This document shows positions 1 to 64,000 of a stretch of DNA of 64,000 bases, piece after piece. Numbering within the stretch: position 1 is the stretch's first letter; each line of letters begins with the position of its first letter. Origin of the DNA: a virus. Taxonomy: Duplodnaviria; Caudoviricetes. Below the pieces are notes generated by a model, which had not been told where the DNA came from, did no database searches, and saw only the letters and a list, made by a program, of their open reading frames with translations. A program made the position numbers and the translations under genes. The stretch lies in IMG/VR virus record IMGVR_UViG_2974632701_000001, positions 10,676 through 74,675 of that record. One strand, 5' to 3'.

Positions 1-252
1 CTGCAAGAATCTCTTGGACTCGATTACGCAATCAATGAAGGTATCCTCGACGTAGGGAAACTTCAGATTGGTATGACCTATGAAGTCCGTGGCATCACAG
101 TTCACTTCACTCGCGGTGACGGATGGATGACTGATGACGACGCTGATTACTACGTCGAATCTGTCACCAAGATCCTCTATCCCACCCGCTTCATCAAAGC
201 ATGGTGGTGGCATCTTATCGGCCATCGCATCAGAAACTGGAGAAAATCATGA
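1..252 (+). CDS. 5'-truncated hypothetical protein
   Basis: Frame 1 is open from base 1 to TGA at 250-252 (LQESLGLDYAINEG...IRNWRKS*); the stop overlaps the next ATG (ATGA), the coupling pattern used throughout this region. Confidence 0.6.
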   Translation: MQESLGLDYAINEGILDVGKLQIGMTYEVRGITVHFTRGDGWMTDDDADYYVESVTKILYPTRFIKAWWWHLIGHRIRNWRKS

Positions 253-728
253 CCAAAACCAATACAAAACTGACTGAAGTCATCACGACTGAAGAATCCC
301 CCAGCTACAAGCGTCAGCGTATGCTGGAAGTCCGTCAGATCGTCGCAAACGCTGTGAAGAACAACCAGCGTGTCGATCAACTGGGCTTCACTGGGACTGA
401 CATCGCTCGTTCTCAGATTGCTCTGCAAGATCTGCTGGACAAGGAACGTCAGAAGCATTCTCGTGCTCGTCACCACATCCTGAATCTGAAGGATGACACC
501 ATGTTCCTGTCTGATGTCATGCAAATGACCCAGACTGGCATGATGATGATCATCTCTGATCTGTCAGCCAAAGTGCTGCATCAGGACAAGATGCTGAACG
601 CTGCTCACGATGAATGCTTTCGTCTGGCTTCCGGCTGGCACGATGCCATGAAGAGTCAATATGAGATGCAGACTGAAAATGCTGCTCTGAAGACCAGTCT
701 CAAAGTTGCTCTGCGAGATGCAGTATGA
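249..728 (+). CDS. hypothetical helical/coiled-coil protein
   Basis: ORF 201..728; start moved to ATG 249 (GGAG upstream, ATGA overlap). No recognisable motif. Confidence 0.7.
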   Translation: MTKTNTKLTEVITTEESPSYKRQRMLEVRQIVANAVKNNQRVDQLGFTGTDIARSQIALQDLLDKERQKHSRARHHILNLKDDTMFLSDVMQMTQTGMMMIISDLSAKVLHQDKMLNAAHDECFRLASGWHDAMKSQYEMQTENAALKTSLKVALRDAV

Positions 729-1012
729 CCCAGCGTCTTTACTGTGTCTGGAGGGTAGATGGAGAGTTCTCCATTACAGACATTGATGTGTCATTTCGTG
801 ACAAAGATTTCAACACTATCGTCAAAGAAGCTATCCGTAAGGATGCTGACGATATGGGGATGTCTGCTTTCTTGAACAAAGAAGACAAAAAGCAACACAT
901 CAATGACCTCATCGCCATTGCAACTGATTCAGACCATCCGGCTTTCATTGGTTATGAAATGCCTATGGTCATTGTTGCAGATCCTGAAACCATTGAATTC
1001 ATTGGAGCTTAA
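725..1012 (+). CDS. hypothetical protein
   Basis: 95-aa ORF with ATGA overlap to the upstream gene. Confidence 0.7.
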   Translation: MTQRLYCVWRVDGEFSITDIDVSFRDKDFNTIVKEAIRKDADDMGMSAFLNKEDKKQHINDLIAIATDSDHPAFIGYEMPMVIVADPETIEFIGA

Positions 1013-1013
1013 T

Positions 1014-1442
1014 ATGCGTCCCAGATTTGATGAATGGGCTTTGGGGCTGGCTGAAGCCGTCTCCAAACGCTCTCGTGATCCCTCGACCAAGGTCGGAGCC
1101 GTGATCATTCGTCCTGACAAGACGATTGCTTCTATGGGCTACAACGGCTTTCCTCGAACCATGGAAGACAAAGAAGAGTGGTGGTCTGACAGGCCACAGA
1201 AATACTCTCGTGTCATCCATGGTGAGATGAATGCTCTTCTCAATGCCAAAGAACCCGTGCTAGGAATGACGCTCTACTGCACTCATCCGTGCTGTGAGCA
1301 CTGTGCAAAGCACATCATTGCTGCGGGAATCACTCGTGTTGTCTTTGGCACCAGCGAAGAAATCCGTCAGCGTTTCGACATCGCAAAATCTCTCGAACTC
1401 TTCGAAGATTGCGGTGTTGAAGTCATCGAACTGGAGATCTGA
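1014..1442 (+). CDS. dCMP deaminase
   Basis: Motifs KVGAVI, GYNG, HGE (HxE) and PCEHC (PCxxC) of zinc-dependent cytidine/dCMP deaminases; ATG 1014 follows GGAG. Confidence 0.95.
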   Translation: MRPRFDEWALGLAEAVSKRSRDPSTKVGAVIIRPDKTIASMGYNGFPRTMEDKEEWWSDRPQKYSRVIHGEMNALLNAKEPVLGMTLYCTHPCCEHCAKHIIAAGITRVVFGTSEEIRQRFDIAKSLELFEDCGVEVIELEI

Positions 1443-1871
1443 ATGACAGAAGTTGGACAAACAGCTTCGGGAGCAAAACGTGAATCCATTGGAACCAAGA
1501 TTGATACTGATCTGGTTCCATTTGAACTAATCGCAGCGGCTGCTGTCGGTCTGGGCTTGGGTGAACACAAGTATGCTGCTCGCAACTTTGAGAAAGGACT
1601 GAGCTATCGGTCCTTGATCAACTCACTGGAACGTCACTGTAAAGCATTGAAAGACGGGGAAGAATTCGATGCAGATACGGGCATTCCTCATTACATGCTG
1701 ATTGCATCCTCCACTGCTATGTTGGTTCACAACATCATGCAGGGTGTGATCATTGATGATCGTGCTCCTCCCAAGAACTACAAGCTCGACATCGCAGATG
1801 TTGCCAAGCTCGCTCAAACTGAGTTGAACAAGGCAATTGAATTCTGGGAGACCAAGAATGCAAACAAGTAA
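1443..1871 (+). CDS. dATP/dGTP diphosphohydrolase-domain (DUF5664-like) protein
   Basis: Pattern DLVPFE...G..KYAARNFEKG...SLERH...GE.FD.DTG.PH matches this phage family by eye. Confidence 0.75.
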   Translation: MTEVGQTASGAKRESIGTKIDTDLVPFELIAAAAVGLGLGEHKYAARNFEKGLSYRSLINSLERHCKALKDGEEFDADTGIPHYMLIASSTAMLVHNIMQGVIIDDRAPPKNYKLDIADVAKLAQTELNKAIEFWETKNANK

Positions 1872-2751
1872 TCTGGTCTACAATCATCCCGGTCAGCCAC
1901 AAATGCAGGTAGAAGTCATCTTGGCCTCTGCCAGCAACACTGGCTCTCCTCCTATCTACACCATTCGACTGAGATATCCTCGTCCCATTCATGGTGAGAT
2001 CATGACTCATCGAGTCTTTGGTCGAAATGCTCGATCTTCTCGTGCAGTTCCTGTCCTAACCATGCTCAACGAAGTGCAAAACACTCCGTATGTTCCTTGG
2101 CATTGGCTCAAGAACAAGCGTGGGATGCAAGGAACTGAACGTCTGACTCCTGAAGAAGAACAGAAAGCCATTCAAATCTGGCTCACTGCTCGTGATCGTG
2201 CTGTCGAATCTGTCATTGAACTGTTTGATCCTAATGGACTGAACATTCATAAACAGAATCCAAATCGTCTGCTGGAACCTTTCTCGTGGATCGACACTCT
2301 GATCACTGCTACCCAATGGCAGAACTTCCTGTGGCTTCGTCAACATCATGCTGCTGAACCACATCTTCAAGATCTTGCCAATCTGGTTGCTGATGCAATG
2401 CAATACTGCACTGTTCAGCATCTGGAATTCGGTGAATGGCATCTGCCATACATCAGCGAAGAAGAGAAACGACTCTACCATACAGACGTGCTCAAGAAGC
2501 TGTCTGCTGCTCGGTGTGCTCGAATCTCGTACAAACCTTTCAATGGTGAGGCTTCAATTGAAGCTGAACTTGAACGGTACAACCTGCTCGTCACTGATGA
2601 ACGGGTTCATGCTTCGCCTCTGGAACATCAGGCTTCACCTGATAACTACAATGCAGCCAATGGAAAATGGGATCATTCCCAATTCCATGGGAATCTTACA
2701 GGATGGATCCAAGCTCGTAAGCTGGTTCCAAATGAAGTTTACCACGGCTGA
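1858..2751 (+). CDS. thyX: FAD-dependent thymidylate synthase
   Basis: THRVFGRNARSSR (ThyX RHRxxSxxxxSxR-like motif), SAARCARISY and HASPLEH motifs typical of phage ThyX. Confidence 0.88.
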   Translation: MQTSNLVYNHPGQPQMQVEVILASASNTGSPPIYTIRLRYPRPIHGEIMTHRVFGRNARSSRAVPVLTMLNEVQNTPYVPWHWLKNKRGMQGTERLTPEEEQKAIQIWLTARDRAVESVIELFDPNGLNIHKQNPNRLLEPFSWIDTLITATQWQNFLWLRQHHAAEPHLQDLANLVADAMQYCTVQHLEFGEWHLPYISEEEKRLYHTDVLKKLSAARCARISYKPFNGEASIEAELERYNLLVTDERVHASPLEHQASPDNYNAANGKWDHSQFHGNLTGWIQARKLVPNEVYHG

Positions 2752-2763
2752 GGCTCATGCTAA

Positions 2764-2794
2764 GGGAGTCCTGACCCTCAAGGAAAGGACTCCC
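2764..2794 (+). promoter_or_regulatory. hairpin occluding the Shine-Dalgarno of the 2796 gene
   Basis: GGGAGTCCT (2764-2772) pairs perfectly with AGGACTCCC (2786-2794), which holds the SD-like AGGA and ends 1 nt before ATG 2796. Confidence 0.5.
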
Positions 2795-2795
2795 C

Positions 2796-3947
2796 ATGAG
2801 TAAGTATCATGATTACTGGGTCCAAAATGGGAAACCATCTTATACAGATGTAGCTCTCCATTTTGGTGTCAACGAATCCACAGCCCGAAAATCCATTACT
2901 ACCAAAGAAAAAAGGCTCAATTCCCGTGATCTTGCTGAACAAGCAGTGATTGATGGGATGGATGCTCTAGGCTTTGACGGTGTACCTGACGGGGGTTGGG
3001 TCAAATCCCAAACTCCAGACAAACACGGTCGGACCTATTCTTTCCGGTTCTCCAAAGAGAAAGAAGATGAAGAAAACAAGATTCAGCGTATTGCTGCTAT
3101 GTTCTCTTCCACCTCTCCAGTCCTTTTCACACCACCTCCTCTACTCCTCACCAAACGTGTGAAGAAAGCCTTCATTTCCATCAACGATCTGCATTCTGGT
3201 GCTCTCGCTTGGGGGAAAGAAACAGGCTACGGAGACTGGGATCTTGAGATCGCAATGTCCCGTCTTCATCAGTGGCTCTGTCGTCTCTTCGATCATGTCG
3301 AAAAAGAAGGCGTTCAAGAGATCATCCTCTACTACAATGGTGATGTTCTCCACGCCAACGGCCAAGTACCAATGACTGCCACTCACGGCTCAGATCACAT
3401 CCTTGATGTCGATTCTCGTCACTTCAAAGTAGTTGATGTCACTGGTGAACAAATCATTCATACCACTGATATCGCTGCACAAATCGCTGATGTACGTCTC
3501 GTCATCAAGCGAGGGAACCATGACGGAGACAGTTATCTGGCTTTACTTCAGGGTGCCAAGTGGCGATACTTCAACCAACCAAACGTCACTGTTGAGATGG
3601 ATCCCAATTCCTATTGGGCGCACATCTTCGGCAAAGTGGCTCTTTTTGGTCATCATGGCGACAAGATCAAACCTGATCGTCTCATCATGCAGTTCCTCCA
3701 ACGCTATCGCAAAGATATTGCTGACGTGGAACACATCACTGTCTGGACAGGGGACAAGCATCACCGTAAGGTCGAGCAGTTCCCCGGTGTGATGTGGGAA
3801 CAAGCCTCCAACTGGTCAGAACCTGATCTCTATGGTTCAGCTTTTGGAGAAACTGCGATGGCTCAAGCAGTCATCTATGATGAACTCGAAGGTGAGGTAT
3901 CACGGTTTACAGTGAAAGCCTACCAAGTATTTGGAGACGACCAATGA
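2796..3947 (+). CDS. calcineurin-like metallophosphoesterase with N-terminal HTH-like region
   Basis: Ordered motifs DLH, NGD, GNHD, HHGD, GDKHH; N-terminal YTDVALHFGVNESTARK is HTH-like. Confidence 0.8.
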   Translation: MSKYHDYWVQNGKPSYTDVALHFGVNESTARKSITTKEKRLNSRDLAEQAVIDGMDALGFDGVPDGGWVKSQTPDKHGRTYSFRFSKEKEDEENKIQRIAAMFSSTSPVLFTPPPLLLTKRVKKAFISINDLHSGALAWGKETGYGDWDLEIAMSRLHQWLCRLFDHVEKEGVQEIILYYNGDVLHANGQVPMTATHGSDHILDVDSRHFKVVDVTGEQIIHTTDIAAQIADVRLVIKRGNHDGDSYLALLQGAKWRYFNQPNVTVEMDPNSYWAHIFGKVALFGHHGDKIKPDRLIMQFLQRYRKDIADVEHITVWTGDKHHRKVEQFPGVMWEQASNWSEPDLYGSAFGETAMAQAVIYDELEGEVSRFTVKAYQVFGDDQ

Positions 3948-4165
3948 TGGACAAAGCCAAAATCGAAAGCCTGTTTCGATATGCTCATTTTCCTGAGCAT
4001 CTTCAGGCTGTGAGCAAACCATTCCATGATCTTGCTCTCACTCTCATTGCTGAACTGCCTCAGTCAGCAGAACTGACACTGGCTATTCGTAGCCTGTGGG
4101 AAGCGAAGAATCTCGCAGTCTTCGCAAAAGTGGAAGCCAAAGATAAGGAGGTGGCAAATGTTTGA
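3944..4165 (+). CDS. small two-helix protein, Acb2/Tad1-hairpin-like
   Basis: 73-aa ORF, ATGA-coupled. The FRY.H.P..LQ.VSKPF..LA..L...LP.S.E.T.A.R.L.EAK pattern is a widespread phage helical hairpin; family link is by eye. Confidence 0.65.
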   Translation: MMDKAKIESLFRYAHFPEHLQAVSKPFHDLALTLIAELPQSAELTLAIRSLWEAKNLAVFAKVEAKDKEVANV

Positions 4166-4271
4166 GTTCGTAATTGGAATGGGGGTGGGCCTTGTGCTGG
4201 GCTGGAATCTCATTCCTCAGCCCGCATGGGTACGCAACCTCTATTCCCGCTGGTTCGTAGAAGGGAGGTGA
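4158..4271 (+). CDS. 37-aa membrane peptide
   Basis: Not in ORF track. GGAGG SD, ATG 4158, MFEFVIGMGVGLVLGWNLIPQPAWVRNLYSRWFVEGR*, hydrophobic N-terminal half. Confidence 0.6.
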   Translation: MFEFVIGMGVGLVLGWNLIPQPAWVRNLYSRWFVEGR

Positions 4272-4316
4272 TCCCGTATCTCCCTGTGATCCTACGGATC
4301 CAGCGGTAACAATGAA

Positions 4317-4348
4317 GCCCCCCTGCCATTAGGTAGGGGGGTTTTTTT
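4317..4348 (+). terminator. intrinsic terminator
   Basis: CCCCCCTGCC-ATTA-GGTAGGGGGG followed by T7. Confidence 0.85.
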
Positions 4349-4425
4349 ATTGACTTTCAGTTTAATATGGTCATGCAAACCTGCACATGGTAAAGCAAGC
4401 TAAACTAATCGCATGAGGGTATAAC

Positions 4426-4758
4426 ATGGCAGACGAAGTTCGATATGAATTCACCCGAGGTGATGATTTCAAAATCCCTATGACTCTCACAGACCCTGCC
4501 AACAACGGGGTTCCTGTTGATATCACCGGATGGACGATTGCTTCTCAGGTTCGATACGCTCGCAAACTGATCTCTGAACTCGACGTAACCATTACCAATG
4601 GTTCTCTGGGTCAGTTCACCATCAGTCTTCCTCATGCTCAAACGGCTCTCTGGCCTGTTCGTGTTCTCAAATGCGACATCCAGTTTGATCGTCCAGTCGA
4701 AGGTCGTGTTTCTTCACGTACCTTCTTGATTGACTGCATGGAGGATCAAACTCAATGA
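4426..4758 (+). CDS. BppU N-terminal-like virion/tail protein
   Basis: RGDDF.I.MTLTD....PVDITGWTI.SQVR pattern seen in baseplate/tail accessory beta-sandwich proteins. Confidence 0.55.
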   Translation: MADEVRYEFTRGDDFKIPMTLTDPANNGVPVDITGWTIASQVRYARKLISELDVTITNGSLGQFTISLPHAQTALWPVRVLKCDIQFDRPVEGRVSSRTFLIDCMEDQTQ

Positions 4759-5255
4759 GCGATCTAAACCTCAATGCAGTCTTTGGTCCTCAGTATGAGA
4801 TTGTCATCACCAACGACACTGTTGGTGTATCAGACAATTTTGACCTCACTCTTGAGGTATCTGAACCACTGAGAATCGCTGTTGGGACTGGGTACAACAT
4901 CAACCAGACTTCCACAGGTACTCTGGATGTCCGAATCATCGCACTAGAGCCTGTAGGGGCTTATCGTGCTGTTGGTTACGATGGGATGTATACCCAACCT
5001 GACGTAGACAGTCTGGCAGCCTATGCCGGAGTCACACGGATGGCCACAGTTGCTGGCGATCCTATCAATGTGGTCCGGTCGGGCCTCATGACTGAAGGTG
5101 CGTGGAACTGGACACCAAATGCTCCAATCTTTATTGCAGCAAATGGTGTTCTCACGCAAACTCAACCTACTGCTGGGAACCCCGTCCGAAGGATCGGTTG
5201 GGCAATTTCTGCGACAGAACTCAACCTCGATCCTTATCCCATCATAGGAGTATAA
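4755..5255 (+). CDS. virion accessory protein with DUF2190/cement-like C-terminal domain
   Basis: 166-aa ORF, ATGA-coupled; C-terminal G.T......G..I.V...G.M...W.WTP..PIFI..NG.LTQT.P....RRIG.AIS.TEL. Confidence 0.55.
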   Translation: MSDLNLNAVFGPQYEIVITNDTVGVSDNFDLTLEVSEPLRIAVGTGYNINQTSTGTLDVRIIALEPVGAYRAVGYDGMYTQPDVDSLAAYAGVTRMATVAGDPINVVRSGLMTEGAWNWTPNAPIFIAANGVLTQTQPTAGNPVRRIGWAISATELNLDPYPIIGV

Positions 5256-5258
5256 CAG

Positions 5259-5776
5259 ATGCCTGATAAGTACCTCCAACACGATGCCGCTGGCGGTTTC
5301 CGCGAAGTGGAAGCTGTAGCGACTGGTGGAGCGGGACAGGCCAACAAGATCCCTGCCTTGGACTTGTCCGGTCGTCTCGATTCTACCATGATGCCTACGG
5401 GTATTGGTGCTGAAACCAGTATCGTACCTTCATTCAGTGCTCTTGCAGCGGGTGATCTCGTCCTCTCAAGGCTAACGTCTACAATGACGTTGGTGTGATG
5501 CGTGCTCGTAAAGCAGACGCCTCAAACGCTACTGCCCCTGCCAATGGCTTTGTTCTGGCTGCTGTTGCAGACGGTGCCAACGCCACTGTCTACTGGGGTG
5601 GTATTAATGGTCAGCGTACAGGTATGACCCCCGGTCAGCATTACCTGTCAACGACTGCTGGGCTTTCCAACCACGTTGCTCCGTCTACGGCAGGTAACGT
5701 CGTGCAGAAAGTTGGTATCGCAGTGAGTTCCACTACGCTGATCTTCAACCCGCAAGATCCAATCTTGCTGGCCTAA
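5259..5776 (+). pseudogene. virion accessory protein (DUF2190-like) split by an 11-nt insertion
   Basis: ORFs 5259..5498 and 5495..5776 join into one 168-aa frame (...AGDLVNVYNDVGVMRARKAD...) if CTCTCAAGGCT (5463-5473) is removed. Confidence 0.75.
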
Positions 5777-5794
5777 GCGAAAAAGGGTGTCCCC

Positions 5795-6193
5795 ATGGCT
5801 GAACAACGTGCTCTTGTCCTCATTGATGGACAGATCCAAGAACTTCCGATTGGGGACACTCTCACTGGTGCTTCTGGATCTACTATGGTTCAGACAGAAA
5901 TCACTGATGTTGCCTATTCCACAGTGAATGGCGACTTCTCAGGTAACGTCATTCGTCGCATGAACAATGGATCTGCTCAAACCATTACCATTGAACCAAG
6001 CATGACAGGAGGTCAGCCTGTAACCTTCATTCGTGTTGGTACAGGGGCTGTCAGCTTCGCAGCAGGGGCTGGAGTGACCATTCACAGTGCTGGGGGTAAT
6101 CTGTCCATTGCAGACAGATATGGCTCTGCTACGCTCGTTCCAGACGCTACCACAGCAGATACCTATTACCTCATCGGGAACCTGACGACATGA
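5795..6193 (+). CDS. tail-fibre-associated hypothetical protein
   Basis: 132-aa beta-rich ORF; GAVSFAAGAGVTI.S...YGSATLV...DTYYLIGNL C-terminus is common in phage tail accessory proteins. Confidence 0.6.
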   Translation: MAEQRALVLIDGQIQELPIGDTLTGASGSTMVQTEITDVAYSTVNGDFSGNVIRRMNNGSAQTITIEPSMTGGQPVTFIRVGTGAVSFAAGAGVTIHSAGGNLSIADRYGSATLVPDATTADTYYLIGNLTT

Positions 6194-6816
6194 TGAATGC
6201 TCTTCTTGGTTCAGTCTCATATGCAGCAATGAGTTCAGGCGGTCCTCCTCCGGCTCCTGTTCTCAATCTCATTTCTGCTCGGTATTGGAGAATTAACAAT
6301 CTGGTCTACAATACCTCTGGTACTCAAATCAATGGACTAACCTTTGGTACAGGTGAGTCATTGGCTGCTACTCTTAATCCAGTATCAATCACCAATGATA
6401 CTGGAGATGTAACTGCTACTTTCAATAAAACTGTTCAAACAAATCCAAGACCAGCATTGTCTTTGGCAAATATTGATGCAGTTACCTTTTTTGATTTTGA
6501 CTTCGGAGAACCAGTAACTCCAACTGTGTTTTCAATTTGGGGCCATGAATGGGATACTGATAACATCGTATCCTTCAATATGTCCTATTCTTCTGATGGA
6601 ACAAATTGGACACTCTTGCTTACCTCATTCGCAACCGATTTCTTCACAAAATGGAGTGGTGTTAGTACAGACAGCGTAGAAATCAAACTACGAATCATCC
6701 CACCAACAAATGGTACATTTGTATCCAATGCTCATCAAAATGTCATTCTTGGTCGTAGATCAAATGCTGTGTTTAACCTGACAGCCAAAATCTATGTCAT
6801 CTCTCTTCCAGAATAA
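6190..6816 (+). CDS. putative carbohydrate-binding (discoidin F5/8-like) virion protein
   Basis: ARYWRI and SFNMSYSSDGTNWT motifs typical of F5/8-type domains. Confidence 0.55.
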   Translation: MMNALLGSVSYAAMSSGGPPPAPVLNLISARYWRINNLVYNTSGTQINGLTFGTGESLAATLNPVSITNDTGDVTATFNKTVQTNPRPALSLANIDAVTFFDFDFGEPVTPTVFSIWGHEWDTDNIVSFNMSYSSDGTNWTLLLTSFATDFFTKWSGVSTDSVEIKLRIIPPTNGTFVSNAHQNVILGRRSNAVFNLTAKIYVISLPE

Positions 6817-6827
6817 AGGAAATCATC

Positions 6828-7823
6828 ATGACCATCTATCTGGCAACCAATGACATCAATGATTTTGGTGGAATCACAGATGGTGTAACAACCAATACTA
6901 ATTTCTTTGATTCTACTTATGTCGATTCAGCAATCATCATGAAAACCCAAGATTCAGGTCAATTTCCTACTCATGTAGGACATTCTTTCAGTGTTTCAGG
7001 GGATAATCAAGCATGGGTTCATTTTGATTTGTACATGCCTACAACAAACTCAAGTATCGTTGATGGAAGTTTTATCACATGGATTGACAACGATGGTAAT
7101 CGGGCTGTCAGTTCTTCTTTCGTCAATGGTAACTTGATTTGTACAATCTATAATGGGGCAAATGCAAACATAGCCAATGCAATAGGTTTTTTCTTGCCTG
7201 CTGGATTGGCTACTTATGACATGGTTTATGAAGATGATGGAACCAACATCAATTTCACTATCTATGTGAATGGTGTCATATTCTTGGCACTTACTAGAGC
7301 AGCTTCAGCTACAAAACGGATTCCTACTTCTTTTACGTGGGATAACATTGATGCTGGTCTTAGTGGTAATTTCAGCTATGTCAGTCAACTGATCATGGCT
7401 AATGAATCTACCATTGGAATGAAACTTCAATCCATCAACCCAAGTGCAGTTGGTAATTATACTAATCTCTCAGCAACTGTTACTGAAGTAACAGATGGAA
7501 ACCAAATCACTGGTTGGATCGGGGAAACGGCTGCTGATAAACAGAGTTTTGTGACCTCTGGGTATTCACTCCCAGCGGGCCGAATTGTTCATTCTGTTTT
7601 TCCGGGATTTGATCTACGTTTTGGTCCTACCGGACCACAGCAAATTCGACCATTCGTTCGAATTGGTGGCGTAGATTACAACGCTCCTGCGGACATGCAA
7701 CCTCTACCGAGAACCAAACGAGGTCTATTGGGGTATGCGTGGACTACAAATCCAGCAACTGGATTGCCTTGGACTGGTGCTGAAATCGCAGCCCTAGAAG
7801 CAGGCTACGAATTAAAAGCATGA
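6828..7823 (+). CDS. putative receptor-binding/tail protein, paralog of 61172..62146
   Basis: 331 aa; C-terminal IRPFVRIGGVDY...WTTNPATGLPW matches LRHLIRMSGVDY...WTQNPATSAPW of the 61172 gene. Confidence 0.6.
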   Translation: MTIYLATNDINDFGGITDGVTTNTNFFDSTYVDSAIIMKTQDSGQFPTHVGHSFSVSGDNQAWVHFDLYMPTTNSSIVDGSFITWIDNDGNRAVSSSFVNGNLICTIYNGANANIANAIGFFLPAGLATYDMVYEDDGTNINFTIYVNGVIFLALTRAASATKRIPTSFTWDNIDAGLSGNFSYVSQLIMANESTIGMKLQSINPSAVGNYTNLSATVTEVTDGNQITGWIGETAADKQSFVTSGYSLPAGRIVHSVFPGFDLRFGPTGPQQIRPFVRIGGVDYNAPADMQPLPRTKRGLLGYAWTTNPATGLPWTGAEIAALEAGYELKA

Positions 7824-7830
7824 GGTACAT

Positions 7831-8061
7831 ATGCTCCCAGTCACTCCAATAAAACCTGTCACTCGGTTGGACCGCATCCTTCCGAGTGACCTTTACTATG
7901 CTGTCGATACTCAACAGCACCCCTTGAGATATCTTCATCTCTGTGGCACGAAGCTCACTCACGACAAGAACTATGCTTGGTATGGAACCAAGAGACAGTT
8001 CAGAAACCTCTGTCGTGAGTATGAATGGGATGCACTCTTACTCATCAATCGTCCAAAGTAA
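7831..8061 (+). CDS. hypothetical protein
   Basis: 76-aa ORF filling the gap between co-oriented genes, GAGG upstream. Confidence 0.6.
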   Translation: MLPVTPIKPVTRLDRILPSDLYYAVDTQQHPLRYLHLCGTKLTHDKNYAWYGTKRQFRNLCREYEWDALLLINRPK

Positions 8062-8114
8062 GAATGCCCTGACTTTCTTTCGTTGGGTGTGTCTCCAATC
8101 AGAAAGGAACAGAT

Positions 8115-8657
8115 ATGTTTACCCAACAACTCCCCGCTGAGGTCTTCCGTCTTCAACGGGAATTCATCAAAGCAATGGGTGGTAAGCTCGACTTCGCTTG
8201 GGCTGCTGAAACTCTCGTTGCTGAAGAAGTCAAAGAACTTCGTGAAGCCTTCCAGAAGCCCGAACTCTCAGACGAGAACATCGGTGAGATCTTCAAAGAA
8301 CTCTCTGATGTGATCTATGTCGTGGCTCACTTCTACAACGTGATGCCCATCTACGCTCCAGATGTCATCTCTGATGAGCGGAACCAGAAGATCCAGTCCA
8401 TCCTTGATGAAGCTGCTGTTCTGGTCTCCGAGGTATGTCAGAAGCTCCGTATCCCTCTCCCGCTGCTGCTGGCAGCCTATGAGCGTGTCCATGCCTCGAA
8501 CATGAGCAAGCTGGGTGAAGACGGCAAGCCTGTCTACCGTGAAGATGGTAAGGTCACAAAGGGACCGAACTACGCCAAACCGGACATGACTCCGGTGGTG
8601 GATGCTTGGAAGCAATTCCAACGCAATGAAGCAGAAGTGAACCAAGGAGCAGAATAA
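8115..8657 (+). CDS. MazG-like/PRA-PH-family NTP pyrophosphohydrolase
   Basis: EEVKEL...KELSDVIYV acidic metal motif and VHASNMSKLGEDGKPVYREDGKV.KG.NY.KPD signature. Confidence 0.85.
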   Translation: MFTQQLPAEVFRLQREFIKAMGGKLDFAWAAETLVAEEVKELREAFQKPELSDENIGEIFKELSDVIYVVAHFYNVMPIYAPDVISDERNQKIQSILDEAAVLVSEVCQKLRIPLPLLLAAYERVHASNMSKLGEDGKPVYREDGKVTKGPNYAKPDMTPVVDAWKQFQRNEAEVNQGAE

Positions 8658-8975
8658 ATGCTGAGATCGTTGAGTGATTCTGATTTCCAACTAGAAGTCA
8701 GACAACATCCTGACCCCATCATCATCATGTTTACGGGGTCTTGGTGTCAGCCATGCAAAAAGATGAAACCAACCTTTGAAGAGATGGCCTCTCAAATGGA
8801 AGGTGACATCCGATTTGCATATATGGATGCTGAAGATGCCGAAAAAACCATGGCAGAACTCAACATCCGCACTCTGCCTTCTTTGGCTTTGTTCGTGGAT
8901 GGAATGATTCGAGAAGTCTTTTCTGGAACCATGAACAAGTCTGATCTTCGTTACTGGATCAACAACAACATCTGA
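8658..8975 (+). CDS. trx: thioredoxin
   Basis: FTGSWCQPCK active site and IRTLPSL cis-Pro motif, 105 aa. Confidence 0.92.
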   Translation: MLRSLSDSDFQLEVRQHPDPIIIMFTGSWCQPCKKMKPTFEEMASQMEGDIRFAYMDAEDAEKTMAELNIRTLPSLALFVDGMIREVFSGTMNKSDLRYWINNNI

Positions 8976-8983
8976 GATTCAAC

Positions 8984-9077
8984 TCTCAGGCTGGATGGAC
9001 CTCTGTGTGAGGAGAAGCTACAGATTCGTTTCACTAACCAGAGTGGCCTATCCAAGTGATACCGAAGCAGCCTGAGA
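8984..9077 (+). ncRNA. candidate structured RNA element
   Basis: Perfect 10-bp closing stem TCTCAGGCTG/CAGCCTGAGA enclosing GGATGG/CC(T)ATCC, CCTC/GAGG and CACT/AGTG helices. Confidence 0.35.
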
Positions 9078-9090
9078 TGTTCGGATAGAG

Positions 9091-9123
9091 ACCCCCTGCT
9101 GGTAGTGCGGCAGGGGGTTTTTT
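9091..9123 (+). terminator. intrinsic terminator upstream of rIIA
   Basis: CCCCCTGCT...GGCAGGGGG followed by T6. Confidence 0.8.
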
Positions 9124-9144
9124 CATTTTGAAAGGAGAAGACCA

Positions 9145-11732
9145 ATGCAAGTTCTTAACGGTGGTGACTTCGACCAGAAAAACGTACTGATCGGGGGGAC
9201 CGGAAAGACTGAGAGCTTCGGGGTCACAAATGATCCCGTGCTCATGGGCATGTTGTCCACTGGCCTCTACCAGAAGCCAATGCGAACCATGATCCAAGAG
9301 ACGATGTTCAATGCTTGGGATGCTCACCGCATGGGCAAGTGCCAAGACAAAGCCATCGACATCTACATCAACGATACCTCGGGCCTGATCATTCGTGACT
9401 ATGGTCCGGGTATCCACAAGAATGAGATTCATCCCATTTACTGCATCTATGGGAACTCGACCAAACGCAACAACGATGAACTGACAGGTGGTTTTGGACT
9501 TGGTTCCAAATCTCCTTATGCCTATGCAGACAGCTTCACGGTGACATCTCACCATGATGGCTTCAAAGGCATGTACATCATGAATCGTGTCTCTGAAGAA
9601 AACCAAGGTGGACCGGGACGTTCCTACTCCTGAGTCTGGGCTGGTAGTTACCATCCCTCTCAAGAACGACAATGACATGACTCGTGCCTACGAGTGCATC
9701 AAAGACATCCTCTATCTGTCTGGAATCAAAGCAAGAATTCACTTCAAGGACGAAGAACCTGAAGAGATCTTTGCTGATTCTATTCCTGCTGGTGAATGGA
9801 TTGTCGATGAAGAAAACCACAAAGGACAGCTTTTTGCTGTCTATGGTGGGGTTCGGTATGAGATCATCAACGATGATGCCTATGCAGATGAGTATCGTTT
9901 TGTTCGCAAAATGGCAAACCTTCTGGGCAATATGTACATCGGATTCAAGGCTTCGACTCTGACGCCTCTTCCGAGTCGTGAAGGTCTCAACCTGAACGAA
10001 CGTACTGTAGCTACCATCAAAAATCAGCTTGAGGTGATGGAAGAAAACTTCCGTCAGATGCTACTTCCAGTAACACGAGCAGTCTTGAACGAATCGTTCA
10101 AATCTCTCTGTGAATCTGGCATCGAACCCAAGTATCTTGTGGAAGCATGGTATCGTGTTGGTGATCGCAAATCTCTCAAAGAAATCACAGATGTTGGTCA
10201 TCCCATCATCAGTGCAGCGAAAGAGCAATGCTCTGAATCCATGAACCAATCCATGTGGAATAGTCTGTGTGAACTGGCTTTCACTCGGACCAGAGATGTC
10301 TACTCAATGATTGGTGGTGAGAAACTCAGCACCATGAAGTACATCATCTGGGCCAAGAAATTCCCCCAGCACACTCACTACAAAGACTATCTCATGGGTC
10401 GGATGTCTACTCGATCCAAGGTCTACAAGACTCCCTTTATGCACGAAGCTCCAGTCTCAATGGCTGAACTCATCACTGCAAAGCAAATCTGTGATGCAGC
10501 GTCAAACCAAGACACTGATATTCGAGTAGCATATCGTGACACTTGGGAACCTGTTTCCAACCGTCGTAAGGCTGGTAAACTTCAGGGTCTTTCGTACTCC
10601 AAACAGAAAATTGCTTCGGCTCTTCTCAAAGAGAACAAGCTCAAGTTTCCGGATGCGAAATATCCTGATCGTCTTTGGTTCAAGAAAGACGGTGAAGAGT
10701 TCCACGACGTGCTTCTCACTCGAACTGTGATTCTCGCCAAGACAATCACTGCTCTGAAGGAAACCCGATTCCAGTTTCAGGCCATGTTCACTGCAAACTA
10801 CCCAACAGTAAGTAATTACCACAACTTCCACAGAAGCAACTTTGAAGAGCAATACTACAATGCCAACCAATGTCCTGTGGCAGCCATTATCGTTCACCAA
10901 CGTAATGGAGGCTATGACAACGAATGGAGGCTATGACAACGCTCTCAAGGCTTTGTCTGACGCTGGGTACATGGTCTACGAAGCAGATGAACCAGAAGCT
11001 CGTACACGGACTGTAAAGCCTGTGGCAGCCAATGGTGTTATGGTTGCAAAAGAGGTCATCACCTATCCTCTGGTCAACCTGAGCAATGCTGATTGGGCTG
11101 ATTGGAACAACTCAGTCGAAAACCCTACCTGCTATATCTGTGTCACTGAACACAAGGTACGGCATGAGTATTCTTCTGACAAACCAAGTACCAGACTTGT
11201 TGGATGGGTGAGTGAAAATACTCCTCGATTCGTCATCCTGCACAACAAAGCTCGTGCAGGTCGTCTTGAAAAGAAGGACATCCCTTCTTTTGAAGTGAAG
11301 ATCCACCAACTGGTGGAAAAAATCCTTGCAGATCAGGACCGTGTAAATCGTATGGTTCTGCACAGCATCTTCAAAGACCATTCAGATCTTCCTTCCGAAC
11401 TGCGTGATCTTCCTGAAGTGCAGAAGTTCTTCAAGGTTCCCTATGTCAGAAACAGCCAAAAGGACGCTTTTGCTCGTGACATGAATGTGCTCGTTGAAAT
11501 CGAAAACATGCAGCGTTACGGCAATGACTGGGTACATCGTGACACAATTCAGTTGGTCAAAGACTCGATGAATGTGGCCCGAAATACCGACTCTGTTCTT
11601 TTGGTTCGTAAGATGACCAAAAAGACGAAACTCTTGAATGAGTATGAACTGAGAAACCACCTCTCTGGGCTTAAACCGGGAGAGGTTAAATGCTTCTCAG
11701 AAAAGCTCCTACGCTTCTTGCGTACTGTTTGA
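9145..11732 (+). pseudogene. rIIA: rIIA-like protein split over three frames
   Basis: N-terminal HSP90-like ATPase motifs (QETMFNAWDAH, IRDYGPGI, GGFGLGSK). Frame breaks at ~9617-9621 and at a 19-nt tandem duplication 10904-10941. Lies directly upstream of rIIB as in N4-like phages. Confidence 0.8.
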
Positions 11733-11751
11733 TCAAACGAAAGGACGAAGC

Positions 11752-13182
11752 ATGTCTTCAAACACGAAAAACATCGTGTCAATGTTGGCTTCCGAAGAGA
11801 AAATCATGCTAATCACTGCCGAAGGGCAAGTGCTCGACATGAAGAACAACGGACCCTACAACACGACAGCAATCGCGGAGTATCTTACTCCCAAACTTGA
11901 TGGAAAGAGCGTGGTTCCCCTCGATCTCTCCAACTACATGACTATCCATAAGGCCATCGTGCCTGAAGGATATGAGGGCAGCGGTATCGTTGTCACTCAC
12001 ATGATTGACGGCAAAGAGGTTCAAGGGATCTTCTATCCTCAGAAAGTCTCTGTGGCTGTTCAACATGAAGGACGCGAAGTGGTTATTCCGCATGTGGAAA
12101 ATCTGGAGAAGCACGCTCATCGTGCTGCTTCTGAAAACTCCCCTGCGGTTCGCAACTTCCTTCGTCGTCTTGCCCCAGTGGTCGAAAGTCGCCTCCACAG
12201 TGCAGAAGATCTGATGCAATTCATCAAACGGTCTGAGCTTCCGCTCACCAACGATGGTCTGATCATCGGCTACAAAAAGGTGAACCAGAAAGCCAATGGG
12301 ATGTTCGTTGATGTCCATTCCGGACAGATCGAACAACAGGTCGGGAGTCACGTCTGGATGGACGTGGACGCAGTGGATCCTTCCCGGAACCGTAGCTGCT
12401 CTCACGGCCTGCATGTGGCCAACCTTGGCTATCTGAGTGGGTTCAGTGGTTCCCATACCCTGATCGTCTTGGTGGATCCTGCAAACTTCATCGCAGTTCC
12501 TCATGGCGAGACTGACAAATGCCGTGTGTGTGCTTACGACGTGATCGGTGTCATGACCGCATCTGCACATACTATGGTTAATTCCGGTTCATTCGTCGTG
12601 GGTGAACAGACCTTCAAATCAGTCATTGCTGATGCAGTTGCAGGACGTGCTATCAAGCCGTTTGAAGCTGTAAAGGTTGGAACCAAAACAGTCTTGGAAC
12701 GAGTTCCCCTCAAAGGGAATGAGATTCCGTCTGTGGTACTGGAAGCTGCTCGACCTGACGTTCAACCCTCTGGAGACAGTCTGAATGTGGATGTCGTTCC
12801 AGAACAAGAGAAGAAGGACATCGTAAAGATGGCAAAATCGACCAAAGCCGCCTCTACTGGCCAAATGCCTTGGGATATTGCTCCCAAGGAAGTCATTGCA
12901 GTGTTCGAGGATCTCCGTCTGGAGAAAGGTTCGAAAGCTGCGATTGCTGCTCTGCACAACACCAGCACCCGTACCATGGGTCGGTGGTTCGAGAAGTACG
13001 ACTATGAAGGTTATGTGAAGTCCAAAGAGACGACCATGACCGTTGCACAGCGTGCTCGTATGCTCTTCAACCAAGGTGCGTTCGAAGCTCTGGCTTCGTT
13101 CAAGCGTACTGCCAAGAAGAGCTACAATGCTCTGGGTTTCAATGACTCTGAGATCACGAAGATCGAGAAGGCTCTGGCCTAA
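11752..13182 (+). CDS. rIIB: rIIB-like protein
   Basis: LPLTNDGLIIGYKKV, RSCSHGLHV and LVDPANFIAVP....KCRVC.Y.V motifs of rIIB. Confidence 0.85.
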   Translation: MSSNTKNIVSMLASEEKIMLITAEGQVLDMKNNGPYNTTAIAEYLTPKLDGKSVVPLDLSNYMTIHKAIVPEGYEGSGIVVTHMIDGKEVQGIFYPQKVSVAVQHEGREVVIPHVENLEKHAHRAASENSPAVRNFLRRLAPVVESRLHSAEDLMQFIKRSELPLTNDGLIIGYKKVNQKANGMFVDVHSGQIEQQVGSHVWMDVDAVDPSRNRSCSHGLHVANLGYLSGFSGSHTLIVLVDPANFIAVPHGETDKCRVCAYDVIGVMTASAHTMVNSGSFVVGEQTFKSVIADAVAGRAIKPFEAVKVGTKTVLERVPLKGNEIPSVVLEAARPDVQPSGDSLNVDVVPEQEKKDIVKMAKSTKAASTGQMPWDIAPKEVIAVFEDLRLEKGSKAAIAALHNTSTRTMGRWFEKYDYEGYVKSKETTMTVAQRARMLFNQGAFEALASFKRTAKKSYNALGFNDSEITKIEKALA

Positions 13183-13338
13183 TCGTTCGTTAGTCGAAGC
13201 ACTAGTGTCAAAATCAGGCTTAAATCCCGAGGTTTTAAGACTAATAGAGGCACTAGTGCTTTTGCTAACTCAAGTTCACCTTTTGTTCTACATGACGCGA
13301 GTTCCGCCGCAGAACAGAAATTGAAGGAGATTTTCCAA

Positions 13339-13647
13339 ATGTGTCGTCGCTCAGAGATCGAATCCAAGATATATGCCAACGTCTGTGTCATAGATTTGGG
13401 GTACGAAACTGCGTGTCACATTTGGCAAGGTTCCAATTCCGGCACAGGACGAGGTGGGGGCTACCCTCGAATGTGTCTTAACGGACAGACAGTGGCTGTC
13501 CATCGTGTTATGTATGTGAACCATAATGGCTACGTTCCGGGTAAGAAACAGATTGACCACAAGTGTCGGAATCGAATGTGTGTCAATCCTGAACACCTTG
13601 AAATGGTGACTCATAAAGAGAACCAAAGGAGACGAGACAATGCGTAA
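13339..13647 (+). CDS. HNH endonuclease
   Basis: CHIWQG..GYP...AVHRVMY...IDHKCRNRMCVNPEHLE; start set at ATG 13339, 9 nt after GAAGGAG. Confidence 0.88.
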   Translation: MCRRSEIESKIYANVCVIDLGYETACHIWQGSNSGTGRGGGYPRMCLNGQTVAVHRVMYVNHNGYVPGKKQIDHKCRNRMCVNPEHLEMVTHKENQRRRDNA

Positions 13648-14149
13648 ACTTCTATTCATGGCTCCCATGGGCCTGCTTCTTGCAGCCTGTGGAAGTCCCC
13701 CTGAGATCTGTGATCGTGAACTCCAGACTTGGGACAAATTCCAAACTGAAGAGGATCAATGTGATGGAACAAGCAATCATGTCTACAGCAGTGGTCCTGA
13801 TTGGACTTACACTGGTGGGGCTTCTGATTCAGATACTGAATCAGATTCGTCTGATGAAGACAATGGATCGGATTCTGACAATGGAGGATCGAATTCTGGC
13901 CCGCCTTCTGATGGCGGATCAGACGACTCTGGAGATGACAATGGAGGGGACTCCGATCACGATGGAGGATCTGATTCTCCGGGATCTGGAGGAACAGATG
14001 ACGGGGGCAAAAACCATGGAAACAATGGCCATGGAAACGATGATGACGGACATGACTCTTCCAACCCCGGAAAAGGACATGGTGGCCCCAACGGAAACCC
14101 AGACGGCACCGACCAAGACGGCTCGCCGGGGAAAGGGAAAGGTCACTGA
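13640..14149 (+). CDS. lipoprotein with acidic Gly/Ser/Asp/His-rich low-complexity tail
   Basis: Signal peptide with lipobox LLLAAC; tail rich in D/G/S including NHGNNGHGNDDDGHDSSNPGKGHG. Confidence 0.75.
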   Translation: MRKLLFMAPMGLLLAACGSPPEICDRELQTWDKFQTEEDQCDGTSNHVYSSGPDWTYTGGASDSDTESDSSDEDNGSDSDNGGSNSGPPSDGGSDDSGDDNGGDSDHDGGSDSPGSGGTDDGGKNHGNNGHGNDDDGHDSSNPGKGHGGPNGNPDGTDQDGSPGKGKGH

Positions 14150-14539
14150 ATGATCTTCGTATTTGGTTCCAACAAATCAGGTGTCCATGGTGCTGGTGCA
14201 GCTAAAGTTGCATTTAAGCAACACGGAGCCAAATGGGGAATCGGTGAGGGCATAGTTGGAAACAGCTATGCTCTTCCCACCAAAGGATTCCACATTGAAA
14301 AAATGTCTCTTCTGGAGATTCAGTATTCTGTCAATCGCTTCATTGAGACTGCCGAATACTGGAAAGTCAGAGGAGCAGAGTTCCAAGTCACCCGTGTTGG
14401 GTGTGGTCTTGGTGGTCACAAAGATGCTGACATTGCTCCAATGTTCAGGACTGCCCCTGACAACTGTCTGTTCGATGAGTATTGGAAGCCTTGGCTCGAT
14501 ACTCATGAAGTGAAACGGAGATACTGGGGAACCTTCTGA
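14150..14539 (+). CDS. macro-domain-like protein
   Basis: IFVFGSN..G.HGAGAA...GA.WG.GEG..G.SYALPTK and VGCGLGG glycine loops resemble macro-fold ADP-ribose-binding loops. Confidence 0.6.
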   Translation: MIFVFGSNKSGVHGAGAAKVAFKQHGAKWGIGEGIVGNSYALPTKGFHIEKMSLLEIQYSVNRFIETAEYWKVRGAEFQVTRVGCGLGGHKDADIAPMFRTAPDNCLFDEYWKPWLDTHEVKRRYWGTF

Positions 14540-15084
14540 TGACCATTTACTATGCAGGGATAGGAAGCCGTGAGACACCCGAAGACGTATGCAGAAAAAT
14601 GTTTGCAGCAGGCAGGACAATGGCCAAGCTCGGATTCATTCTACGATCCGGGGGTGCTGACGGGGCAGATGCTGCTTTTGAATCAGGTGTGGCAAAAGCA
14701 GCTTCTGAACTCAATACCCACCTTGAATCTCTCGCAGAGATATATCTCCCATGGAAGGGGTTCAGGAAAAACCAGTCTCCTCTCTATGGTTCGTGCAAAC
14801 GAGCTAGACTCCTTGCAAAAGAGTTTCACCCTAACTGGGCGAATGTCTCATGTGCAGGACGCGATTTTCATGGACGAAATATGTACCAGATTCTCGGACG
14901 TGAACTGGACAGACCTTCTTCCTTCGTCCTGTGTTGGACAAAAGACGGAGCAATTACCGGAGGTACAGGCCAAGCTCTCCGAGTGGCTCAAGAATATGGC
15001 ATACCCATCCTCAATTTTGCATGTCATGATGACCAGTACATCAGTGATTTTATTCTCGGAGCAGCAGAAAGGATGCGAGGATGA
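14539..15084 (+). CDS. SLOG (DprA/Smf-like) family protein
   Basis: YAGIGSRETP, LRSGGADGADAAFE and GGTGQALRVA..YGIPI motifs of SLOG Rossmannoid domains. Confidence 0.75.
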   Translation: MTIYYAGIGSRETPEDVCRKMFAAGRTMAKLGFILRSGGADGADAAFESGVAKAASELNTHLESLAEIYLPWKGFRKNQSPLYGSCKRARLLAKEFHPNWANVSCAGRDFHGRNMYQILGRELDRPSSFVLCWTKDGAITGGTGQALRVAQEYGIPILNFACHDDQYISDFILGAAERMRG

Positions 15085-15431
15085 GCGAACACAACAAACA
15101 AGGACTTCGGTGGTGGATCTTCAACAAATTCGGACCTCCCGAAGTACAGAACCTGATCGAGCATATCGACAATTTGACTCAGGACGGTTCGGACATTGCG
15201 ATCTACCCCATTGGGGAGTTCCCCTTCAGTGTGAAAACTTCAAACAATCACGATCTGGATCCTCTGATCTTCCCCACTCCACAGGAACGAGCCTCTTTCC
15301 AAGCAGGTCTGAGTTACGGAGTTGGTTTGATGGGTGGATCCACAGCCATACTCACCAAGGATGACTTTGAAATCATTGAAGAAATGTCAAAGAAGTCCAC
15401 ACATGGTGGCGGAGGACATCACAACAACTAA
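15081..15431 (+). CDS. hypothetical protein
   Basis: 116-aa ORF, ATGA-coupled. Confidence 0.7.
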   Translation: MSEHNKQGLRWWIFNKFGPPEVQNLIEHIDNLTQDGSDIAIYPIGEFPFSVKTSNNHDLDPLIFPTPQERASFQAGLSYGVGLMGGSTAILTKDDFEIIEEMSKKSTHGGGGHHNN

Positions 15432-15504
15432 ATGTGCTTGCTCCACTAGAGAACCACTGGTACACCACAAGACCCATCTCAGTCAGAAAGCCAAGAGGTC
15501 AGCC

Positions 15505-17835
15505 ATGAGTCAAGCTCATTTCCCTCAACCTATTTCTGAACAGATCTGGAACCAAAAGTACCGTTTCAAGACGGAACGTGATGGCTTCATCTCTGATCAG
15601 AATGTGGTTGATACGTGGGGCAGGATTGCACAAGCATGTTCCAACCTGCCACATTTCCACAACAATCATGCAGAACGTGAGGCTCTTGAGGCTCGCTTCT
15701 ACAATGCTCTGTATGATTTCAAGTTCCTACCTGCTGGTAGGATCAACTCCGGTGCTGGAACAGGCCGGAACGTGACTCTCTTCAACTGCTACGTCATGGG
15801 TACTATCCCTGACAGCCTTGATGGTATCTTCGATATGCTCAAGGAAGCTGCACTTACCATGCAGCAAGGTGGTGGAATCGGTTACGACTTCTCTACCCTT
15901 CGTCCCAAAGGTGCTCTTGTAAAGGGAGTGGAGAGCTTCTCCAGCGGTCCTCTCACCTTTATGGATGTCTGGGACTCCATGTGCAAAACCATTATGTCTG
16001 CTGGCTCCCGTCGTGGAGCTATGATGGCCACCATGCGGTGTGATCATCCTGACATCATGGAGTTTGTCACAGCCAAACAGGATCCTCTGCGACTCCGTAA
16101 CTTCAACGTCTCAGTTCTCTGTACGGATGAGTTCATGGAAGCAGTGGCTGCTGACAGTGATTGGGATCTCATGTTCGATGGTAAGGTCTACCAGACCATC
16201 AAAGCCAAAGAACTCTGGGAAACCATTCTCTGGAACACCTACAACTACGCTGAACCCGGTGTGATCTTCATTGATCGCATCAACAAGGAAAACAATCTTT
16301 GGTTCCTTGAAACCATTGCAGCAACAAATCCATGTGGTGAGCAACCGCTCCCTCCATATGGTGCATGTCTGCTCGGATCGGTGAATCTGGCAAAGCATGT
16401 CGTCTTTCCGTTTGTCAAAGGACAAGCTGAGATCGACATGAAAGCCTTGGAAGAATCGGTTCGCACTGGTGTTCGAATTCTCGACAGCGTGGTTGAAACA
16501 AGTCTCTTCCCACTGGAAGCACAGAGAGACGAAGCACGCTTCAAGCGTCGTCAAGGTCTCGGTGTGACTGGTTTGGCAGATGCTCTCTTCATGACTGGTC
16601 ATCGGTACGGCAACCAACAAGCTGTTAATTTCACTGATACTATCATGATGAATATCGCTATCTGGGCTTACGAAGAGTCCATTCAGATGGCGAAAGAAAT
16701 GGGTCCAGCCCCATGTCTCGTTCCTCTTGAAGCTCGTGAGAAGTTCATTCAATCAGGCTTCATGCAACGGATGCCAGAGTACATCAAAGATGACATTCTG
16801 GAATGGGGTATCCGTAACTCTCACCTGCTCTCTGTGGCTCCTACTGGAACCATCAGCATGTATGCAGGCAATGTGAGTTCAGGTGGTGAGCCTATCTTCG
16901 CTCCGAAGTATCAGCGTAAGGTCACTAACGATGATGGAACCAAACGCACAGAAACAGTCTATGACTATGCTGTGCTGAAGTTCGAAGAACACTTTGGAGA
17001 AAACGACAATCCCGAAGCCATTTGGTGGTGGGAAAACTACATGGCAACAGCACAGGATCTCACTCCGTCTGATCACATTGTCATGCAGGCTGTGCTTCAG
17101 AAATGGGTAGACTCATCCATTTCTAAGACTGTCAATCTTCCTGAAGACATCAGCTTTGATGACTTCAAAGCAGTCTATGATCACGCCTACACTACTGGCT
17201 GTAAAGGTTGCACAACCTATCGGCCAAACGACGTGACAGGTTCTGTCTTGTCCGTTGAAACCAAAGAAGAAAAACCAGTCGAAACTAAGGTTGCAGAACC
17301 TGCTTACGACGGAGACATGCGTGTTATGTCACGGCCTTCTGTCATCGACGGTACTACTTACAAGTGCCGTTGGGGTCAGGATAGCTACTATGTGACTTTC
17401 AACAATGTCATGGATCCTCAACACGATTGGTTCATGCCTTTCGAGATCTTTATCAACTCCAAGAACGTGGAACACCATCAGTGGACTGCGGCTCTTACGA
17501 GGATGATCTCGGCAGTCTTCCAACGAGGTGGAGATGTCCGATTCGTTGCTGAAGAACTGAAGCAAATCCATGACCCGAAAGGTGGGCAATGGATTGAAGG
17601 GCGTTACTGTCCTTCTTTGGTTGCTCTCGTCGGCCAAAAGCTGAGTGAGCATCTCGACATGATTGGGTATCAATCGACCCCGGAATCAGTGCCTCTTGCT
17701 CCAGAGGAAGAAGTTCAAACGCAGCAGCCAGATCAGTCAGTCCCTGATCAATGCCCAAGCTGCAAGGGCTTCAATCTGATCACTGCTTCTGGATGCCCAA
17801 CCTGTCAGGACTGTGGCTACAGTAAATGTGGCTAA
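15505..17835 (+). CDS. nrdJ: class II (B12-dependent) ribonucleotide reductase
   Basis: PAGRI, LFNCYV, GGGIG, ATNPCGEQPL, CLLGSVNL, VAPTGTIS; C-terminal domain with CPSC...CPTCQDCGYSKC; no R2 subunit gene nearby. Start set at ATG 15505 after GAGG. Confidence 0.92.
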   Translation: MSQAHFPQPISEQIWNQKYRFKTERDGFISDQNVVDTWGRIAQACSNLPHFHNNHAEREALEARFYNALYDFKFLPAGRINSGAGTGRNVTLFNCYVMGTIPDSLDGIFDMLKEAALTMQQGGGIGYDFSTLRPKGALVKGVESFSSGPLTFMDVWDSMCKTIMSAGSRRGAMMATMRCDHPDIMEFVTAKQDPLRLRNFNVSVLCTDEFMEAVAADSDWDLMFDGKVYQTIKAKELWETILWNTYNYAEPGVIFIDRINKENNLWFLETIAATNPCGEQPLPPYGACLLGSVNLAKHVVFPFVKGQAEIDMKALEESVRTGVRILDSVVETSLFPLEAQRDEARFKRRQGLGVTGLADALFMTGHRYGNQQAVNFTDTIMMNIAIWAYEESIQMAKEMGPAPCLVPLEAREKFIQSGFMQRMPEYIKDDILEWGIRNSHLLSVAPTGTISMYAGNVSSGGEPIFAPKYQRKVTNDDGTKRTETVYDYAVLKFEEHFGENDNPEAIWWWENYMATAQDLTPSDHIVMQAVLQKWVDSSISKTVNLPEDISFDDFKAVYDHAYTTGCKGCTTYRPNDVTGSVLSVETKEEKPVETKVAEPAYDGDMRVMSRPSVIDGTTYKCRWGQDSYYVTFNNVMDPQHDWFMPFEIFINSKNVEHHQWTAALTRMISAVFQRGGDVRFVAEELKQIHDPKGGQWIEGRYCPSLVALVGQKLSEHLDMIGYQSTPESVPLAPEEEVQTQQPDQSVPDQCPSCKGFNLITASGCPTCQDCGYSKCG

Positions 17836-17862
17836 TCTACTGAGACTATCAATCTCAAAACG

Positions 17863-17894
17863 TCCCCCCATCAGAAATGGTGGGGGGATTTTTT
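17863..17894 (+). terminator. intrinsic terminator
   Basis: TCCCCCCATCA-GAAA-TGGTGGGGGGA followed by a T-tract. Confidence 0.88.
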
Positions 17895-17907
17895 CATCGA
17901 GGATACC

Positions 17908-18276
17908 ATGATCGAACTTTCTTATGAGAACGTCAAAAATGGCTTAGACAAACAGATCAGCATGACCTGTCTATGCACTACTCAACAAGAAACTGATCGT
18001 GTATTTCGAAATGCCTTGGTTCTCTGGGGGGATCTACCTACATCCAGACCTCATCTCAATGAACGACTCATTGATATGGTTACTGAATCTGGAAAGATGT
18101 TTTCTCTTAGATTTCAAAGATTTGAAGCGTATGCTTCAAGTAACTGGAAAGGATTCAGAGGCGTATTTATGCTTCATCCTTCCATCAACCCACAAGAAAT
18201 ACTGCCAAGAATGTACGAGCAGTACAAAGAAATGGTAGCTCACAATGAAAGGTATCTTGAGCAATGGCGAGCCTGA
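17908..18276 (+). CDS. hypothetical protein
   Basis: 122-aa ORF with GGAGG-like SD. Confidence 0.65.
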   Translation: MIELSYENVKNGLDKQISMTCLCTTQQETDRVFRNALVLWGDLPTSRPHLNERLIDMVTESGKMFSLRFQRFEAYASSNWKGFRGVFMLHPSINPQEILPRMYEQYKEMVAHNERYLEQWRA

Positions 18277-19541
18277 ACCAAGAACAACGAGACGCATTTC
18301 AGGATGTACTTGCCTTCATCAATGATCCTGACCGAAAATTCCACAGGGTTTCTGGTGGAGCAGGTACAGGAAAGAGCTTCTTCATTTCCAAAGTCACCGA
18401 CGACATCCTGAAACACAAAGGACCAGACTGTCCCCTTACATCTGTAGCAGTCACTGCTACCACCAACAAAGCAGCAGCAGTCCTCAAGGCTGCAATGCAA
18501 CATCGTCGTGGAGACATCCAGACGATCTATTCATTCATGAATCTCAGAGTCCATAACGACTTCACTTCAGGTGATAAGCGTGTGGTTCCTACTGCCAAGT
18601 GGGAAGTCCATGACCGGACTCTGATCATTGTCGATGAAGCCTCAATGGTCAACAAAACCCTGTATGACTACATCGACAAGGGAACCACCAAGAACTGCAA
18701 GATCCTTTTTGTCGGAGACAGAAATCAGCTTGCTCCTGTCAAAGAGAATATCTCTCCTGTCTATTCGAAGAAGAAGACTGAGAGTTTCCTCATCTCTCCT
18801 GTTCGTCAACAGAATCAGAAAGCTCTCATGGAGCTTGCAGAGATGGCCAAGGATACTGTTCTGACAGGTGTGTTCCATCCCATCAAAGAAGTTCCTGGTG
18901 TGATCGACTTCGTTACAGGAAACCAACTCAAAGGGATTCTGGAACGAGAGTATCACAAAGAGGATCCCAACAAGAGGCTCCTCTGCTACACCAATGAGCG
19001 AGTCATCAACTACAATCTCTATGTTCGTCAGCTTCGTGGATACACGCAGAACTATGAGGTTGGAGAGATGCTTACCAACAACTCATCGGCAGAACTCGTT
19101 GATAAGACACGTCTTTACACTGACCAAGTGGTAGAGGTGATCCAACGAGGTCAAGCCTATGAGAACGATCAGATCGTACCCGGAGCCATCATTGACATGG
19201 TTGATCTCGTGGTTCGGGATCCAGAGACGTTTGCAATCTACAACGTCACTGTGACCGAAGATCCCAATGATCGTGAAGAGGTGCTCAAATACTGGAAGTC
19301 CAGAAAAAAGTGGGATCGGTTCTTCAAATTCCAAGATAACCATCCTGACCTTCGTTCTGTGGCGGCCAGCACAACTCACAAAGCACAGGGTTCAACCTAT
19401 GATGAAGTAATCGTGGACCTTGCTGACATTGGCAAGTGTACCCAAACCGACATGGCAGCCCGTCTTCAGTACGTGGCTCTCACTCGACCCAAGAATCGCC
19501 TCTACATCAGAGGTGAGCTTCCCGAAAGGTTCTTCCAATGA
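18264..19541 (+). CDS. SF1 (Dda/RecD-like) DNA helicase
   Basis: Walker A GGAGTGKS, Walker B IIVDEASM, GDRNQL, THKAQGSTYD, YVALTR. Confidence 0.93.
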   Translation: MASLNQEQRDAFQDVLAFINDPDRKFHRVSGGAGTGKSFFISKVTDDILKHKGPDCPLTSVAVTATTNKAAAVLKAAMQHRRGDIQTIYSFMNLRVHNDFTSGDKRVVPTAKWEVHDRTLIIVDEASMVNKTLYDYIDKGTTKNCKILFVGDRNQLAPVKENISPVYSKKKTESFLISPVRQQNQKALMELAEMAKDTVLTGVFHPIKEVPGVIDFVTGNQLKGILEREYHKEDPNKRLLCYTNERVINYNLYVRQLRGYTQNYEVGEMLTNNSSAELVDKTRLYTDQVVEVIQRGQAYENDQIVPGAIIDMVDLVVRDPETFAIYNVTVTEDPNDREEVLKYWKSRKKWDRFFKFQDNHPDLRSVAASTTHKAQGSTYDEVIVDLADIGKCTQTDMAARLQYVALTRPKNRLYIRGELPERFFQ

Positions 19542-19867
19542 TCAGCAAAGCCTGTCAATCATTCACCATCCGAATCTGGATGGCTGGGAACTATGCTCGG
19601 GCCGAAGAGATCTGTCGTGAGTTCTGTGAACGGGGCATGTGTGTAAGCATATGCCCCATGAACTACATCTACACAGGTGGTGAAGAGAGTGGCTTCTGCG
19701 TCACACTCATCAACTACCCTCGCTTCCCCAAACCAATCATCGACCTCAAGGATATCGCTTTTGAGCTTGCCACCAAGCTCATGGAAGGACTACACCAACA
19801 GTCTTTCACCATCGAGAATCCTACAGAGATGCTCTTCTTCTCTAAGAGGCCAGAAGACACGAGGTAA
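19538..19867 (+). CDS. hypothetical protein
   Basis: 109-aa ORF between helicase and polymerase, ATGA-coupled. Confidence 0.75.
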   Translation: MISKACQSFTIRIWMAGNYARAEEICREFCERGMCVSICPMNYIYTGGEESGFCVTLINYPRFPKPIIDLKDIAFELATKLMEGLHQQSFTIENPTEMLFFSKRPEDTR

Positions 19868-19870
19868 ACC

Positions 19871-22501
19871 ATGCACTATGAAATCATTGGCAAAGGCCGT
19901 CCTGCAAGGATAGCCATTCTTGTTCCCCGGATCCAAAAGACTGAGGTGATCAAACACTACATGCCAGTGCTTTCCCAGTTGAACGAAGAGGTCATGATCT
20001 GTGATATCTATTTGAATCGTAAGAAGAAAAAGACATCACACACTGAGATCAAAGAGTATCTGGATGACCTCCTTCCAAACATCATCAACGCTGGCATTGA
20101 GTTTCTGGTTGTCGCTCAACCAGATTACTTCAAGGTACTGACAAAACAGGGGAAGACCGATGCGAACATTGGTGACATTTTTGACACAGTGGGTGGTCTC
20201 AAGACTACATACATCCCCCACTACTCCCGTGTTTTCTACGATCCGGAAAAAACCAAAGCCAAGATTGACCAAGGACTTCAGTCCGTCCTCTCCTATCTTG
20301 GATCCGGAACCTACAGAAAACTTGGCTCGAATATCATCCATTCAGCCACGTATCCATCTTCGCTGAAGGAAAAGCTCGATTGGCTAGACAAGCTGATCGA
20401 GATGGATGTTGATCTGTCCTGCGATATCGAAGGCTTCTCACTGAAGCACTATGATGCAGGTATAGGAACCATCACCTTCTGCTGGGATCAGCACAACGGC
20501 ATTGCCTTTGAGGTGGATAACACCAAAACAAAGGCAGAGGATCACGTCCTTCGCCAAGCTCTGAAGACCTTCTTCTATAGGTATCGAGCCACTGGCCGAC
20601 GTATGATCTACCATAACATCTGTTATGATGCCTATGTGCTGATCTACCAATTATTCATGGACCATATCCTTGACCAAGAAGGTCTTCTTGAGGGTCTGGA
20701 CGTGATGCTTGAGAACTGGGAATGCACCCAGTTGATCACCTACCTTGCAACCAACAGTTGTGCTGGCAATGAGCTTGGTCTCAAAGCACAAGCACAGGAA
20801 TTCGCTGGGAATTATGCTGTCGAGGATATCCAAGACATCACCCAAATCGAACTTCCAAAGCTGTTGGAATACAACCTTGTGGACGGTCTCTCGACTTGGT
20901 TCGTGTACAACAAACACTACCAAACAATGATCAACGATCAGCAGTTCGAGATCTATACAGGACTCTTCAAAGATGCTGTGAAAGACATTATTCAGATGCA
21001 GTTGACTGGTCTTCCGGTCAACATGGATAAGGTCATCAAGCTGAACGATCAGCTTGGTGCTGAGTCTGAGCATAACGTCTGGAAGATGTTGCAGACCAAA
21101 ATCGTTCAAGGTTTTGTCTATCAGCTTGAAGAGGATGCTCTGAAGAAGAAGAACGAAAAGCTCAAGACCAAAGTCGTCACTCGTGTAGACCTTGGTTCAA
21201 CTCAGGATCTGATGGTTGCTTTCAACCCCGGATCCGCTCCACAGCTTCAACGTCTTCTGTATTCAGATGAGTTCCTAGGACTTCCTGTCCTTGATCTCAC
21301 AGACTCTGGGCTACCAAGCACAGGTGCTGACACTCTGGAGAAACTTCTGAACCAGAACATTTCTGAGGAAACCAAGGAATTCTTGAACATCCTTCTGGAG
21401 TACAAGGCTTCTGCGATCATCCTCAGTACCTTCTTGCCAGCTTTCCTGAAGGCATGTCCCGGTCCTGATGGGTGGCACTACCTCTTTGGTAACTTCAGAC
21501 TTGGTGGGACTCTGAGTGGTCGGTTGTCATCAAACAATCCGAACCTTCAGAATATCCCGTCATCTGCTGGTGGTCCTTTGAAGTCTCGACTTGCAAAGCT
21601 CATCAAAAAATGCTTTGAAGCTCCTCCCGGATGGCTCTTTGTGGGTCTCGACTTCGACTCATTAGAAGACAGAATCTCTGCTCTTCAAACCAAAGACCCA
21701 GAAAAACTGAAGGTGTATACGGATGGTTACGATGGTCATTCTCTACGGGCCTATGGTTATTTTGGCGATCAAATGCCAGATATCGACCCTTCTTCTGTGG
21801 ATTCAATCAACTCGATTGCAAAGAAGTACAAGCCTTTGAGACAGGAAAGCAAAGCTCCTACCTTTGCTCTCACCTATCAAGGTACGTTCCACACTCTCAT
21901 GGTCAACTGTGGTTTCTCCAAAGAGAAGGCTCAGGACATCGAGAACAAGTACAAGAAGATGTACAAGGTCTCGATTGAGTATGTGGAGAAGAAGCTCGAA
22001 CAGGCTACTCGTGATGGCTACATCACTGTAGCTTTCGGTCTACGTGTTCGTACTCCTCTGCTTGCACAGACTATCCTTGGAACCAACAAGACACCCAAGG
22101 AAGCAGCAGCAGAAGGCAGGACAGCAGGTAACGCTATGGGTCAGTCATACTGTATGCTGAACTCCAGAGCCGCATCTGAGTTTATGAAGAAGGTCAGAGC
22201 GTCTAAGCATAAGCTGGACATCAAACCATGTGCTCACATCCACGATGCCCAATACTACTTGGTGCGTGATGGAGCATATGAAGCTCTGATGTATCTGAAT
22301 GAGCATCTGCCCAAAGCTGTTGCTTGGCAGGATGATCCTGAGATCTGGCACGATCAAGTCAAACTCTCTGGTTCGGTAGAGATCTTCTATCCGAACTGGA
22401 ACCATGGGTTCGACATTCCCAATGCAGCCAATGAGAACACGATCAAAGATCGTATCAAAGCTCACTTGGCTGAACTCAAAGAAAAAGGAATCGCAGCATG
22501 A
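19871..22501 (+). CDS. family A DNA polymerase
   Basis: 3'-5' exonuclease DIEG/HN..YD, TLSGRLSS..PNLQN, motif A DFDSLE, motif B RQESKAPTFALTYQG, motif C HIHDA. Confidence 0.95.
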   Translation: MHYEIIGKGRPARIAILVPRIQKTEVIKHYMPVLSQLNEEVMICDIYLNRKKKKTSHTEIKEYLDDLLPNIINAGIEFLVVAQPDYFKVLTKQGKTDANIGDIFDTVGGLKTTYIPHYSRVFYDPEKTKAKIDQGLQSVLSYLGSGTYRKLGSNIIHSATYPSSLKEKLDWLDKLIEMDVDLSCDIEGFSLKHYDAGIGTITFCWDQHNGIAFEVDNTKTKAEDHVLRQALKTFFYRYRATGRRMIYHNICYDAYVLIYQLFMDHILDQEGLLEGLDVMLENWECTQLITYLATNSCAGNELGLKAQAQEFAGNYAVEDIQDITQIELPKLLEYNLVDGLSTWFVYNKHYQTMINDQQFEIYTGLFKDAVKDIIQMQLTGLPVNMDKVIKLNDQLGAESEHNVWKMLQTKIVQGFVYQLEEDALKKKNEKLKTKVVTRVDLGSTQDLMVAFNPGSAPQLQRLLYSDEFLGLPVLDLTDSGLPSTGADTLEKLLNQNISEETKEFLNILLEYKASAIILSTFLPAFLKACPGPDGWHYLFGNFRLGGTLSGRLSSNNPNLQNIPSSAGGPLKSRLAKLIKKCFEAPPGWLFVGLDFDSLEDRISALQTKDPEKLKVYTDGYDGHSLRAYGYFGDQMPDIDPSSVDSINSIAKKYKPLRQESKAPTFALTYQGTFHTLMVNCGFSKEKAQDIENKYKKMYKVSIEYVEKKLEQATRDGYITVAFGLRVRTPLLAQTILGTNKTPKEAAAEGRTAGNAMGQSYCMLNSRAASEFMKKVRASKHKLDIKPCAHIHDAQYYLVRDGAYEALMYLNEHLPKAVAWQDDPEIWHDQVKLSGSVEIFYPNWNHGFDIPNAANENTIKDRIKAHLAELKEKGIAA

Positions 22502-22866
22502 CGCGACCAATCAACACTCTTGTAGATAAGGCAGCCTATGTCTTGCACATGACCAACAAAGCATGGTGTGAGGCAAATGGTGACTTCTCTCAACCACATT
22601 GGAATGATATGCCTGACTGGCAGTACCAGTCTATCAAAGACGGTATCGACTTCCATATGAACAACCCAGACGCAGGCGATTCTGCATCCCATGACAATTG
22701 GATGAAGATGAAGCTGAATGAAGGGTGGGTCTATGGTCCTGTCAAAAACCCAGAGGCATCTCCTCCTACCCATCCTTGTTTGGTTTCTTTCGAGGAACTT
22801 CCTCAAGAGCAACAAATCAAGGACGCACTCTTCCGTGCGGTCTTCCATACAATTCTGAAAGACTGA
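22498..22866 (+). CDS. RyR-repeat domain protein
   Basis: HDNWM..KL.EGWVYG.......HPCLVSFEELP..QQ.KD matches the ryanodine-receptor repeat consensus. Confidence 0.7.
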   Translation: MTRPINTLVDKAAYVLHMTNKAWCEANGDFSQPHWNDMPDWQYQSIKDGIDFHMNNPDAGDSASHDNWMKMKLNEGWVYGPVKNPEASPPTHPCLVSFEELPQEQQIKDALFRAVFHTILKD

Positions 22867-22870
22867 ACCA

Positions 22871-23866
22871 ATGAAAAAACTGACCAACCAACATCAGATC
22901 GACCTGCCTATTGCAGTGTGGCTTCTTCAGAACGGCTATTACAGCGGGGCTGATGTCGCTCCTGAAGGTGAGTTGATCAGCGTCACTACCCTGATGAAGC
23001 CTACTCGTAGGCTGATTCTGGAACGTCAGGTAGACCAGACCCAAGAGGTCATGGATGTATCTGACTTGATTGCCTCTCGTGTGGGTCATGGTCTTCATGA
23101 CTCTATCGAGCGGGCATGGACAGAAGGCGACTGGAGAGGGGCGATGCGGCGTCTCCATTATCCCCAGTCAGTGATTGATCGAGTAAAGATCAATCCAGAT
23201 CCTTCTGAGGTCAGTGGGAACGATATTCCCATCTTCTTGGAGCAGCGTCGATTCAAGGAGATAGGGGGTGTCGTTCTCACTGGCCAGTTGGATTTCGCCA
23301 TCAACGGTGCATACCGTGACGTGAAGACCACTTCGACTTTCAGCTACACCAGTGGCAAGAAAGACAAGGACTACATCCTTCAGGGTTCGATGTACCGTTA
23401 CATCATGCCAGAGTTTATCTGGCAGGATACCATGAGGATTGAGTTCATCTTCACTGACTGGCTGAAGTATCGGGCCGAGAGTGATCCGAACTATCCCCAA
23501 GCCAAGGTAGCTCACAAAGAGTATCCCCTCATGAGTGAGGCTGATACTGAGCGTTGGATCCTTGACAAGCTGGCTGATATCAAGAAGAACGCTCGTCTCA
23601 CTCACAACCAAGACAAGCTAGTTCGTTGCACTGACGACGAACTCTGGAAGCAGCCTGACAGCTACAAGTATTACGCCAACCCGGAAACAGCTAATGCTGG
23701 GGGGCGTGCTCAGAAGAGCTTTGAAAGTCTCGCTGACGCAGAACTGCACAAAAAAGAGAAAGGTAAAGGGGTCATCGTCTCCGTACCCGGAGAAGTGAAA
23801 GCCTGTACCTATTGTCCAGCCTTCTCGGTCTGTGAACAACGTAAGGAGTATTTCCCGGATGTCTAA
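22871..23866 (+). CDS. PD-(D/E)XK (Cas4-like) exonuclease
   Basis: GHGLH, GQLDF...YRDVKT, QGSMY and C-terminal C...CTYC.....C cluster; N4-like position after the polymerase. Confidence 0.75.
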   Translation: MKKLTNQHQIDLPIAVWLLQNGYYSGADVAPEGELISVTTLMKPTRRLILERQVDQTQEVMDVSDLIASRVGHGLHDSIERAWTEGDWRGAMRRLHYPQSVIDRVKINPDPSEVSGNDIPIFLEQRRFKEIGGVVLTGQLDFAINGAYRDVKTTSTFSYTSGKKDKDYILQGSMYRYIMPEFIWQDTMRIEFIFTDWLKYRAESDPNYPQAKVAHKEYPLMSEADTERWILDKLADIKKNARLTHNQDKLVRCTDDELWKQPDSYKYYANPETANAGGRAQKSFESLADAELHKKEKGKGVIVSVPGEVKACTYCPAFSVCEQRKEYFPDV

Positions 23867-26054
23867 TTTCTATGATCTCTCTGTCATAGAGAACACGCCT
23901 CACAATCCTGCAATGCAAGAATTGGTTGATCTCCTGTGCCATCGCACAGGGAACGTCAATCGTGACTTCTTTCAGGCTGAGGTGGCGTATTTTCTTGGCC
24001 TGATCCCGTCTACCATGAGGTGCAAGATCCGTTCACCTGAACGTGGTCTCTTGCCTGTCAACATCTACTCCATTGCTCTGGCTACGTCAGGCTTTGGTAA
24101 GGGTCACTCTGTGAACCTGCTGGAAGATGTGCTCATGGGTTTCCGTGAAGCCTTCATGAAGGGAACCTTCAATCAACTGGCTGAAACCAACCTCTTCAAC
24201 ATGGCAGTGGATATCGCTGCTGCCAAAGGTGGGGATGAGCAAAAAGAGCTTGAGATCCTTGAAAGTGATTTCAAGAAACAAGGTCATGCGCCATTCATCT
24301 TCGACTCTGGTACTGGTCCTGCTGTGAAACAGCTTCGGTACAAACTGCTCTTGGCAGGTGCAGGCTCCATCAATTTCCAAATGGATGAGATGGGTTCTAA
24401 CCTGTTGGGCAACAACGAAGTTCTCAACACACTGCTGGAGCTTTACGACCTTGGTAAGATCAAAGCCAAGCTCGTGAAGAACACTCCAGACAATGAACGT
24501 GGTCTGGATATTTCTGGTTCAACACCAGCGAATGTCCTCATGTTTGGAACCAACTCCAAACTGTTCGATGGTGCCAAAATCGAAGAAGAGTTCTACTCGT
24601 TCCTTGCAACGGGTTATGCTCGACGCTGCTTCTTTGGTATGGGTCGAAGTGAGACGAAGTTTGCTCAGATCAACCCTGAAGATGTCTACCGTGGTCTAGT
24701 GTCTAAGAACCAATCTCAGACACTGACTCGGTGGCAAACCTTCCTCGCCAAGTTTGCAGATCCTCGGTATCACAACATCGAACTCGATGTACCAGAGGAT
24801 GTGGGTATCGAATTGATCAGCTATCGACTTCAGTCGGAAGCCATGGCCAATGAGATGCCTGAGCATGAGGAAATCCGAAAGGCTGAACTGTCGCATCGTT
24901 ACTTCAAATCCCTGAAGCTCGCTGGAGTGTATGCTTTCTTGGACGAAAGTCCTGAAATCCAGATCCAGCATCTCAGACAAGCCATCAAGGTTGCTGAGGA
25001 ATCAGGTGCATCTTTCCAAAAACTTCTGAAGCGTGAACGTAACTTCGTTCGATTGGCGAAATACATTGCGACCAGTCAGAACAACCTCACCCATGCAGAC
25101 TTGGTTGAGGATCTCCCCTACTACCCTACCTCGACCGTCGCTCGTAAAGAGATGATGGACTTGGCTATGGCATGGGGTGTCAGCAATCATGTCGTGATCA
25201 CCAAGAACGTGGTTCAACAGGTTGAGTTCTTCTCCGGCTCTATGCTGGAAGAGACTGACCTGAACAACCTCATCTTCTCTTTGAGTGATCACTTTGCTTA
25301 TGACTATGAACCACAGAAGAGATCTTTGGAAAGTCTGGAGAAGCTCTTCAAGGCTCCCAATTACCATTGGGCAAATCACACCTTCGAAGAAGAACATCGT
25401 AGTGAAGACAAGGTAATCCCCGGCTTCAATATGATTGTCATCGACGTTGATGGTCATGAGCGAGACAAAGAAGGGAACGTCACTCGGAAAGGTCCAACGC
25501 TTGATCAGGTTCACTCCCTGCTTCAAGACTATACCTTTGCCACGTACACGACCAAAAGCCATACAGACGAAGAACATCGCTTCCGTCTGGTCATTCCGAC
25601 CAACTATGTCCTTCATCTTGAGAAGGACGACTACAAGGAATTCATGGCTTCATTCGCAATGTGGCTTCCATTCCACTCAGACACTGCTGCAAACCAGCGT
25701 AGTCGAAAGTGGAGGACCAATCCACTTGCACAAGTCCACATTAACCGTGGTCCGCAAGTGCTTGATGTTCTTCCATTTATCCCGAAAACCAAATCGAACA
25801 GCGAGTATGTTCAACAGATCGTTGATCTGGGTAATCTGGATAATCTTGAGCGTTGGTTCTTGAACCACATGGACGTAGGGGGTAGGAACAACAACCTGCA
25901 TAACTACGCCAAGATGCTGATGGATGCAGGTGCTGACTACGACCAAATCGAAAAGAAAGTCCTGAAGCTCAATCAGGATTCTGGAACTCCCCTGAAGAAA
26001 GATGAAGTCTACTCGACCATTCTGAAATCAGTGGCTTCCAAGATGTCGAAGTAA
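23859..26054 (+). CDS. N4-type DNA primase/helicase-like protein
   Basis: SGFGKG P-loop-like motif, IDVDG primase-like motif, C-terminal GGRNNNLHNYA (PriCT-like); start at ATG 23859. Confidence 0.78.
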   Translation: MSNFYDLSVIENTPHNPAMQELVDLLCHRTGNVNRDFFQAEVAYFLGLIPSTMRCKIRSPERGLLPVNIYSIALATSGFGKGHSVNLLEDVLMGFREAFMKGTFNQLAETNLFNMAVDIAAAKGGDEQKELEILESDFKKQGHAPFIFDSGTGPAVKQLRYKLLLAGAGSINFQMDEMGSNLLGNNEVLNTLLELYDLGKIKAKLVKNTPDNERGLDISGSTPANVLMFGTNSKLFDGAKIEEEFYSFLATGYARRCFFGMGRSETKFAQINPEDVYRGLVSKNQSQTLTRWQTFLAKFADPRYHNIELDVPEDVGIELISYRLQSEAMANEMPEHEEIRKAELSHRYFKSLKLAGVYAFLDESPEIQIQHLRQAIKVAEESGASFQKLLKRERNFVRLAKYIATSQNNLTHADLVEDLPYYPTSTVARKEMMDLAMAWGVSNHVVITKNVVQQVEFFSGSMLEETDLNNLIFSLSDHFAYDYEPQKRSLESLEKLFKAPNYHWANHTFEEEHRSEDKVIPGFNMIVIDVDGHERDKEGNVTRKGPTLDQVHSLLQDYTFATYTTKSHTDEEHRFRLVIPTNYVLHLEKDDYKEFMASFAMWLPFHSDTAANQRSRKWRTNPLAQVHINRGPQVLDVLPFIPKTKSNSEYVQQIVDLGNLDNLERWFLNHMDVGGRNNNLHNYAKMLMDAGADYDQIEKKVLKLNQDSGTPLKKDEVYSTILKSVASKMSK

Positions 26055-26063
26055 GGAGACACC

Positions 26064-26798
26064 ATGTCCGACAACAACCCACACAGTATTCTGATCTGTG
26101 GCGAATCTGGTGCAGGGAAATCAATGTCCCTGTACGAGATACGTGATCGGTCAGACGTACTGTACCTCAACTGCGAAGGCGGTAAGCCTTTGCCTTTCAA
26201 GAACAAATTCAAGAATCGAGTAGTCACTGACCCTCTCGATATCTTGGATTGGCTTGAACAACTGGAAGAGTTGGGGGATCAAAACCCCTTCAATTTCGTG
26301 GTGATCGACACCATCAGTTTCATGATGGATATGTTCGAGACCATCCACGTCATCAACTCTTCCAACTCCCAGAAGATGTGGGGTGAGTATGCTCAGTTCT
26401 TCAAACGACTGATCAACCAATCCTCGAAGGTCAATGCCTTCTTCATCTTCATTGGTCACTTGGACCGTGTACTTGACGAAGAGGAAGGTATCTTCCGAAC
26501 CGCAGTACCTGTGAAGGGTGCTTTGGCCAAGAAAGGTCTGGAAGCCTATTTCACGACTGTCGTGAACGTAAGCAAACAGCCTATCAAAGAACTGATCAAA
26601 AGCCCCAACAGTCTGCTGACCATCTCTGAAGAGGATGAGGAGATTGGCTTCAAGCACGTCTTTCAGACTAGAACCACAAAGAAAACTCTGGGTGATCGAA
26701 TTCGTTCACCTATGGGAATGTGGGATCGGAGCGAATTGTACATCAACAATGACCTCGCTCCTGTCATCAAGCGCCTGCTCAAATACTACGAAGACTGA
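26064..26798 (+). CDS. AAA-family (Sak4-like) ATPase
   Basis: GESGAGKS, YLNCE, VIDTIS, FIGH motifs. Confidence 0.8.
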   Translation: MSDNNPHSILICGESGAGKSMSLYEIRDRSDVLYLNCEGGKPLPFKNKFKNRVVTDPLDILDWLEQLEELGDQNPFNFVVIDTISFMMDMFETIHVINSSNSQKMWGEYAQFFKRLINQSSKVNAFFIFIGHLDRVLDEEEGIFRTAVPVKGALAKKGLEAYFTTVVNVSKQPIKELIKSPNSLLTISEEDEEIGFKHVFQTRTTKKTLGDRIRSPMGMWDRSELYINNDLAPVIKRLLKYYED

Positions 26799-26854
26799 CT
26801 CTGCTTCGTTGGTTTGACCAAACCAAGTCCTCATGAAACAAGAAGGAATCCCTC

Positions 26855-27688
26855 ATGAGTAACATTTTCGCCAAGAAAAAACCCGCTGCCAAAGCTGAAG
26901 TCGAAGACGATTACGTTGGTGGTGGTGGCGTACTGGACACGGATATCTATCCGGCTGAAATCAAGTATGCCTACGTCGGGAAAGCTGCAAACAGCGAAGC
27001 CCGCAACCTGACTCTGTGTCTCAAGATGAATGGCATGGATATTACCCGTCAGATCTGGATGACCAACCGTGATGGTGATGTCACCTATCAAGACAAGAAA
27101 ACCAAGGAAGTGAAGAACCTTCCGGGTTTCAACCAAGTCAACGGTCTCTGCATGTTGCTGGCTTCGAAAGAAGTCGGGAATATGGATGTCGAAGAAAAGA
27201 CCCTCAGCCTCTACGACTATGAGTCGAAGAAGGAAGTTCCGCAGGCAGTGGACTGCTTCGTGGAACTGCATGGCCTGAAACTTCAGGTGGCTGTCCAGCG
27301 TCAGACCGTGGACAAGACCGAGAAGAATGAATCCACTGGTGAGTATGAACCCACTGGTGATACTCGTGACACCAACGAGTTCATCAAGTTCTTCCCTGAA
27401 GACCGTCTGGTTACAATCAGCGAAGTTGCACACTTCATCAAGAGCCTTGGTGGTGACTTCGAAGACGTGCTGAACGACGGTGATCTGGGCAAAGCCATCT
27501 CCAAGATGCAAGAAGACGGTGACTATGCCACGAAGTGGCTGGAAAAGAACCGTGGTCAAACTTGGGATCGTTCGACTGGCAAGAAGGAAGGCAAAGCCTT
27601 TGCTGGTGGCAAGTCGAGTGGTGCCAAAGCGTCGGGTGGTGGATCTACCGACAAAGCAAAAACGAAGTCGAGCCTGTTTGACGATTGA
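26855..27688 (+). CDS. ssb: N4-type single-stranded DNA-binding protein
   Basis: Position after the AAA gene; Gly/Lys-rich linker and acidic SLFDD C-terminus. Confidence 0.75.
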   Translation: MSNIFAKKKPAAKAEVEDDYVGGGGVLDTDIYPAEIKYAYVGKAANSEARNLTLCLKMNGMDITRQIWMTNRDGDVTYQDKKTKEVKNLPGFNQVNGLCMLLASKEVGNMDVEEKTLSLYDYESKKEVPQAVDCFVELHGLKLQVAVQRQTVDKTEKNESTGEYEPTGDTRDTNEFIKFFPEDRLVTISEVAHFIKSLGGDFEDVLNDGDLGKAISKMQEDGDYATKWLEKNRGQTWDRSTGKKEGKAFAGGKSSGAKASGGGSTDKAKTKSSLFDD

Positions 27689-28623
27689 GGCAAGAAGACT
27701 TCATAGAGCTTTTCGGTGAGGTGGTGGACTCGTACTCAGTGCGAGTCCCCACTTACGTTCATGTGAGTAAGAAAAACAATCAAGCTCTGAACCTGAACAT
27801 CTACCGGAATCTCCATCACCATCATCTTGATACACAAAAGAAAAACTTCGCAGATGAGGTGAAGCCATTACTGAGGGACAAGCCACGAGCAGAGAGGATC
27901 TGGATCCACTATACGATCTTCGCCTCAAGTAATCGGAGACTCGACACAATGAATGTCGGGTCCGTCACTGACAAGTATTTCAGTGATACGATGGTGGAAG
28001 CCGGAAAAATTCCTGATGATAACTATAACCATATTGTCCTCTCGACTTTTTCCTTTGGTGGGGTGGTCTCAATTGGAGGCCATGCCATAGCAACCGTTCA
28101 CATACTGAAACCAAAACAAGAGAAGGAGCCTGAGAACATGCGTATCTTGCTCGATCAAGATGACATTCAGAACGCACTCAACGCCTACGTGAAGACTCTT
28201 CAGTTTCCCAATGCGGATAAAGCTGAAGTCGAACTCTCCATCGAAGACGATGAGATCGTTGCTGAAGTCATCATAGGGGAAGCCCCTGTGAAAAACCGTG
28301 GTGGTCGTCCTCGGAAACTTACCCGAACCACGACCTCTGCAAAGAAGACTGAGGTGACTGAGGATGCTGCTGAAACTGATTCTGAAGGAGGTTGCGATAG
28401 CACTGCTTCAGGAGGCAGTGACGCAGCAGAGACAGACGCTGAAGAAGGAGAGGCAGAAGCTCCTGTACAGCCCGCCAAAAAGGAAGCCCCCTCGGGAAAC
28501 CTTTTTGGGGACGAGGGAGACCAATCCTCGGACTCCACAGCGGAAGCTGAAGATAGTCCCCCCAAAGGGAAAACGACTATTGTGAAGCCTGCCAAGAAGT
28601 CGAGCATCTTCGATGTTGACTAA
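27685..28623 (+). CDS. RusA-like resolvase domain in frame with an acidic low-complexity protein (possibly two genes)
   Basis: RRLDTMN...TDKYFSDTMVEAG.IPDDN is RusA-like; internal AAGGAG plus ATG at 28138 in the same frame. Confidence 0.6.
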   Translation: MRQEDFIELFGEVVDSYSVRVPTYVHVSKKNNQALNLNIYRNLHHHHLDTQKKNFADEVKPLLRDKPRAERIWIHYTIFASSNRRLDTMNVGSVTDKYFSDTMVEAGKIPDDNYNHIVLSTFSFGGVVSIGGHAIATVHILKPKQEKEPENMRILLDQDDIQNALNAYVKTLQFPNADKAEVELSIEDDEIVAEVIIGEAPVKNRGGRPRKLTRTTTSAKKTEVTEDAAETDSEGGCDSTASGGSDAAETDAEEGEAEAPVQPAKKEAPSGNLFGDEGDQSSDSTAEAEDSPPKGKTTIVKPAKKSSIFDVD

Positions 28624-28804
28624 TATCAGGCAGATCATCACAGCAATAGCAGGGGTGTTCATCACCCTTGCTTCTTTTTTCATCATTGCCCTTCTGGGAG
28701 CAATGGTGATGTTCGTGGGTTACTTCCTGATCTGGGGATTGATAGGGATTGCGGTTATCTCCTTCATCGTATTCCTTGTCTGGGCTTGGATCACAGACCC
28801 ATGA
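28613..28804 (+). CDS. small membrane protein
   Basis: 63 aa, almost entirely hydrophobic (about two TM helices). Confidence 0.7.
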   Translation: MLTNIRQIITAIAGVFITLASFFIIALLGAMVMFVGYFLIWGLIGIAVISFIVFLVWAWITDP

Positions 28805-28894
28805 ACACCAATACCTACGGGCTATTAGCTCACTCGTGAGAGAGAGTAACTGCTCTCAAGAATCGGGACAAGTCGGCTCAACCTGTAGGTATCT

Positions 28895-28936
28895 CCCCTC
28901 CCTCGATTGGTGTGCTCCAGAAGAGGGAGGGGTTTT
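28895..28936 (+). terminator. terminator-like hairpin ending the middle operon
   Basis: CCCCTCCCTC/GAGGGAGGGG 10-bp stem followed by TTTT; unusually large loop. Confidence 0.55.
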
Positions 28937-28938
28937 AG

Positions 28939-29019
28939 CTGGGAGCTAAATAGATAGTGAGGTCCGTTGATCGCGGACATGATCAACTCAGCAGCGTGCA
29001 AGTCCTGCCTCCCGGTCCA
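28939..29019 (+). ncRNA. degenerate tRNA-like element (GAT in anticodon position)
   Basis: Acceptor CTGGGAG/CTCCCGG + T + CCA; 5-bp GTCCG/CGGAC stem with 7-nt loop TTGATCG; bulged T-arm with loop TGCAAGT; no clear D-stem. Confidence 0.45.
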
Positions 29020-29187
29020 TCAAATTCAGATTGTCTTTGTTTGGATGGCTTCCAAAGAAAGACATTGGCCACCCGGTTGGTGCTCACCAAATTCCGGCGT
29101 TATAGGAACACCGACGATATAGGGATTCTAAAGGCATGAGATGAAACTGTCTTGGAGACTTTGCCAAAGTCATCATCTCCGGGGACT

Positions 29188-29214
29188 AAAGGGAAGGGTT
29201 AGCTACCCTTCCCT
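29188..29214 (-). terminator. terminator downstream of the vRNAP gene
   Basis: AGGGAAGGGT-TAGCT-ACCCTTCCCT perfect stem, 8 nt past the vRNAP stop; short U tract on the - strand. Confidence 0.65.
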
Positions 29215-29222
29215 CCTCGTTA

Positions 29223-32200
29223 TTACTGACCCCCATTCATCAGGTTGATCCATGGGTTCAATTCAGGTGCATCAAAGAGCATCTCGAACCCTGTGGCATA
29301 GTCCAACCGACCTTCAGCAATCACTACCAAGATGTTGTCCGTGATTGGGCCACCAACATCGACCACTGAGTTGATAGCCAATGAACGAACCGGATTATCT
29401 CGCATCTGCTTTGCAGCAATCTTGAGAATACGGATCTTAAAGGCCATAAACCAAGTAAGACCATTCGACTCCAAACCGGAGCGAACACGACCCGGAAGCA
29501 CAGAGAAGTTCACGAACTCTTCGTTGATCATGGCTGATGCTACCTCAGCACTAAGTCCCTGAGAAATCAGGTGGTCGTAGTAAATAGACTTAGCGATGAA
29601 GTCACCATACTGAGTTGCTCGATTGAGCACCTGATACAGTTTCGTAGACTTTGAAACCAATCCCACCTTCACGATGTCAGTAGCACGCTCTGGCAGACGT
29701 TCAGACAGCTTCTCGATGTAATCACCAATCCGACCAGACGAGATGTCCACATCGAGATCAGTGATGCCTTCAGACAGGTTTTTGAACTGACCAGCTTCGA
29801 TCATCGGAGCAATAGACATCTGCTTGTTCAGATCCTGAAGAACCTGAATACGGTCTTGCAGAATTTGCTTTTGGTTATCGTTCCGAGCAATCTTCATCTT
29901 CTGCTGAAGATCAATAATCTTGGTTCGGTTCTGAATGAACTCCTCAGCTTCAGCCAGCTTTGCACGATACCCTTTGGTGATCTGTTTCACAGGTACACCA
30001 GCATTGGCCAACTGCATGACGTTGGCTTGCACGTTGGCTACAGGAACCACGAGAGACCGAACCACGATGATGTCCTTGGCAGTCGATACAGCCCCTTGCA
30101 GAGCCTCTTCACCAGTGGAAAGCCACCGCATAGCCTTACGACCCATGATCGCCTCAGTGGACGCCACGATAGCAGCCTGAAGTGGTTTCGGAATACGAGT
30201 CTTCCCTGACCACATATCAGTGATCGAAGGCTCACGATACCCAACGGCAAGGTTTACCATTGACCGTGGAACCATGAATCGACCTTCGAACTTCGATTCA
30301 ATGTAGTTCTTCGTAGATTGAGGGATCAGCTTCCATGATTCCTGATAGATCTTGTCTGAAGAACGCTTCATGTCTTCAAACTCAGCATCAGTCCCATTCG
30401 GACGCTTTTCCCACAGCTTATGAAGCTCATCAACCAGTTGCTTGTTGTACTGGTCAGCAAGGCTTTCTTCCACCTGACGACCAGCCCAAGCACCCAGCAT
30501 CACTGCAAGGTTCTCTTCACGACCCAAGTGAAGGTTCTGCATCTCTTCTGAGATCGACCGTTCAAACCCAAGAACAGAACCATCACCAGCAAACACTGGC
30601 ATCAGTGCTTCCTGTTCATTTTCCAGAACAGTATTTGGGTTCAGTTGGTTCTGAAGGATACGATCAACCGAAGAATCTCCAGTGATAAGACCAGCCACAG
30701 AATTACCCACAGTAAGACCAGTATTGGTATCCACACCCCGGTAGGTCATGGCTACATTCTGCATCACACCTTGTGAATATCCACCCTGACGACGGACAGT
30801 CGAGATGTAGTAAGACCGTGGGAAGATGGAATCCGTTTCACCCTCATAAGGGATATCCAGTTTCACATAACCCATCCGCTCACGAGCATCTTTGTTCGTG
30901 TCCAAGTCCACAATGATCTGGGTGTTCTTCCGACCTTCATTCGGAATGTAACCCTTGTATCCATTCAGACGAGCCTGTTCAGTGATACCCGGTTTGGCTT
31001 CTTCTGCTTCATTCAGACCCTGAATGTATGCCACCATAGAAGTCACACCATTAGGATCAGCCTGCCACAGTTGAACAACCTCTTCACGAGTCTGAGAATC
31101 CATTCGATCCAAAGCATAGACTGACACCAGTCGATCAATCTTGCTCACCATGTCCGGAGTACCTTCACCATCAAGGTTCTTCACGATGGCATAAGCATTC
31201 CGAACCAAGAGCTTACCAACAGACTGACCATTCATGAAGTCAGCCAGTTGCTTTGACTTGGCAATCACATCAGCCATAGCAGACCCTGAAAGAGTCTGAG
31301 CCAGATCTTGTTCAAGACGCTGGATCTCATTGCGACGAGTCGCACTCTCTTCAAGGAACTTCATGGTTTGACGCATGTTGTCGAGGTTCACCAGTGCTGA
31401 AAAGTCAGTCTTAGCCAGTGTATCAAACATAGCTTTCCACTGTTCTTTCGTGGGCGGATTGATGAACTCACGTTCTAGAATACCGGGAAGATCTTCACGG
31501 TAAGCCTGACGCATACCCGACACAGCAGCATTCACTTTGTTAAGCAAATCAACCACTTTCGAGTTTTGCTTATCAGTACCCACGATCTCTGAAACCATTT
31601 CCCGAATAGGAACGATAGACAGCACAGGCAGACCCATGTGAGTGATACGCTTAGTCGCCTCACCAGTCAGTTCCGTGTTCTTCTTGTCCAGCAGATTGGT
31701 TGCCAGAGTGACCGAAGACATCAGGAAAGGAATGACCTTTCCACGAGACTGAGCCTGAATGTCCTGATCCTTACGCAGCATCCAATCCGAAGTAGCTGAC
31801 AGTTTGCCAGACACAAAGTTGTCAGCAGCCGTCAAAGACTCCGTAACACGCTTCAGCAGACGGAACTCTTTCTCCTTGTCATGATCAATGATGATTTTGG
31901 CAACAGCATCCAGCACCTCTTGAGGAGCATTGCTTTCATTCAGAGACCCCATCAGCTTCTTCATAGAGAAAGATGCAGCACGAGTCATGAAGTCCACCAG
32001 AGACCCTTCCACCGAAGCCTCAGCCTCTGGTGCAGGGATCTGTTCCAGAACAGCCCGGAATTTCTTCGAAGTCTGGCTCAGAGCAAACAGCACAGCAGCA
32101 GCATCTGACGTACCTTCGTTCTCGATGGAACCAAAGGAATTCAGAACAGCAGAGTACGTCTGACGATCTTCAGGAGTCGAACCAAACATCTCAGGGGTCA

Positions 32201-35200
32201 TGTTCTCAACAATGTGCTGGAACACACGGGTCAGAGCAATCCGAGCCGTAGCATCCAGTTTCATGTTTGACAGCATGATACCGTAGATCGCCTTGAAGGT
32301 TGAACGATCCTTGGAGTTTGCCAGCAAACCACCCTGACGAAGATCATTGATGACCTTCTCAGCATTGTAGATATCCCGACCAGTCTTCTGCTTTGCAGGA
32401 CTATCCGTCACAAAGCTACGCATGTACGCTTTGAGGTTTTCAATCCAGTAGTCAGAATGGTTTTCAAACGGACCTGAAGTCTCATCACCCGGATCATCCG
32501 GAGGAGGAGTATTCCCGTTACCACCATCATCCACATTCGGTTCATTCAGAACACGAGTGTTGAAGACCACATGATCGAACATCGAAGCAGGCATTCCACC
32601 CAGCATCCGACGAAGCAAAGCCATAACCTTGCTTCCGAAGTTTGCAATGACAGAGGCTTGCTTTGCAGCAGTCCGAACACGGCTGTTCGTCAGAACATAG
32701 GCCATGAATTCGTTCACAGCAGCAGCCTGATTGACAGGATCGTTACGAGCCATACGACGAGCAATGGCAGCTTGAGCTTCATTCATGGCTTTCCCATCCG
32801 ATTGGATGTCCATGAATTCTTGCATTAGCACTTCCAAACGAGCCACAGCAGGATTGGTCACACCTTCATAGTGATTCAGCACCAGCCCATAGGTTGCAGC
32901 ATGAACCATCTCATGAAGCACTGACTCATTCGTATCCACGCTCATGAACATCACGTTGTTCTTGAAGTCGTAGTTCGAAGGAGCTTTCAGCACGACACCA
33001 TCATCAGGGAAGTTCTGTTGACGGTATTCGTTCAACTGATCCAGCGTACCGAAGATCACCGTTACATCACCCATCAGAGGCTTGAGGATCTCCACAGCCT
33101 TCTTCTGATCAGGGGTCAGGTTACGCATGTTATCCAGCAGAGCTTTGGCCGTGGTAAATTCCACAGGCTTTTTCACATCTTTTGGTTTCGTGTCGTTGTT
33201 CATCTCTTTCTCAATCCGATGGTTTACTTCAGAAAGAGTCCAAGTCTCCCCATCACGAGAGAAACCAACATCTGAACCGCCCATTTGATCGACAGACACA
33301 GCCATCTGCCGGAAGACTTTCTTCCGAGCACGGTTCTCTTTCAGACGCTTGGCCATTTCTGCTTGCAGATCTTCCGGCCCTTGGAAGAATTTCAAGGATT
33401 CCTTTTTGTTATCAGTCATCAGTTCAGCCCAGACATCATTCAGGATGTCCGAGTCCAGCTTATTAGACATAAACCCTTCGAAGTTCTGCACAGCCATGCC
33501 CAGAACATCTCGATCCCAAGACTTCAACACAGCCTCATTGATCTGAGGAGCATACTGTTTGATCTTGGAAACCGGAACGTCGATACCATCGAACACCGGA
33601 AGAACATCATTCGGTGCATTATCAGCACCAAAGATGAGGTTCATCATCATGGCATCCCCAGTACCAATCACAGCAAATGGAAGAGCACGAACTCCAACGT
33701 CATCAGGACGACGCATCCTTGCAGGAGTGACCAGCTTTTCATCAAAGTTCGAAGACAGACGAAGGTCGGTGAGTTTCTTATCGAAACCACCCACAGCCAA
33801 AGTCTGTTCATCAGATACGAAGATCGCACCCATCTGACTCAGACGATCTTCCAGTTCTTTGAAATACTTACGAGGAATCTCTCCCTTGTTTGGTTCACCT
33901 TTCTTGTTCCGCTTGATCGTACCTTCACGAGCCAGCTTCTCAGCCAGCAGATTGATCTCACGATCAAACAGCTTCTGAAGATACTTGGACTGAATGTTCG
34001 TAGACAGCACCAGCATATCATTCAGTTGTTCAATACGATGTCCCAGAACCTGACGAGTAGCATTCGTCAGAACCTTACCAACCGTAAACTGGATCGACTT
34101 CCGGAATGCTTCCACCTGATCATTTGAGAACACAAAGTTCTTGTCGAAACTGTTAGGCAGTTTCAGACCCAGAGTTTCCATATCCTTCAGAACACCCGGA
34201 TAGTAGTAGGTATCCCAATCTGCATTCTCTGGCATGTCCTGAAGTTTCTCATAGAACTCCAGCAGCATGTCATCAGCCACACCAATAGCCACGCCTTGAA
34301 CCCCAGAACCATAGTTTACCTTGGTCATTGGGTTCTTGGCAGTGTTACGGGTCATCCAGAAATCACCCGTAGTGGTGTCCATTTCGAAGTTACCAAAAGC
34401 CGAAGCCAGACGACCAGCAGCTTTCCGTTGCTCTTGTTGCCAAGGCTTCAGGAACTTCAGATCTCCAGTCATCATTTGATCACCCAACTGGGAAACCATC
34501 TCATAGAGATCTTTTTCCTTATTGGTGAAGAACTTGGTTACAGTCATTGCAGTGGTTCCAAGGAAGTAACCCACACGCTTGAAGTTGCCCCAGTCTTCAG
34601 GGGTCATCAAACCATGACCAAAGTTAATCATCATGTTGGCTGCACCATTGGTCAGGCCATCAAGCTCAAAGCTCAAAGCCGTCTCAAACGTGGCATCACC
34701 ACGTTCCATAGCCAGTTCACGAACTGCCACAGCCTCGATAGCAGCCAGCACAGCAGGTTCCACTTGACCCACTTCAGCAAGGAAAGCATCAGAGTCAAAC
34801 TCTCCACCTTCCAGCATAGTTTTTACCATATCCACAGCATTGCCATACTTCGTATTGAAGGTCTCAATGGCAGCCGGAAGATGAGTTGCATGGTCCTTCT
34901 TCTCTGCTTTGAACAGATCAGCTTGCTGCACCACACCCAGCCAGAATGCCTGAGTATCGTCAGCATCAGTCGTAGACAGCACTGACCGCTGAGGTGCCAC
35001 CACATACCGCATCAGCTTGTTGTTCTGCGGGTTTGGACCCTGCATCTGATGACGACCGACTTGCGTTACCCCAACCGGAAAGAAAACCTCTGAGGCTTGC
35101 TGTTCCATCATCCCATTTACGAGATCGGTAACTTCCAGCAGATCACGACGGACAGACGCATTCTTGCCCAGAACTGAACGCTTGAGCACAGGATGAGTCA

Positions 35201-38200
35201 CAGACGCAGGATCACGATAGCCCAGCATGATTGCAAGGTTATCTTCACCAATGGCTTCCAGCAGCCTTGCACGGCCTTCCTGCAAGCGATGAGGAATGTC
35301 CTGCATCCGACGCACAGCCATACGCTCCAGAACAGACATGATCCCTGTACCACGTCCCTTACGGACTGATACGGTTGGGATCTTGGAACCAATGCTGTAA
35401 GACTCACGAGATTCGTTGAAGATCGTTTCTCGAACAGTGTTCGAAATCCCTTCACCTTTAGCTCCAGCAATCCGTTTCTGATAGTCAGACATCTTCTCAG
35501 TGTTGACCAGAATCGTTGCAGCATCTTGCTGATTCGTTTCATTAGTCAGCTTCACACTGTCGATATCGATGATATCCATCTCAGCAAGAACCGTCAGGAT
35601 CTCCTTGGCGAAACCATGAGTGATACCTTCCAGATCATCGACACTGGATTCTTCATTCTCCTTGATGTGCCACAGACGCTTCAAATCATCAGCAATCGTA
35701 TCAGATAGCTGACTTGGTGGAATACCAAACAGAACCTTGTTCAGACCTTCCTCAGTCAGATCAAGTTTGTTTAGACCCATCTTTTCCAGCGTGTCATCCA
35801 GCTTACGGGGATCAGAAGCAGCAGCAGTTGCGATGAAATCCATCACTGCCAGAACCGCAAGGTTCAGCATGTTTTCATCATACCGTTCAGTTTCCGGATT
35901 CATCAGAGCACCAGCTTTGAATTTCCGGAACTCAACTCGACCATCTTTGATGTGCTGTGCAATGGTCTTGGTAATCTGACCATCTTTCACACGCATCTTC
36001 AGACGAGCATTCATACGCTGCACAAACTCAGGCAGCACTTCATTCATGATCGTCAGGTACTCACGGTTCATTTTGAAACCAGTACCAAACTTCTGCATGA
36101 AGTCTTCCAGACTGGTGACAACAGCATCACCAGTACGAGGTGCAAAGCTCTTGTTGAAAAGCTCCGTTACCTTCCGAATGAATCCGGATACGGGGGCGGT
36201 GTCTCCTCCCTCAGATTCTCCGGTGTCTCGCTCTCCGTTGGGTGCTTGAGTTTCTTCGCTGGATACTTCAGCGGCAGTTCCAGTTGTTTCGGTTCGGATG
36301 AGATCGCCATAAACTTCCTCCATAAAGGCAGCAGTGTATCCAAGTTCCCCACTGAATTCCTCAGTAGAGAACGCCATTTCCGTAGCCACTGCGAACAGTT
36401 CTGAAGCAATAGTTTCAGGATCTTTCCGAGTGAAAGCATACTCCAACCGATTGTTGAAATACCCACTCATCTTGCCACGCAGTGCATTCATTTCATTGAA
36501 GATCTGTCCACCCTTGTAAAACATCCGAGCAGATGAATACGGCCTGCCAACAAGATTGGCATGGTTATCAACCAGATGACCAGCTTCATGGATCAGGATC
36601 GCTTTACCCAGATCATTCAGAGTACCATCCGGATTGAAACCATCTTCCCGAATATGGATAGTCTGATCAGCAAAGAAAGCATGGCCAAGACCAGCAACCC
36701 GCATTGGTACAATACGGATTTGCTTGATGAATTTGTTCATCGTAGGCATCGTTGTCTTGATGAAGTCACGAGCATTACCCAGACGTTCACGGACAGTTTC
36801 ACGCATCCGAGACTTCTCAGCCTCAGTCATTTGAGCAACAACATCATCCCATTTGGTGCTTGAAGGGATAGGCTCATCGGAAACTATTTCCTCATTCGTC
36901 TCGACTTCAGAAGTCGCTGGCGCTCCTTCTTCCGTCTCGTCTCTTTCGGAATTACTTTCCTCTTCGACAGCCGTTGGACGTGCATCAATGTTCTGGTTCA
37001 CGATGGCAATCTGATCACCATTGAACACAATCACAATCGCTTCTGTCCCATTAGACAGAATGATCGCATCATGATTTCCGGCTTTGTAATCCATCTCCAG
37101 TTGACCACGTTTGGTCAGCCACTGGTTCTGAGGATCATCAGTCTCAACCAGCAGAGGATTTGTAGCACGGACATTCACAGACATCAGACGGGGATTGGAT
37201 TTGCCAATAGCGTACTCACGTCCCTGACCCTTACGAGTGGTCAGGAAGATACCATCCTTGGAGTCAGCAAACTGATCAAACTCAACCCCACCAGTCCCAT
37301 GATAGAAGACCATCACATTGTCATTGTCATCAGTGATGAAGCCAGTGTCAGTGCTGATATTCAGGTCTTCTTCTGTAGTCTGGTTCTGCTCCTCGGTTTC
37401 TGGCGAAACCTCGTCGTTGGCCGTTGGGGTTTGTGTCTCTTGGTTTGTTTGTTGGTTCTGCTCGTCAGAAGTTTCTTGGGAAACTTCCTCCTCGATACCC
37501 GTTGGTTGGGTATCAGGCTTCGCCAATTCAACTTTCTCCATCTTGGGAAATGAACCAAGAATCTCAGGGAATTCCTCACGCAGAGTGTTGAAAGCATCTA
37601 CCACAGCATTCTGGTCTTCAGCAACCTGTTGCGCGAATGCAACACTATTTGCGTTGTCCGGGGAATACCGAACACCTTCACGACGTACACCACGAACAGG
37701 ACTGTCAAAGTCCTTTAGGCGTCCACCACGCTTCCCTTCAGGAGTGATGTATCCATCAGCCAGAGACGCATTCAGAGCCTGCACTTTGTTCACCATGTGC
37801 TGGGCAAAGTTCTGCATGTCGGTCATGACATCGCTGACAGTCTGCACTCTTCCTTGTTGGTTGATGACGGTCCCTTCAGGGGACTGGATGCCAGTGAAAA
37901 TCTCTCGGACAAAATCGTTGATTGACCGTAGTTTCTTACCACCCTCAGACACCATGCCATCGGCAAAGATCTGACGGGAAACATCGGTGATGGTTTTCTC
38001 CTTCCCAGCCGGTCGGCCAGAAGCGGTAAGATTGACGTTTTCAGTCCGAGAGATTTGAACCTTTGCTTCAACATTCCGGTTCACAATACGAGCCAGCTTT
38101 GAAGCAGCTTTCATCAGCTTCGTATCTTCAGGTGAAATTTGTTCACCCGACTGTTCCAAGATCAGATCAGTAGCATCTGGATTCACAGCAGTAGGATTCA

Positions 38201-40121
38201 CTTTCGCTACATTGCGAACAGTGGTCACATCTGTAGGAGCACCCTCTTTATTCAGATCCAGATTGGTGGCTTTAGACACCACATTCTGAACCATTTTCGA
38301 AGAAAGAACCTTTCCAAACTCTTTCTGAGCCTGCTTAGGCAGACTTGTCACCATGCCTTGCAGCTTCTGGAATTGAGCAGCAGCATAGGCTGTATCAGCC
38401 TCAGTTGCTTTGAAGCCTTTGGATCCCATCTTCGCCACAATACCAGTGACGTTTTCAAAGACGTTGCGTGAACCACCAGCAACATCTGCCAGACCTTCAG
38501 ATGGGACTTCCACATCAGGAGTTGAGAAAGCAGTCTGAACACTGTCACGAAGCTGACCTTTGGCAGCTACTTCACGCAGAGATTCAGTAGCATTCACAGT
38601 AGCCTGAACCGACTCGACAACTTCTTTGTCAGTCGGACGATTGGTGTATTCAATGATTTCTTGTCCCACACGTCCTGCCAGTTTACTGGCTTGTTCTGCA
38701 CCAACAGAAACCACTGAACCAGCAGCTTCACGAACTGGACGAGTGACATCAGAAAAGACTTCAGCAGCACGAGAAACAGGTGAACCACCCAAGATCTCTT
38801 GACGCAGAGGATCATTGTACGTGGTTTCAGTGAACAGAGTATTGGCTGCATTCACAGCTTCATTGGCAGCCCCACGAGCAGTGTTTGGCGTAGCCATAAC
38901 ACCAGCAACACCCATACCTGCAATGGCACCCAGAGCAGCTTCTTCACCTACTCCATCAAGAGTACCACGACCAATCTGAGCATACTCTTCCACAGAAAGA
39001 TTTCGGTTGATGGTTCCAGATGCACCTTGACCAGCTTCTTCGATACCTTCACCAGCAATCGACAGAAGACCTTTGGTGACACCAACACCACGGAAACTAC
39101 CGATAGGCATAGCTTCAAACCGTGAGGTGATGAAACCAAGAGCAAGAGACGGTGCAATCTGACGAATAGCAGCAGTTTCAGCAGCCATACCAGCAAGCTG
39201 AAGTTGAGCATCTTCAGGACTGAAACCCTCAGCCAACAGAGCATTGTAGACCGAAGAAGTCTGTGCCAGTCGTTCCATAGGAATCGACATCACATCATTC
39301 ACAGTCTCAGCGTACACACCTGCAACTTCAGTCGTTGCTGCACCAGCAGAGATACCAGCAGCTTGTGCTGCACGTTGAGCCACAGTGTTCCGAATGAGAG
39401 CAGTCGATGCACCCTTGGCAATCAAACCACCTGCACCAGCCAGAGGCACTGACAGAGCCAGATCACCGATACCTTCAGAGATGATCTGCCCAGTCACATC
39501 AGGACTGTTCCATGCACGTTCAGCAGACTCGACAGCGTTACGTCCTTCACGACGTAGAGCAGCCATAAAAGGATCAGCACCTTCTTGAACTTCACGTTCA
39601 TAAGTTGCTTGGTTATCCATTGTGTCCAGTTCACCTTCGATCTGGAACAGACGAGTACGATCTTGAAGCTGAGTCGTCAGGTTATCCTGAAGGAATGATT
39701 CAACATTCGCATTGTGTTCACTGAGTATATCAGCAGTGGCTTGCTCACGAGGAATAGCCCCGTCAGTCATCCAATCAATCATGTACCCTGCACCAATACC
39801 AGCAAGGTTTCCAAAGGTACGATAAGCAGCACCAGCCGCTCCAGTTGCACTGTCACTGATCACTTCACCAGTTGAACGATCTCCACGATCAATACGCTCA
39901 ACCCGAGCACTCCCTTCACCCATACGCATGGCAGCACGATATACAGGATCTCCGTACTTCGCACGGATTTCCACATCATTGAGAGTAGCCATGTCTTGGA
40001 TGAGTTGATCACTGAAACCAGTGTTTCGTGTCCGAGCGACAGCAGCGGTATCCTGAAAGTTAGGATCACGAAGACGGGCAGCAATCATTTCAGATGCTAG
40101 GAGTTCGTCGCGTTCAGACAT
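29223..40121 (-). CDS. virion-encapsidated RNA polymerase (N4 gp50-like)
   Basis: 3632 aa; T7-like motifs FELDGLTNG (A), RNTAKNPMTKVNYG (B), PVFDGIDV (C); I saw no Cys in the translation, as expected for N4 vRNAP. Confidence 0.95.
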   Translation of the reverse strand: MSERDELLASEMIAARLRDPNFQDTAAVARTRNTGFSDQLIQDMATLNDVEIRAKYGDPVYRAAMRMGEGSARVERIDRGDRSTGEVISDSATGAAGAAYRTFGNLAGIGAGYMIDWMTDGAIPREQATADILSEHNANVESFLQDNLTTQLQDRTRLFQIEGELDTMDNQATYEREVQEGADPFMAALRREGRNAVESAERAWNSPDVTGQIISEGIGDLALSVPLAGAGGLIAKGASTALIRNTVAQRAAQAAGISAGAATTEVAGVYAETVNDVMSIPMERLAQTSSVYNALLAEGFSPEDAQLQLAGMAAETAAIRQIAPSLALGFITSRFEAMPIGSFRGVGVTKGLLSIAGEGIEEAGQGASGTINRNLSVEEYAQIGRGTLDGVGEEAALGAIAGMGVAGVMATPNTARGAANEAVNAANTLFTETTYNDPLRQEILGGSPVSRAAEVFSDVTRPVREAAGSVVSVGAEQASKLAGRVGQEIIEYTNRPTDKEVVESVQATVNATESLREVAAKGQLRDSVQTAFSTPDVEVPSEGLADVAGGSRNVFENVTGIVAKMGSKGFKATEADTAYAAAQFQKLQGMVTSLPKQAQKEFGKVLSSKMVQNVVSKATNLDLNKEGAPTDVTTVRNVAKVNPTAVNPDATDLILEQSGEQISPEDTKLMKAASKLARIVNRNVEAKVQISRTENVNLTASGRPAGKEKTITDVSRQIFADGMVSEGGKKLRSINDFVREIFTGIQSPEGTVINQQGRVQTVSDVMTDMQNFAQHMVNKVQALNASLADGYITPEGKRGGRLKDFDSPVRGVRREGVRYSPDNANSVAFAQQVAEDQNAVVDAFNTLREEFPEILGSFPKMEKVELAKPDTQPTGIEEEVSQETSDEQNQQTNQETQTPTANDEVSPETEEQNQTTEEDLNISTDTGFITDDNDNVMVFYHGTGGVEFDQFADSKDGIFLTTRKGQGREYAIGKSNPRLMSVNVRATNPLLVETDDPQNQWLTKRGQLEMDYKAGNHDAIILSNGTEAIVIVFNGDQIAIVNQNIDARPTAVEEESNSERDETEEGAPATSEVETNEEIVSDEPIPSSTKWDDVVAQMTEAEKSRMRETVRERLGNARDFIKTTMPTMNKFIKQIRIVPMRVAGLGHAFFADQTIHIREDGFNPDGTLNDLGKAILIHEAGHLVDNHANLVGRPYSSARMFYKGGQIFNEMNALRGKMSGYFNNRLEYAFTRKDPETIASELFAVATEMAFSTEEFSGELGYTAAFMEEVYGDLIRTETTGTAAEVSSEETQAPNGERDTGESEGGDTAPVSGFIRKVTELFNKSFAPRTGDAVVTSLEDFMQKFGTGFKMNREYLTIMNEVLPEFVQRMNARLKMRVKDGQITKTIAQHIKDGRVEFRKFKAGALMNPETERYDENMLNLAVLAVMDFIATAAASDPRKLDDTLEKMGLNKLDLTEEGLNKVLFGIPPSQLSDTIADDLKRLWHIKENEESSVDDLEGITHGFAKEILTVLAEMDIIDIDSVKLTNETNQQDAATILVNTEKMSDYQKRIAGAKGEGISNTVRETIFNESRESYSIGSKIPTVSVRKGRGTGIMSVLERMAVRRMQDIPHRLQEGRARLLEAIGEDNLAIMLGYRDPASVTHPVLKRSVLGKNASVRRDLLEVTDLVNGMMEQQASEVFFPVGVTQVGRHQMQGPNPQNNKLMRYVVAPQRSVLSTTDADDTQAFWLGVVQQADLFKAEKKDHATHLPAAIETFNTKYGNAVDMVKTMLEGGEFDSDAFLAEVGQVEPAVLAAIEAVAVRELAMERGDATFETALSFELDGLTNGAANMMINFGHGLMTPEDWGNFKRVGYFLGTTAMTVTKFFTNKEKDLYEMVSQLGDQMMTGDLKFLKPWQQEQRKAAGRLASAFGNFEMDTTTGDFWMTRNTAKNPMTKVNYGSGVQGVAIGVADDMLLEFYEKLQDMPENADWDTYYYPGVLKDMETLGLKLPNSFDKNFVFSNDQVEAFRKSIQFTVGKVLTNATRQVLGHRIEQLNDMLVLSTNIQSKYLQKLFDREINLLAEKLAREGTIKRNKKGEPNKGEIPRKYFKELEDRLSQMGAIFVSDEQTLAVGGFDKKLTDLRLSSNFDEKLVTPARMRRPDDVGVRALPFAVIGTGDAMMMNLIFGADNAPNDVLPVFDGIDVPVSKIKQYAPQINEAVLKSWDRDVLGMAVQNFEGFMSNKLDSDILNDVWAELMTDNKKESLKFFQGPEDLQAEMAKRLKENRARKKVFRQMAVSVDQMGGSDVGFSRDGETWTLSEVNHRIEKEMNNDTKPKDVKKPVEFTTAKALLDNMRNLTPDQKKAVEILKPLMGDVTVIFGTLDQLNEYRQQNFPDDGVVLKAPSNYDFKNNVMFMSVDTNESVLHEMVHAATYGLVLNHYEGVTNPAVARLEVLMQEFMDIQSDGKAMNEAQAAIARRMARNDPVNQAAAVNEFMAYVLTNSRVRTAAKQASVIANFGSKVMALLRRMLGGMPASMFDHVVFNTRVLNEPNVDDGGNGNTPPPDDPGDETSGPFENHSDYWIENLKAYMRSFVTDSPAKQKTGRDIYNAEKVINDLRQGGLLANSKDRSTFKAIYGIMLSNMKLDATARIALTRVFQHIVENMTPEMFGSTPEDRQTYSAVLNSFGSIENEGTSDAAAVLFALSQTSKKFRAVLEQIPAPEAEASVEGSLVDFMTRAASFSMKKLMGSLNESNAPQEVLDAVAKIIIDHDKEKEFRLLKRVTESLTAADNFVSGKLSATSDWMLRKDQDIQAQSRGKVIPFLMSSVTLATNLLDKKNTELTGEATKRITHMGLPVLSIVPIREMVSEIVGTDKQNSKVVDLLNKVNAAVSGMRQAYREDLPGILEREFINPPTKEQWKAMFDTLAKTDFSALVNLDNMRQTMKFLEESATRRNEIQRLEQDLAQTLSGSAMADVIAKSKQLADFMNGQSVGKLLVRNAYAIVKNLDGEGTPDMVSKIDRLVSVYALDRMDSQTREEVVQLWQADPNGVTSMVAYIQGLNEAEEAKPGITEQARLNGYKGYIPNEGRKNTQIIVDLDTNKDARERMGYVKLDIPYEGETDSIFPRSYYISTVRRQGGYSQGVMQNVAMTYRGVDTNTGLTVGNSVAGLITGDSSVDRILQNQLNPNTVLENEQEALMPVFAGDGSVLGFERSISEEMQNLHLGREENLAVMLGAWAGRQVEESLADQYNKQLVDELHKLWEKRPNGTDAEFEDMKRSSDKIYQESWKLIPQSTKNYIESKFEGRFMVPRSMVNLAVGYREPSITDMWSGKTRIPKPLQAAIVASTEAIMGRKAMRWLSTGEEALQGAVSTAKDIIVVRSLVVPVANVQANVMQLANAGVPVKQITKGYRAKLAEAEEFIQNRTKIIDLQQKMKIARNDNQKQILQDRIQVLQDLNKQMSIAPMIEAGQFKNLSEGITDLDVDISSGRIGDYIEKLSERLPERATDIVKVGLVSKSTKLYQVLNRATQYGDFIAKSIYYDHLISQGLSAEVASAMINEEFVNFSVLPGRVRSGLESNGLTWFMAFKIRILKIAAKQMRDNPVRSLAINSVVDVGGPITDNILVVIAEGRLDYATGFEMLFDAPELNPWINLMNGGQ

Positions 40122-40188
40122 TATGACACCTCGGAAGGATTTGTAACCTGACCCTTAGTGTCATAATGCCTGTAGGCGATCAAGAGGT

Positions 40189-42189
40189 TTAGCGACCCTC
40201 AGTCGGACTTTGACGAGAAAGAGTAGACGCAGTTTGTTCCAGTTGCTGTAGACGAGTCAGCAGTTGCTCACGAGTACGAGCATCATTTGGATCATTTGGA
40301 TCGAGCTTATTCAGACGAGACAGGATTTGACGCTGTTGACCAGCATTTTGTTCCAACTGAGATTCAATGATACTGATGTCTGAACGAGCACGATCAAACT
40401 CACGACGACGCTCAGGAGTAAGCTGGGCAATCGTTTGTTCGATGATCTCCGGATTGAAACGGTTTTCAATCGTGTTTCGGGTAAGATCAATATCACCTTC
40501 CCACCATGCACCATCATCACCCGGATCTCGAATAAAGGCATCACGCATTGCCACTGCCATGACAGCAGGTTCAACATTGAACTTGTCAGCCATCTCGTTG
40601 ATGTAGTTTCGAAGTACGTTCGAATCGTAATCACCACGAGTTTCAGGATCAGTTGGTAGACCCAGATCAGTTTCCAGATTGGTCGTAGGATCTTCAGCAT
40701 ACCGACCAATATCATTCAGAGCACGATACTGATCTTGACCTTGGAACTGACGAGTAGCGTCAGCCACAGTATTTGCAGCAGCAGCTTCGATAGCTCCAGT
40801 GATACCAGCATCCAGTGAACCACCAGTAAGATCTGAACTAAGACCTTCAGACTGACCGATCATTTCAGCACCACGACGTGCCGCAGCAAGAGCTTCAGCT
40901 TGGGTGAATCCACCACTTTCGAGGAGCATCTCACGAATCATGTTTTCAGCTTCTGCACCACTGATTGCATTAGGTGAGTTCACCACGCTCTCAGTGATAC
41001 CTGCCAGCATGTCATTCTGAAGTTGGGTACGTTCATCAACAATGAGACCATCACCACGAGCACCAGCTTCACGAAGAGGAGCTACTCGACCCAGAACTTC
41101 ATCAGGACGGAACAGACCTGAAGCAGCCATTTCAGCAGCCCAAGCATCTCCACCAAACCCTGTTTGTGTGTATTGTCGTGGACCACCTTGTGGTGCTCGT
41201 GCTGGACCTTGAGGGGCTGAACCAGAAGCAGCAGCAAGAATAGTGTCCCGATTTACAGGAGGCATTGAACGGATTTCATCAATCATGACATCCAGTTCAG
41301 CATCAGAAACATTCTTGAAACCTTCCCATTCAGCACGCAGACCAGCACGCTGTGATTCCCGAGTCCGAGGACCAAGGACACGCTGTTGAGCCAGATACAG
41401 ACCAAGCTGTTCCTGCACAGCAGGTGAGAATGGTACATCATCAGGCAATGCCAGATCTTCTTGCAGACCCCGAAGAGTCGAACCAACAATCTGGAACTTA
41501 CCCATTGGAGTAGCAACACGTCCAATCTCAGCATTCACAGACTGACCATACTGACCACTTGGTGAAGCAAATTCACCAGCCTGACCAATCGTCATCTCTG
41601 AAACTCGAACACCATTTTCCCGGTTACGATGTCCAAAGAGAGTATCGTATTGGTCAGCACCACCACCACTTTCAGTCCGGTCAATGTGAGCAGAGAATGC
41701 CGTACCACCCGTAAGAGCATTCCGTTCAGCTTCCAAGAAGCCACCAGCATTCCCACGAAGCCAAGCATCTTGTGCTTGTCCATGACCCCATTCAGTAGCC
41801 ACACGAGCTTCACCAGCATTGGCACGAGAATTCGCATCATTGCCCCAGCCAATAGAGGCTTGAGTCCGATCAGAGTTCACGTTGGTTGAACGAATATCAG
41901 CCCGTGCTCCCATAGCACTGTTCAGGTATTCAATACCACGCTGACCCAAGTTCAGATCACTGAAGGCACCACTTTCAAATGCAGTCCGAAGCTGATCTTG
42001 ATCCATCCCACCAATACGCTTGATGAGTTCATTCTCAGCTTTGAGTTCTGCACCTTCTTGATATCGACCAAGAATACCTTCAGCAGCCGAAGCTGCATCG
42101 TTGATACCACCACGCATCTCTGACAACAGTCCAGAGACATTTGGTGCAGCGACATTCAGTTGACGCCATTGCAGTCGGGGATCAGCCAT
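40189..42189 (-). CDS. virion ejection protein (N4 gp51-like) with muramidase-like domain
   Basis: Synteny next to vRNAP; internal IDRTESGG...YDTLFG...GKFQIVGSTL...EWEGF is lysozyme-like. Confidence 0.7.
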   Translation of the reverse strand: MADPRLQWRQLNVAAPNVSGLLSEMRGGINDAASAAEGILGRYQEGAELKAENELIKRIGGMDQDQLRTAFESGAFSDLNLGQRGIEYLNSAMGARADIRSTNVNSDRTQASIGWGNDANSRANAGEARVATEWGHGQAQDAWLRGNAGGFLEAERNALTGGTAFSAHIDRTESGGGADQYDTLFGHRNRENGVRVSEMTIGQAGEFASPSGQYGQSVNAEIGRVATPMGKFQIVGSTLRGLQEDLALPDDVPFSPAVQEQLGLYLAQQRVLGPRTRESQRAGLRAEWEGFKNVSDAELDVMIDEIRSMPPVNRDTILAAASGSAPQGPARAPQGGPRQYTQTGFGGDAWAAEMAASGLFRPDEVLGRVAPLREAGARGDGLIVDERTQLQNDMLAGITESVVNSPNAISGAEAENMIREMLLESGGFTQAEALAAARRGAEMIGQSEGLSSDLTGGSLDAGITGAIEAAAANTVADATRQFQGQDQYRALNDIGRYAEDPTTNLETDLGLPTDPETRGDYDSNVLRNYINEMADKFNVEPAVMAVAMRDAFIRDPGDDGAWWEGDIDLTRNTIENRFNPEIIEQTIAQLTPERRREFDRARSDISIIESQLEQNAGQQRQILSRLNKLDPNDPNDARTREQLLTRLQQLEQTASTLSRQSPTEGR

Positions 42190-42201
42190 AGGGAGTTCTC
42201 C

Positions 42202-42666
42202 TTAGAGAGAATGACGGTCAATTTCGCCTTGAACTTCAGTATCAGATCGAACGCCTTCTGCGTACCGACCACGAATCCGATCTTCAAGAGCGGTGTTATA
42301 GGTTTGGGTTTGGTTCTGGAGGTTCGTATCCCATTGCTCACGAGCAAAAGCCATCTGTTCTTTGGCCATCTTGTGAGCTTGGTAGCTGGACCACAGGTTT
42401 CCAAGAACCTGCACACCACCAAGAATCAAACCAGCACCACCCTCTTTCGACCAGAACCCCGGTCCTTGGCCAGTTTGAGGAGCACCAGCACCTGCACCAA
42501 AAACAGTCGTGGTATCAGTCACACCCATGTTCGATAGGCCGGGAGTAGAACCCCCGCCGACAGGAGTCCCCATCGATAGTTGATTGTTTGCTCCGAAACC
42601 CGTGGAACTCAGATCCAGTCCATTGGTCGTAGCTGAATTGTAGTTATTGAACTGTAGTTCTGCCAT
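42202..42666 (-). CDS. small virion protein (N4 gp52-like)
   Basis: 154 aa, synteny, C-terminal amphipathic helix. Confidence 0.7.
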   Translation of the reverse strand: MAELQFNNYNSATTNGLDLSSTGFGANNQLSMGTPVGGGSTPGLSNMGVTDTTTVFGAGAGAPQTGQGPGFWSKEGGAGLILGGVQVLGNLWSSYQAHKMAKEQMAFAREQWDTNLQNQTQTYNTALEDRIRGRYAEGVRSDTEVQGEIDRHSL

Positions 42667-42668
42667 GT

Positions 42669-45416
42669 TCAGTTCCTCGGCAATGTTTTGGCTACATCCA
42701 CATAGTCGTATACCATTGAGTGGGTTAGTTCCACAATGTCACTTCCGGTCATCGTGGTTCTGCGGATGTACTCATCAGCAGTTTCAGGAAGATAACTCCC
42801 ACCACTGCCACGTCCATTGCCTGACCCTTCTGTAAGGAATAACGGATTAAAATTCAAACCGTTTCCACCACCAAGATCAGCAATTAGGTCGTTAATATAG
42901 TCCATCCGTTCTTCATACTCATTTCGATCTGCTTCCAGATCCCCTTGCATCTCTGCAATGTCACCCTGAACCCAGCCAGCGTAACCATTGGCAACAGCAT
43001 TCCCAAGGCCCAGAAGACCTTCTGCACTGAAAAGGTTGGTTCCAGAAATTGCTGCACCCAGAGCGAAACCAGCGATAGCAGCAAACAAAGCACCCCATTT
43101 CTCTCCGAAGAGAGCCGTACCAACAACCTTCAGAACTTCAGCAATGATGATCGAAGCGATGTAGTTTGCCACCACACCAGCAACCAAGGCAGCCGTACCT
43201 GTCAAACCTAATGCTGTACCAATGGCCAAGTTACCACCGAGCACACCACCCCCTGCTGCAAATGCACCGGGGAAAACAATCACAGCTACGATGATCACCA
43301 AAATCACCAGAAGGATCTTAAAGATACCTCTCTGATACCACCGTTGTTTTGTGATCGTATAGCTGTTGAACAGAATGAAAGCATTGGCTGTAGACATCTG
43401 AGTGTAGTCCACAATCCCCATTTCCAACATGGTTGGATAATGGAGTGGAATCAAAAAACCAGATTCTTCGTTGTCTTCCAGAGCTTCTTTGGAAGTAATG
43501 ACAACAGCTTTCCCACCATAGACATAGTTGTAATGAACCAGTCCCCAAATGGTCATCACTCGATAGGTATTATCAGAAGTCTGCCAATAGATCTGCATTG
43601 ACGGAATGGTACTTGTCACCAGTCGTTCAATTTCTCCATCTCGATTGTTATAGCTTTCACGACGTTGCCATGTGAAATCTGAACCATTACGAAAAACGAT
43701 GTCGTCTTTCTTTGCAGGCTGAAAACCAGCAGTCACAAGGTCAATATCAAATTGCCCAGTGAACTGTTCAATCTCTGCATGAACCCAAACCAATCGAAGA
43801 TCAAAGCCCAATTCAGCTTCATTCAGTCGAATGGTATTAGATGGAGGTACAGGAAGAGCAGGCAATTGAGGACGAGGTGGGATATCCCCATAGTTTCCAC
43901 CTTCTCCAGCACTGGCTACTTCAGCTTCCCATGCACGTAGAGCAGCAAGGGCTGCATCATATGCTGCAACCTGATCTTGAAAGTTAGTCATAGCACTGCC
44001 TGATCCACCTTGTTGGAAAGGCAGAATTCGTTCAAAGAAATTGAACACATACCGACGACAGGCTTTTTCTTTCACATTCAGTGAGACTCCAAAGCACAAA
44101 TAGGCATAGTCAATATCATCAATGCTTTGATTCTCTTCGACAGTATCAATCAAAGAGCCAATAGACTTCTGATAACCAAACCCACGTTTGTAGGCTTTGG
44201 CCATTTCATCATACAGTCCATTCCCTGTAGTCGAATCGTAGATTGGATCTTTCAAAGACACGTTGTTGATTCGCAAAGGCATGAATGGGTAGAATTCTTG
44301 TTGAAGGCCAGAGACATCAACATCTCCAACCAATCCATCCAGCACAGCATTTCCTGTTCCAACTTGATAAATGAACATCTGTTCAGGTCCGTATTGGTTT
44401 CCCTCATACAGAGCCTGAGTATCCAAACGAGTTGAATATGATTCAGCAATCTGCTGACCAGTCGTTGTCTCTGTTCTGGTTTCAATAACTCCACCACCCA
44501 ATGGAGTATTGGTCACAACCACATTGGTAAAACCACTCACAATGGAATGAGTTTCAGTTACGCTTCGAATCTGACGTTCACCTTCAACCTCAATCCCAGA
44601 TGAGCCAACATAGATCTCACGTTCATACGTAAAATTCCCATCTGGCAGTTCTGCTGAAACAGAAGCATCGACGGTATCTTCAACCGTCACATCTGGATCC
44701 CCATTGTTGTAGCTCAGGACAGTTGTCCTTGAGCGAACCAAGGTAACAGGATCAAAGGTGTCATCTGCTGCGGTCTGAGTCCATCCAGTGACATCAGGAT
44801 GCACAGTGACAGTCTCAATCGTTCCTGTGACCACTGGACCTTCTGAGGACTCCAGATACTCAACGTACTTTCCCACGACATAGCGATTGTTCGGACTGTA
44901 CACTGGAGCATCAGTGTTGAGCCATGAGAAGAAATCGTTGTTGGGGAACTCCACTGAAAAGGTGTTTGTGCTTGGTTCATATTCCCCAAGCCAATCCTCA
45001 CCGATTCGAGTTGGATGATTCAGAAGAATCCACCGTTCCAACCAAGCCTCAAAATCCCCATCAGTCACTTCTGCTGCAAAGCAACGAAGAGTCATTCCTG
45101 CTGGTGCAGGAGGAACTGCTGATGGAGGAATCTGACCTTGGACCACATTGGTATCCAGAGGTACAGTGTTCACAATGGTTGCAGTTGGCAAACCACGGAT
45201 ATCTTCCCGATCACAGTATTTGAAGAACTGACGTTGCTTCAGTCCGGGACCACCCATGTAGGCTTTTGAGATATCATCTGCGATAGACGGACTGTTTGAG
45301 ATCACAGATCCAAAGACTGTTCCCTTCAAGAAATCAGGACGGTCGTTCTCATCCCCTGCCATATTGTACAGGGTTGAAGACACGTTGATGATTTTCTTTG
45401 TAGAGAACAGTCCCAT
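42669..45416 (-). CDS. structural protein (N4 gp53-like)
   Basis: MGLFS..K.I.VSS N-terminus, hydrophobic C-terminal segment after WYQ.GIFK, synteny. Confidence 0.75.
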   Translation of the reverse strand: MGLFSTKKIINVSSTLYNMAGDENDRPDFLKGTVFGSVISNSPSIADDISKAYMGGPGLKQRQFFKYCDREDIRGLPTATIVNTVPLDTNVVQGQIPPSAVPPAPAGMTLRCFAAEVTDGDFEAWLERWILLNHPTRIGEDWLGEYEPSTNTFSVEFPNNDFFSWLNTDAPVYSPNNRYVVGKYVEYLESSEGPVVTGTIETVTVHPDVTGWTQTAADDTFDPVTLVRSRTTVLSYNNGDPDVTVEDTVDASVSAELPDGNFTYEREIYVGSSGIEVEGERQIRSVTETHSIVSGFTNVVVTNTPLGGGVIETRTETTTGQQIAESYSTRLDTQALYEGNQYGPEQMFIYQVGTGNAVLDGLVGDVDVSGLQQEFYPFMPLRINNVSLKDPIYDSTTGNGLYDEMAKAYKRGFGYQKSIGSLIDTVEENQSIDDIDYAYLCFGVSLNVKEKACRRYVFNFFERILPFQQGGSGSAMTNFQDQVAAYDAALAALRAWEAEVASAGEGGNYGDIPPRPQLPALPVPPSNTIRLNEAELGFDLRLVWVHAEIEQFTGQFDIDLVTAGFQPAKKDDIVFRNGSDFTWQRRESYNNRDGEIERLVTSTIPSMQIYWQTSDNTYRVMTIWGLVHYNYVYGGKAVVITSKEALEDNEESGFLIPLHYPTMLEMGIVDYTQMSTANAFILFNSYTITKQRWYQRGIFKILLVILVIIVAVIVFPGAFAAGGGVLGGNLAIGTALGLTGTAALVAGVVANYIASIIIAEVLKVVGTALFGEKWGALFAAIAGFALGAAISGTNLFSAEGLLGLGNAVANGYAGWVQGDIAEMQGDLEADRNEYEERMDYINDLIADLGGGNGLNFNPLFLTEGSGNGRGSGGSYLPETADEYIRRTTMTGSDIVELTHSMVYDYVDVAKTLPRN

Positions 45417-45428
45417 AGATCGTTCTCC

Positions 45429-46781
45429 TTACAGGCCATTGTTAGTGCGGATTGCTCCCAGAACATCACCCACAGCGTCCACTTCAAACTCGATAGCCGG
45501 AGGCACAGCATCATCCAGAGTTTTCCGGGTGATCCACGTATCCAAGAACAGCTTACCTGCTTTGTGCTGGGCATCTTTGATGAAGCTGTCGATCTGCTGA
45601 TCGTACAGGTCTTTCTGTTTCCCAACAGAACCAACCACAACAGCACCATCTGAACGGTTGTTCAGAGTTTTGGCCCGTTCAGCTTCACCCTGTTCCGTAG
45701 TCAGAGTGATCTGCTCTTGGATCAGGTTAAGCTGCGTAGGCAGAGTGTTGTTCAGGTTGTACTGCTTGATGTTGTAATCAGCAGTAAGGTTCTGTTTCTG
45801 AAGCCCAACCACACCTGAAACCGGAGTGAGACCATCACGACGAGTATCCAGAGTATTGGCACGCTGAGTTTCAATCTGTTCCCGAATGAGATCAGTTTCA
45901 GCAGGTTGACGCTGGTTCAGGATGTGCTGCTGCTGTGCCAGTTCAACTGGTTGCAGCATGTCACGCTTGAAGTCTTCCATATCCGCTTGCGTCGGAATGA
46001 TCCGATCACGTTGCAGTTTCTGGATGTCTTCTTCCAAAGGCTGAAGAACACGGTTCTGGAATTCAGCAATAGCTGCTTGAGCAGGAAGGATACGATCCAC
46101 CTGAATGTTGTTCATAGCCACAGTCGAAGGCATCACAGCAGTACGTTCGTAATGCGTGATTGCCAGATCAGCAGGCTGCTGATAATTCCGCTGGAATTGC
46201 TTGATAGCAACTTCCGCAGTGACTGCATCATGATTTGCCTCTTCGGTTGCAATCTGCATCTTCGTCAGAGCATATTGAGCAGCCGTGAGGTTAAGCTGGA
46301 AGTTTGCATTCGCAGCTTCAATCTTGGTTCGTTCCAGATTGATCAGAGCTTCAGTAGCTTGGATCTCAGCAATACGAGCCTGCATCTGTGCAGTGATTGC
46401 TTGCCAGCGAGCTTGGTCTTTTTGAAGAGTAAAGCCAACAGCCTGAGCCATGACCTGATTTGCAACAGCCGTATAGACTTCTGCATACTGGGAACCAGTG
46501 ATTCGATTCCCTTTGAATTCACGTTCAAGGTGCTTGTCCATGGCAGTCATGAACACGTCAAATGCACCTGTACCTCCAAGGGATTTATCCCCCAAAGTCA
46601 CTTCAGCAATCGTAGCACCAATGACATTTTGATACAGAGCAGAGTTGGCATCCGGGGTGAAGTCGTACTTCGGATCAGTGAAGTCAGGAGACGGAGGAAT
46701 AGTCACCCCCGTCGTAAGAGCATTGAACAGATTATTCGCCAAACCAGACGAATTATCAGAGTTTACGAATTCATTGGACAT
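45429..46781 (-). CDS. structural protein (N4 gp54-like)
   Basis: 450 aa; G.FDVFM.A...HL.REF...RITG..YA motif; synteny. Confidence 0.75.
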   Translation of the reverse strand: MSNEFVNSDNSSGLANNLFNALTTGVTIPPSPDFTDPKYDFTPDANSALYQNVIGATIAEVTLGDKSLGGTGAFDVFMTAMDKHLEREFKGNRITGSQYAEVYTAVANQVMAQAVGFTLQKDQARWQAITAQMQARIAEIQATEALINLERTKIEAANANFQLNLTAAQYALTKMQIATEEANHDAVTAEVAIKQFQRNYQQPADLAITHYERTAVMPSTVAMNNIQVDRILPAQAAIAEFQNRVLQPLEEDIQKLQRDRIIPTQADMEDFKRDMLQPVELAQQQHILNQRQPAETDLIREQIETQRANTLDTRRDGLTPVSGVVGLQKQNLTADYNIKQYNLNNTLPTQLNLIQEQITLTTEQGEAERAKTLNNRSDGAVVVGSVGKQKDLYDQQIDSFIKDAQHKAGKLFLDTWITRKTLDDAVPPAIEFEVDAVGDVLGAIRTNNGL

Positions 46782-46818
46782 TGCTCTCTCCTTTTCTCTT
46801 CACCCCGGTATAGACCAC

Positions 46819-47574
46819 TTATTCGTGGGCGTCGATAGCACCACGAGCCTTCTGGTCTTGAGCCAGACCTGCAATCTCTTCTTTTGTCAGAGGAGGCAGC
46901 ATCTCGATATTGAACTTTGGCATGAGAACAGTCTTGTACTGCTTCACACCAAAACTCGACACTTGTCCACGTTGCTTCACTTCTTTTCGCATCGTGTACT
47001 TCTCTTCACGAAGAGCATTCAGCAGGATCTCAGGAATATGGTAGCCATATTCATTCTCTTCACCATACGGAATGTACTTCGACACCTTGCCACAATACTT
47101 GTTGTAGACGGTCTTGATAGCACCGGGAACAGCAGAGTCTTGGGGATCAAGGTTGTGAACTCGAACTCGATGAAGACGCATAGCCTTGGCACGAACTATA
47201 GCCCGTTTCTCAACTTCAGTGAGACCCGGAGCAGAAGGATTCAGTTGTGCTTGAGCAGTGCGAGGAAGATCCAGAACCGACTTCTTTGCTTTGGGGGCAT
47301 CAGTCTTTGATTCATTTTGTTTGGCAGCCAGTGCAGCCATGAGAACAGGATCAGCTTGATCCTCATCTTCGTTTTCATCGTCATCATTCACAGGTTGATT
47401 TTCAACCTTTTCCAGCAGAATCGGAATCAGCTTCTCTTTCAGAGTACCGACACCTGTATTGCCTGAGAACGGAACTTCCAGTTCATTCGCCACAAACCGA
47501 AGCACTTCTTTGTCTTCAGTCGATTCAACCAGAGCCAGAAGTTCTTCGGGGGTTTTTTTGGTCACATCATCCAT
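46819..47574 (-). CDS. N4 gp55-like protein
   Basis: 251 aa directly downstream of the capsid gene; L.RVRVHNLDP...G.I.TV.N motif. Confidence 0.7.
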   Translation of the reverse strand: MDDVTKKTPEELLALVESTEDKEVLRFVANELEVPFSGNTGVGTLKEKLIPILLEKVENQPVNDDDENEDEDQADPVLMAALAAKQNESKTDAPKAKKSVLDLPRTAQAQLNPSAPGLTEVEKRAIVRAKAMRLHRVRVHNLDPQDSAVPGAIKTVYNKYCGKVSKYIPYGEENEYGYHIPEILLNALREEKYTMRKEVKQRGQVSSFGVKQYKTVLMPKFNIEMLPPLTKEEIAGLAQDQKARGAIDAHE

Positions 47575-47640
47575 TGGGTGTATCCTTTTGAGTTACCATG
47601 GTGTTGTTCGCTTAACACAGCCTAAAAACCAACACAAGAA

Positions 47641-47666
47641 ATGAAAGAGGCACCCGAAGGTGCCTC
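47641..47666 (-). terminator. terminator after the major capsid gene
   Basis: On the - strand GAGGCACC-TTCG-GGTGCCTC then TTTCATTT (C(UUCG)G tetraloop). Confidence 0.85.
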
Positions 47667-47688
47667 AATCCTTAGTATGAACCTGAGA

Positions 47689-49137
47689 TCACTCAGGGAT
47701 GGGGCTGTAAGCCACTGCCATACGTTCCCCACGCAGCTTGATGAAGCCGTAGAAGAACTTGATCGAGGAGAACCCGATCTTGCCGTATGGGTCCGTCCGG
47801 TCAGCCGTGCTTTCACCCGGCTTCTTGACGATGATCCGGAACTTGGCTTTGCCAGAACCAGTCATGCCTTGCAGACCAATCGTAGCAAACGCTTCGTTAC
47901 CGATGACCAGCAGCGGAGCAACGTCGTAGCGACCACCAGTTGCCTGATAACCACCGTTGGTGCCTTCAGCAGCACCGACACCCTGCCAACGCATCATCTG
48001 CGGAACCACAACGATCCGAAGATGAGCAGTCGGGATAGCACCGATCTCACCGTTCATGATGGTTGCAGCATCTGCATACTTCTCAACTGGCACGAAATCA
48101 GCCCAGTCACTGATCATGATCTGGAGTTCCGAACCAATGTAAGCGATACGCGAAGCCGAGATCACACGAGTATCCGTCATACGGCTACCCTTGATGATCG
48201 TGGTCTTCTTGGGCGTCCGGTTGTCATCAAGGATGACTGACAGACGCTTCAGATCGCCAACATCCAGAGCCGTGACTGCACCAGAAGCACCCGAGATGGT
48301 GGCAATCGAAGTAGCCACACCCGGATAGATCTTCACGTCAGCCGCGTTCAGAAGGTCAGCCTGAAGCAGATCTTCGTAGATCTCGTTTGCACCACGCAGC
48401 ATTTCACGAGACAGATGCCCGTAAAGCTCCGAGTCCGTATCGAACATCAGCGAATCTTCAGTCCACTCCATGAAGAAGCCGTGCTCTTGGATTTCACCCT
48501 TCCGTTCCAGACGGGTAAAGCCCACACGGTTCACACGACCACCTTGCTCAGTGAGCGTCGGCATCTTGCCCAGAATCGTACCCACGTCACGCGAACCACC
48601 GTACAGCGAGCCGTTGTTCTCCTGCTTCACACCTGCACCAGCAGCAGTGATAGCAGCATCAGCATCGGTTTCGTTGGCATAGTGAACCACGCTGTCAGTC
48701 AGCGTAATCAGAGCCAGACCCGAACCACCGGAACCATCAGCACCAGCAGTGGCAACGACTTCCGCCGTACCCGTTGCCGAGTTGACGTTATCGTTGATGG
48801 CAGCAGCCGCAGCAGCTTTCGAAGCGTTGGCCACACGAACACCAGTCACTGGGAACGTGACAGTGAACGTACCGGGGACACGAGCAACACCGTTGGCGTC
48901 GATACCTTGGTCGTTCACGTTCAGGTCATCCAGCAGCGGGACGTAGTAGAAGACCTTCAGTTCCTTACCGAAGTTCTTCGGCATGGATTTGGAGTCAGCC
49001 AGCGGCGAGAAGTACATCTCTTCCGCAGCGTCCATCAGGGACTTTCGGTCCCAGTAATGGGTATTGAACTGGGGACCAACCGAACTTTGCGGCGAGCCAC
49101 CGTCACCCACTTTAGGTGCATTATAGATCTGAGTCAT
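47689..49137 (-). CDS. major capsid protein (N4 gp56-like) with an internal insertion
   Basis: YVPLLDD.N.NDQGIDA, LTE.GGRVNRVGFTR, DPYG..GFSSIK.FYG match the N4 capsid protein as I recall it. Confidence 0.95.
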   Translation of the reverse strand: MTQIYNAPKVGDGGSPQSSVGPQFNTHYWDRKSLMDAAEEMYFSPLADSKSMPKNFGKELKVFYYVPLLDDLNVNDQGIDANGVARVPGTFTVTFPVTGVRVANASKAAAAAAINDNVNSATGTAEVVATAGADGSGGSGLALITLTDSVVHYANETDADAAITAAGAGVKQENNGSLYGGSRDVGTILGKMPTLTEQGGRVNRVGFTRLERKGEIQEHGFFMEWTEDSLMFDTDSELYGHLSREMLRGANEIYEDLLQADLLNAADVKIYPGVATSIATISGASGAVTALDVGDLKRLSVILDDNRTPKKTTIIKGSRMTDTRVISASRIAYIGSELQIMISDWADFVPVEKYADAATIMNGEIGAIPTAHLRIVVVPQMMRWQGVGAAEGTNGGYQATGGRYDVAPLLVIGNEAFATIGLQGMTGSGKAKFRIIVKKPGESTADRTDPYGKIGFSSIKFFYGFIKLRGERMAVAYSPIPE

Positions 49138-49168
49138 GGTATTTTCCTTTCAGTCTCAGAGTTTCTCA

Positions 49169-50512
49169 TCATTCGGGAGGAGGGAGTTTTGCAAAGTCCT
49201 CATCCGACAATTTATCGAAATCAACGGCAGGTTTTCCTGTGTTACCCGTTTGTTTCGAAGGAGGAGTCGAAGAAAGATGTGGATTGGCGGCAGGTTTCTT
49301 CGGTGGCTGCTGCTTCCTCGCTCCCGATGCAAGAGGCTGACTCTGGGGTTGGCCACCACGAATGGGTGCCATCGAGCTTCCACCTTGAGCGGGACTTACA
49401 GAATTGAAAACACCAGCGTTTTTCATTGCTTCACCAACCTGATCGAATGCTTGCAGGAAGGGGACTCCTTGCAGGTATCCAAGAGATTGTTGGTATCTCA
49501 ATTCTTCAACTACCTTGTCGTACACCCCACTCGCTTTGAAACCTTGAAGAGTGCCGATGATACTCGGATCTTCCCGGAGACGAGCTTTGGACTTTGGATC
49601 CCAGTCACGATGAATGTGGCTGACCAGCGCCTGTCCCTCAGGAGTAGTCAATGCCATGTCCAACGCATCCCGGAACTCATTGTCCTGTGGGTTGCCCTGA
49701 TAGTTCTTCGCCTGATAACCCGAATCTTTTTCAACATCAAGATCCATTGGGTCAATTTTGTGACTTTTTAGCAACTGGGTAATTGCAGCTTTGTCACCTT
49801 TCGACAGATCAATCAGGAAGTTCAGTTGATCAGCCTTGTCCAAACCATGATCCTGAAGCATCCGATTCAGTTGTTTCATTGGTTTGATCTCTTGCATACG
49901 ACGTGAATAGTTCACGCCTTGCTGCATGAGACGGATAGCGTCTTCAGGGGAACGAACATGGAAATCTTTTCCATCAGCCTTAAAAGGCGTGGTAACACGT
50001 TTGAAGAAACCAATGGCTTCATCAACCTGTGCAGTTTCCATACCATCCGGAAGTTTGTAGTACCCAGCTTTGGCAGGAGTTTCTTTGCCTTTGGTTACTT
50101 CATCTGTTCCGGCTTTGTCGTCAGCCTTCCCTTCTTCTTCGGCGTTTGCAGCGGGCTGCTTACCACCTTGTGACTCATCACCTTCGGCTGCGGGTTTTCC
50201 TTCTTCACCCATGGGGTCTTTTTGGCTCTGATCATCGGCTTCTTCTTCCTCGCCAGAGGTGCCGGAAACAGGATCATTGTCGGACTCATCAGACTCACCA
50301 CCGTCAGGAGATGTGTCAGAGCCGTCAGTGCTTTGGGCAGCAGGTGCATCATTCGTGACTTGGAAGGCTGCATCGTTTCCTCCATTATTGGAAATCGTTT
50401 GTCCAGCAGGAGCATCTCCTGAAAACTCAGATTCATCCAGCTTGAGGAAATCTTCGTCAGACATATTGTCGAAATCGACTGGTGTTTTCGGTGCCATGAT
50501 ATTCTCCATCAT
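49169..50512 (-). CDS. N4 gp57-like protein (scaffold/tape-measure-like)
   Basis: Acidic disordered N-terminus; PFKADGK...VRSPEDAIRLMQQG.NY motif; synteny upstream of the capsid gene. Confidence 0.75.
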   Translation of the reverse strand: MMENIMAPKTPVDFDNMSDEDFLKLDESEFSGDAPAGQTISNNGGNDAAFQVTNDAPAAQSTDGSDTSPDGGESDESDNDPVSGTSGEEEEADDQSQKDPMGEEGKPAAEGDESQGGKQPAANAEEEGKADDKAGTDEVTKGKETPAKAGYYKLPDGMETAQVDEAIGFFKRVTTPFKADGKDFHVRSPEDAIRLMQQGVNYSRRMQEIKPMKQLNRMLQDHGLDKADQLNFLIDLSKGDKAAITQLLKSHKIDPMDLDVEKDSGYQAKNYQGNPQDNEFRDALDMALTTPEGQALVSHIHRDWDPKSKARLREDPSIIGTLQGFKASGVYDKVVEELRYQQSLGYLQGVPFLQAFDQVGEAMKNAGVFNSVSPAQGGSSMAPIRGGQPQSQPLASGARKQQPPKKPAANPHLSSTPPSKQTGNTGKPAVDFDKLSDEDFAKLPPPE

Positions 50513-50545
50513 TGGGCTACGGTTAGATGTGGCAAAAGCCGAGAA

Positions 50546-50929
50546 TTACTCCCCGGCTTCAGCTTTGATTGCAAGATCACGAGCTTCTTCCAAACCCTGA
50601 AGTTCATCTTTGGCCATGTTGCCTTGTTCGATGATATTCTTCATGTAGTTCCGGAATTCAGCGACAGCACCGATACTCTTCGCACAGTCATTGAAAGTCT
50701 TTTCAGTGACTCGACCAGAAGCCATCAGTTCAGCATACCGCTGAGGTTCATCGACAAAATAACCAGTCATGACCAGCAGTTTGAAGTCTTCATTCTCAGC
50801 CAGACGCTTTGCAGCTTCGTACTTCGAAATGATGTCAGCGAAATGAGCTTTCGCTTCTTCATACTGTTCATGAGTCAGTTCGATGAACTCAGGTTCTTCA
50901 GTCCCCATAGACGCATTATACAGATCCAT
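50546..50929 (-). CDS. N4 gp58-like protein
   Basis: 127-aa helical ORF between portal and the gp57-like gene. Confidence 0.7.
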   Translation of the reverse strand: MDLYNASMGTEEPEFIELTHEQYEEAKAHFADIISKYEAAKRLAENEDFKLLVMTGYFVDEPQRYAELMASGRVTEKTFNDCAKSIGAVAEFRNYMKNIIEQGNMAKDELQGLEEARDLAIKAEAGE

Positions 50930-50982
50930 GTTCTTCCTCTCAGCAATTGACTAGGAGCCTGACTTTCAGGCTCCCTTCAGTC

Positions 50983-53385
50983 TTACTGAGTGCTCAATGG
51001 ACCAATTGGAAGTCTTTGTCCAGAGAGTTGTGGCGGAACCATTGCAGGATCAGAGAAACCAGATCCCAAAGCAGGAGCACCTTGAGGACCAGTTCCCGGA
51101 GCAGCACCCCGTGCAATTGGCTTCGGCATATTTACCGGAGCCATGGTCTGACGGTTATTCTCCATGTCTGTCAGCTTGTTATAGCCAACAGCCGCCTCAA
51201 TGTTTTGAGGAGGAGTTTCACCAGCCAGCAGAGCCTTGGTAACTTCCAGACTACGGTTGCCAGCAGCTTGAGCACCCATCTTTTCAACTTCCCGTTCATG
51301 CTTCATGCCAGACAGCAACTCATCAGTTTCTTCCAGCAGTTTAGCCGCACGAGCACGAGCTTCTTCAGCACGAGCTTGATTGAGTTCAATCTCGGTTTGA
51401 GCTTTCTGAAGTTCAGCTTCTTTGAGAGCAACTTCCAGAGGATCAGGCTGAGGCTGATACGAACGAATCTGTTCTGCAAGATCAGGCATACGCTTGAGAT
51501 CAGCAATCTTACCCAGCACAATCTTCCGAAGGTTGGGATCCATATCCGGACCAACAGTCTGAAGAACCATACCAAGATCATTGGCTTTCTGTTCATCAAC
51601 TGAAGCAGTCGAGATATCAACCTTCAGATCAAAGTTCCCTTCCAGTTCTGCACGAGAAACTTCTACGAACTCACGGTTGGTAACTCGAATGATTTCCTTT
51701 TCACTCAAGAACTTACCGTTCATTGAGATCATCTTCATACCAATGTCTTGAATACCTTTCGCCAGACGACGAAGGATACTCATTTCACGTTGAGATGCAG
51801 AATCCAGAGCACCACGAATACCTGTAGCCACACGTCCATAAGCATCTCCAGAGATACCTCCAGAAAATGACTTCACACCAGTCAGTGCTTCAGCTTCAGC
51901 ATTCTGCCATTGAATCGTTTCATGAGCAGAACGAGGAATCTCAGGATATTCCATCTGACGAATGTTGGCTTTTGGATCACCATTCGGATTGAACTCAAAG
52001 TCTTCACCTTGAGTGAATCGACGCTTGTTCACAGGATCAAGGAATCCTTTGGCATAACCAGTCTGTGCGTTGGCAGAACGACCCATGAGATCAATCACAC
52101 CACGAGTCACAGCACCAATGATACGCTGGTTATCCTGAAGCAGCGAAGCATCAGCTTCACCAAAGACTGACTTCAGAATTGGCATATACGGAACGATGAC
52201 AAACGGAGGACGCTTGTCCGGGAAAGGGTTTTCACGCATCTCGATGATGGTTTCACCTACCCAAGTAACGACAATAGGAACCATGACACCATTGGCATAG
52301 ATGTCATAGAGACCCCAGTATTCATAAACCAGAACCTTTTGCTTATCCGCTGAACCAGTACCAGAAGTACGCATGTCGTTGTTTGGCGTATTGCTTTCAT
52401 GGTCTGGATTTCCATGGTTTGATTGGATCTTTGCAGACTCCCAATTCACCTTGTCCAGATTCTGGTAATAGTTCTTCTTCGCCTTCAATTCAGAAGGCGT
52501 GGCTTCATAGGTGTAGATCATGTATTGGGCTTTTTCCCATTCACCTTCACATGAAGGATCCACGAATAGGTTAGCCACATTGATGATACGAACAGATGGG
52601 CAATTCTTGACCATACGTTCTTCAATGGTTTCAATGATCCCATCTGGTTCAGCTTTCACAAGCTGTTGCATTTCCACTGACATCTCAGCAGAGGCTTTCA
52701 GACTTTCAGGCAGTGATTCCCAATCAGCAACTTCAGCCTGCATCATCTGAATAGCAGACTCGATCATCTTTGCTTCTTGTTCATCCTGAACTGCAAAGTA
52801 GCTGAAGTTGGTCGTTTCAACCTTCTCAGTACGGAACTCTTGTTCCCATCCAACACGAACCACAACAGAACCTTCATCAACGGCTGTACGTACATACCGA
52901 TCAATGAAGTCCACTTTGTTGATCTTCGTATCCCACTGCCAGTTGAGAACAACTTGGTTCTGTTCAGCCTTCGGACCATCTTCATGGGTCCGAGGCAGCA
53001 CTTGGAACATACGATCCGTATTCAAAAAAGGCTCAGTCAGAGCAGGATAACGCCATTCGTTATGCTTACGAATGAGCTTAGGCTGTACAGCAGATCGTCC
53101 TGCTTTGGCTTTCTTGGGAGCTTCTGCCCCCGTAGCATTACGCAGATCAAGCCATCCACTGACGTTTGCTTTCTGGTCATCAGTTTCCTGACGAGCAAAC
53201 TCAAGGTCTTGACGAAGATCTTCCAGAGTCGGTTCTTTTTCCCATTCAGTCAGCTTGTTACCAGTGACTTCTTCTTTTTGAGTTTCCTCAAATACTTCAT
53301 CAAGGTTGTCTGGATCGACACCCTTGTTTGAAGCACTTTCGTTACGGTTATCCGACTGGATTTTATATTCGTCATTCATTTGCAT
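50983..53385 (-). CDS. portal protein (N4 gp59-like)
   Basis: 800 aa; PKLIRKHNEWRY.ALTEPFL, VLVYEYWG, ENPFPDKRPPFV motifs. Confidence 0.9.
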   Translation of the reverse strand: MQMNDEYKIQSDNRNESASNKGVDPDNLDEVFEETQKEEVTGNKLTEWEKEPTLEDLRQDLEFARQETDDQKANVSGWLDLRNATGAEAPKKAKAGRSAVQPKLIRKHNEWRYPALTEPFLNTDRMFQVLPRTHEDGPKAEQNQVVLNWQWDTKINKVDFIDRYVRTAVDEGSVVVRVGWEQEFRTEKVETTNFSYFAVQDEQEAKMIESAIQMMQAEVADWESLPESLKASAEMSVEMQQLVKAEPDGIIETIEERMVKNCPSVRIINVANLFVDPSCEGEWEKAQYMIYTYEATPSELKAKKNYYQNLDKVNWESAKIQSNHGNPDHESNTPNNDMRTSGTGSADKQKVLVYEYWGLYDIYANGVMVPIVVTWVGETIIEMRENPFPDKRPPFVIVPYMPILKSVFGEADASLLQDNQRIIGAVTRGVIDLMGRSANAQTGYAKGFLDPVNKRRFTQGEDFEFNPNGDPKANIRQMEYPEIPRSAHETIQWQNAEAEALTGVKSFSGGISGDAYGRVATGIRGALDSASQREMSILRRLAKGIQDIGMKMISMNGKFLSEKEIIRVTNREFVEVSRAELEGNFDLKVDISTASVDEQKANDLGMVLQTVGPDMDPNLRKIVLGKIADLKRMPDLAEQIRSYQPQPDPLEVALKEAELQKAQTEIELNQARAEEARARAAKLLEETDELLSGMKHEREVEKMGAQAAGNRSLEVTKALLAGETPPQNIEAAVGYNKLTDMENNRQTMAPVNMPKPIARGAAPGTGPQGAPALGSGFSDPAMVPPQLSGQRLPIGPLSTQ

Positions 53386-53389
53386 CGGA

Positions 53390-53680
53390 TCACCTCAAGA
53401 TTTCCGAGAGTTGTTCATAACCCTGTACAGCAATATCTTTTTCTTGACCACACTCAATGAGAGCATCGCCAAGACGACCCATACGGATTTCATCTGAACC
53501 AACAGAAGTACCATTCACCGACCGAATGACATCTGAAGGATGAGGACAAGGTGCTGAAACATTCTCAGGGAGAGGTTGGACTCGGACCCCATCTGCGCTC
53601 CAGCCGCTGCAACCCACCAGTAGTAGCAACACCGGGACCAGCAGAACCTTCGGCAGTAAGTGCTTGGTTTTCAAGTTCAT
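53390..53680 (-). CDS. o-spanin (Rz1-like lipoprotein)
   Basis: Lipobox LLVGC, Pro-rich stretch PLPENVSAPCPHP, overlaps the 3' end of the i-spanin. Confidence 0.75.
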   Translation of the reverse strand: MNLKTKHLLPKVLLVPVLLLLVGCSGWSADGVRVQPLPENVSAPCPHPSDVIRSVNGTSVGSDEIRMGRLGDALIECGQEKDIAVQGYEQLSEILR

Positions 53681-53897
53681 TGATCAAACCCTCTTTCTCA
53701 CGGTTCAGCCGAAGAATCTCAGCGTTCCTTACGCTAAGAGATTCATTGAGATCAAGAAGTTCGTTCTGAAGTTCTTGACGATCCTCTTCGTACTTCTCAA
53801 TCTGGTTCACTGTACCTTTGTGGTAGCCATAGGCAAAAGCCGCCCCCAAGAGGGCGACTGATGCAGCGAGAACGATAAGCTGTCTTTGTCCGATCAT
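53565..53897 (-). CDS. i-spanin (Rz-like)
   Basis: Single N-terminal TM helix then coiled coil; directly downstream of the endolysin. Confidence 0.75.
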   Translation of the reverse strand: MIGQRQLIVLAASVALLGAAFAYGYHKGTVNQIEKYEEDRQELQNELLDLNESLSVRNAEILRLNREKEGLINELENQALTAEGSAGPGVATTGGLQRLERRWGPSPTSP

Positions 53898-54541
53898 CGT
53901 TTCAACATCCTATCTCTGAGGACATCCCCAACTTTCCGTGCATCTTCTGCACGAGTGTATCCGGGAAGTACCTTGTAATCCCACTTGAATCTTTGCTGCA
54001 CACCCAGCGTTTGCTGTACTTCAGCATGGCTAAGTGTAGTCCATGGCGATACTGGAATATCATATTCCTTGCAGAGATCCATGGTCCAATCGAGCATGGC
54101 ATCAATCCCTGCCCATGTCAGAGGATTGGTTCCCCAGTTCAAAGGTGACTCAACAGCACCAGCCATTGCATCAACAGACAAACCAAGCCAACCAGTGTTC
54201 ATAGATTTGGTATGAGACGCACCCACCCCGGATCGTACATCATAGTTGACCTGATCCTGTACTGAGTGATTGCCATCGTATACGTTGCCCAGACTGTCAA
54301 ACACCCAATTGTAGTGATTACGTTCAAGCTCAATAACGCCATGAGCACCAGCAGTCCAATGCCAGACAATCCCACGAACTCCGCGAGTGAACAGGTCTTT
54401 TGCATCTCGAACTCCTTTTATCTTCATGGCTTCTTGAATGGCTGATCGAGTCTTTGGTCCCATCATCCCATCCACAGTAAGAACAGGACCACCTAGGATC
54501 CCGTTCACTCGACCTTGATATTCTCTGGTGTTGTACGTCAT
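53894..54541 (-). CDS. endolysin: PG-binding domain plus N-acetylmuramoyl-L-alanine amidase
   Basis: VDG.MGPKT (PG-binding), IVWHWTAG, ASHT, SHAEV zinc-amidase motifs. Confidence 0.85.
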   Translation of the reverse strand: MTYNTREYQGRVNGILGGPVLTVDGMMGPKTRSAIQEAMKIKGVRDAKDLFTRGVRGIVWHWTAGAHGVIELERNHYNWVFDSLGNVYDGNHSVQDQVNYDVRSGVGASHTKSMNTGWLGLSVDAMAGAVESPLNWGTNPLTWAGIDAMLDWTMDLCKEYDIPVSPWTTLSHAEVQQTLGVQQRFKWDYKVLPGYTRAEDARKVGDVLRDRMLKR

Positions 54542-55095
54542 CTGATGATCCCATCCGATAGAATTTTACTGATAGTGGTACTCGGGTTTTCTGGGTCGTA
54601 GACATTCGAGCAGAAATCATCTGTCGAGTCAGTAACCTGAGTATCGTTTGCCATCACATCGTATCTGACACAGACATAGAATGGCTCTTCTGGAATAGCA
54701 GGTGGATCTGACTGTTCATTGTCGAAGAATGCTTCCCATGCCCAGAAACGAGGAATGTCATCAGCAACCCGATAGTTTCCCATTCCACGACGTGAAGTCA
54801 AACGAGTTCCGTCTTCATGATAAACTGAAGCAATCCACACTCCGTTCACATTCTGATTTGGATCAGCATCATATAGGATCAAAGGATTCACCTCTGCATC
54901 TACATGAACCACCTCAATGGTAGCTGTGATGAAAGGACGTTCAGCAATGAACGTGTCATACAAGCCAAGGTACGTTCGATGTCCGAAGATCATGAGAACA
55001 CACAGAATAATACCAGCAAGTAGAACACGGAAATCATCCTTGTTCTTATTGCCACTCTTCTCAACACGAAGCTGTGGAATCATTGTCTTGCTCAT
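54538..55095 (-). CDS. single-TM protein in the lysis cassette
   Basis: One hydrophobic helix (VLLAGIILCVLMIF) then a soluble domain with two Cys. Confidence 0.65.
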   Translation of the reverse strand: MSKTMIPQLRVEKSGNKNKDDFRVLLAGIILCVLMIFGHRTYLGLYDTFIAERPFITATIEVVHVDAEVNPLILYDADPNQNVNGVWIASVYHEDGTRLTSRRGMGNYRVADDIPRFWAWEAFFDNEQSDPPAIPEEPFYVCVRYDVMANDTQVTDSTDDFCSNVYDPENPSTTISKILSDGIIR

Positions 55096-55478
55096 GGGTT
55101 TTCCTCCGAATCAACTCGACCTTCAGGACCATATTCACGACGCTTTGGGTCCAAGGCTTCATTGGATTCACCACTGATGAAACGCTCTACAAGCGTCACA
55201 GCCACGAGGCCAATGAGAAATGAAGCAGCAGTGAGGGTTCCCATCGCTCCTGCCATTTCATCTGGAAGGTCTCCAATCCATGGTTTCATAAGAACAGGCC
55301 CAAGAACACCGACGCCAAAAGAGACGGCACCCCCCACGAATACGACACGCAGCCCTTCTTTCCAACCAGTTTTTAGGACAGCGGCTCTGACTGAACCGCC
55401 CAATGCCCCAAAAAACGTGAGGATCGCAGCACGTTGGTTGAACACCTCAAAGAAAAGGTTTGGATCTTTTTCACTCAT
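55092..55478 (-). CDS. putative holin
   Basis: 128 aa, three hydrophobic segments, charged C-terminus, upstream of the endolysin. Confidence 0.65.
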   Translation of the reverse strand: MSEKDPNLFFEVFNQRAAILTFFGALGGSVRAAVLKTGWKEGLRVVFVGGAVSFGVGVLGPVLMKPWIGDLPDEMAGAMGTLTAASFLIGLVAVTLVERFISGESNEALDPKRREYGPEGRVDSEENP

Positions 55479-56146
55479 CAGACAAATCCTCGATCTTGGA
55501 AGCGAGTGTCTTCATCCAATACTTCCGAAGTCTGAGATTTGTTTTCGATGATATCTTCACCCATCATTCTCAGATACAGACCGTAATAGGAATCGCCTTT
55601 CGCTGTGTGTTCTTCTCCACCCATATGGGACAGATACAACCCAGAGACGTAAAGCGCCAGAGCTTCATAGAGATGATGAGGCAATTGCATCGTACCATTG
55701 ACATCAATGGCCGGATGTTTGGTCTGGAACTTGAGATCTACTGCTGGTGCATAATCCTCCATGAACTGATTCGAGAATCGAATCGAGAACGGAGAGGGCA
55801 TGGTGATGAGTGAACCAGTCTTGGGAACAAAGGTTCTCTCATTGGCTGGAATCACTTCCAGATCTTTCGGAACTGCATGAATCGACAGCATTCGCACATA
55901 GTCAGCGAAGACAGCATCAAGTGTTGAGTTCAACAGGTAGATGTTCTGTCCAGTCACAAACGTCAGAGCATAGGTCGATTCAAACAGCTTCATTCGGGTA
56001 CTGATGTCGATCAGTCCCTGATTGGTAAGCTCAAGCAGTTGATCTTCATGACCGGGATTGATCTCACCGAGATCTTGGTCATCGACAACCGCTGTGTTTT
56101 TCAGTTGGCCGCGAGCCAGCTTCAAGGTGAAATCTGTGAAGAGCAT
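55478..56146 (-). CDS. head-tail adaptor (N4 gp67-like)
   Basis: Synteny downstream of terL; LTNQGL..I..R motif; EALALYV.G.Y motif. Confidence 0.7.
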   Translation of the reverse strand: MLFTDFTLKLARGQLKNTAVVDDQDLGEINPGHEDQLLELTNQGLIDISTRMKLFESTYALTFVTGQNIYLLNSTLDAVFADYVRMLSIHAVPKDLEVIPANERTFVPKTGSLITMPSPFSIRFSNQFMEDYAPAVDLKFQTKHPAIDVNGTMQLPHHLYEALALYVSGLYLSHMGGEEHTAKGDSYYGLYLRMMGEDIIENKSQTSEVLDEDTRFQDRGFV

Positions 56147-56156
56147 GGGACTTTCC

Positions 56157-57773
56157 TTATACGATGTAGGCTCCTAGCCCGGATTCTTCTTCGACTTCCT
56201 CTCCTGTACCCCAGATGACATCCTTAGTCGATACCTGAGTCTGTGGTTCAACAGGTTCTTCTGGATTTGGTTTCCATGGGTTCATTACAGTCAGCATCGA
56301 GATAGTATCAAGGCAGTCATCTTTGCCCATCAAACCATCACGAGTAGCAAGACTGATCTGTTCCATAAACAAGCCAAGAGTCTTGGTCTTACTCATTTCC
56401 GACGCAAAATGAATCTTCCCAGCCTTGAACAACGGAACCACGAGATTGAACCGCGACAGTTTGTCCGTCATCGGTCGGATACCCGGTTTGTTGGTTTTGG
56501 GATCATGGGTCAAATTGAAGTAGATTCCACGACGATCCATCTCACTCATGATCCAAGGAATGAACCCACCCTGTTGTCCGGTGACTTCGATACCCACACC
56601 TTGAGGTGAATACTCCTGTGCAAAATTGAACAGATCGTTGATAGTTTTGCCCATCTGTTGACGTTCGCACAGACCATCAACCCAAATCCAGTTCCCATCC
56701 TTGTCATAGGCCCAAACAGAAATCACTGTGTAATCAGCGGTTTGCTTGGACGAAGTGGCAAAGTCAGTGGTGATATAGAAGTTGTAGTTCTTCCGATTAG
56801 ACAGGATGTCCATCCGAGACTTCCAACCAATCTCATCTTGTTGGATCAGTCGTGATTCATCTGAGGTAATCCGAAGCATAAGTTCCTGACGGAAGGATTT
56901 CTCTTTCCCTTCCATGACAGCAGACTCATACATCTCCTTCACGTACTGGTAAGTGAATCGGTCTTCCCAAGCTCCACTGAATTCCTCTTCTGTACAGGGA
57001 AACTCTTTGCAGACTGGCCATACGTTTACCTGCCAAGCACCAGATTCAATTGCCTGATACACGATGTCTTCTTTATTGAACGGTGTTCCATTCAGAATCA
57101 TCTTGTGACGAGTTGGATCCAAAGCATACTGAACACCGGAGTAGACCGTATCGTTGATCGCTTCCATTGCTGTTGGTGATTTGGAATCAGCATCTGAGAT
57201 CAAGTCATCCATCACAGCAAGCACAGGACGACGGTTGAAAATCTTTGTACCCCGGATACCAGACTTGGCACCGAACATCTTCACACCAAACTTCCCACCA
57301 TTCCGGTTATAGAATTCCATGTAGTTTTCAGTGAATCGAACTCCTGACTCTGGCAGCCAATACTGTAAGAACTCACTGGAGTAGTATCGAGACTTGATTG
57401 ATTCCCGTGCTGATTTCACCCCGTTGTCCATCGAATCCGAAATGTACAGCATTCCGGGAACAGGACCAAAGCCGGGGATCTTGTTGAACATAGCCAGATA
57501 GAGAGTCAGGTACTCCATCATCAGAGTCGTCTTTGCAGTACCACGAGCACAGAGATTCGTGATCTTCTTGTGCTTGGTCGGTAGCTTATCAAGCATTGCA
57601 AGGTGCATGACTGGAGTCTTGTTGTCTTCACCTCGACCATCATTGCAGAGCTTGATGAAGTTCATGAACTCAAGGCTGAACTTCGAAGGAACGTATCCCC
57701 CGTTGTTCAGCCAGTCAAAGTCCACTTCATTCAGGTAGTCATCTACCGACTTGTTTCCAAAGAACTTACTCAT
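56157..57773 (-). CDS. terL: terminase large subunit
   Basis: Walker A ARGTAKTT, Walker B VMDDL, GTP, nuclease TDFATS...ADYT and DDCLD. Confidence 0.93.
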   Translation of the reverse strand: MSKFFGNKSVDDYLNEVDFDWLNNGGYVPSKFSLEFMNFIKLCNDGRGEDNKTPVMHLAMLDKLPTKHKKITNLCARGTAKTTLMMEYLTLYLAMFNKIPGFGPVPGMLYISDSMDNGVKSARESIKSRYYSSEFLQYWLPESGVRFTENYMEFYNRNGGKFGVKMFGAKSGIRGTKIFNRRPVLAVMDDLISDADSKSPTAMEAINDTVYSGVQYALDPTRHKMILNGTPFNKEDIVYQAIESGAWQVNVWPVCKEFPCTEEEFSGAWEDRFTYQYVKEMYESAVMEGKEKSFRQELMLRITSDESRLIQQDEIGWKSRMDILSNRKNYNFYITTDFATSSKQTADYTVISVWAYDKDGNWIWVDGLCERQQMGKTINDLFNFAQEYSPQGVGIEVTGQQGGFIPWIMSEMDRRGIYFNLTHDPKTNKPGIRPMTDKLSRFNLVVPLFKAGKIHFASEMSKTKTLGLFMEQISLATRDGLMGKDDCLDTISMLTVMNPWKPNPEEPVEPQTQVSTKDVIWGTGEEVEEESGLGAYIV

Positions 57774-58455
57774 TCATGATCTCCGCATCAGGGATATTCA
57801 TTGGCAATGCAGCCACATCCTGCACTGACATCTTCTTCCCTTCAATGGTTCGCATCTGCATCTCAGCCATCTCAGAGATACGAGCTTCAAGTGCTCTCAT
57901 CCCATCGTTCATTCCGATGTCTATCTTCAGTTCAGCCTTGTTCACTTCTGGTTTCTTCAAGTGAGTCAGAAGACTGTTTGCTGCTTCCACTCGAACCTTA
58001 TCACTCACACTCACATCATTCATGATTTCGTATTGAGTGTTGATTGCAGCTTGGAAGATGTCCTGATTCAGAACCCATGTAGGAATCATGGCTCGTTCGT
58101 AAACCATGTTCACCAGCTTGCCCTTGTTGTAGGCAGCCACATACGAAGCGATGTCCTTGCTGGATCGTCCATCAGAAACCATCTGAGTATAACGATCTGG
58201 GAAAGTCGAACGATACGCATCAAGGTTTGATTTTCCCATGACCTTGTGCGAAACGTACATGACTGCACGCACATAATCACCGAGCTTGAATCGTCCTTCA
58301 GCCAGAACCTGAGAGAAGGAAATGAAGTTCTCTCGAATGTATCGAGCTTCTTCCGGATCCTTCGACAGAGCATTCAGTTGATTGACCATATCCTGCGTAA
58401 TGTGACCTTTCTGGCCAGCAGGTAGAGAGTCTTGTACCTCTTTGAGTGTAAGCAT
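57766..58455 (-). CDS. N4 gp69-like protein, probable terminase small subunit
   Basis: Overlaps the terL start; YV.AV.YVSHK.MG.SN.DAY..TFP.RY motif of N4-like gp69. Confidence 0.65.
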   Translation of the reverse strand: MLTLKEVQDSLPAGQKGHITQDMVNQLNALSKDPEEARYIRENFISFSQVLAEGRFKLGDYVRAVMYVSHKVMGKSNLDAYRSTFPDRYTQMVSDGRSSKDIASYVAAYNKGKLVNMVYERAMIPTWVLNQDIFQAAINTQYEIMNDVSVSDKVRVEAANSLLTHLKKPEVNKAELKIDIGMNDGMRALEARISEMAEMQMRTIEGKKMSVQDVAALPMNIPDAEIMNE

Positions 58456-58528
58456 TGCTCGTTGCTCCGTTCTTGTGGTAATGCAGTCACATGGATGCCC
58501 TATAACCTAAAGCAAGACTGGAAAGCAA

Positions 58529-58849
58529 ATGCCACAAACATGCTCTACCAATTATCTCTGCACTCCAATCTGGTACACCGTCGCTGATCGCGTCGAAGAA
58601 GGTGGGGAAGATGTGATTGCTTTTGCCGCTGGCCCCTATGCTCAAGATCTGAACGTGACCTGTGTTTGCAACGCTGGTACTGTGCAGTTCCAAGTGAAGA
58701 ATCATCTTGGTGTCTGGTTCACTCCGGCTGAAGCCAGCTACACTGTAAATGAATCGAATCTGGTTCGTCTCCCTCGTGCAAACATGCCAGATATTCGGAT
58801 CATCGCTACTGGTGATGCAACTTTCTATGTTGAAGGACCGCTCCGCTAA
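58529..58849 (+). CDS. hypothetical beta-rich protein
   Basis: 106-aa ORF; stop overlaps the next ATG (TAATG). Confidence 0.65.
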   Translation: MPQTCSTNYLCTPIWYTVADRVEEGGEDVIAFAAGPYAQDLNVTCVCNAGTVQFQVKNHLGVWFTPAEASYTVNESNLVRLPRANMPDIRIIATGDATFYVEGPLR

Positions 58850-61140
58850 TGCCTCATCCTTCGCTATATCTATGGGGACAAGATGATGATCGTACCCGGT
58901 CTATTGACGTAGTTCACATTGAACCGTCAATTCGGGAAGGTGTTCACTTGGTCTCCAGCCTTTATGGGCGGGAAGCATCTTCTCCTCTGTATCGGTTCCC
59001 GCCCGTGTCATCCAACAATGCTTGGATTCGTGGTGATGCCTTGATCCCGGCAGTTCTGACTGCTGAAGAAGGTACGTGGTTTGCGTCACCTTCTGCGGTG
59101 TTCTATTACCAATGGATGGCTGATGGAGTTGATATTCCGTTTGCCACTCAGAAGACTTGGACTTCCACTATCGAATACGACAGTGCTGAAATCACTGTTG
59201 AGATTCGAGGTGTGAATATCATTGGTCAAGACATCACCATTTCATCTCCGTTGAACATCTCGATCATTGAACCAATTGAAGTACATGAACAGGAAAACTT
59301 CCTGATCACTGGTCTTCAACCGGGAGCCAATGCACAAGTTACCTATGATCAACGTACTATTCTTACGACTGGTCTTGGTGCTCTTGATCGTATGGATGTA
59401 AATAGGGGTGTTGCCTATTACCTTACGGGTATGGCTGGTGATGATCGCTTCGATACCAATGCCATGGACATTCCAATTATCACAGGTCTTCAACAACCAG
59501 ATACTTTGTCAGTTCTTGAACGTAATTTTGGAATTGCTGTAATCAACATGCAATATGCTGATCCTTTGGTGGAAGGTGTTCCGGTTCATATGAACCTGAA
59601 GAACCCTGATGCTGAAATGGGTATGCTTGGCTGGACTAACTTCGGTTCAGTTCAATTTGTGTCTGATGATGGACGAAGTGGTGACTACTCTTGGAATGGT
59701 GGTGATAACGTAGATCCAAGTGGATCCAATACCCCATTCTCGTACATCTGGCAGAACGTACCTATTGAAGCTGCATGGATTCCAGATGTGGATCTGGGTT
59801 TGACCAATCTCGAAACCTATTGGTATCAGTTCTCTGAAGAAGGATTCGACATGGCCAATGTCCGTGTTGAATTCTACGATGTGAACATGACTCTCATTGG
59901 TCAAGACAATGGTCCGGGTCTTTGGTCGTCTCCTGCTGATATCTGGTTCTATCGTGCTTTCGAAGATCCGATTCCCCCAATGACTCGTTGGGTTCGGATC
60001 TATCTGGAGTTCAACGTCCAATCAGGAACCAGTAACGATGCTGGTATTGATGACGTGTCCATGTACATTCGTAAGGGAGCCAAAGTAAACAACCGTAACT
60101 TTGGTCCTCTCTTCGAACAGTGGCGTCTTCGTTTCACTAAAGCCAACACTTGGTCGGGTACTGGTCTCTCTGAAATTGAGTTCCGTCCAACTCCTGCTGG
60201 CACTGACCTTGCAACCGGAGGTTCACCTATTTTCGGATCGGCTGGTCTTGGTGTGCTCAATGCAGACTTTGCTTTCGATGATCTTCGCAACACAGGTTAC
60301 TGGGCTGGTGAAGAGAACGGCATTGCCAACGGTACTGCTTGGGTTGGGTATGACATGATTACTCCTGTCCGTCCTGAAGTCATCGACATCACTGCTCGTT
60401 CAGGAAGTGACTCACTTCAGGTTGGTCGTGAGTTCTACATCGAAGGTTCCAACGATGGTCTTCGATGGACTCCTGTTCAGTTCTACCGTGAAGAGATGGT
60501 TGGTACATTCACCTCTGGTGAGCGTAAGCAATTCCCAATCCCCCGTGGAGCTTATGACTGGTACACTGCATACTTTACTGGGGCAGGTTATACCTACAGC
60601 CGAGATAACTTTGAAGGGGATGACTATGCTGGAAAAGGCTCAGTCTGGACGTGTGAAACTCGTCTGAACATTGATGAGATCCGGGTCTTGGTTGATGACA
60701 ACCAACCAACCCCTTTCAACTTCAGATTGCAGTTGGCTCGGATCAACTTCCAAAAGAATGGTAGTTTCCAGCCCGGTATGATCTCTGAAGTTCTGGAAGA
60801 CTTCACTCTTTCCACTGCTGGTTTGAGTGCTGGTCCTACTTGGATATCCCAAGCATGTACTTCTTCACATGAATTCGAAGTCGGTGAAGCATTCTTGCTG
60901 CGGTTCTTCGATCTCGATGCAGCAACCAATCCAGTTGACCCCAACGAAGGTCGTACTCGTTGGATCGACTTCAATGATGAACAGAATGATTACATGATTC
61001 GGGATGGTATCGCTCGAAGAATTGGTACATGGCAAGGTGGTGCTGCTGACATTGCCATTGGTCTTGCTAACCCAAGTGGGTTTGCCGGGTCAGGAACTGG
61101 GGCTTACTTCGCCCTAGATTTCAAAGGGTCAATCTACTAA
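58849..61140 (+). CDS. multidomain tail/adhesin protein (Ig-like, repeats, CBM-like, discoidin-like)
   Basis: YYQWMADG (Ig-like), four ~20-aa repeats, NPDAEMG..GWT (CBM-like), QWRL and FYIEGSNDG..WT (F5/8-like). Confidence 0.65.
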   Translation: MPHPSLYLWGQDDDRTRSIDVVHIEPSIREGVHLVSSLYGREASSPLYRFPPVSSNNAWIRGDALIPAVLTAEEGTWFASPSAVFYYQWMADGVDIPFATQKTWTSTIEYDSAEITVEIRGVNIIGQDITISSPLNISIIEPIEVHEQENFLITGLQPGANAQVTYDQRTILTTGLGALDRMDVNRGVAYYLTGMAGDDRFDTNAMDIPIITGLQQPDTLSVLERNFGIAVINMQYADPLVEGVPVHMNLKNPDAEMGMLGWTNFGSVQFVSDDGRSGDYSWNGGDNVDPSGSNTPFSYIWQNVPIEAAWIPDVDLGLTNLETYWYQFSEEGFDMANVRVEFYDVNMTLIGQDNGPGLWSSPADIWFYRAFEDPIPPMTRWVRIYLEFNVQSGTSNDAGIDDVSMYIRKGAKVNNRNFGPLFEQWRLRFTKANTWSGTGLSEIEFRPTPAGTDLATGGSPIFGSAGLGVLNADFAFDDLRNTGYWAGEENGIANGTAWVGYDMITPVRPEVIDITARSGSDSLQVGREFYIEGSNDGLRWTPVQFYREEMVGTFTSGERKQFPIPRGAYDWYTAYFTGAGYTYSRDNFEGDDYAGKGSVWTCETRLNIDEIRVLVDDNQPTPFNFRLQLARINFQKNGSFQPGMISEVLEDFTLSTAGLSAGPTWISQACTSSHEFEVGEAFLLRFFDLDAATNPVDPNEGRTRWIDFNDEQNDYMIRDGIARRIGTWQGGAADIAIGLANPSGFAGSGTGAYFALDFKGSIY

Positions 61141-61171
61141 ACAGGCGTTACCAGTCAGAAAGGACAAACCA

Positions 61172-62146
61172 ATGCCTAACATCCTCTTCGCATCCAATTC
61201 CATCTCGCACTTTCCGGGATCTGTAATTGGTTCCCCTGACTGGGCATATGACCCACGTCGGGTTCCATATTCAATTGAAATGCCAATCAGCACAGTTGCT
61301 TCTTCTCCCATGATCAAAGAATCAACTACTGATGAGACATGGTTCCACTTCAACGTGGGCAACCGTATCTGGTGGGTGAACTCTGATGATCCTCTGTGTG
61401 AATTGACGGACATCAATGGTGATCGTATTCTTCAATTGTCTTTCCGCAATCGTACGGAAAACGGTTGGACAATGCGTACTGTCATGGATGGGAACATATT
61501 CAGTGATGCTCGTTTCATTCCTTTCTTAAATGCTTCAGTCCGAACGATTGATATTCAAGTCAAACTCGGAACCTTGCAAGCTGAGTTCCGTGTCTATGTG
61601 AATGAACTTCTTCTGTTGGAACGTAGCTTTGCCTATAACCAACTCAATGCACGAAAACCTCGTTTCATGTGGATTGGTGGTGGTAATAGTGATGGCAACT
61701 TCTTGAACGCTACCCATTATTCAGAGATCATTGTTGCTGACGGTGATACGCGGAACGCTCGCCTTGACCTTCTTCGTCCGGTCTCTGCTGGTGTGTATGG
61801 AAACTGGGATGGTCCTCTCGTCTCACTGTCTGACGATGACCCGACGACTGGTATGACCACGGTCTCACCAAACCAAAGTCAGTCTACGATCCTGACCCCA
61901 TACACTGGTGCGAACAACATCTCGAACATTGTGCAAGTCACGACTACTGTTCGGGGTCTGAACTCACCTACCAAACTTCGGCATCTCATCCGAATGTCTG
62001 GGGTGGATTATCTGACTCCTGATTTCGATGTCCCGTTCTCGAAAGAGTATCAGGTCACTGACTGGACTCAAAATCCTGCAACCTCTGCACCATGGGCAGC
62101 CACTGATCTCGTGAATGTGGAGTTTGGGTTCCGATCCATCGCCTGA
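61172..62146 (+). CDS. putative receptor-binding/tail protein, paralog of 6828..7823
   Basis: Shared TWFHF/AWVHF, YSEIIVAD/VSQLIMAN and C-terminal NPAT..PW motifs. Confidence 0.6.
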   Translation: MPNILFASNSISHFPGSVIGSPDWAYDPRRVPYSIEMPISTVASSPMIKESTTDETWFHFNVGNRIWWVNSDDPLCELTDINGDRILQLSFRNRTENGWTMRTVMDGNIFSDARFIPFLNASVRTIDIQVKLGTLQAEFRVYVNELLLLERSFAYNQLNARKPRFMWIGGGNSDGNFLNATHYSEIIVADGDTRNARLDLLRPVSAGVYGNWDGPLVSLSDDDPTTGMTTVSPNQSQSTILTPYTGANNISNIVQVTTTVRGLNSPTKLRHLIRMSGVDYLTPDFDVPFSKEYQVTDWTQNPATSAPWAATDLVNVEFGFRSIA

Positions 62147-62173
62147 ACCAAAGAAGAACTGACTGGTATTCTA

Positions 62174-62207
62174 GAGGGAGTGGTGCGAAGCCGCTCCCTT
62201 CTTTTTT
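62174..62207 (+). terminator. intrinsic terminator
   Basis: GAGGGAGTGG/CCGCTCCCTT stem then CTTTTTT. Confidence 0.85.
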
Positions 62208-62498
62208 GGGATTTAGGCTGTCTTTAGTAGTATCGGTCGTATGACCTCAGACAGTGTTTCACTCCAATGATTCGGACCAAAGTTCGGTATCCCTTGTGGA
62301 CCAAAAACGCACAAAGGGACTGGGGTCTCTCACCACCAACAAAGATGGAATGGAGCTTGACACTGAAACCATTGTCAATGCCATCGAAGTCAAGGCCAAG
62401 ACGCTCAAGAAAATCCAACATAGCTGCATGACCTCTTCCTTTTCGGTTCTTCATAAGCCAAGGATATATCGGCCTCATGACAATGAAAAGGAAAACCA

Positions 62499-62846
62499 AT
62501 GTCAGAACATGATTCCTCAGAACTCTTTTACATCGCTGGTCCCATGAGTGGACACGCTGACCACAATGCACCTGCCTTCTACAAGGCAGAGGAAACTCTG
62601 ATAGCCTCGGGTATCCCATCCAAGAACATCTTCAACCCCATCCGTCATGAAGGTTCTCTCATGGTTCAGCAGGGTCTGGTCCGTGACCAACAAGAAGCCT
62701 ATCGCATGTGCATGGCTATCGACTGTGACTGGATCTGCAAACACGCCACAGCAATGTTCATGCTTCGTGGTTGGGAAAGATCCCCCGGTGCAAAAGCTGA
62801 ACACGCTCTCGCAGTTTGTCTTGGCATTCGAATACTTTACGAGTAA
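62499..62846 (+). CDS. DUF4406-like (nucleoside deoxyribosyltransferase-fold) protein
   Basis: YIAGPMSG, FNP, MLRGWERSPGAKAEHALA motifs. Confidence 0.8.
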   Translation: MSEHDSSELFYIAGPMSGHADHNAPAFYKAEETLIASGIPSKNIFNPIRHEGSLMVQQGLVRDQQEAYRMCMAIDCDWICKHATAMFMLRGWERSPGAKAEHALAVCLGIRILYE

Positions 62847-62863
62847 GGAGTCACCACCTTCTT

Positions 62864-62940
62864 CCGTGTATAGCGCAGTCTGGTAGCGCGATAGTTTTGG
62901 GTACTATAGGTCTCAGGTTCGAATCCTGATACACGGACCA
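62864..62940 (+). tRNA. tRNA-Pro(TGG)
   Basis: Acceptor CCGTGTA/TACACGG, anticodon arm ATAGT-TTTGGGT-ACTAT, T-loop TTCGAAT, encoded CCA. Confidence 0.92.
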
Positions 62941-62946
62941 AGGTAA

Positions 62947-63021
62947 GGTGGGGTAGCTCAGAGGTAGAGCGGAGGACTCATAATCCTCATGTCGTTGGTT
63001 CGATTCCTTCCCCCACCACCA
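62947..63021 (+). tRNA. tRNA with CAT anticodon (elongator Met or Ile2)
   Basis: Acceptor GGTGGGG/CCCCACC, D-arm GCTC/GAGC, GAGGA-CTCATAA-TCCTC, CCA; T-stem has two U.U mismatches. Confidence 0.88.
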
Positions 63022-63023
63022 AC

Positions 63024-63113
63024 GGAAGAGTGGCCGAGTCTGGCTGAAGGCACTGGTCTTGAAAACCAGCAAACCGAAAGGTTTCGTGGGTTCGAATCCC
63101 ACCTCTTCCGCCA
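63024..63113 (+). tRNA. tRNA-Ser(TGA)
   Basis: Acceptor GGAAGAG/CTCTTCC, G73, long variable arm AAACC-GAAA-GGTTT, CTGGT-CTTGAAA-ACCAG, CCA. Confidence 0.95.
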
Positions 63114-63174
63114 TAACCTCTTGAAACTAAATCAAAAGCAAAAATGCACATACCACTGTGCAGAAATGCAGATC

Positions 63175-63203
63175 TTGACAGGGGTTTCTCAAAACCGTAC
63201 CTC
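63175..63203 (+). promoter_or_regulatory. sigma70-like promoter
   Basis: Perfect TTGACA (63175-63180), 17-nt spacer, TACCTC; A-rich UP-like sequence upstream. Confidence 0.5.
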
Positions 63204-63377
63204 CGTAGCTGGGTGCTGCGGCATCTGAGGGCCGAACCGGGATAACTCTGTCTTCACCTCAGATCAAACCATACCCGCCCCGCTGCGCTCACCCGTAGCC
63301 CAGAGTCAGGCTCCTTCTCCTCACTCTACCCACACCTAACAGCTTGCGAACCAAATCAAGAAACATGCTTGGCATTG

Positions 63378-63397
63378 CAAGAGTTGCGAAGCAACTC
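63378..63397 (-). promoter_or_regulatory. N4 vRNAP-type hairpin promoter candidate (+ strand as template)
   Basis: C-AAGA-GTTGC-GAA-GCAAC matches the N4 P1 hairpin (GTTGC-GAA-GCAAC, from memory) with G at -8, purine at -11 and template C at +1 (63378). Confidence 0.5.
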
Positions 63398-63546
63398 GCA
63401 GCAATCTGCGTAGCAGGCCGAAGGCAGCCAAGTAGGTTTGTTGATGCAGGTGAGCACTTCGTACTCCAACTCACTTCGTGAGTCTGAGCAGTATAACCTA
63501 TAGCTCATAAACCACAGATATGAGTTATAGCTCATAGAGGATAACC

Positions 63547-63657
63547 ATGATGAAACCTTCAGTTTCTTCTTTGATGAACCAAATCAACAAATGGCGTGAG
63601 GGTGTCCTCAGAGAACTGGCAGCCAAGGAAATGGCCGAGGAACTCTTTAAGGATTGA
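63547..63657 (+). CDS. 36-aa peptide
   Basis: Not in ORF track. GAGG SD, MMKPSVSSLMNQINKWREGVLRELAAKEMAEELFKD*, amphipathic. Confidence 0.55.
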   Translation: MMKPSVSSLMNQINKWREGVLRELAAKEMAEELFKD

Positions 63658-63682
63658 TACATATATAAAATTTTGCATATGT
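63654..63682 (+). promoter_or_regulatory. possible sigma70-like promoter for the 63688 RNA
   Basis: TTGATA, 17-nt AT-rich spacer, ATATGT; a start 6 nt downstream would coincide with G63688. Confidence 0.35.
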
Positions 63683-63687
63683 GTCGA

Positions 63688-63800
63688 GGGGATGCTGGTG
63701 CGAGTAGTCGGTTCGAGTCCGACTAGTATGCTAATCGCTGCTAAGGATCGTGGGATCTAGGGACATAGGATTATGGGTTCAATTCCCATCATCTCCACCA
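63688..63800 (+). ncRNA. tmRNA/tRNA-Ala-like small RNA lacking an anticodon arm
   Basis: GGGGATG/CATCTCC acceptor with G3.U70, A73, CCA; T-arm ATGGG-TTCAATT-CCCAT; internal second T-loop hairpin TAGTCGG-TTCGAGT-CCGACTA. Confidence 0.65.
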
Positions 63801-64000
63801 AATTTTATAAAAATCGCAGTACAGAAAAACCTAATATTGTCGAGGGTGGGGGGTTTCTGTCTGGGCAGCTACACCTGCCAACCCACCCCCCCGGTCTAAT
63901 TACACACTGATTACACATGCCCCCCATATTTACTACACTCTCCACCTCCACCCATTACACTGCATACTACCCAGCCTCCGGCTGTCTTGGATCTTATCCC

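Follow-up and report, generated by a model that had tools for sequence, protein, structure and literature searches.

Does the virion RNA polymerase (vRNAP) encoded in the window, the 64,000-nucleotide stretch of phage DNA analysed here, carry an ADP-ribosyltransferase (ART), and if so, what could such an enzyme do upon injection? A sequence-only reading had placed an ART-PolyVal domain inside the vRNAP, and likened its role to that of T4 Alt. The fusion as such is already known from a sister roseophage, in which it was described in 2017: the ART of the vRNAP of Roseovarius Plymouth podovirus 1 (RPP1, CBX87992.1) is the published prototype of the family, with a proposed T4-Alt-like role (Iyer et al. 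2017, PMC5512222). A later paper calls the family 'N4-like ART' (Iyer et al. 2022, PMC9503650). No biochemical or genetic assay of any ART-PolyVal member was found in the literature. What is new here is the modular slot shared with a zincin, the patchy presence of the domain, the purifying selection acting on it, its swapping as a cassette, and the PT[AG][IV]EE repeats.

An N4-type vRNAP carries the domain

The positions of all features are collected in Table 1. The carrier was recognised as an N4-type vRNAP by PHROG 2206 (virion RNA polymerase, 3194 bits) and by Pfam vRNAP_dom. The source phage is probably DSS3phi2, whose vRNAP is also 3632 residues long (Zhao et al. 2009). Cysteine is absent from all 22 vRNAPs examined, inserts included. 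The N-terminal region shares 31 to 90% identity with all Rhodovirinae vRNAPs and 26% with that of N4 (BLASTP); in N4 gp50 it corresponds to the N-terminal domain, which is stated to be required for genome injection (Lenneman & Rothman-Denes 2015, citing unpublished data). In the polymerase core, which is 24 to 92% identical to other vRNAP cores, Pfam matched vRNAP_dom at residues 2144-2281 and N4_RNAP_helical at residues 1909-1968. About 4 copies of the N4 vRNAP are packaged per virion, and injected ahead of the DNA. By extrapolation from N4, we infer that the roseophage vRNAP is likewise packaged and injected, and that its ART domain becomes exposed to the cytoplasm.

Table 1. Features of the vRNAP gene, in window coordinates (residues are those of the vRNAP)
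Feature	Position	Strand	Basis and remarks
vRNAP gene	29223..40121	minus	ORF list and translation; 3632 aa, cysteine-free; bears all modules below
N-terminal region, conserved (residues 1-860)	37542..40121	minus	Colinear BLASTP blocks
Acidic/polar linker 1 (residues 861-924)	37350..37541	minus	PTGIEEE at 873; looser PTANDEV at 899
ART-PolyVal ('N4-like ART') ADP-ribosyltransferase domain (residues 925-1045)	36987..37349	minus	Pfam, AF2 model, fold searches
His941 codon (YHGT), predicted strand-1 NAD-binding/catalytic His	37299..37301	minus	Invariant in all aligned vRNAP ARTs; model strand 25-29
Phe959 codon (GIFLTT), strand-2 aromatic, Tyr position of the family	37245..37247	minus	Model strand 44-47
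Asp1018 codon (NHDAIIL), acidic residue at start of strand 5	37068..37070	minus	Invariant; model residue 104, just before strand 105-109
Acidic linker 2 (residues 1046-1089)	36855..36986	minus	PTAVEEE at 1049
Zincin metallopeptidase module MPT1 (residues 1090-1275)	36297..36854	minus	HEAGH 1178-1182 (36576-36590); downstream conserved Glu in SELFAV
T7-like RNA polymerase core (residues 1320-2380)	32982..36164	minus	Pfam domains and identity to other cores
HEMVH (residues 2403-2407), second, C-terminal zincin module, common to N4 gp50	32901..32915	minus	Motif scan

An ART-PolyVal domain is embedded in the vRNAP

All strings quoted earlier for residues 925-1042 were found letter for letter (VMVFYHGT, FDQF, GIFLTT, YA, LMSVNVRATNPL, GNHDAIIL, EAIVIVF and DQI). 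The interval given with them, 36995-37350, designates the right region, but each of its ends is one base out, the codon-exact limits being 36996-37349. The flanks are acidic/polar linkers, acidic as had been claimed: per 20 residues, both residues 861-924 and 1046-1089 contain 4 to 8 D/E and no more than 2 K/R.

With the isolated 161-aa segment, the Pfam family ART-PolyVal (PF18760) was matched at E 4.4e-11 and 44.1 bits, for a curated cut-off of 31.2; in the context of the whole 3632-aa protein the score was 34.8 bits against that same cut-off, and when the whole 74,675-bp record was scanned in six frames, a single ART-PolyVal copy was found in the phage genome (42.4 bits). Judged by these profile scores, the match is far beyond chance. 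ART-PolyVal was the sole Pfam family matching the segment at E<=0.1, and no Pfam match to exotoxin-type ART families was obtained for the domain. The protein that houses it is of the large, multidomain 'polyvalent' sort, being a vRNAP of the N4 type that also has two zincin modules; its packaging would follow the N4 example.

Searching PDB sequences by profile with the ART alignment gave no relative, the sole match, Hfq at E 0.96, being noise. Scans of viral contigs yielded 1 locus with the single sequence and 6 loci with the alignment, and a metagenome scan one locus, which had already been met; as these scans gave so few loci, the alignment used for fold prediction held only 7 sequences. The resulting AF2 model (me31ae5e353c9) has a pLDDT of 84.8 and the strand order of an ART. 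Structure prediction had been put forward as a check on the domain, and an ART fold was obtained with AF2 and Foldseek. The top matches listed by Foldseek against the PDB are without exception tankyrases or diphtheria toxin. In a search independent of Foldseek (VIA), the best solved match was PARP2 (Z 7.6, rmsd 3.6 over 107 residues), and the best 40 rows were nearly all of the ART superfamily: PARP1/2/3/4/10/13/15, exotoxin A, cholix, MbcT, ParT, RES toxins and Arr. In BFVD, the model matched the vRNAP of roseophage RD-1410W1-01 (TMq 0.85) and many annotated PolyVal ARTs. Taken individually the fold-search scores are middling (Z at most 7.6, TM 0.41-0.46), and the fold assignment carries weight because the matches are consistent, not because of any single score. 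Agreement between the curated HMM, the predicted fold with its solved matches and the viral matches in BFVD thus bears out both the ART-PolyVal identity first proposed and the place of the domain inside the vRNAP.

The ART model also matched a chain of the cyanophage A4 pre-ejectosome (9k3a_B, Z 6.6); the paper on this chain makes no mention of an ART.

Predicted catalytic residues

The motif first read in this domain, His / F-x-[ST] / late Glu, had to be replaced. The conserved set is His941, Phe959 and Asp1018, which follows an H-Y-D pattern, and none of the three varies among 6 vRNAPs of isolates and 10 further, metagenomic vRNAPs. They were assigned by secondary-structure position in the model, not by 3-D superposition. 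The signature of the family is His on strand 1, Tyr on strand 2 and Asp on strand 5 (Iyer et al. 2017, PMC5512222). The strand-2 position is Phe in every vRNAP copy, that of RPP1 included, whereas the rest of ART-PolyVal has either Tyr or Phe there. The change from Tyr to Phe is conservative and would probably be tolerated. As for the Glu of 'EAIVIVF', it lies one strand after that of Asp1018 and is an Asp in EE36phi1. The residues to mutate are H941 and D1018, not this Glu. From alignment and model, the conserved His/Phe/Asp would form the active site of an ART-PolyVal domain of the H-Y-[EDQ] clade, a prediction that we hold, jointly with the overall reading of the domain given below, to be reasonably probable.

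The layout recalls PARP/tankyrase and diphtheria-toxin ARTs (H-Y-E), with a His on strand 1, an aromatic residue on strand 2 and, where strand 5 begins, an acidic residue. PARP-type ARTs have a Y-X10-Y spacing, and a second aromatic is likewise found 11 residues on in the window ART (F959/Y970), Tyr970 falling in the helix after the Phe959 strand. At 10-17% identity, however, the likeness to PARPs and diphtheria toxin is structural only; the window ART has Asp in place of the catalytic strand-5 Glu and Phe in place of the first Tyr. It is also much smaller than PARPs (~120 aa), with a helix where these have the acceptor loop, and without their regulatory domains.

Closer to home, the RPP1 domain belongs to the same family, sits in the same carrier between N-terminal region and core, is followed by a zincin, and has the same invariant His/Phe/Asp; both phages are of the subfamily Rhodovirinae. 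The two ARTs are nevertheless only about 27-29% identical, the window ART being of a distinct sub-lineage, and an extra helical segment precedes the ART in RPP1.

T4 Alt is a virion-borne ART that is injected with the DNA and so delivered prior to gene expression; RNA polymerase is among the host proteins that it modifies, and the same strategy is proposed for the window phage. Alt is however a separate protein packaged in the head, unfused to a polymerase, and its activity and targets are known by experiment, whereas the window ART is known from sequence and model. We considered membership of the Alt/VIP2 family and rejected it, because the active site is H/F/D, not Arg / Ser-Thr-Ser / Glu, and because Pfam returned ART-PolyVal only. 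Alt and ART-PolyVal have indeed been placed in different ART clades (Iyer et al. 2017, PMC5512222). As Alt is in the R-S-E clade, as opposed to H-Y/F-D for the window ART, the resemblance is a functional analogy only.

The ART occupies a modular slot next to a zincin

The ART is lodged after the conserved N-terminal region and ahead of the polymerase core, beside a lethal-factor-like zincin, with acidic linkers parting the modules. As Pfam matched neither zincin module of the vRNAP, MPT1 was identified by its fold: its AF2 model (m8c0163d3b507, pLDDT 87.8) matches anthrax lethal factor (Z 10.1), PPEP-2 (Z 9.6) and PPEP-3 (Z 8.8). Its H-E-x-x-H-x-x-D motif is invariant and the downstream Glu nearly so; HExxH plus a downstream Glu is common to MPT1, the polyvalent zincin 'MPTase', lethal factor and the Pro-Pro endopeptidases (M34-like). 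The C-terminal MPTase of the N4 vRNAP has been described and linked to lethal factor (Iyer et al. 2017, PMC5512222). MPT1 is a second, N-terminal copy, which N4 and phiCB2047-B lack.

A conserved linker motif, PT[AG][IV]EE, brackets the ART and is encoded by 19-nt repeats, two in linker 1 (37409-37427 and 37487-37505) and one in linker 2 (36959-36977). At the site of linker 2, EE36phi1 holds an extra module of 154 aa, for which there was no Pfam match, no PHROG match and no usable Atlas lead (best 0.87). One may speculate, though we rate the whole proposal as rather doubtful, that the stretch from N-terminal region to core is a recombination-driven effector slot, in which the ART, the zincin and a 'module X' of ~130-150 aa are gained, lost, reordered and swapped. 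Its junctions would be marked by the motif PT[AG][IV][DE]E, for which the window has 19-nt direct repeats as coding sequence, and the motif could double as a processing site for the zincin, freeing an ART of ~14 kDa in the host.

The ART is patchily distributed and under purifying selection

Comparison with N4 and with other roseophage vRNAPs, which had been suggested along with the initial claim, showed a patchy presence: some Rhodovirinae vRNAPs have the ART, while others and N4 do not. No ART was found anywhere in the genomes of V13, vB_SupP_AX, DFL12phi1, phiCB2047-B and N4. Some of the phages without ART share hosts with phages that bear it (D. shibae DFL12, R. pomeroyi DSS-3). The ART is dispensable. 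Among isolates, tblastn gave an ART-bearing vRNAP in at least 12 of the 180 records with a vRNAP match.

Where present, the domain is under the strongest purifying selection of the protein. Compared to EE36phi1 (dS about 0.42), its dN/dS of 0.065 is the lowest of all segments, below that of the polymerase core and against 0.119 for the whole protein. In 4 of 5 vRNAPs that have an ART of this type, the ART is also more conserved than the core (81/71, 78/55, 60/42 and 63/42% identity for ART/core), the exception being P0034 (77% for the ART, 81% for the core). The window ART sub-lineage, with its shorter loops, is common to EE36phi1 and metagenomic vRNAPs (56-98% identity). The ART has been exchanged between lineages as a cassette. 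A swapped version of the ART is found in R7L, which infects a shared host.

Proposed role of the domain and alternatives

The explanation we favour, and consider on balance a probable one, is that residues ~925-1045 are a genuine ART-PolyVal domain, predicted from sequence, model and analogy to be active on host NAD+ and to play an Alt-like role after injection. As the N4 vRNAP is injected before the DNA, an N4-type vRNAP, present at ~4 copies per virion if the analogy holds, would bring the ART into the host cytoplasm before any phage gene expression. There, the ART would use host NAD+ to mono-ADP-ribosylate one or several host macromolecules, most likely transcription or defence proteins. 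Such a modification would favour infection, and its effect would parallel that of T4 Alt with an enzyme from a different clade.

An active enzyme may still not modify proteins in the manner of Alt, and could act on nucleic acid (as DarT) or on a small molecule (as Arr), or hydrolyse NAD+. The catalytic acid is an Asp, not a Glu, and the rifampicin ADP-ribosyltransferase Arr has an H-Y-D site; Arr (Z 5.3) is also among the fold-search matches, as are MbcT (Z 6.3) and RES (Z 5.5), toxins of the NAD+-phosphorylase/NADase type, and the ART is tethered to an enzyme handling DNA and nascent RNA. Yet PARPs and tankyrases, rather than Arr or DarT, head its structural matches, ~4 vRNAP molecules per cell are few for bulk depletion of NAD+, and ART-PolyVal has been grouped with protein-modifying relatives, PARPs and diphtheria/cholix toxins (Iyer et al. 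2017, PMC5512222). An activity of this other kind appears unlikely.

We find it improbable that the domain is a pseudo-enzyme, devoid of catalysis and retained because, as a folded spacer or docking module, it serves in packaging or ejecting the vRNAP. Pseudo-PARP domains do exist (TASOR, Z 5.1 in the fold search), all vRNAP copies have Phe in place of the strand-2 Tyr, and the ART is optional among near relatives. However, vRNAP ARTs that are only 29-46% identical all have the same His and Asp, which argues against a spacer, as a spacer would not need them; the low dN/dS, below that of the polymerase core, and the conservation of the ART above the rest of the protein in 4 of 5 relatives also speak against it. 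A further, very improbable alternative is that the ART acts on the phage itself, modifying the vRNAP, another virion protein, the genome or transcript ends, at assembly or at the start of transcription. Many ARTs auto-modify, and this one is covalently tethered to a polymerase and lies beside a peptidase module. But phages with the same polymerase function without an ART, and the phage has no hydrolase that would reverse the modification: no Macro or ADP-ribosylglycohydrolase match was found in its genome. The ORF at 14150-14536 gave no Pfam match and was placed in PHROG 2072, of unknown function.

Significance

As the idea of an injected, Alt-like ART is already in the literature, the value of the present analysis is practical. 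Both the phage (probably DSS3phi2) and its host, Ruegeria pomeroyi DSS-3, can be grown in culture, natural comparators exist on the same hosts (V13 and DFL12phi1 without ART, R7L with a swapped ART), and the residues to mutate, H941 and D1018, are defined; a first experimental test of an ART-PolyVal member is therefore straightforward. If the domain is active, N4-like roseophages would inject, along with their RNA polymerase and ahead of any phage gene expression, an NAD+-dependent modifying enzyme; these abundant marine phages would then offer a second, independent example of the strategy of T4 Alt.

Identification of an ART-PolyVal domain in the virion RNA polymerase

The window spans 64 kb out of the 74,675 bp recorded for an N4-like phage. 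The product of the virion RNA polymerase (vRNAP) gene matches phrog_2206, virion RNA polymerase, with 3194 bits (PHROGs); both vRNAP_dom and N4_RNAP_helical were detected in it with Pfam, and it is colinear with the N4 vRNAP (gp50). Among public sequences, that of Sulfitobacter phage EE36phi1 comes closest, with 91% amino-acid identity over the gene. Zhao et al. 2009 gave vRNAP lengths of 3632 aa for DSS3phi2, a phage of Ruegeria pomeroyi DSS-3, and 3786 aa for EE36phi1; these lengths make DSS3phi2 the most likely identity of the window. The cysteine-free state of the protein, an earlier observation of Zhao et al., is extended here to 22 vRNAPs: none of them (the window's 3632 residues and 21 others, of 3156-4082 aa) contains a cysteine, ART and zincin inserts included.

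Features of the window discussed in the text
Feature	Position	Strand	Remarks
vRNAP gene	29223-40121	minus	3632 aa; largest gene of the window
ADP-ribosyltransferase-like domain (ART)	36996-37349		residues 925-1042
Second, N-terminal zincin metallopeptidase module	36297-36854	minus	residues 1090-1275; HEAGH at 1178, downstream Glu in SELFAV
Zincin-to-core linker	36165-36296	minus	residues 1276-1319
19-nt direct repeat	36959-36977		brackets ART; the three repeats are 79-84% identical
19-nt direct repeat	37409-37427		brackets ART
19-nt direct repeat	37487-37505		brackets ART
ORF pair	14150-15081	plus	

A reading of the sequence alone had placed an ART-like domain between two acidic linkers of this protein. 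The residue strings that it quoted were matched exactly, the linkers are present on both sides and nearly free of lysine and arginine, and the domain itself was upheld by a curated profile, a predicted fold and viral structure matches. On the isolated segment, the ART-PolyVal profile (PF18760) scored 44.1 bits (E 4.4e-11, cut-off 31.2), and a six-frame scan of the whole phage genome found a single copy. The domain was modelled with AlphaFold2 from a 7-sequence alignment (pLDDT 84.8, pTM 0.80). Every one of the top PDB matches listed by Foldseek is either the PARP domain of a tankyrase or diphtheria toxin. In a Foldseek-independent search over 48,161 chains, the highest-ranking match was PARP2, with a Z of 7.6 and an rmsd of 3.6 across 107 residues, and the next forty rows belonged almost throughout to the ART superfamily (PARP1/3/4/10/13/15, exotoxin A, cholix, MbcT, ParT, RES toxins, Arr). 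Single Z values are middling, and it is the uniformity of the match list that makes the fold match count as evidence. In BFVD, the RD-1410W1-01 roseophage vRNAP headed the matches (TMq 0.85), followed by dozens of annotated PolyVal ADP-ribosyltransferases. A profile search of PDB sequences with ART returned nothing, meaning that no close relative has been solved. We conclude, on profile and predicted fold, that the window vRNAP carries a domain with an ART fold that belongs to ART-PolyVal.

Chain B of PDB 9k3a, from the cyanophage A4 pre-ejectosome, also matched the model, with Z 6.6 and an rmsd of 4.5 across 111 residues. No ART-like domain is mentioned in the paper on this solved podophage ejection-protein complex; the match may be due to chance, or to an ART fold that has gone unrecognised in a further ejection protein.

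A genome-wide Pfam scan found no Macro or ADP_ribosyl_GH match anywhere in the phage genome. In the ORF pair listed in the table, the first ORF (129 aa) belongs to PHROG 2072, of unknown function, with no Pfam match, and the second to PHROG 768, DprA-like, with a weak SLOG match.

Active site and earlier descriptions

Active-site residues were examined in alignments of six isolate vRNAPs, 25 database representatives and ten further vRNAPs. H941 (YHGT), F959 (G-I-F-L-T-T) and D1018 (N-H-D-A-I-I-L) are invariant in the aligned vRNAP ARTs; in the model, H941 falls within strand 25-29, F959 within strand 44-47, and D1018 directly before strand 105-109. A second aromatic residue, Y970, lies 11 residues past F959 in the next helix (Tyr, Phe or His in relatives), a spacing that recalls the Y-X10-Y typical of PARPs and diphtheria toxin. 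The ART-PolyVal signature consists of a strand 1 His, a strand 2 Tyr and a strand 5 Asp (Iyer et al. 2017, PMC5512222). The strand-2 aromatic is Phe in all vRNAP copies, including the RPP1 prototype; other polyvalent proteins have either Phe or Tyr there. The sequence-only reading had taken the Glu of EAIVIVF as the catalytic late-strand acid; since this residue lies one strand beyond strand 5 and is Asp in EE36phi1, we reassign the catalytic acid to Asp1018.

Iyer et al. 2017 had already described this fusion, with the vRNAP of roseophage RPP1 as the prototype, and had proposed a T4-Alt-like role for it. The RPP1 vRNAP is among the homologues aligned with the window ART, and Iyer et al. 2022 (PMC9503650) named the family 'N4-like' or 'N4-ART' and placed it among the commonest viral ARTs. 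The domain is not mentioned in the genome papers on DSS3phi2/EE36phi1 and R7L, and we found no experimental test of any ART-PolyVal member in the literature. The initial observation is thus a correct rediscovery of a fusion already known from the literature, right on the kind of domain and mistaken on the late Glu.

A modular slot in the vRNAP

A vRNAP match is present in 180 phage records, and tblastn recognised ART in at least 12 of them, a count that is a lower bound; all 12 are Rhodovirinae and represent seven phages. Comparison with N4 and other roseophages, as had been proposed, placed the domain in some Rhodovirinae and not in N4: searches by local profile and by Pfam model showed it to be absent from the vRNAP and the rest of the genome in V13, vB_SupP_AX, DFL12phi1, phiCB2047-B and N4. 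Phages with and without ART share hosts (D. shibae DFL12, and also R. pomeroyi DSS-3 if the window is DSS3phi2), which makes ART an accessory domain.

The variable content fills a slot that follows the conserved N-terminal region (residues 1-860) and precedes the polymerase core, which starts near residue 1320. The window, EE36phi1, R7L, DS-1410Ws-06 and RPP1 carry ART and zincin there; RD-1410W1-01 and several metagenomic vRNAPs, ART alone; V13, AX and DFL12phi1, zincin alone; and phiCB2047-B and N4, neither. The zincin module has no Pfam match; its confident model (pLDDT 87.8) shows a zincin fold that resembles anthrax lethal factor most (Z 10.1), then the Pro-Pro endopeptidases PPEP-2 (Z 9.6) and PPEP-3 (Z 8.8). 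EE36phi1 has an extra module of 154 aa after ART (L001:10496-10948, vRNAP residues ~1065-1215), of a kind that measures ~130-150 aa across the vRNAPs with it, for which Pfam, PHROG and Atlas gave no lead and which the window vRNAP lacks. A 29%-identical version precedes ART (residues 926-1050) in P0029, a metagenomic relative whose ART is 98% identical.

Compared with EE36phi1, ART has a dN/dS of 0.065, the lowest of all vRNAP segments (dS about 0.4-0.5), against 0.119 for the whole vRNAP and 0.096 for the core. It is better conserved than the core in four of the five vRNAPs with the window type of ART (ART/core identities of 81/71, 78/55, 60/42 and 63/42%), the exception being P0034 (77/81). 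These sequence comparisons indicate that ART is kept under strong selection. The zincin-to-core linker shows 13 amino-acid differences over 44 codons and no synonymous change relative to EE36phi1 (dN 0.16, dS 0), a sample too small for calling positive selection.

The R7L vRNAP is 74-76% identical to the window vRNAP everywhere (core 74-75%) except in ART (residues ~930-1060), where identity is about 45%; its ART is 79% identical to that of DS-1410Ws-06, for a core identity of 48%. In a sliding comparison the switch points fall in the linkers on both sides of ART. To judge from these identities, the ART cassette has been exchanged between phage lineages. P0033, another relative's vRNAP, shows the same swap pattern in the zincin module.

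Across ten Rhodovirinae vRNAPs, 14 copies of the motif PT[AGV][IV][DE]E were counted, all of them within the slot (0.01 in shuffled slots); as the ten are related, the count shows conservation, not independent recurrence. The 19-nt repeats at 36959 and 37487 encode PT[AG][IV][DE]E, and that at 37409 a looser PTANDE. The window linker junction resembles a join across the two motif copies flanking the extra module of EE36phi1. Recombination could have joined sequences at this motif, or the protein could be processed there; the neighbouring zincin might release ART.

Possible role of the domain

Each N4 virion contains about four copies of the vRNAP, which are injected before the genome. Given the colinearity of the two proteins, ART, with the family His and Asp both intact, would arrive in the cytoplasm ahead of all phage gene expression, and would there modify host targets at the expense of host NAD+. 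Candidate targets are RNA polymerase, SSB or gyrase, on which N4 early transcription depends, and defence proteins. For an effector injected in so few molecules, acting by catalysis makes sense. By analogy, a role like that of T4 Alt, with host proteins modified ahead of phage expression, is the reading we somewhat favour.

Action on a non-protein substrate, or as an NADase, seems rather unlikely. That the domain is a pseudo-enzyme we hold to be improbable, and self-modification is more improbable still. The modular slot and the cassette swap are modest additions to the known ART fusion. The value of the finding lies in offering a well-defined target for experiment.

Follow-up and report, generated by a model that had tools for sequence, protein, structure and literature searches.

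An anticodon-less, alanine-type tRNA-like element with tmRNA-like ends in an optional cassette of an N4-like roseophage

Introduction

The jakobid mitochondrial tmRNAs, which are reduced to a tRNA-like domain, and the stable, tRNA-like RNAs C and D of T4 are short molecules of alanine type or tRNA-like form that bear no message and adjoin tRNA genes. Acceptor/T minihelices that bear a G3.U70 pair are charged by AlaRS. In bacterial tmRNA (SsrA), the tRNA-like domain (TLD) is defined by a T stem-loop together with a reduced, stem-less D-loop, SmpB binds the region of the D-loop and the junction, and the known tags are 8-35 residues long (PMC3968760). Mycobacterium phage DS6A has been listed as encoding a TLD-only tmRNA (Hudson, Lau and Williams 2014, PMC4131195). 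According to the summary of Mao et al. (2009) given in PMC4131195, tmRNA is strongly inhibited by a similar TLD-only molecule, and titration of SmpB may be the cause.

Here we describe a tRNA-like element of this general kind in a 64-kb stretch of DNA (hereafter the window, meaning the whole stretch that was analysed), with which a complete virus record of 74,675 bp ends. The DNA comes from an N4-like roseophage that belongs to the Rhodovirinae, and its nearest record is that of Sulfitobacter phage EE36phi1, with ~83% identity across the region of the element. A first-pass annotation of the window, made from the letters of the sequence, had proposed a miniature tmRNA mimic at this locus.

Results and discussion

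The tRNA-like element occupies 113 nt (63688-63800) on the plus strand, to which its parts, its cassette and the conserved hairpin region described below are also assigned, and lies ~200 bp from the right end of the record. The 5' strand of its acceptor stem, GGGGATG (63688-63694), can be read from the sequence and from the Rfam alignment, and pairs at seven of seven positions with CATCTCC (63790-63796), with a G.U pair at 3-70 and pair probabilities of 0.87-0.92. The 3' segment (63790-63800), recovered in the same two ways, continues with the discriminator A73 (A63797) and an encoded CCA (63798-63800), and the full alanine identity set is present (G1-C72, G2-C71, G3.U70, G4-C69 and A73). The T-arm ATGGG/TTCAATT/CCCAT (63773-63789) has maximal posterior probability in both model alignments. 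None of the 12 acceptor-stem and T-arm pairs is broken, and the T-loop, A73 and CCA are intact as well.

Between these ends, the acceptor strand is followed by an unpaired D-loop analogue, CTGGTGCGAG (63695-63704), which is 10 nt long, contains GG and CGA like the D-loop of a TLD, ends in G and has no D-stem. Hairpin 1 (TAGTCGG/TTCGAGT/CCGACTA; 63705-63725) has a 7-bp stem, a 7-nt T-loop-like loop and pair probabilities of 0.90-1.0. Beyond it lie a small ORF, GCT AAT CGC TGC TAA (63730-63744), and hairpin 2 (GGATC/GTGG/GATCT; 63745-63758), with 5 bp, pair probabilities of 0.82-0.95 and a 4-nt loop that is no anticodon loop. The element therefore contains two 7-nt loops of the T-loop type, TTCGAGT in hairpin 1 and TTCAATT in the T-arm, and the two nucleotides ahead of its T-stem are TT. 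Its predicted fold is a four-way junction formed by the acceptor stem, the hairpin-1 arm, a hairpin-2 arm closed by AAUC/GAUU and the T-arm, while an extra arm closed by UAUG/CAUA is disfavoured by the energy model. The stability of the whole fold is not above that of shuffled sequences (z = -1.14). The first-pass annotation had described an alanine acceptor with G3.U70 and A73, a 7-bp acceptor stem, an encoded CCA and a canonical T-arm, with an unpaired D-loop stretch, a 7-bp TTCGAGT hairpin and the small ORF between them and no anticodon arm, and each of these parts lies where it had been placed.

ARAGORN called neither a tRNA nor a tmRNA at the element, and Rfam at gathering thresholds returned only three tRNAs for the region, with no RF00005 match at the element itself. 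A tRNA (RF00005) cloverleaf was rejected, as the D-arm is missing and so is a properly spaced anticodon arm with its 7-nt loop; hairpin 1 has a 7-nt loop, yet its stem is 7 bp long and its spacing is wrong for an anticodon arm. An intron-containing or D-armless tRNA-Ser(CGA), read through the hairpin-1 loop, was also discarded on the grounds of the 7-bp stem, a 47-nt spacer, A73 with G3.U70 and the negative ARAGORN result. An attP fragment of ssrA was ruled out, since both acceptor strands are there.

The small ORF had been proposed to encode a four-codon A-N-R-C tag, which we treat as a product of chance. A GCN-initiated ORF of 3-12 codons arose in 71% of interior shuffles, and such an ORF together with a TAG at most 9 nt upstream arose in 14%. 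The tag codons overlap the predicted helices GCGA/U-UGC and AAUC/GAUU, and A-N-R-C plus the charged alanine would come to five residues, which is below the known range (PMC3968760). A second sequence, GCTGCTAA, had been likened, together with GCTAAT, to a collapsed tag; it encodes Ala-Ala-stop in no frame, and the GCT GCT frame continues with AAG. The element has neither an H2/P2 helix nor a pseudoknot, so there is nothing to bring a message to the decoding centre.

With relaxed thresholds, bacterial tmRNA (RF00023) is the best-matching Rfam family for the element. The match runs from end to end (63688-63800) with 31.4 bits and an E-value of 9.7e-11 in a 901-base search, a score below the gathering threshold of 47 bits. 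In this alignment, 62 nt of the element stand for 304 model positions, and thus the likeness to tmRNA is significant at the ends, with a middle that is not tmRNA. The term miniature tmRNA mimic consequently suits the two ends and does not extend to the 62-nt middle, in which a long P2 helix and pseudoknots are lacking. Permuted tmRNA (RF04321) gave a weak match (22.9 bits vs a threshold of 47), and no other tmRNA-type family, and no mitochondrial tmRNA model, was matched in the Rfam search at E <= 10. A permuted two-piece tmRNA, in which an acceptor piece with a terminal CCA precedes a coding piece that opens with the pairing GGGG strand, was rejected, because the RF04321 match stems from a second box copy, GAGGGTG, which is mispaired at 2-71, and because GAGGGTG also occurs in relatives without any T-arm. 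The 3'-terminal 26 nt of the element were found in identical form in the tmRNA genes of many unrelated bacteria in a scan of genome contigs, and are uninformative on its origin.

A blastn search against 50,697 phage records returned only generic T-arm matches. In IMG/VR, exact and degenerate scans with the 5' strand gave two chance matches in coding DNA, and the 21-mer of hairpin 1 (63705-63725) occurs nowhere else. Scans with interior 18-21-mers and with the box plus TLD found no match, and none of the seven loci from a metagenome scan has the interior of the element. No homologous sequence that would allow a covariation analysis of the interior was recovered.

Viral contigs commonly contain anticodon-less, alanine-type elements whose ends resemble those of tmRNA. 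When IMG/VR and metagenomes were scanned by pattern, 117 distinct sequences emerged in which the GGGG... acceptor stem is fully paired; of these, 87 (77-169 nt, all distinct) were not called as tRNA by ARAGORN. In the commonest type, which is 80-89 nt long, a 12-15-nt D-loop with a terminal CGAC is followed by one P2 hairpin of ~7 bp and by (G)GAC, after which come the T-arm, the acceptor strand and ACCA. Its consensus D-loop is TGGTTTCGAC; that of DS6A, whose element corresponds to JN698994 28478-28560 (L367:179-261), is TGGTGGTCGAC, and that of the contig L010 is TTGGTGCGCC. We aligned 15 elements of the commonest type with DS6A and found that the P2 helix has both-side changes at all seven pairs and a covariation score of 0.56, compared with 0.16 in shuffles and ~0.1 in slid controls. 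Acceptor pairing in this class is set by the scan filter and is not counted as evidence.

A covariance model built from the same 15 elements and DS6A (R1) ranks the window element first in the 64-kb window (30.6 bits, E 2.5e-5). The alignment takes in only the acceptor stem, T-arm and ACCA, with the P2 region skipped (local [58]), and it places the D-loop analogue, TGGTGCGAG, at low confidence, with 10 nt and a final G vs the 12-15 nt of the class. This score is not above the ordinary-tRNA range: the tRNA-Met of the window scores 23.9 bits and ordinary tRNAs elsewhere reach ~32 bits (range 24-32), while mini elements outside the training set score 42-77 bits. The two nucleotides ahead of the T-stem are AC in 71 of the 87 candidates and TT in the window element. 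In its alanine-accepting end the element agrees with the class, but its interior is its own and it is not a clean class member; it is a divergent variant of the phage mini-tmRNA kind.

Two mini-tmRNA-like subfamilies of intermediate size were also observed in viral contigs. One comprises L306:1146-1256, L355:6385-6495 and L094:9859-9967 (111/109 nt), and the other L279:173-305, L330:63-195, L320:5772-5905 and L362:3424-3546 (123-134 nt). Both have full TLD ends, score 52-60 bits with R1 and keep interior motifs, e.g. GATAACTGCCCA following GAGTAGC; they contain possible short messages, the frame of which is not conserved across members. The contig L021 (also L026) carries two anticodon-less GGGG...CTCCACCA elements of 91 nt (L021:3276-3366) and 73 nt (L021:1108-1180), which lie ~2 kb apart and adjoin tRNA-like matches.

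We propose that the element is an optional phage gene for an anticodon-less tRNA-like RNA that could be charged with alanine and compete for host SmpB and EF-Tu, a reading to which we give a probability of about 0.45. Its sequence anatomy, its tmRNA-like ends, the cassette polymorphism and the absence of a credible message are observed, and its charging, expression, processing, SmpB binding and effect on the host are inferred. The RNA would be excised from a longer early transcript, or initiated at the repeated box. RNase P would trim it at G63688 as it does a tRNA, and its 3' end would lie at the encoded CCA. Charging with alanine by host AlaRS would follow, and, given that minihelices with G3.U70 are charged, this step is likely irrespective of the interior. 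The charged RNA would then occupy factors that recognise the elbow of tmRNA or tRNA, above all SmpB and EF-Tu, and trans-translation would be damped or re-routed in the infected Rhodobacterales cell with no tag added; an alternative outcome of the same competition would be tag-less rescue. The phage encodes no SmpB gene, so any SmpB partner of the element would be that of the host. An RNA that decoys SmpB or AlaRS, as the first-pass annotation had suggested, is a possible reading. Competition for host SmpB/EF-Tu is the idea proposed for DS6A and is the best-supported one here, although the departures of the element in its D-loop and junction fall in the SmpB-bound region, which lowers our confidence in the SmpB model. 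A broader proposal, in which the element would found a distinct family of alanine-charged, cloverleaf-shaped, anticodon-less phage RNAs with two non-tRNA arms, one of them with a second T-loop, made right at the onset of N4-like infection and shutting down or re-routing trans-translation in hosts with a two-piece tmRNA, seems quite unlikely to us.

The description of the gene as optional rests on its genetic context. It is carried by an accessory cassette of 155 bp (63689-63843), which is present in some relatives and absent from others. The cassette is bounded by direct repeats of the 9-mer TGTCGAGGG, both read from the sequence; the left copy (63683-63691) contributes the acceptor-stem bases G1-G4, and the right copy lies at 63838-63846. 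This 9-mer has exactly two copies in the 74,675-bp genome, both flanking the cassette, and relatives have one copy of the box, always ahead of a conserved G-rich hairpin. Homology with EE36phi1 breaks off at 63639 and restarts at 63806. Dinoroseobacter phage R7L and phage RPP1 lack 63675-63833, as do two complete N4-like IMG/VR genomes (L128 and L129), and R1 found nothing longer than a tRNA in any of these or in EE36phi1. In a contig from run X2 that is 95-99% identical, 63688 is joined straight to 63844, and in a contig from run X4, 63681 is joined to 63844. In all, seven relatives lack the cassette.

The element is present in a roughly 94% identical relative, represented by a 267-nt contig from run X10 that covers 63577-63806, has 13 differences and lacks 19 nt immediately ahead of the box. 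X10 is a wastewater run labelled RNA-Seq that is possibly DNA, and the contig shows presence only. As this relative carries it too, the cassette cannot be put down to misassembly of a single record. In R7L (L002:1600-1700), the same slot holds a tandem AAATTTT...TGTCGAGGG box with copies ~60 bp apart and no tRNA-like gene between them, which indicates that the cassette site is prone to rearrangement. The present data fit both gain and loss of the cassette.

Such a site raises the possibility that the element is a non-functional by-product, namely a tRNA/tmRNA-like fragment or chimera that was captured at a recombination hot spot beside the unique box, is neutral and is easily lost via the 9-bp repeat. 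The restriction of the cassette to some close relatives, its deletion exactly between the repeats and the duplicated box of R7L are all consistent with this, as are an interior with no family match and unremarkable stability and a nested T-arm-like hairpin that suggests a patchwork origin. However, the acceptor stem and T-arm keep each of their 12 pairs together with an intact T-loop, A73 and CCA, a relative with ~6% differing positions (X10) has retained the cassette, and both acceptor strands rarely survive in decayed tRNA fragments. We consider a by-product unlikely.

Downstream of the cassette, a non-coding stretch (63842-63991) is kept across the Rhodovirinae (~77% with EE36phi1, R7L and RPP1). 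It consists of the G-rich hairpin, followed by repeated TTACAC-like words, with the TGTCGAGGG box always in front. The conserved G-rich hairpin region (GGGTGGGGGG ... CCCACCCCCCC; 63842-63893) lies 3' of the box in all relatives and outside the RNA. The whole stretch may be an early promoter, a leader or a genome-end element.

The element is preceded upstream by a nucleoside 2-deoxyribosyltransferase gene, by three genes for tRNAs (Pro, Met and Ser; ARAGORN and Rfam), by ~430 nt in which no ORF is convincing and then by a 36-codon ORF (63547-63657) that ends 30 nt before it. Hairpins with GNA triloops occur in the window at 63381-63434 (GAGTTGC-GAA-GCAACTC at 63381-63397, CTGC-GTA-GCAG and GCC-GAA-GGC) and have the shape of N4 virion-RNA-polymerase promoters. 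Their region is kept in RPP1 (63347-63454), and a separate 225-nt contig of run X10 spans 63272-63456. If these N4-type hairpins are early promoters, the RNA of the element would be among the first made. A consensus scan found no sigma-70 promoter ahead of the element. The words TATACT, ATATGT and TAATAT, which precede the box in different phages, are -10-like and, on what is only a reading, would start an RNA near G63688. The X10 contig lacks 19 nt before the box and carries the ORF end and the element together, and read-through therefore fits better than a promoter of the element's own.

Read-through of this kind would also suit a cis-acting RNase P or 3'-end punctuation signal that marks the end of the transcript of the 63547-63657 ORF and the start of the next. 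The element lies 30 nt past that ORF and just ahead of the conserved box and hairpin, its junction with the ORF end in X10 is compatible with such a role, and N4-type hairpins are found upstream (63381-63397 and nearby). Relatives with the same ORF and box nevertheless do without the element, and punctuation needs neither an alanine identity set nor an encoded CCA, which makes a cis-acting signal decidedly doubtful in our view.

The element could instead act as a decoy for other host tRNA-handling factors, among them enzymes that modify T-loops, CCA-related nucleases or tRNA-directed defence, to which it would present an alanine acceptor end as well as two T-loop hairpins. Its two T-loop-type 7-nt hairpin loops (TTCGAGT and TTCAATT) would be in keeping with this, and differently shaped phage tRNA-like RNAs share its ends (L007, L063 and L112). 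The role is purely inferred, though, with no defence or counter-defence gene linked to the element, and we regard it as very unlikely. Anticodon nucleases, which the first-pass annotation had counted among the possible targets, would not be addressed by an RNA with no anticodon loop, and that part of the proposal has no basis.

A working miniature tmRNA that resumes on GCU AAU CGC UGC UAA to append a short non-degron tag, as the UAG 3 nt upstream of the GCU codon and the tmRNA-like ends might suggest, is extremely improbable for an ORF that is at chance level, lies inside predicted helices and falls short of the known tags of 8-35 residues, in an RNA with no H2/P2 helix and no PK1.

Conclusion

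In conclusion, we favour an optional gene for an anticodon-less, alanine-chargeable RNA that may compete for host SmpB and EF-Tu. If the RNA is made and charged, an N4-like lytic phage would carry a swappable gene aimed at the ribosome-rescue/tRNA-handling machinery, and its presence or absence among close relatives offers a natural comparison for the role of the element.

Compared with bacterial tmRNA (SsrA), the element has a similar acceptor/T-arm half, with the alanine identity, encoded CCA and T stem-loop, and a stem-less D-loop. It differs in being about a third of the length, in having two short hairpins only, with no long H2/P2 helix and no pseudoknots, in having no tag of 8-35 residues and in scoring below the gathering threshold. 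The jakobid tmRNAs and the T4 RNAs C and D are like the element in kind, and no mitochondrial tmRNA model matched it at E <= 10.

The DS6A-type elements come closer, being likewise phage-encoded with a G3.U70 acceptor stem, a T-arm and a stem-less GG...CGA D-loop, and neither DS6A nor the window element has an anticodon arm or a credible tag. The window element is longer, however, with 113 nt vs about 80-90. Its D-loop of 10 nt ends in G and resembles TGGTGGTCGAC and TTGGTGCGCC but is shorter, and it has two hairpins and ~47 extra nt where the DS6A type has a single P2 hairpin and then (G)GAC and the T-arm.

Elements of 94-97 nt that begin with GGGGATGGG... are found in uncultured phages (L007:11301-11397, L063:6026-6121, L112:8438-8534 and L257:11435-11528) and have three internal hairpins. 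They share with the window element an identical acceptor stem, the lack of an anticodon, a multi-hairpin interior and similarly low scores with both models (RF00023 gives 32.1 bits for L007), and in L007 the T-loop and 3' end are also identical. Their interior sequences are unrelated to that of the window element, and L007 has its own consensus sigma-70 promoter (TTGACA-17-TATTAT), unlike the window element. If the RNA of the window element is made and charged, phage mini-tmRNAs would not be one family, but varied shapes built upon one alanine-accepting end.
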